Shown here: one piece after another, positions 1 to 15,748 of the stretch
Position numbering within the stretch: position 1 is the stretch's first letter
Layout of the letters: the number at the start of each line of letters is the position of its first letter
NCBI RefSeq assembly: GCF_965363235.1
Contig: NC_134842.1
Span: forward strand, 34,168,757 to 34,184,504
Length of the DNA stretch: 15,748 nt
Direction of reading: 5' to 3'
Source: Mytilus galloprovincialis
Lineage: Eukaryota
Position numbers and translations under genes: made by a program
The notes under the pieces: generated by a model
What the model was told of the DNA's origin: nothing
What the model saw: the letters and a program-made list of their open reading frames with translations, nothing else
The model's database searches: none

Positions 1-289
1 TTTGAAGGCCCAACCCTTGTCATGAATTGTTTTCTTTGGAACTTACTGCATTCATTGATTTACAGTAATAAATGTGCTTTGTTTGTGTTTTAATATTTGT
101 AACTTTAACTGGAAAATAATTTTTATTAACACATTGCTTTATTGTTGTTAGACCTTTATCAGGATGTATGCCAAATATTGCATTTACTATTTGAGAATTT
201 TTAGAAGCTGTCTTTTGCATGGTTGAGATATTATATTTATGTATGTTTTTATCTAACAATTTTGACATAACAATATATTTTTTTTTCAG

Positions 290-392
290 ATTTGAGATAA
301 CTGTAGATCCAGATCATGACGTAGAACATTTTATCGAGGTTGTGATGAGAGCCAAAAATGGTATTATGGCCTGCTTTAAAGAAAGGACTTAA
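290..392 (+). CDS. Candidate 3'-terminal coding exon (33 codons, ...FEITVDPDHDVEHFIEVVMRAKNGIMACFKERT*). It follows a branch-point-like CTAAC (253-257), a polypyrimidine tract and a CAG acceptor (287-289).
   Basis: Seen in sequence: 'atctaacaat' lies about 33 nt upstream of 'tatatttttttttcag|A'. The frame is then open from 291 to a TAA at 390-392 (phase-2 acceptor). A 33-codon ORF in AT-rich DNA is only weakly significant on its own. The product is not recognised. Confidence 0.27.
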
Positions 393-1532
393 CCTCCATC
401 AAGTTCACATTTACATCATATGATTGACAATGTTAGATTACTGATATCCATAATATCTGTCTTATATTTGAAATTAACTAGACAGTTCAATTATAGATTA
501 AGTATATAACTATACAATGGTATATGAACTCATACAGTTGTATCTCATTATGATAATACGATAGTCAGGGTTGCATTGAAACCTTGGATGAATTAAGTTT
601 TATTGCTAGATCTTGCAAAAGAATTGTTCACATGAATTTGGTTATACCCTACTACTGAGTGGATGGACATATAATGTTACACATATCCTCCCTTCCATCA
701 TTTTTTTTAGTGTTTTTCCATCAATCAGGCAACTCGAATGATTGCCTTAATATGTTATACCCATGAACATGATGGATGCTAGTGAGTTGCAAATATGGAC
801 TGGAATATAAACATGCTGATATGATAATTTAAGGTTAATAGTAAGGTTAAAACCATGATTTAACCCCAGTTTGAAGATGACCAAAACACAGAATAATTCA
901 AACAGTAGTGTCTTGTCTTTTGGTCCTCAATATATAAGTATTCATTGTGAGTCTATGTTTGCAAATCCCTCGGATAAAGTTTAGCATTGTCAGTTTTAGC
1001 TCTTCTGCTTTTGCACTTTGTTTTTGTCAGTTTTAGCTGTTCTCCTTTAACACTTTTTTATGTTGTACTATATTTTATATGTTTAGGTTTTCAAATTTTA
1101 AGTCTGTACCATGCATGGTTATGTTTGTGTTATAAAAACATATTTTGTACAGATGAAATTTATATTAACGTTTTTGCTTTTTGTAAAAGCATGCATTCTC
1201 TTACTGTTTTGCATTTTTATCTTTTGTATTTTAGGTTTTTTTAAGGGGTTTTGTATTGATAAGAGGTTGTTGACAATAATATATACCAGTATGTTTAAAT
1301 TGTTTGCAGATTTTTTAAAGATATTTTCATTTTCTATCCTGTATTGTTTCATATTTTGTAATGCCAAGGCCTTTCAAAGTTACAGTAAGGGTTTCACACA
1401 TTGTTGAAAGTTAAACCTTGATAATGGCATGATGTACTACTTCTTCAATACAAAATCAAGGAGTCTACCAAAAGGACGTATATGGCTAAGCAGCTGCTGT
1501 GTTAATACCAAGGATCATATGGAAATAAGTAT

Positions 1533-1690
1533 ATAAACTCATCATAGATACCAGGACTAAATTTAGTGTATACGCCAGACGCGCGTTTCGTCTACAAAAG
1601 ACTCATCAGTGACACTCGAATCCAAAAAAGTTAAAAATGCCAAATAAAGTACGAAGTTGAAGAGCATTGAGAACCAAAATTCCTAAAAGT
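1533..1690 (-). mobile_element. SINE-like / retrozyme-like short interspersed element (~156 bp), copy 1. It carries a minimal type-I hammerhead ribozyme motif on the minus strand.
   Basis: It is about 90% identical to 4603..4758 and clearly homologous to the degenerate copies at about 5312..5452 and 5633..5774. The shared ends are 'ataaactcatcatagatacc...' and '...accaaaattcctaaaagt'. Confidence 0.6.
1565..1619 (-). ncRNA. Hammerhead ribozyme motif (type I, minimal helix III), copy 1.
   Basis: The minus strand reads gagugucaCUGAUGAgucuuuuguagacGAAAcgcgcgUC|uggcguauacac. CUGAUGA is plus 1603-1609. Helix II is GUCU/AGAC with a UUUGU loop (plus 1590-1602). GAAA is plus 1586-1589. Helix III is A-U plus C-G closing a palindromic GCGC loop, with a GUC triplet. 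The predicted cleavage is 3' of the C that pairs with plus g1578. Helix I pairs ucac...ugg with ca...guga using G-U wobbles. All core nucleotides needed for catalysis are present. Confidence 0.55.
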
Positions 1691-2939
1691 TTTGCCAAAT
1701 ACAGCTAAGTTAATCTATGCCTGTTGTAGAAAAGCCTTAGTATTTCAAAAAAATCAAAAATTAGGAATATTGGTGGTTGTCACCAAGGAGAAGAAAAAAC
1801 TTATGCAGTTGTACAACAGAGATATTACTGGCCAAATATTATATCCTTGTTATTCGAGTATACATCTACATAGTGTATGTATTTTATTGTCTCCATCCAT
1901 TTTTATTCGTGATCAACTCAATATGCTACTAATGTCCAAGTTTTGTGTTTGAATTTAATTGTCCAAGCTAATTGCAAATTCAATTGCATCTACTCACAAA
2001 ACAATTGTTCTATTAAAGTGTGGAAATACTAAAATTGGAGCTGGCACAAAACCGTTTTTTAATGACTTTTTGACAATTTTGTGTCCAGATAAAATTGTCA
2101 TTTTCTATGGTAATGAGTAAGTTAAGTATTATTTTTAGTAATTATATAACACATTTCTCGCAATAACTGCATTATTCTTAGAAACTGCCAGTTGGTATAT
2201 TTGTTTTGTTTTTATTGGTATTGGATATGATTGTGCACCAGGGTTTCTTTCAGGATTAACTTTAAATCATTTTTTTGGACAAAACAAACTTCAGCTTAAT
2301 TAATGTACTTTCTTAGAAAATGAAATTTTTGCTGGGTTTTGGAAATATTTGCTTGTTGTAATTTATCAAAGACCAATTGTAAATGATTTAAATGCACACA
2401 CAATTTTACTGAAAATCAAAATGTAATTTGTATAAACTGAAGCTACTGTCCAGTTCAATTCGTTTAAAACCTTTGTCAGGAGTATTTGAAAGGCATATGG
2501 TGCATTTATTAATCCAAAGCTTTTTCTTTTGAATTGGTAATAGTGACTTAAGTTTTAGCAGTATCACTCAGATTTCAATTCTCAAGGCTAAATAAGTATT
2601 TTTTTAGGCTAAATACAACTTTAGACGTCAAGGTAGAATTGTAATCTGAGTAATACTGGTGAAACTCAAGTCACTATATAATAACTTGGGTGGTAATTAA
2701 TTCAGATTAATGTTGTTTCTGGGTCAAGACGTATGTACACTAATCAACCTAAAGAATCAAGCACTAAATCATGACAGCTTTGGAATATATTTAAAGCAAC
2801 AATAATAAAGTCATCATCAACCCATAGAAAAAGTTTTACTCTTAATGCCTTTTTTAGTATGCAATACAGCAAACATAAAATCTTATTCTGCACCCTTTTT
2901 TACTTTTTTTTATGGCTCTATTATATCATTTTTTAACTC

Positions 2940-3050
2940 TATATCAATCTGTTTTCTGTAGCCAACGGGCAAAGGGCGAAGTGAGCTTTTCTCATCACTT
3001 GTTGTCTGTCGTCTGTCATAGCTGTTAACTTTTTACATTTTGAATTTTGA
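2940..3050. repeat. Head segment of a composite satellite/MITE-like family (homologous to 4095..4200).
   Basis: 'cgggcaaagggcgaagtgagcttttctcatcacttgttgtctgtcgtctgtcatagctgttaac' matches 'cgggtccgaagggtcccatgtgagcttatgccatcacttgacgtcagtcgtcgtctgtcgtcgtcgttaac'. The unit includes a (GTC/GTCGTC)n microsatellite-like core. Confidence 0.6.
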
Positions 3051-3900
3051 ACTTCTGTTAGAAAGCCATTGCATGGATTGAACCCAAACATGACATAAAT
3101 GTTCTTTATGATGTGCTGACCAAGTGTTGTTACTTTGTAGTTGATCCATCATCCAAGATGGCTGCCAGTAGAGGACTTAGTTTAACATATAGGAACCTAT
3201 AGGAAATACATACAAATGTCTTCTTTTAGAGAACCACTGAATGGAATGTTACCAACCATGGCAGGAATGTTCCTTATGAGGTGCTGACCAATCTTGTTAC
3301 TTTGTAGCCGATCCATCATCCAAGATGGCCGCCAGCGGATCACTTACTTTACCATAGGACCCTACGGGAAATACATATAAATGTCCTCTTTTAGAGAACC
3401 TCTGAATTGAATGGAGCCAAACATAGCATAAATATTCCTTATGAGATGCTGACCAAATGTTGTTACTTTGTAGCCGATCCTTCGTCCAAGATGGCCGCCA
3501 GCGGAGGACTTAGTTTAACATTGGACCCATGGAAAACCATACAAATGTCTTCTTTTTTAGAGAACCACTGAAAGGAATGAAACCAAACATTGCATGAATT
3601 TTCCATATGATGTGCTGACCAGGTGTTGCTACTTTGTAGCTGATCAATTATCCAAGATGACTGCCAGCTTGGGATTTAGTTTAACATAGGACCCATGGGA
3701 AATACATACAAATGTCTTCTTTTAGAGTACCACTGCTTGCAATGAATTTGAAACTTAATTACTACGTCATAAATGTTCCTTTTGAGGTGGTGATCAAGTT
3801 CTGCTTCATTGTTGCTGATTTACTGTTCAAGATGGCCACCCGGATTTATTACTACATGTAAATTATGGGGCCAATATTTTACCAAATTTGGCCTCACTCA
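3050..3900. repeat. Tandem satellite array, about 5 monomers of ~166-167 bp (the last monomer is more diverged at ~175 bp).
   Basis: The conserved monomer landmark 'CCAAGATGG' starts at 3153, 3320, 3486, 3652 and about 3827. Each monomer begins 'tcttcttttagagaaccactg...'. The core is 'gtgctgaccaa(g/a)tgttgttactttgtagc(c/t)gatcc(a/t)tc(a/g)tccaagatggc(c/t)gccag'. Confidence 0.85.
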
Positions 3901-4094
3901 TTATGTAAGTATCTGTTAGATAGTAGATTTTTATCTATTTTTATCTTATTTCAATAACCTAAGTACAGTCAGGTGAGCGACACAGGCTCTTAAGAGCCTC
4001 TAGTTATGTTTGCACTTAGTCCAGTTGGATTTAAAACTCTGTGCATAGCCTTTCCATTTTGTACGATAACTTGCAGATTTGAACCATTGAATTA

Positions 4095-4610
4095 GGTTTT
4101 TAGCTCACCGGGTCCGAAGGGTCCCATGTGAGCTTATGCCATCACTTGACGTCAGTCGTCGTCTGTCGTCGTCGTTAACTATTTTAAAAATATTCTTCTC
4201 TGAAACTACTGGACCAAATACCTTCAAACTTACAGTGAATGTCTGATAGTATCTAGTTAATAAATTGTATCCGAGGTTTTGATCTACCAACAAACAGGGC
4301 TAAAAATAGAACATAGGGTTCAAATGCAGTTTTTGGTTTATATCTCAAAAACTAAAGCATTTAGAGCAAATCTGATAGAGGTAAAAATGTTAAACAGGTC
4401 AAGATCCACCAGCCCTGAAATTTTCAGACAAATCAAACAAACCATTGTTGGGTTGCTGCCACTAAATTGGTAATTTCAAGGATATTTTGCAGTTTTGGGT
4501 TATTATCTTGAATATTATTGAAGATAGAGATAAATTGCAAACAGCAAAAATCTTAAACATCTTCTCTGAAACAACTGGGCCTAATACTTCTAAACTTTAA
4601 ATAAACTCAT
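4095..4610. repeat. Second copy of the composite element: a head with a 7-bp stem hairpin 'agctcac...gtgagct', then a long (~365 bp) monomer variant bounded by direct 'tcttctctgaaacNactggNccNaatac' motifs.
   Basis: The head is homologous to 2940..3050. The motif at 4194-4235 is repeated at 4559-4600. The internal 'caggtcaagatccaccagccctg' is homologous to the satellite core 'catccaagatggccgccagcgg'. ORFs 4105..4293(-) and 4279..4473(+) lie inside it and are treated as spurious. Confidence 0.55.
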
Positions 4611-4758
4611 CATAGATACCAGGACTAAATTTTGTATATACGCCAGACGCGCGTTTCGTCTACATAAGACTCATCAGTGACGCTCGAATCCAAAATAGTT
4701 AAAAAGGCCAAAAAAAGTACGATGTTGAAGAGCATTGAAGACCAAAATTCCTAAAAGT
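4603..4758 (-). mobile_element. SINE-like / retrozyme-like element, copy 2.
   Basis: It is collinear with 1533..1690 and begins immediately after the composite satellite block. Confidence 0.6.
4633..4687 (-). ncRNA. Hammerhead ribozyme motif (type I), copy 2.
   Basis: The minus strand reads gagcgucaCUGAUGAgucuuauguagacGAAAcgcgcgUC|uggcguauauac. CUGAUGA is plus 4671-4677. The helix II stem is preserved with a loop change (UAUGU). The helix I change U to C (plus 4682) turns a G.U wobble into a G-C pair. The predicted cleavage is next to plus g4646. Confidence 0.55.
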
Positions 4759-5236
4759 AACTGTTTAAAGCAAAAACTGATATACATTATAGCTCAAAAA
4801 TATAAATCATGTTTGATGAATGAATTGGGCTAAAAAAAAACTAGGTAAGCGATTAATTACTTGCTAAGGCTGACGTAAGTTTTAAAGTCCTTTTATTACG
4901 GTGCCTAACAGTAACCCTAACAGGTATTATATTAAACTCATAATGTTGGTGATAACTTCTGGTACAGTTTTAAACCTGCAAAGTGTTCATTATCCTTATT
5001 TATAGTTTAATTAGGAAAAATACAACAAGGTTAACAAAACAATCCCAACATTTAATACCATGCAGTTTGTTAGGGTTACAGGCTTTACTACGTTGAGTTA
5101 AAGAGCGAGAAACACGCAAAATATATAAATAGATTGCGGTGGAAATAAAATATAAGAAACATTACCTAACTCCTCATGTTAAAACACAACGTGAAGGTTA
5201 TTGTTTTTACATATTTGCTGATAAAATATTTTCAAC

Positions 5237-5879
5237 AACGTTTAATTTGCATACTTGAAATAAAGCATCTGCAATTAATTTCAGAACCCTTCTACGCATG
5301 ACTAGATTACAATAAACACATCATAGAAACCAATATTAAAATTCCCTACGCCAGATTTTGCTTACAAAAGACTATCAGTGACACTTAAAAAAAAAAGTTC
5401 AAATGGCCAAATAATATTACGAAGTAGAAATACAAAAACGAAACCCTTTTTCAACTCCAAAACGAAGTTGTTGCAATTTATATAAAACAATGAACAGAGA
5501 GAAAATGGTTTAGCGAATCAAATTTTATCTAAAGAGTGTGTGTGTTTGTTTATTAACAACGTTTAATTTGCATACTTGAAATAAAGCATCTGCAATTAAT
5601 TTCAGAACCCTTCTACGCATGACTAGATTACAATAAACACATCATAGAAACCAATATTAAAATTCCCTACGCCAGATTTTGCTTACAAAAGACTATCAGT
5701 GACACTTAAAAAAAAGAAGTTCAAATGGCCAAATAATATTACGAAGTAGAAATACAAAAACGAAACCCTTTTTCAACTCCAAAACGAAGTTGTTGCAATT
5801 TATATAAAACAATGAACAAAGAGAAAATGGTTTAGCGAATCAAATTTTATCTAAAGAGTGTGTGTGTTTGTTTATTAAC
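5237..5879. repeat. Tandem duplication, 2 x ~321 bp. Each unit contains a degenerate (ribozyme-dead) copy of the SINE-like element at about 5312..5452 and 5633..5774.
   Basis: 'aacgtttaatttgcatacttgaaataaagcatctgcaattaatttcag...gtgtgtgtttgtttattaac' occurs at 5237-5557 and again at 5558-5879 with only a few substitutions or indels. In the embedded element the hammerhead box is mutated to CUGAUAG and the GAAAC box is lost. Confidence 0.85.
5870..5875 (-). promoter_or_regulatory. Candidate AATAAA polyadenylation signal for the minus-strand Mab-21/cGLR gene, about 40 nt 3' of its stop codon. A duplicate sits at 5548-5553 in the other repeat unit.
   Basis: Plus 'tttatt' equals minus AATAAA. Its position relative to the stop at 5912-5914 is appropriate. 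No transcript data are available. Confidence 0.3.
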
Positions 5880-5911
5880 GACGGTTTGTTCCAAATAAAA
5901 CAAGCATCATT

Positions 5912-8095
5912 TTATTTATTTAATGTACTGAAAATTGTTTGAAATATCGAATTAGGCAACGCAAAAATTCTTCTCGTATAGTTTTCATCACATCCATAGT
6001 CATTAAAGCTATCAAAAAATCTAGATAACATTGAAACATCGATATCACGAAACCATGAAAGATCTCCATCAGATTCAATATGAAAAAAATCGTTCATCGT
6101 AAAGATTTCACTTTCACAATCATTTTGAACATTTCGTGTTATAATTCTGCCCGTGATTTTCATGATAGTTACGATTAAATCATGAACTTGTTTCTCGTAT
6201 TCTGATCCAACGAAATGAACTTGTATCATTTTGTTAAACTCCTCCTCACTATGTGGTAAATCAGATTGTCTTAGATAGCATAAAAATCGCAAAAAATGAC
6301 AATATACTTCAGGACAAACTTGATAAAAAAGTGCATTTCTTTGCCTATAGTCTTCTATGGATAACAAATTTAAAAAACAATTAAAAAATCTCGACAGTTC
6401 TCTCACAGATATTTTTCCGGACTTATCAGAAATAGTGATATTTTCTGTATAATAATGATTTAAACAACCTAGAAACTCAGAACTCAACTCCTTTGTCATA
6501 TGTGTTGTGCTAGAACATTCCACAACAGTTTTAGTGCCAACATGGAAACATCTAAACTTGACGCTTTCTAAAACAAAACTGGTGACTTGCAAGCATTCTT
6601 GGAATTTTCCCTGATTATACAACCAGCTTGCTAGCATTGTCTTACCACACACCAAATCTGCGCTACATCCTATACACAATAAATGTATGTATAGTTTTCG
6701 TAAGGTATGTAGTTGTTTATGGGTCATTTTCTTATCATCTATTTCTAAAAAGTGACAAATGTGACTCAGAAAGCGACATCGGATAACAGGTGTATTTACC
6801 ATAGATTTTACATATGATAGGAGGTATTTCTGTCGTTTAGCGATGATCATATTGCTCATAATGAGTTTTGCGTGTCTTGACAGATCTAAAATAAGTCTTA
6901 AGCATTCTTTTTTAAACTTTACATTTTGAACACAATAAAGCGATCGTATTGATAGTGGATACTTTAAAAACGTTTTAAGTTTTCTCAAGGTTGAACTTAA
7001 AGTAACCCAGCTGAATCCACTGTGCCGTATTTCGCACAAGAGCGCCAGCAATTTTTCTTTTCCTGCTGGTGTGAAACGTTCTAAAAACATATTATTGATT
7101 CGAACAAAGTAGTTTGGACAATTTTCCTCTACAATAAATTGAATCAGGCGTTCCAAGCATAAATGGAATGATAAAATAAGGAAATCGACATTCCAAATAG
7201 ATTGTGGATTGTCTTCTATTACCCAGAAAATTGTGGTCTTCAAAAAGTAGGAACACAAATGTTCTGCTATATCATGATGGACGCATATTACCTCTTTTAA
7301 AATGAGTTTCAGTAATCCATATACTAACAGTTGTGTATGACTAAAAGAATGAACTAGCTCCCTTTCTGCAAATGAAAAGGATAGTCTCCATTCAATTTCT
7401 TCTGTGGTTCTAGCATCCACTTTACTACTGACAGGAACTAAATGACAACTTTGACTTTGAATATTTTGGATCATTTCCCGTGAAGGCCATCCGTATTTTC
7501 TTTTTCTAAGCACCCATTCGCTCGCAATGTTTGGCCAAGTGACAGTTTTTATACAATAAACTAAATCAAAGTCTTCTCCACAAGTTGAAGCAGTCATAGC
7601 TGGTCCATGAGGTTCCATTTGAAAAATCAATTTCATAAAAGGCACGAAAACAGAAATACTTGTTTTAAAGAAAGAACTTGAAAGCAGAGTAGACGGATAA
7701 CCTCTCATCCAAGTTTCAACCAGAACGTATCCTGGTTTTAAGTCAGGTAACATTGAATCGTATCGACATGACAGCAAGGGATTCGATTTATCATCACCTT
7801 CATACGCTTCAATTGTGGAGTCTGTCATCATAATATCTGTGTCGCTTCCTTTCATATCCAAACCCTCGGCTTTACTTCCGCTTGCAAGTAGTGTATTACT
7901 CAAAAAATCTATATTATGAGGATATTTCTTATCAATTATTCTCCTGCGACACCTAACAATGTACTCATTTCCAATGTGATATGATAAAAAGCAAAACAGA
8001 ATTTTGGATTGTGAGTAGAAGTTTATGAGTCGGTTTCTTTGGTTGCCTGAAAAATAATTAAACATAGAAACTGTTTTTACTACTGAAATGGCCAT
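5912..8095 (-). CDS. Mab-21 domain nucleotidyltransferase, a cGAS-like receptor (cGLR)-type protein of 727 aa with a C-terminal ~300-aa alpha-helical (possibly TPR-like) extension. It is a single exon.
   Basis: There is a true ATG at 8093-8095 (tactactgaaATGgcc). The ORF is an uninterrupted 2184 bp in DNA that is otherwise closed by stops every ~60 bp. Motifs: LLASGSKAEG (G73-S74, the NTase GS motif); SDTDIMM (D85 and D87, the [DE]h[DE]h pair); GEDFDLV (D175/D177, with the third acidic residue 90 aa downstream, as in cGAS where the DxD-to-third-Asp distance is ~92); EWRLSFSFAE (res 235-244, the Mab-21 signature). Confidence 0.85.
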   Translation of the reverse strand: MAISVVKTVSMFNYFSGNQRNRLINFYSQSKILFCFLSYHIGNEYIVRCRRRIIDKKYPHNIDFLSNTLLASGSKAEGLDMKGSDTDIMMTDSTIEAYEGDDKSNPLLSCRYDSMLPDLKPGYVLVETWMRGYPSTLLSSSFFKTSISVFVPFMKLIFQMEPHGPAMTASTCGEDFDLVYCIKTVTWPNIASEWVLRKRKYGWPSREMIQNIQSQSCHLVPVSSKVDARTTEEIEWRLSFSFAERELVHSFSHTQLLVYGLLKLILKEVICVHHDIAEHLCSYFLKTTIFWVIEDNPQSIWNVDFLILSFHLCLERLIQFIVEENCPNYFVRINNMFLERFTPAGKEKLLALLCEIRHSGFSWVTLSSTLRKLKTFLKYPLSIRSLYCVQNVKFKKECLRLILDLSRHAKLIMSNMIIAKRQKYLLSYVKSMVNTPVIRCRFLSHICHFLEIDDKKMTHKQLHTLRKLYIHLLCIGCSADLVCGKTMLASWLYNQGKFQECLQVTSFVLESVKFRCFHVGTKTVVECSSTTHMTKELSSEFLGCLNHYYTENITISDKSGKISVRELSRFFNCFLNLLSIEDYRQRNALFYQVCPEVYCHFLRFLCYLRQSDLPHSEEEFNKMIQVHFVGSEYEKQVHDLIVTIMKITGRIITRNVQNDCESEIFTMNDFFHIESDGDLSWFRDIDVSMLSRFFDSFNDYGCDENYTRRIFALPNSIFQTIFSTLNK

Positions 8096-8514
8096 TTAAA
8101 ACTGAACATTTTTAAATGTCTGAATTAATCGCAAGGAAAAATGTCAAGAATCTTTTTCAGTTATTCAGTACGTGTTCATTACCCTGATCCGCGCATGAGA
8201 TCTAGTACATTTAATCACAAAAATACTGAATTTCGAGGAAAATGCAAAACGGAAATTCTCTCAAACGCTAAAAACACACCAAACGAAATGATAACACCTG
8301 TCATATTCCTGACTTGGTACAGGCATTTTATTATGTAGAAAATGTAGGAATGAACCTGGTTTTATAGCTAGCTAATTCTCCCACTTGAATGACAGTCGCA
8401 TCAAATTCCATTATATTGACAACTATGCGCGATCAAAGCAAACATACATTAAAGGTAAAAATGTCAAAAATATAGCAGTAAACGATGGTACATTTTTAAT
8501 CACTAAAAAACAAA

Positions 8515-8910
8515 CAAATATGTAACACAGAAGCACAAAAAAGGAAAAGTTGAGACAAATTTACCATAGTACAATGATAAAATCACGGTATGAATAAGTA
8601 CAGAGCCAAATCATATATGTAACAAAGAAACATAAAACGGCATATAGACAAAGCACATACTAGTAGCACAAACGAAAGACAAGCAACAAACAAGTTTTAC
8701 AATAGCACAATTATAGCGGGATGTATAAGTACAGAGCCAAACTATATGTATCGAGGTAACACCAAAAGGCATATAGAAAAAGCAAATTATCAAAAATGAA
8801 AGCCAGGAATACGAGAATATCAACAATAATTACAGGATGTACAAGTACCCCAAGTATCTAAATCAAAATAAAAATATTAAACAAAGAAGCACAAAATGGC
8901 ATATATTACA
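8515..8910. repeat. Degenerate A/C-rich tandem repeat, about 3-4 units of ~100-130 bp.
   Basis: 'gtacagagccaaa(t/c)(c/t)atat(a)tgtaaca(a/c)agaa(a/g)ca(t/c)aaaa...ggcatatagacaaagca' recurs near 8519, 8617, 8746 and 8876. There is strong A+C skew on the plus strand. ORF 8611..8826(-) lies inside. Confidence 0.45.
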
Positions 8911-9212
8911 TTTAACAACCTCGATTATTGCTTTCTTATTTATGAATTTAGTTCAGTACTGACTTATATAATTAAGAGAAAACGCCTTGCATTCGATTCA
9001 GTAGCGCCAAGAGCGTTTTCGTACGAATCCGTACATCGACAAAATAGTCGTTTGGGAATCTTCATTAGTATTCAGTGCCAGGTAAATCTATATATTTTGA
9101 TATTTTATAGTTTGTGCAAATTTATAAAGCTTGTCTCACTTCATTCATTGTTGTTGATTGGGTCAGCTGATGCACGTCTCCGGGTGCGGATTTTATCGCT
9201 ATAATAAAGACA

Positions 9213-9350
9213 CATTGGGGGCCTTTGGTTTTTTTTTCTTTTTTTTTTTTATCTTTGGCTTGGTTGTTTTCACTTTGACACATTCCCAATTTCTATGCTG
9301 AATTCTATGTAGCTTCACTTATCCTTCCTCAGGGGAATTTAAAGTCTGTG
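9213..9350 (+). repeat. Dispersed short repeat (~125-140 bp), copy A, with an internal poly-T expansion.
   Basis: 'attgggggcct(t/c)gg...atctttgg(c/t)...gactttgac(a/t)cattcccaatttc(t/c)at...tgtagct(t/c)ca(c/a)tt(a/g)tcctt(c/a)cct...gtctgt' is shared with 9833..9957. Confidence 0.6.
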
Positions 9351-9832
9351 TATGGAACAACGTATTAGATATAAACGAAATAAATCTATGTAATAATGAA
9401 ATATTGTTGCACTAGGGTTTTCGATATCTCAAACTAGTCAAAACATTTATTAAATTTTACAATCGATACAAGGACTTTATTCGTAAATATAAATCAACAT
9501 GCATACATTTTAAACGTTCACGTATTTCACATCTAATCTTTTATGGTAATATTCTTTACAAAGCTGCACAAGCATGTCGACATTCAACTCAAAAGCTAAC
9601 CAAATCCTTACACAGAGTTATCAAGAAGGGATATAGTTACAATACTGTGGTCAGGTCATTAAAGATGGCATATGTTGGCTTTAATATTCAGTCACTCATA
9701 GGGTATTTGCATTGGAAATAATCACATTTATTCTAAAACCAGTTCTTTGTACGATACGGGTTATGTTTTATAATGATATGATACTTAACGCCTAACGAAA
9801 GGGAGCGTGCTTGGTATTTTCGTCATGTTTCA

Positions 9833-9957
9833 GATTGGGGGCCTCGGCTATTGTTTTATCTTTGGTCAGGTTATTATGACTTTGACTCATTCCCAATTTC
9901 CATTCTCAATTTAATGTAGCTCAATTTGTCCTTACCTGGCGGAATGTTAAGTCTGTC
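9833..9957 (+). repeat. Dispersed short repeat, copy B.
   Basis: It is homologous to 9213..9350 in the same orientation. It overlaps the 3' end of the TTG-initiated ORF 9874..10071(-). Confidence 0.6.
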
Positions 9958-11202
9958 TAAATACTCATCTGTTATGTAAATATCAGGCGTCCATGGTTCA
10001 TCGTACATCTTTTTGTTTTTGCTTGCAACTTCCTTGCGTAGATATCCATGAACATTTCTTTCCGATATCAAGCTATGACTCCTGTCTGTCTCAATGTTAT
10101 GAATCTTTATACTGCAAGAAGTAGGAATAGCGTTCTCTGCGTTTTGAATATCGATGGGTTAATGCAACAATCTCGTATCTAGAAAGTTGTGACTTTTCAG
10201 AAACCGACATACAAAGTTTGACTGTAAATGTAAATTCTATTTTAATACAGAAATGTATCAAATTAACATAGATTGCTAAAATAGACATAGTTACTATCCT
10301 TTTATAATTTGATGCTAATTGGTTGTCAGATAAAAGATATAATTGCACTTGAAACGTTTAACGGATATATGCATTCCATAATGATTAAACAGTAATACAG
10401 ATGTTTGTGTCACAAGGTCATTACTAGTGATAACAGATTTGAGCTTGTGTGGTATATCAAATTCTAAATGTTGTTTGGTAAGCATCATTGCATTTGCAAG
10501 CGATAAGAGATTGTTGAATTTGAAAAACGAATTAATATAACTAATTATTTTTTATTTGTTTTGAATTATATACTGTGAATAAATTCAAAATAACACTTGA
10601 TATAATTAAAAAGATGATATAAATACAGGGAAAACTATACACAAAGTAATCATAGAAAGTGAATTAAAAATAATATATAATTATTCATAAACAACATTAT
10701 TTTTTTTGACAAATTATTTTCCAATCATTTTTTTTTTGTTTGTTTTAAAAGGTTACATTATTTTAAAGAATTTATGGTAAAGGATCCTTTTTATTTTTAT
10801 AATAAATACTATTATTTTCTGAAACACATGATGAAATTATATACACATAAAGAAATTGAATTTATTAATGTATTGTTTGAAGTAGTGCACTGAATCTTAA
10901 AGAAGAAAAGACAAAAATTCCAATAAAGAAAGATCGAATGTTGTTAATAAAACAAAATATAGTAATTTTTAATTCGATATAAGTGACAATTAGACTAAAA
11001 TAATTCCATGTACTTGATCACAATCAAATATAACACAGCAACAATCAATGAGTTTCCTAAGGTTACGTGAATGGAAAATGAAATGCATAATTCACTATAT
11101 CAGTTAATGTTATAAATGTCGCAATTGTTCTTCTTCCTAATATTCCCTTAAGTTGTATTAATATAACTGATAAACCAAGATTGTTAGATTGTATTTGTTT
11201 GG

Positions 11203-11298
11203 AAGACAACTGATGCAGTTTCCAGTCTTAATCATTATTCTTTTTCGGAGAAGACAACTGATGCAGTTTCCAGTCTTAATCATTATTCTTTTTCGGAG
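11203..11298. repeat. Perfect 48-bp tandem duplication (2 copies: 11203-11250 and 11251-11298).
   Basis: 'aagacaactgatgcagtttccagtcttaatcattattctttttcggag' occurs twice, identical. On the minus strand it encodes '...PKKNND*' including the stop of ORF 11276..11512. Confidence 0.9.
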
Positions 11299-11512
11299 TC
11301 AATTTCATCCTCCTCAACATCGGATCTGGGAGTATATTTGGTGTTTTGTCGTCAGATTTTAATCCTTTGTAGAGGCTGTGGTACTCTCTTGGAATAACAC
11401 TAGTTTTACAAAGATTCAGTAAATCTTTCTTTTTAGCAGCATATCTCTTCCGTATCTCCATTAAATTAACGGGACGACCTTTTCTCGTCTGTTCTTTCAC
11501 TCTCGTTGACAT
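11276..11512 (-). CDS. Hypothetical small basic protein or exon (78 aa, Lys/Arg-rich), immediately downstream (minus sense) of the 45-bp minisatellite.
   Basis: There is a true ATG (plus 'cat' at 11510-11512, with 'gttgaCATcag'). It is open for 78 codons in AT-rich DNA. It is +1-frame relative to the minus-strand repeat ORF 11466..11795. There is no recognisable domain. Confidence 0.2.
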   Translation of the reverse strand: MSTRVKEQTRKGRPVNLMEIRKRYAAKKKDLLNLCKTSVIPREYHSLYKGLKSDDKTPNILPDPMLRRMKLTPKKNND

Positions 11513-12175
11513 CAGCCTGTTTGATAGTTGATTCTGTAACAGGGTTTACAGTGACATTAGCCTGTTGAATAGTTGATTCCGTATCAGGGTTTACAGTGAC
11601 ATCAGTCCGTTGGATAGTTGATTCCGTATTAGGGTTTACAGTGATATCAGCCTGTTGGATAGTTGATTCCGTATCAGCATTTACAGTGACATCAGCCTGT
11701 TGGATAGTTGATTCCGTATCAGCATTTACAGTGACATCAGCCTGTTGGATAGTTGATTCTGTATCAGGCTTTACAGTGACATTAGCCTGTTGCATAGTTG
11801 ATTCCGTATCAGCATTTACAGTGACATCAGCCTGTTGGATAGTTGATTCTGTATCAGGCTTTACAGTGACATTAGCCTGTTGAATAGTTGATTCCGTATC
11901 AGGGTTTACAGTGACATCAGCTCATAGGATAGTTGATTCCGTATTAGGGTTTACAGTGATATCAGCCTGTTGGATAGTTGAATCCGTAGCAAGGTTTACA
12001 GTGACATCAGCCTGTTGGATAGTTGATTTCGTATCTGGGTTTACAGTGACATCAGCCTGTTGGATAGTTGATACCGTATCAGGATATACAGTGACATCAG
12101 CCTGTTGGATAGTTTATTCCGTATCAGGGTTTACAGTGACATCGGCCTGTTGGATAGTTTATTCCGTATCAAAGT
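11506..12175. repeat. Minisatellite: 45-bp unit x ~15 copies (unit 'gtgacatcagcctgttggatagttgattccgtatcagggtttaca').
   Basis: The period was measured directly ('gtga(c/t)atcag' at 11641 and 11686). Copies are 85-100% identical. It is open in frame on the minus strand (15-aa repeat TESTIQQADVTVNPD) and on the plus strand (WIVDSVSGFTVTSAC). Confidence 0.9.
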
Positions 12176-14820
12176 TTCCTCCAAGTTATCATCTGAGGAC
12201 CACTATATGTCTGCCATATTCTTTTTTATATCTACAACAGATACGAAATGTAATGCAGATATTTTCTTTCAAACATTTTTCCTTAAACATATATAATCTA
12301 GTATTATTATATTAAATGTTACATAATTTTTGTATATATGAAATAATCGTGTACAAGTGTTTTGTATTTGAAATGCTTAAAATAGTAAATAGATATATAT
12401 TTTCTTACATACTTATGCAGCTTATTTATCTTTTAAAAAAAGTCATATGTTACGATTTATTTTTTGCATTTAAAAAATATATACTTAATTTGTATGTTTC
12501 ATTAAAAAATTGATTCATTTTTCAATATACTACTTTTTCCGTATAAACTTACCAAATAATATCTGTAGGCATACATTTTTTTCTTTTTCTTTTTTCTCTT
12601 GTCTCAAATAATATAGATGCGACTGCAAAAACAAAACAAAAAACATGCGCTTATTGTTACTAACGAAATTTACAAAGATACAAACATCTTTAATTTATTA
12701 TCTTTTTAAATATTTTTCTCTAAGAAACAGCTAGGTTTAATAAATTGTACGGTAAATAATTATGTTATGTTATAATTTCAATTTAAAAACGTAAATTAAA
12801 ATGTAAAAGTTATTAAAGTATAATTGAATTAAAAATTAATTATCTATCTTAATATGCATTATTTTTAAACAAAATATACAAACCTTTTTTTCTAATTTGC
12901 AGCTTTTTTGCTGAATATCAAAATTCCATGTCAAAACCCATCATCAATCAAAACAATTACTTGGTTTAATCTCAGTTGATGTTTATATTATCTAATATGA
13001 GGTCATGCCAGTAACATTTAATTGACCTTGCTTGTTTGATAACCTGCTGATATTCACATTTCTTTAACAGCTGCAATACATTATCTGATGTTGTGGGGGA
13101 AATGGTTTTAGGTGTTGAAATAAATAAATCAAAATGTCAATTGCAATATGAAGGTAGTACTTGTTACAGTGTTGAGGCATATACATTTTCATACATTGTT
13201 TGTTAATAGGAATGCAACACACCTTATAGTTAGATATTTTGTTGAGGCGCTTGGTGCAAGCTATTTAATTTTAAGAATAAATCGTTCATTCTTATAGTAA
13301 TACGAGATAAGTCGTTCATGTTGGCATACTTTCGTTATCAAACTTATAATAGATTGATGAACATGTCAATTAAAAATTTGTTTTATGACCAATTGCTCTA
13401 AAAAATTTCGGGAATATTATATAATACTTTTGTCTTTAAAAAATCATATAATCTCAAAACTGCAAAATTTTGAGTTAAGAGGTTGATGCATTAACCCCTC
13501 GATATGGATTCGTTGAATTTCGTCTGTAGACAGATCGTTACTCTTTGAAGACTTCTTATTCACAAAGTCGTTCACAAAGATGACTGAATGATACTGAGAG
13601 TAACTACTGTATAATTCTTTTCGTACCTGAGTAATCTTACTCTGGTACCATACATTTCTCAATAAACTTGTATTTGTTGATATTTTCTTGGTAAAATAAC
13701 CGTATACATTTTGGTTGGACATTGTTGTATTGATAGATTTTTCAGCTGTATACTGAAAAATATAACGCTTAAGTTACAGGCAAACATTGTAATTATAATG
13801 TTCTTATGTATTAAAAAGAAAAATAAGATGACGTTTTTCAAGTCAACAGACTATACTAGAAATTTTGGTCACTTAATCATTGATCAATTAGGATGTGACA
13901 TGACGCCAAATTTTTATACATCCCGAAAAGCCAAACGGAAGTCAACTGCTTTCAATTTTTTTAAGATTTAGATTTGTGTTACAACAACCCAAACATAATT
14001 CAGAACATATAAGTGGAATCACATATAAGCGACCTTAATCTTGTTAAAATCATGGTAAATACAAAAAGGCAAAAATTAATAAAACACCACCAAGGAGAAC
14101 TTATTTGTTCATGGAAGGTATAAGATCAGACCTAGAATCATATCGCAAGCAATTCAAGGAAGACAGTAGTAAGAACGACGTTGAAGCATTGTGATATCCG
14201 TTTAACACTAAGGAACGAAACAATTGTGAGGAGCATACCTTCTAAACAGATTGTAACAAGATGGAACTTTCCCTGGACGACAACAGAAAGAAAACATAGA
14301 TTGTTAAATAAAGTCACAAATCAGAAAACAACAACACCGATAGATATTAAACATTACAGGTCAGATTTTCTTAGGAAGAGTTTCCTATAGATTACAATAA
14401 AAATATTGAAGACTGTACCAGGAATTATCAAACAACTGACAAGTATCAACTCACACATATATACAGGGACCGGAGATTAGAATATACAACACATCAATAA
14501 ATACAGGATCAGTACCCTCCAACTGGTTTGTCGGAAATACTATCAACATTTTTTTAAAGGGATACAAAACAGGTCAACCAAACAACCGACCTGTTTCCCT
14601 TACGTCTGTACAATGTAAAATTACTCTTTAGTGCACTATGGACCATTTATATGGAAATAAATTCCTGCCATCATAACAGTTTGAATTTCGAAAGTACCAC
14701 TGATGTGAACAGCAACTCACCAGCACTGCTAAAGATCAACGCAAATAAGAGATCAGAAACGCTAAGCAAATACAGTTCGAAGAGACCGGACGCAAGTATA
14801 AACGCCCGTTGTTTATGTTT

Positions 14821-14850
14821 GACGCCGGAAGTATACCTATGACGTCACGT
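14821..14850. promoter_or_regulatory. CpG-containing motif cluster: ETS-like CCGGAAGT (14825-14832) and a perfect palindromic CRE TGACGTCA (14840-14847).
   Basis: These motifs lie in the only CpG-enriched stretch of the window ('gacgcaagtataaacgcccgtt...gacgccggaagtatacctatgacgtcacgtag'). They match textbook CREB/ATF and ETS sites. The function is untested. Confidence 0.2.
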
Positions 14851-14959
14851 AGTGTAGGGACCAAAGAAGATAACATTTTTTCGCGGATTTTTTTTTAATG
14901 AAGATTTTACACTGAAATTATGATTGAAATTTAATTATGAACTTGTTTTGCATTAGAAT

Positions 14960-15127
14960 AGAGATAACTGTATTGTATTTGAAGCTTTGCGGACGTCCAT
15001 CGGTAGTTTTACTGTCGCAAATACCCGTTTACCTGTTTCCGCTCCGCGTCGCCAGGTAAACTAAATTTGCGACAGTAAAACTACCGATGGACGTCCGCAA
15101 AGCTTCAAATACAATACAGTTATCTCT
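14960..15127. repeat. Perfect long inverted repeat or hairpin: 63-bp arms (14960-15022 and 15065-15127, 100% complementary) and a 42-bp spacer that holds an inner 8-bp stem (tttacctg 15027-15034 / caggtaaa 15053-15060).
   Basis: Arm 'agagataactgtattgtatttgaagctttgcggacgtccatcggtagttttactgtcgcaaat' is followed downstream by its exact reverse complement. No clear target-site duplication flanks it (left '...gaat', right 'taaa...'). Confidence 0.9.
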
Positions 15128-15748
15128 TAAATGACATTTAATCTATTCAGTCTGAATATGGTTATACTGACCAGTTTACCTTGAATTATATTTTTAGAAT
15201 CTTGATAAATGCTATATATCTTTATGGAAAATACAGTTGTATATAATTTTCTCACATTATATCAATAGAATAAGCAAGATTTGGTTAGATTATTTGATTG
15301 ATTGAAAGGAGAAATGTGAATCGGTATGCATGATAACTACAACTAATTAATCATAAAATGCGTTAAAGACATTAAAGATTGATGAATAATCATTATTGAA
15401 TAATCTTAAATAATAGATAATAACTGAGTGAAAGGATATAAAACTGAACGAAAGAGTTTTACTTGTGTATAAATAGGAAGTAGCTAAATGGCTAAATATT
15501 TATTTTAAAGCTTAATTTTTTGAGCCTTTAAGGGAAACATTTTTTGTATGTTTAGTGTTTGTTCGTATAAAGATTTCATATCGTAAACATTGAACACAAA
15601 AGTTATAAATTCATGTTGATCTTCAAGTTGATATTTGATGTAGCCATATGGTATACAAATAATCTTGTGCCCTCAAATTAACACTTCATGTAAGCAAAGA
15701 CACTTGAAAAAAATGTATTATGTAGTTTTAAAATTTAGATACAAATTT

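Follow-up and report, generated by a model that had tools for sequence, protein, structure and literature searches.

The window, by which we mean the whole 15,748-nt stretch of Mytilus galloprovincialis DNA analysed here, contains a single long open reading frame (ORF). It lies at 5912-8095 on the minus strand and encodes a protein of 727 aa with Mab-21 nucleotidyltransferase and Mab-21_C domains (Pfam), which matches M. galloprovincialis LOC143075677 at 99% and an M. trossulus protein at 90%. This Mab-21/cGAS-like (cGLR-type) gene is a member of a very large Mytilus/bivalve paralogue expansion, with 354 matches at E up to 0.001, mostly from Mytilus.

Repeats of several kinds are found around the gene. 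Near its 5' part lies a 3.35-kb insertion (10156-13501) with imperfect terminal inverted repeats (CGATGGGTTAATGCA... / ...TGCATTAACCCCTCG), which is absent both from the orthologous M. trossulus locus and from an M. galloprovincialis paralogue. The empty site reads GCGTTTTGAATATGGATTCG and the filled site GAATAT-element-ATATGG, which suggests that a short target duplication rich in A and T (ATAT or TA) flanks the element. With no transposase ORF detected in it, the insertion looks like a non-autonomous DNA transposon. Inside it are a 45-nt tandem repeat present in 14.8 copies (11507-12171; 89% matches), which is open on both strands and encodes 15-aa repeats such as TESTIQQADVTVNAD, and a perfect 48-nt repeat present in two copies (11202-11298); the only Pfam matches here are weak and are probably repeat artefacts. 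An inverted repeat with 63-nt arms, 100% complementary and separated by a 42-nt spacer, occupies 14960-15127. A long imperfect hairpin on the minus strand at 2541-2676 obtains a weak score of 31 bits (E 0.04) with the Rfam miRNA-precursor family MIR7504, against a gathering score of 83, and is probably a plain inverted-repeat element.

The subject of this analysis is a short repeat that is represented in the window by four related pieces (Table 1). The reference used for their identification was a 353-nt retrozyme clone, "Rtz Genom mussel Mg353" (Supplementary Table 2 of PMC7229834). Two of the pieces, which we call copies 1 and 2, are 93% identical to each other over 161 nt (blastn, repeat search) and stand 3,068 nt apart. 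Queried with the element itself, blastn places copy 2 at 4598-4758 and the other two pieces at 5312-5429 and 5633-5751, the latter at about 74%. The first-pass annotation had counted at least four copies of the element in 16 kb, which holds for related pieces, but only these two keep an intact ribozyme; likewise, the length of about 156 bp assigned to the element is that shared by copies 1 and 2, whose own lengths are 230 nt and about 160 nt. Between the two lies another tandem repeat (3054-3746), GC-richer than the DNA around it, with a 166-nt unit in 4.2 copies at 80% matches; it contains no ApaI site, and it may resemble the ~160-bp core repeats of bivalve pearl/BIV160-type elements.

Table 1. 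Retrozyme-derived features of the window and the components of their hammerhead motifs; positions are counted from the first nucleotide of the window.
Feature	Position	Strand	Basis or remark
Copy 1, solo 5'-truncated retrozyme copy, 230 nt	1533-1762	-	blastn vs Mg353
Type-I hammerhead motif, copy 1	1572-1615	-	core 1609-1578; predicted cut 3' of C +1578
Copy 1 core CUGAUGA	1609-1603	-	sequence read
Copy 1 helix II, GUCU/AGAC, 4 bp	1602-1599 + 1593-1590	-	loop UUUGU
Copy 1 GAAA	1589-1586	-	sequence read
Copy 1 helix III, 2 bp	A1586-U1579, C1585-G1580	-	loop GCGC 1584-1581
RF00163 match, copy 1	1615-1572	-	30.5 bits, E 3.8e-4, full model
Copy 2, solo 5'-truncated retrozyme copy, ~160 nt	4599-4758	-	blastn vs Mg353
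Type-I hammerhead motif, copy 2	4640-4683	-	core 4677-4646; predicted cut 3' of C +4646
RF00163 match, copy 2	4683-4640	-	33.0 bits, E 5.8e-5, full model
322-nt x 2.0 tandem duplication, units 99% identical	5234-5883	.	Tandem Repeats Finder, repeat search
Degenerate retrozyme fragment	5311-5429	-	~73%, Mg353 positions 151-280
Duplicate of the same degenerate fragment	5632-5751	-	second unit of the 322-nt tandem duplication

Read along the minus strand of the interval 1400-1800, copy 1 presents the succession ...GAGUGUCA CUGAUGA GUCU-UUUGU-AGAC GAAA C-GCGC-G UC UGGCGUAUACACU..., in which every invariant nucleotide of a type-I hammerhead is found in the right order, as had been claimed from a first reading of the sequence. 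The 2-bp helix III, its GCGC loop and the GUC triplet, which ends at C1578, were described correctly as well, and the cut predicted between the complements of +1578 and +1577 falls at the coordinate obtained here. A descriptor-like search pattern (CTGATGAG-N8-16-CGAAAC-N4-8-GTC) has exactly two minus-strand matches in the window, 1578-1609 and 4646-4677, and none elsewhere in it, and was matched by none of 200 dinucleotide-preserving shuffles.

The agreement with Rfam is less straightforward. The curated gathering score of Hammerhead_1 (RF00163) is 34 bits, and at this threshold the family has no match in the window; the two motifs surface only in E-value mode, where the alignment spans model positions 1-45 (cmscan). 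The Rfam check recommended by the first-pass annotation therefore gives a divided answer: the gathering score is missed by 1-3.5 bits, which by the letter is the outcome named there as refuting the reading, but the E-values are significant. The score falls short because helix I is credited with only three of the six model pairs. Six pairs are possible in helix I of copy 1 (A-U, C-G, U-G, G-C, U-G and G-U), and a distal stem GGAUU/AGUCC is seen when the 81-nt context of the motif is folded. The comparison with Mg353 given below shows that the sub-threshold score is a shortfall of the model's helix I consensus and not of the ribozyme. This has a bearing on annotation practice: standard pipelines would miss these two intact motifs, which lie just under the Rfam gathering score.

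Folding of the isolated RNA, either as the motif or as the whole element, does not return the hammerhead as the minimum free energy (MFE) structure, and the z-scores are positive and unremarkable. Hammerheads whose helix III has only 2 bp typically behave in this way, and single-strand folding is uninformative for them. The GCGC loop of copy 1 is part of an 8-nt perfect palindrome, ACGCGCGU (1586-1579, minus strand), and when two motifs are folded together by RNAcofold, the palindromes pair into an 8-bp intermolecular helix III with a gain of about 10 kcal/mol over two monomers. The formation of this joint helix indicates that the double-hammerhead mode known from salamander elements is open to the motif.

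Could the hammerhead consensus have been matched by chance? The sub-threshold Rfam score and the absence of the hammerhead from the MFE structure count for such a reading, but the outcome of the shuffling and the E-values of both motifs speak against it, and the motif is the same as that of an experimentally active ribozyme and is kept in many related copies. We regard the probability of a chance match as negligible; the identity of the motif to that of Mg353 excludes it.

The source of the active ribozyme is the same genus. Cervera & de la Peña (2020, Nucleic Acids Res) made M. galloprovincialis the mollusc with characterised metazoan non-LTR retrozymes, and reported in its genome about 5000 type-I hammerheads of two closely related ribozyme families, usually located within ~350-390-bp repeats (PMC7229834). 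A cloned mussel repeat self-cleaved co-transcriptionally as a single unit, with kobs of about 0.1/min, and retrozyme circRNAs of about 350-400 nt were abundant in gonad and mantle (PMC7229834). Copy 1 corresponds to Mg353 positions 49-279 with 92.7% identity over 232 alignment columns, and copy 2 to positions 121-281 with 92.0% (blastn). In the ribozyme itself, copy 1 agrees with Mg353 at 44 of 44 nt, from GUCAC through UGGCGUAU; outside this stretch a single helix I change of C to U turns a C-G pair into U-G and keeps the pairing. Copy 2 retains the helix I C and differs from Mg353 once, in loop 2 (UUUUGU to UUAUGU). Even the published primers are recognizable, as 109D (TGGCGTATATAYAAAATTTAGTCCTG) is found exactly in copy 2 and the reverse complement of 109R exactly in copy 1.

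Other properties of the copies are those of the same family. The GC content around both is about 0.30, neither contains an ORF, and no terminal repeats surround them; of the features of LTR retroelements, no LTR, PBS or PPT is seen. A Pfam search of the Mab-21 ORF and ten shorter ORFs of the window found no reverse transcriptase (RT) or GIY-YIG endonuclease domain. Judged by its sequence, 1533-1762 is a copy of a published and experimentally validated retrozyme, already known from the same genus, and the first-pass view of a non-coding, non-autonomous, retrozyme-like retroelement with a type-I hammerhead is borne out by the match of 92-93% to Mg353. The finding is in this respect a rediscovery of a family already cloned and known to cleave itself and to make circRNAs. 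By analogy with clone Mg353, the ribozymes of both window copies would be expected to self-cleave.

The label 'SINE-like', which the element had also received, does not survive closer inspection. The alternative it implies is a classical SINE driven by pol III and carrying a hammerhead, as proposed for Schistosoma Sm-alpha. The element is indeed short, dispersed and non-coding, and GGATTCGAG loosely resembles a B box in our own reading, which we counted in favour of a SINE. On the other hand, ARAGORN detects no tRNA-like region, and a search of Rfam at E up to 10 gives no 5S, 7SL or tRNA match; no A-rich or simple-repeat tail follows the 3' end at ...GAGUUUAUUU, pol III would be stopped by the six T residues (T6) that immediately precede the ribozyme, and the full form of the family is a tandem unit of about 370 nt. 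With no small-RNA head, no tail and the T6 run, we reject a true SINE, an origin that appears scarcely credible.

In what form, then, is the family represented at this locus? For comparison we pooled the window with seven Mytilus loci (L001, L002 and L008-L012), chosen through their Mab-21 paralogues or orthologues, and with five metagenome contigs. The family unit measures about 353-372 nt, so that the 156-161 nt seen earlier are a 5'-truncated piece of it. Copies 1 and 2 make up 0.65 and 0.45 of the unit, hold one ribozyme each and are without the central segment. When 230-240 nt of flanking sequence on each side were aligned locally to a dimerised 372-nt unit, the scores were at the level of shuffled sequence, and no retrozyme sequence was recognized beyond the boundaries of either copy. 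The tandem arrangement that delimits units of ~350-390 nt is therefore not displayed by the window copies, but it is found in two other members of the pooled set. At the paralogous M. galloprovincialis locus L002, positions 6953-7509 form a 1.5-mer with two hammerheads 372 nt apart, and the segment between these ribozymes is GC-richer (...CCACTGTGTCGTTGTCCCTGCTGGTGGAG...CAGCCCAGTAGTCAGC...) and corresponds to the middle of the published circRNA consensus. The metagenome contig L004 carries an array of at least 2.5 units.

With one ribozyme and no central domain, a solo copy cannot release a unit-length circle. The expectation that the element yields small circular RNAs, attached to it at first reading, is consequently correct for tandem members of the family but not for the solo copies of the window, which are structurally unable to produce them. 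The window copies are truncated derivatives of the retrozyme family and not functional retrozymes, and most likely they are inert retrocopies that were dead on arrival. A 2026 preprint on animal retrozymes considers "monomer derivatives" to be probably unable to transpose.

The two remaining pieces of the window are decayed. Their core reads CUGAU-AGUCUUUUGUAAGCAAAA------UCUGGCGUA; both have lost a core G and the whole of helix III, helix II can no longer form intact and the GAAA is changed, and 5311-5429 has no Rfam match in E-value mode. They occupy equivalent places in the two units of the 322-nt tandem duplication, which lies directly downstream of the Mab-21 ORF stop at 5912. We considered whether this duplication might be a retrozyme dimer generated by the rolling-circle mechanism and rejected the idea: the retrozyme contributes only about 120 nt to each unit, beside some 190 nt of other DNA, the core is no longer intact, and in M. 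trossulus the unit is not duplicated. It is a segmental duplication specific to the lineage of the window. The degenerate fragment itself is orthologous, with matching flanks, in M. coruscus (L012:12728-12850) and in M. trossulus (L001:14530-14609), and is therefore an old insertion. Both fragments of the window thus go back to one old, decayed insertion, which a later duplication copied together with the DNA on either side.

The boundaries of the copies follow a consistent pattern across the pooled set. In 13 copies (the window and L001-L012), the 3' end falls at Mg353 positions 279-285 (...CUAUGAUGAGUUUAUUU), some 46 nt beyond the cleavage site, with different, unrelated DNA following each time. 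This common terminus is seen at positions 1533 and 4599 of the window and at L001:16412, L002:7509, L003:2115, L005:2596, L007:1226, L008:5343, L010:4125, L011:859 and L012:12850. Copies of the second ribozyme subfamily (..UGGCGUA-CAAAAUUAUAAUCCUGGUAC..) seem to stop at the corresponding point. The 5' ends are scattered, at Mg353 positions 49, 61, 98 (plus one full unit), 121, 124, 144, 150/151, 175 and 192. Target-primed reverse transcription usually leaves this signature, a constant 3' end and 5' truncation of varying extent. We infer from these boundaries that cDNA synthesis would begin internally, at one defined site some 46 nt beyond the point of cleavage, and not at the RNA end made by the ribozyme. 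The insertion ends and the cleavage site lie apart, so what was copied was presumably a circular or multimeric RNA with internal priming and not a cleaved linear monomer. This combination of termini is the one point of specialist interest in what is otherwise a known family. As a separate observation, L001:16306-16463 includes a second copy, truncated inside the ribozyme, which begins right after the common 3' terminus.

Target-site duplications were sought by comparing the two flanks of each insertion; the longest words they share have a mean length of 6.0 nt, and mismatched flanks, used as a control, gave 5.4 +/- 0.96 nt, with no signal rising above it. No empty site for copies 1 and 2 was recovered by comparison with M. 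trossulus (L001), M. galloprovincialis (L002) and L009/L010, which encode the same protein. The M. trossulus locus is syntenic with the window across the gene and not downstream of about 5150, and L009/L010 show synteny only from about 5450 onward, L010 having an extra copy at 3965-4125. All retrozyme pieces of the M. trossulus locus are degenerate, and no hammerhead was found in it at E up to 1. L009:20236-20272 and L010:20200-20236 also contain a stretch of 38 nt with 89% identity to the 5' half of the hammerhead (..CUCUGAUGAGUCUUUUGAAGG..) and lacking the 3' half; this stretch falls inside the interval of a called gene (254 aa) to which no function has been assigned. In total, about 21 retrozyme-derived pieces were encountered in about 178 kb of sampled Mytilus DNA, and in this small and biased sample solo truncated copies seem to be much commoner than the ~5000 reported intact motifs.

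Termini of this kind raise the alternative that the copies are 5'-truncated 3' ends (pLTRs) of an autonomous, hammerhead-bearing Penelope-like element (PLE). Canonical PLEs carry a hammerhead near the 3' end within the pLTR, and bivalve genomes abound in short, 5'-truncated copies of that end (PMC8557442). The fixed 3' end a short distance after the cleavage site and the variable 5' ends fit this picture, and the 2026 preprint makes the case that PLE pLTRs gave rise to animal retrozymes. Against it, the agreement of copy 1 with the retrozyme clone extends over 230 nt, as far back as position 49, and at L002 and L004 the sequence runs on into the retrozyme central domain and then into the next unit, not into an ORF; nor did any tested ORF of the window have an RT or GIY-YIG domain in Pfam. 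The hammerheads of PLEs are described as rarer and still more minimal variants (PMC7229834). A PLE end is in our view an unlikely description of these copies.

We hold instead that copies 1 and 2 very probably arose from two independent insertions of the Mytilus non-LTR retrozyme family, each single and 5'-truncated. The life cycle from which they would have arisen may be outlined as follows. Full units of ~353-372 nt are normally arranged head-to-tail, and each type-I hammerhead cuts the array transcript; the resulting unit-length RNA is ligated into a circRNA. The circRNA is presumed to be copied into DNA by the RT of an autonomous element, probably a Penelope-like element. If the minus strand of the window were transcribed, each intact copy should cut once, after C +1578 or C +4646, either on its own or by way of the 8-bp ACGCGCGU helix III that two motifs could form between them.

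A bolder extension of this scheme would have the two intact hammerheads act as a pair. A read-through or local transcript of the minus strand, cut at both sites, would release a 3.07-kb RNA with 5'-OH and 2',3'-cyclic-phosphate ends, made up of ordinary genomic DNA sequence including the 166-nt satellite, which RtcB might circularise into a chimeric circRNA. If true, paired cutting would be a route for retrozymes to capture new sequence; we consider it decidedly improbable here.

The position of the copies next to a gene invites the question of whether the host has co-opted one or both intact ribozymes, for instance to cut Mab-21 read-through transcripts and so to aid 3'-end formation. All four copies share the strand of the 5912-8095(-) ORF and follow it downstream, and the 2026 preprint states that exon-overlapping retrozymes are found mostly in 3' UTRs. 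The only copy kept at an orthologous site in M. coruscus and M. trossulus, however, has a decayed core, and the intact copies, at distances of 1.15 and 4.2 kb downstream, stand in DNA that shows no synteny with M. trossulus. An AATAAA overlaps the Mab-21 stop codon, so that mature mRNAs may end well before any copy. We give little weight to a host function because of this overlap and because the sole conserved copy has lost its ribozyme; co-option strikes us as very unlikely.

How does the element compare with other known hammerhead-bearing systems? Plant LTR retrozymes are likewise non-autonomous and hammerhead-processed, with circRNA intermediates, but they carry 4-bp target-site duplications, and their type III hammerheads, LTRs, PBS, PPT and high GC content have no counterpart here. 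Schistosoma Sm-alpha is also a dispersed, short, non-coding repeat with a type-I hammerhead. Pol III promoter boxes have been described in Sm-alpha, whereas no pol III-type head was found in the window element by Rfam or ARAGORN. With PLEs the window copies share a ribozyme near a defined 3' terminus, frequent 5' truncation and, at the level of the family, partial tandems (PMC8557442), but they are without an RT/GIY-YIG ORF. The satellite 2 of newts and salamanders and the axolotl retrozymes resemble the mussel element in their type-I hammerhead, whose helix III is very short, and in the double hammerhead that two motifs can form through this helix, but there is no sequence similarity beyond the catalytic core, these amphibian elements form very large tandem arrays, and the mussel clone already cleaves as a single unit. 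The closest counterpart is the Mg353 retrozyme, which belongs to the same family by its 92-93% identity over 160-230 nt and agrees in GC content, in its non-coding nature and in host genus; it differs in that its functional form consists of tandem ~350-390-bp units giving rise to circRNAs, whereas the copies of the window are solo and truncated.

Follow-up and report, generated by a model that had tools for sequence, protein, structure and literature searches.

Positions 14960-15127 of the Mytilus galloprovincialis DNA analyzed here form a perfect hairpin just downstream of a block carrying CRE and ETS motifs, which raises the question of whether the locus is a host hairpin-RNA (endo-siRNA) gene with its own promoter or the trace of a recently inserted mobile element. 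The whole stretch of 15,748 nucleotides (contig NC_134842.1, positions 34,168,757 to 34,184,504 of the forward strand) is referred to as the window; with a G+C content of 32%, it is AT-rich animal DNA. The coordinates of the relevant features are collected in Table 1.

Table 1. Features of the window discussed in the text (position 1 is the first nucleotide of the window).
Feature	Position	Strand	Basis or remark
Mab-21-domain (cGLR-like) gene, main ORF	5912..8095	-	Pfam; first coding exon from ATG 13722
5'-truncated copy (family positions ~220-540) of a ~540-bp dispersed non-autonomous repeat, replacing ~97 bp of ancestral DNA	14801..15127	+	Orthologue alignments; L006 and L008 matches
ETS-like CCGGAAGT (14825-14832) and CRE TGACGTCA (14840-14847)	14825..14847	+	Motif positions in the window
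3' subterminal inverted repeat TTGCATTAGAAT	14948..14959	+	5'-terminal partner ATTCTAATGCAA missing from the truncated window copy
Left arm of the terminal palindrome	14960..15022	+	Repeat search, RNA fold
Hairpin spacer with 9-bp inner stem (15027-15035 / 15053-15061)	15023..15064	+	RNA fold
Right arm, the conserved 3' end of the repeat	15065..15127	+	Comparison of copies
TAAAT, ambiguous: last bases of the element or first host bases	15128..15132	+	L010 CTCTTAAAT, L008 CTCTTAATT

Structure of the hairpin and comparison with orthologous loci

The repeat search of the window recovered the 168-bp hairpin exactly as it had been described in the original prediction, with arms of 63 nt that are 100% complementary and a spacer of 42 nt. 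Folding of positions 14950-15137 as RNA, a calculation that the prediction had suggested, gave -128.9 kcal/mol, compared to -36.3 +/- 3.9 kcal/mol for 200 shuffles (z = -23.7). The inner stem reported for the spacer was found between GUUUACCUG and CAGGUAAAC, with a length of 9 bp instead of the 8 bp claimed, and the palindrome reported within the arms corresponds to GGACGTCC, which is common to both of them, at 14991 and 15089. The hairpin had been placed ~110 bp downstream of the CRE/ETS stretch, and the distance measured from the CRE was 113 bp; nor was any flanking direct repeat seen beside the hairpin in the window, as expected from the reported lack of an obvious TSD. The description of the CRE/ETS block as the only CpG-rich stretch was correct in one respect, namely that 14801-15127 has the highest CpG count (21 in 327 bp, with a window median of 6 and a maximum elsewhere of 14), but the CpG observed/expected ratio exceeded 1 in several other stretches as well.

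Orthologous loci were recognized by their shared C1q and Mab-21 neighbors and were taken from M. trossulus (L001), M. edulis (L004), M. coruscus (L003), and M. galloprovincialis (L005 and L002, the latter being the more divergent of the two contigs). The alignment of the M. coruscus locus near the site was too poor to inform, and the hairpin and the CRE/ETS block were missing at all four of the informative loci. Homology to L001, L004, and L005, at 93-96% identity, ended at ~14800 and restarted at 15127/15128; where the window has 327 bp (14801-15127), composed of the CRE/ETS block, an AT-rich stretch, and the hairpin, there stands a segment of ~97 bp that is common to the other genomes and absent from the window. 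The orthologues lack both the "promoter" motifs and the hairpin, and therefore both were derived together in the window haplotype. The insertion is a haplotype-specific presence/absence polymorphism in Mytilus, and the CpG richness of 14801-15127 is a property of the inserted repeat and not a host CpG island. Since the hairpin arms gave no match in the comparator loci, they were not copied from local sequence.

Copies and anatomy of the repeat family

Other copies of the block were sought by comparing its six-frame translations with a protein collection, looking for spurious ORFs called over such copies, followed by an exhaustive profile-free search from one match and a six-frame query from the left half of the repeat; one more ORF, P0128, was recovered by the six-frame and profile-free searches. 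The family sample consisted of six copies including that of the window, four of them full length. These four are located on contigs L006, L007, L008, and L010 of the ENA assembly ERZ6864376, while L009 belongs to an M. galloprovincialis draft assembly. The identity of the 327-bp block to copies at unrelated loci in another mussel assembly was 85-92%: for example, L006:1803-2113 matched window 14800-15123 at 88.5% and L008:964-1298 matched window 14794-15136 at 87.9%, with unrelated flanks in both cases. The ENA copies align mutually over ~540 bp and reach ~220 bp further left than the window copy, which is therefore 5'-truncated and intact at the hairpin end. The copy in L009 (1095-1306) holds family positions 1-212 only, that is, the left part, in a fragmented draft assembly, and ends within ~10 nt of the beginning of the window copy. 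A SET-domain gene model (P0130, peptide ILMQLVCINSSDWMTVSVKFSISLSVTK) includes part of the L009 repeat in its coding sequence, probably as a result of exonization or mis-annotation. Exact-pattern scans, using a 24-mer and a 22-mer for JGI metagenomes and a 20-mer for IMG/VR, were negative, and a literal literature search with four strings from the element gave no match.

A full copy is ordered as ATTCTAATGCAA, a body of ~350 bp, TTGCATTAGAAT, and the 168-bp palindrome that ends the element. Five of the six copies start with ATTCTAATGCAA, and its inverted copy TTGCATTAGAAT directly precedes the hairpin. The two sequences form a perfect 12-nt pair in L006; L007 also has a perfect 12-nt pair, with a different outermost base (TTTCTAATGCAA / TTGCATTAGAAA), and the 11-nt core of the inverted repeat is exact in L008 and L010. 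Each full copy has the 11-mer TTCTAATGCAA once per strand; L009 and the window have a single occurrence each, and the rest of the ~110 kb of Mytilus loci has none. Three motifs lie in the body, namely an inverted CCAAT box (CTGATTGG), an ETS-like site, and a CRE. L006 and L010 have retained the CRE unchanged, L007 and L008 carry mutations in it, and the ETS core CCGGAAG was found among the other copies only in L006, where it reads CCGGAAGC, the family majority; the ETS-like CCGGAAGT of the window is a private variant. The ETS-like and CRE motifs belong to the repeat consensus and not to the host locus.

At the other end, the palindrome follows the right repeat without a gap; it closes the element in three copies (window, L006, and L008) and is partly deleted in L007 and L010. 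Homology between copies stops at ...CAGTTATCTCT or, as in L010 and the window (CTCTTAAAT), no more than 5 nt beyond it. The terminal sequences of the unit, ATTCTAATGCAA... and ...GTTATCTCT, do not form an inverted-repeat pair with each other. No flanking direct repeat of at least 3 nt at a consistent offset was found in the four full copies. The base preceding ATTCTAATGCAA is C, A, A, T, and A in five copies (T in one of the five), and the base following the 3' end is T in four out of five. At the position of TAAATGAC in the window, the empty sites have TATATGAC; this empty site (...ATTAT^TATATGAC) is T-T-compatible at the 3' junction, an observation that covers the 3' junction of the window copy alone.

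These features bear on the possibility that the hairpin alone is a foldback element or MITE, which would have been nested once in the progenitor of the family and may exist as a solo element mobilized by a TIR transposase. Such elements share with the hairpin their long perfect arms, short spacer, and small size, as well as the perfection of young copies, and the position of the hairpin outside the 12-nt inverted-repeat pair allows it to be read as an add-on. However, the hairpin is joined to the same left sequence, over 160-380 bp, in all four of the other hairpin-retaining copies, and homology in these four ends at or within ~5 nt of its right edge, so that it constitutes one end of a longer, asymmetric unit without TIRs or TSD. 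Moreover, no solo copy was recovered in the six-frame and profile-free searches, no further copy of the hairpin turned up when it was compared by BLAST with the window and ~110 kb of Mytilus loci, and no TA, TTAA, or other duplication was found around the hairpin or the full element in any copy. We consider this explanation unlikely, and the stand-alone foldback or MITE proposed in the original prediction is not what the copies indicate: the hairpin is an integral end-piece of a dispersed repeat.

The age of the copies was compared by scoring private changes in those alignment columns that show agreement among three of four copies. Of 301 such columns, the window copy differed privately in 5, none of them in the hairpin, compared to 21 in L006, 17 in L008, and 87 in L007, and it is the copy closest to the family majority; it also has the most CpGs (21, versus 20, 13, and 8 in the others). 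The CRE and ETS mutations of the older copies are mostly at CpGs. While the right arm shows 1-4 private changes per 60 columns in L006, L007, and L008, the left arm is the less stable one in the other copies: the L006 hairpin has 9 mismatches and 1 gap, the L008 hairpin has 7 mismatches and 11 gapped positions, all of them left-arm deletions (8 nt and 3 nt), and L007 has lost its left arm almost wholly in a 76-bp deletion. Among the other copies, L006 and L008 are the two with both arms retained, and neither showed compensatory change, with 0 pairs altered on both sides. The arms of the window are perfect because the copy is young and not because of selection for pairing. A very young mobile-element insertion, one of the options originally put forward, is supported by its absence at the orthologous loci examined, its relatives elsewhere, and its closeness to the family majority. 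In L010 (2352-2465), the spacer is inverted and partly deleted, with TTAGTTTACCTGGCGACGCGGAGC as the reverse complement of window 15041-15064, and a deletion follows; this flip of the spacer between the arms is as expected from recombination between inverted repeats. The Mytilus copies hence document the decay of a palindrome through arm deletions and spacer inversion.

Element class and origin of the window copy

We interpret the hairpin as the 3'-terminal palindrome of a ~540-bp non-autonomous Mytilus repeat that was probably mobilized as a Helitron-like group 2 element (Helentron/HINE), a reading to which we assign a probability of about 0.6. Group 2 Helitron-like elements are characterized by terminal inverted repeats of 12-16 nt, the right one being followed by a stem-loop, and by insertion between T and T (PMC11417382), and HINEs by subterminal inverted repeats of 12-15 bp, a 3' palindrome, and a TT target without duplication (PMC4067079); oysters are rich in HINEs (PMC7492417). 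The order of the parts and the lack of duplication in the Mytilus repeat are as in group 2, which is therefore the preferred assignment. As in DINE-1 of Drosophila and Cg_HINE of the Pacific oyster, an 11-12-nt 5'-terminal inverted repeat has a 3' partner that is followed by a palindrome, and the repeat is dispersed, non-coding, and devoid of a TSD, in hosts (bivalves) known to be rich in such elements. In this model, the 3' stem-loop on the displaced single strand would serve as the right terminal signal, with the RepHel transposase supplied in trans. Inserted copies decay freely.

Several features differ from those of the described HINEs. The stem of the Mytilus element is 63 bp long, in contrast to the 5-10-bp palindromes of mite HINEs and the "short stem loop" of DINE-1, and its palindrome reaches the end of the element, whereas described HINE palindromes are situated 8-35 bp from the end. 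Because the long palindrome runs to the end, the 3' inverted repeat is located ~170 nt from it and not 38-60 nt. Central tandem repeats or a microsatellite are missing, an inner repeat near the 5' inverted repeat is not evident, and the T-T target is not seen on the 5' side. The assignment to the Helentron/HINE group is one by layout. Canonical Helitrons (group 1) likewise have asymmetric ends, no TSD, and a 3' hairpin as end signal, in their case a short one ~11 bp from the 3' end, but the Mytilus ends, read on both strands, contain no CTRR terminus and no 5' TC with 3' CTRR, and no A-T target is evident from the flanks. The repeat family defined here was not found in the literature searched; its mildly unusual traits are the great length of the terminal palindrome, within a layout like that of Helentrons, and the promoter-type motifs inside the element.

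A different class of element would be a SINE-like retroposon whose 3' stem-loop is read by a LINE reverse transcriptase, in which case the window copy would represent a 5'-truncated insertion accompanied by a target deletion. This would account for a copy that is truncated at 5' and intact at 3', for the 97-bp target deletion, and for the microhomology-like similarity at the 5' junction. It is nevertheless distinctly improbable, given that all four full copies are without TSD, that the 3' end (...GTTATCTCT(TAAAT)) has no A-rich or microsatellite tail, that no convincing pol III A/B boxes were recognized by eye, and that the conserved pair of 5'-terminal and 3'-subterminal inverted repeats has no role in such a model.

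Returning to the Helentron-like reading, the window copy retains an intact natural 3' end, located at a T^T-compatible site, and lacks the left ~220 bp of the element, and the host has lost 97 bp. At the left junction, host GAAGAGAC-CGGACGCAAG and element GAAGCGGCACAGAAGCAAG agree at 14 of 19 positions, a similarity no greater than chance when the wider flank was tested against shuffles. The simplest history would consist of two steps, in which a full element inserted at ...ATTAT^TATATG... and a deletion of ~320 bp then took place between these two loosely similar stretches; integration of an already truncated copy in a single step could also have led to the same arrangement. In Helraiser, a well-studied Helitron, it is the 5' end that is essential. 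Insertion of a 5'-truncated copy in one step is thus a poor fit to rolling-circle transposition, and for this reason the second, deletion step is assumed. An old repeat copy in the host flank left of 14800, or in the 97 bp of the other haplotypes, was also considered and rejected (z = 0.9 to 2.8 versus shuffles).

The same junctions could be explained without any transposition into the site, if a double-strand break with a loss of ~97 bp had been repaired using an ectopic copy of the repeat as template for 327 bp (templated or filler-DNA repair). The loss of host sequence, the partial copy, and the 14/19 resemblance at the left junction would agree with such a repair. On the other hand, the right junction coincides within 0-5 nt with the natural 3' end of the element, which is unexpected for random copying, and the left-flank similarity did not exceed that of the shuffles; we regard templated repair as quite unlikely.

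Hairpin-RNA readings and genomic context

A more speculative extension of the Helentron-like reading concerns the cargo of the repeat, which might be a mobile cassette with its own pol II promoter-type module (inverted CCAAT, ETS, and CRE) and a giant terminal palindrome. Fresh copies would then give rise to long hairpin RNAs feeding small-RNA silencing, for example, of an autonomous partner, or the CRE/ETS module could be dropped near host genes. Separately, the giant palindrome together with the flipped spacer of L010 could hint at hairpin-primed replication at a Helitron-like end. We see this as a long shot; if true, fresh copies would place a CRE/ETS module near host genes, in this case an immune-type Mab-21/cGLR-like gene.

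Even less credit can be given to the host hairpin-RNA (endo-siRNA) gene driven by an adjacent CRE/ETS promoter, which we consider very unlikely. The arrangement is suggestive, as a cluster of pol II promoter-type motifs precedes, by 113 bp and in the same orientation, a strong and perfect stem of 63 bp, both move together in the repeat, and a long inverted repeat would yield perfect dsRNA if transcribed, as in the hpRNA/endo-siRNA loci of Drosophila. In contrast to those loci, the Mytilus hairpin shows no conservation, has no target homology found, and is a member of a decaying repeat family. It is not a conserved gene, because it is absent from the orthologous loci (four of four); the older copies lose pairing without compensatory change and lose the motifs through CpG decay, and the arms match nothing else in the window that could be a target there. 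The six-frame search including the hairpin frames gave no real protein, its only two matches being spurious ORFs that cover other copies, and the generic miRNA-hairpin match in Rfam was sub-threshold, with 34 bits versus a gathering score of 67. The host promoter and hairpin-RNA gene of the original prediction are therefore not upheld, with motifs that lie within the repeat, are missing from the orthologues, and disappear together with CpGs and pairing in older copies. Incidental siRNA/piRNA or dsRNA could nonetheless be produced by read-through of a fresh copy with motifs 113 bp upstream of its stem. What looked like a striking perfect hairpin next to "promoter" motifs is one young transposon fragment and not a host RNA gene, which makes the locus a clean negative example.

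An assembly or library artifact such as a chimeric fold-back read, which can yield perfect palindromes, is extremely improbable in view of the same palindrome at the same place in the repeat in independent contigs of ERZ6864376 with natural-looking decay, and a sequencing-adapter origin was rejected on account of these independent copies and of the hairpin centre, which we take not to be a recognized sequencing adapter.

Scans for other RNA features and signals gave little. ARAGORN found no tRNA or tRNA-like part in the window, and Rfam at gathering scores gave no match over the whole window; a permissive Rfam scan of 14700-15250 returned only a sub-threshold mir-299 match and a meaningless bacterial sRNA match. 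A bacterial promoter/terminator scan produced hits at chance level only, with models that are irrelevant to animal DNA.

The window holds one long ORF, with the Pfam domains Mab-21 and Mab-21_C, which is 99% identical to an M. galloprovincialis protein and 90% identical to the M. trossulus orthologue. No contig was matched by exact look-ups of this Mab-21 protein and of P0001. In the gene models of M. trossulus and M. edulis, coding begins at the position of the window ATG at 13722 on the minus strand, and the insertion at 14801-15127 is consequently situated ~1.1-1.4 kb upstream of the start codon (the hairpin itself ~1.2-1.4 kb), the polymorphism putting CRE/ETS motifs ~1.1 kb upstream of it. 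The window haplotype thus carries a young 5'-truncated transposon fragment of a fairly ordinary kind upstream of an immune-type gene. The Mab-21/cGLR-like protein had 333 homologues at E <= 1e-5. Mytilus and other bivalves account for the great bulk of the matches listed, a distribution that points to a large expansion of the family. By eye, GSKAEGLDMKGSDTDIMM in the protein resembles a nucleotidyltransferase active site.

A second haplotype-specific insertion of ~3.35 kb was observed at window 10156-13501, within the intron that separates the main Mab-21 ORF from the first coding exon; the loci of M. edulis, M. trossulus, and M. galloprovincialis L005 do not carry it. The inserted sequence shows terminal inverted repeats of ~15 nt, CGA(T/G)GGGTTAATGCA, an apparent 4-bp ATAT duplication, and a 45-bp x 14.8 tandem array (11507-12171) with very AT-rich flanks, adjoined by a perfect 48-bp x 2 tandem duplication (11202-11298) inside the same insertion. 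Directly downstream of the stop of the Mab-21 ORF, a 322-bp unit occurs twice at 99% identity (window 5234-5883), and a 166-bp x 4.2 tandem array with 80% identity is located further downstream (window 3054-3746). Finally, window 1529-1758 and 4596-4758 contain two copies of another dispersed repeat, matched at 80-91% identity by L007:190-262 and by several sites within the loci of M. edulis, M. trossulus, and M. galloprovincialis.
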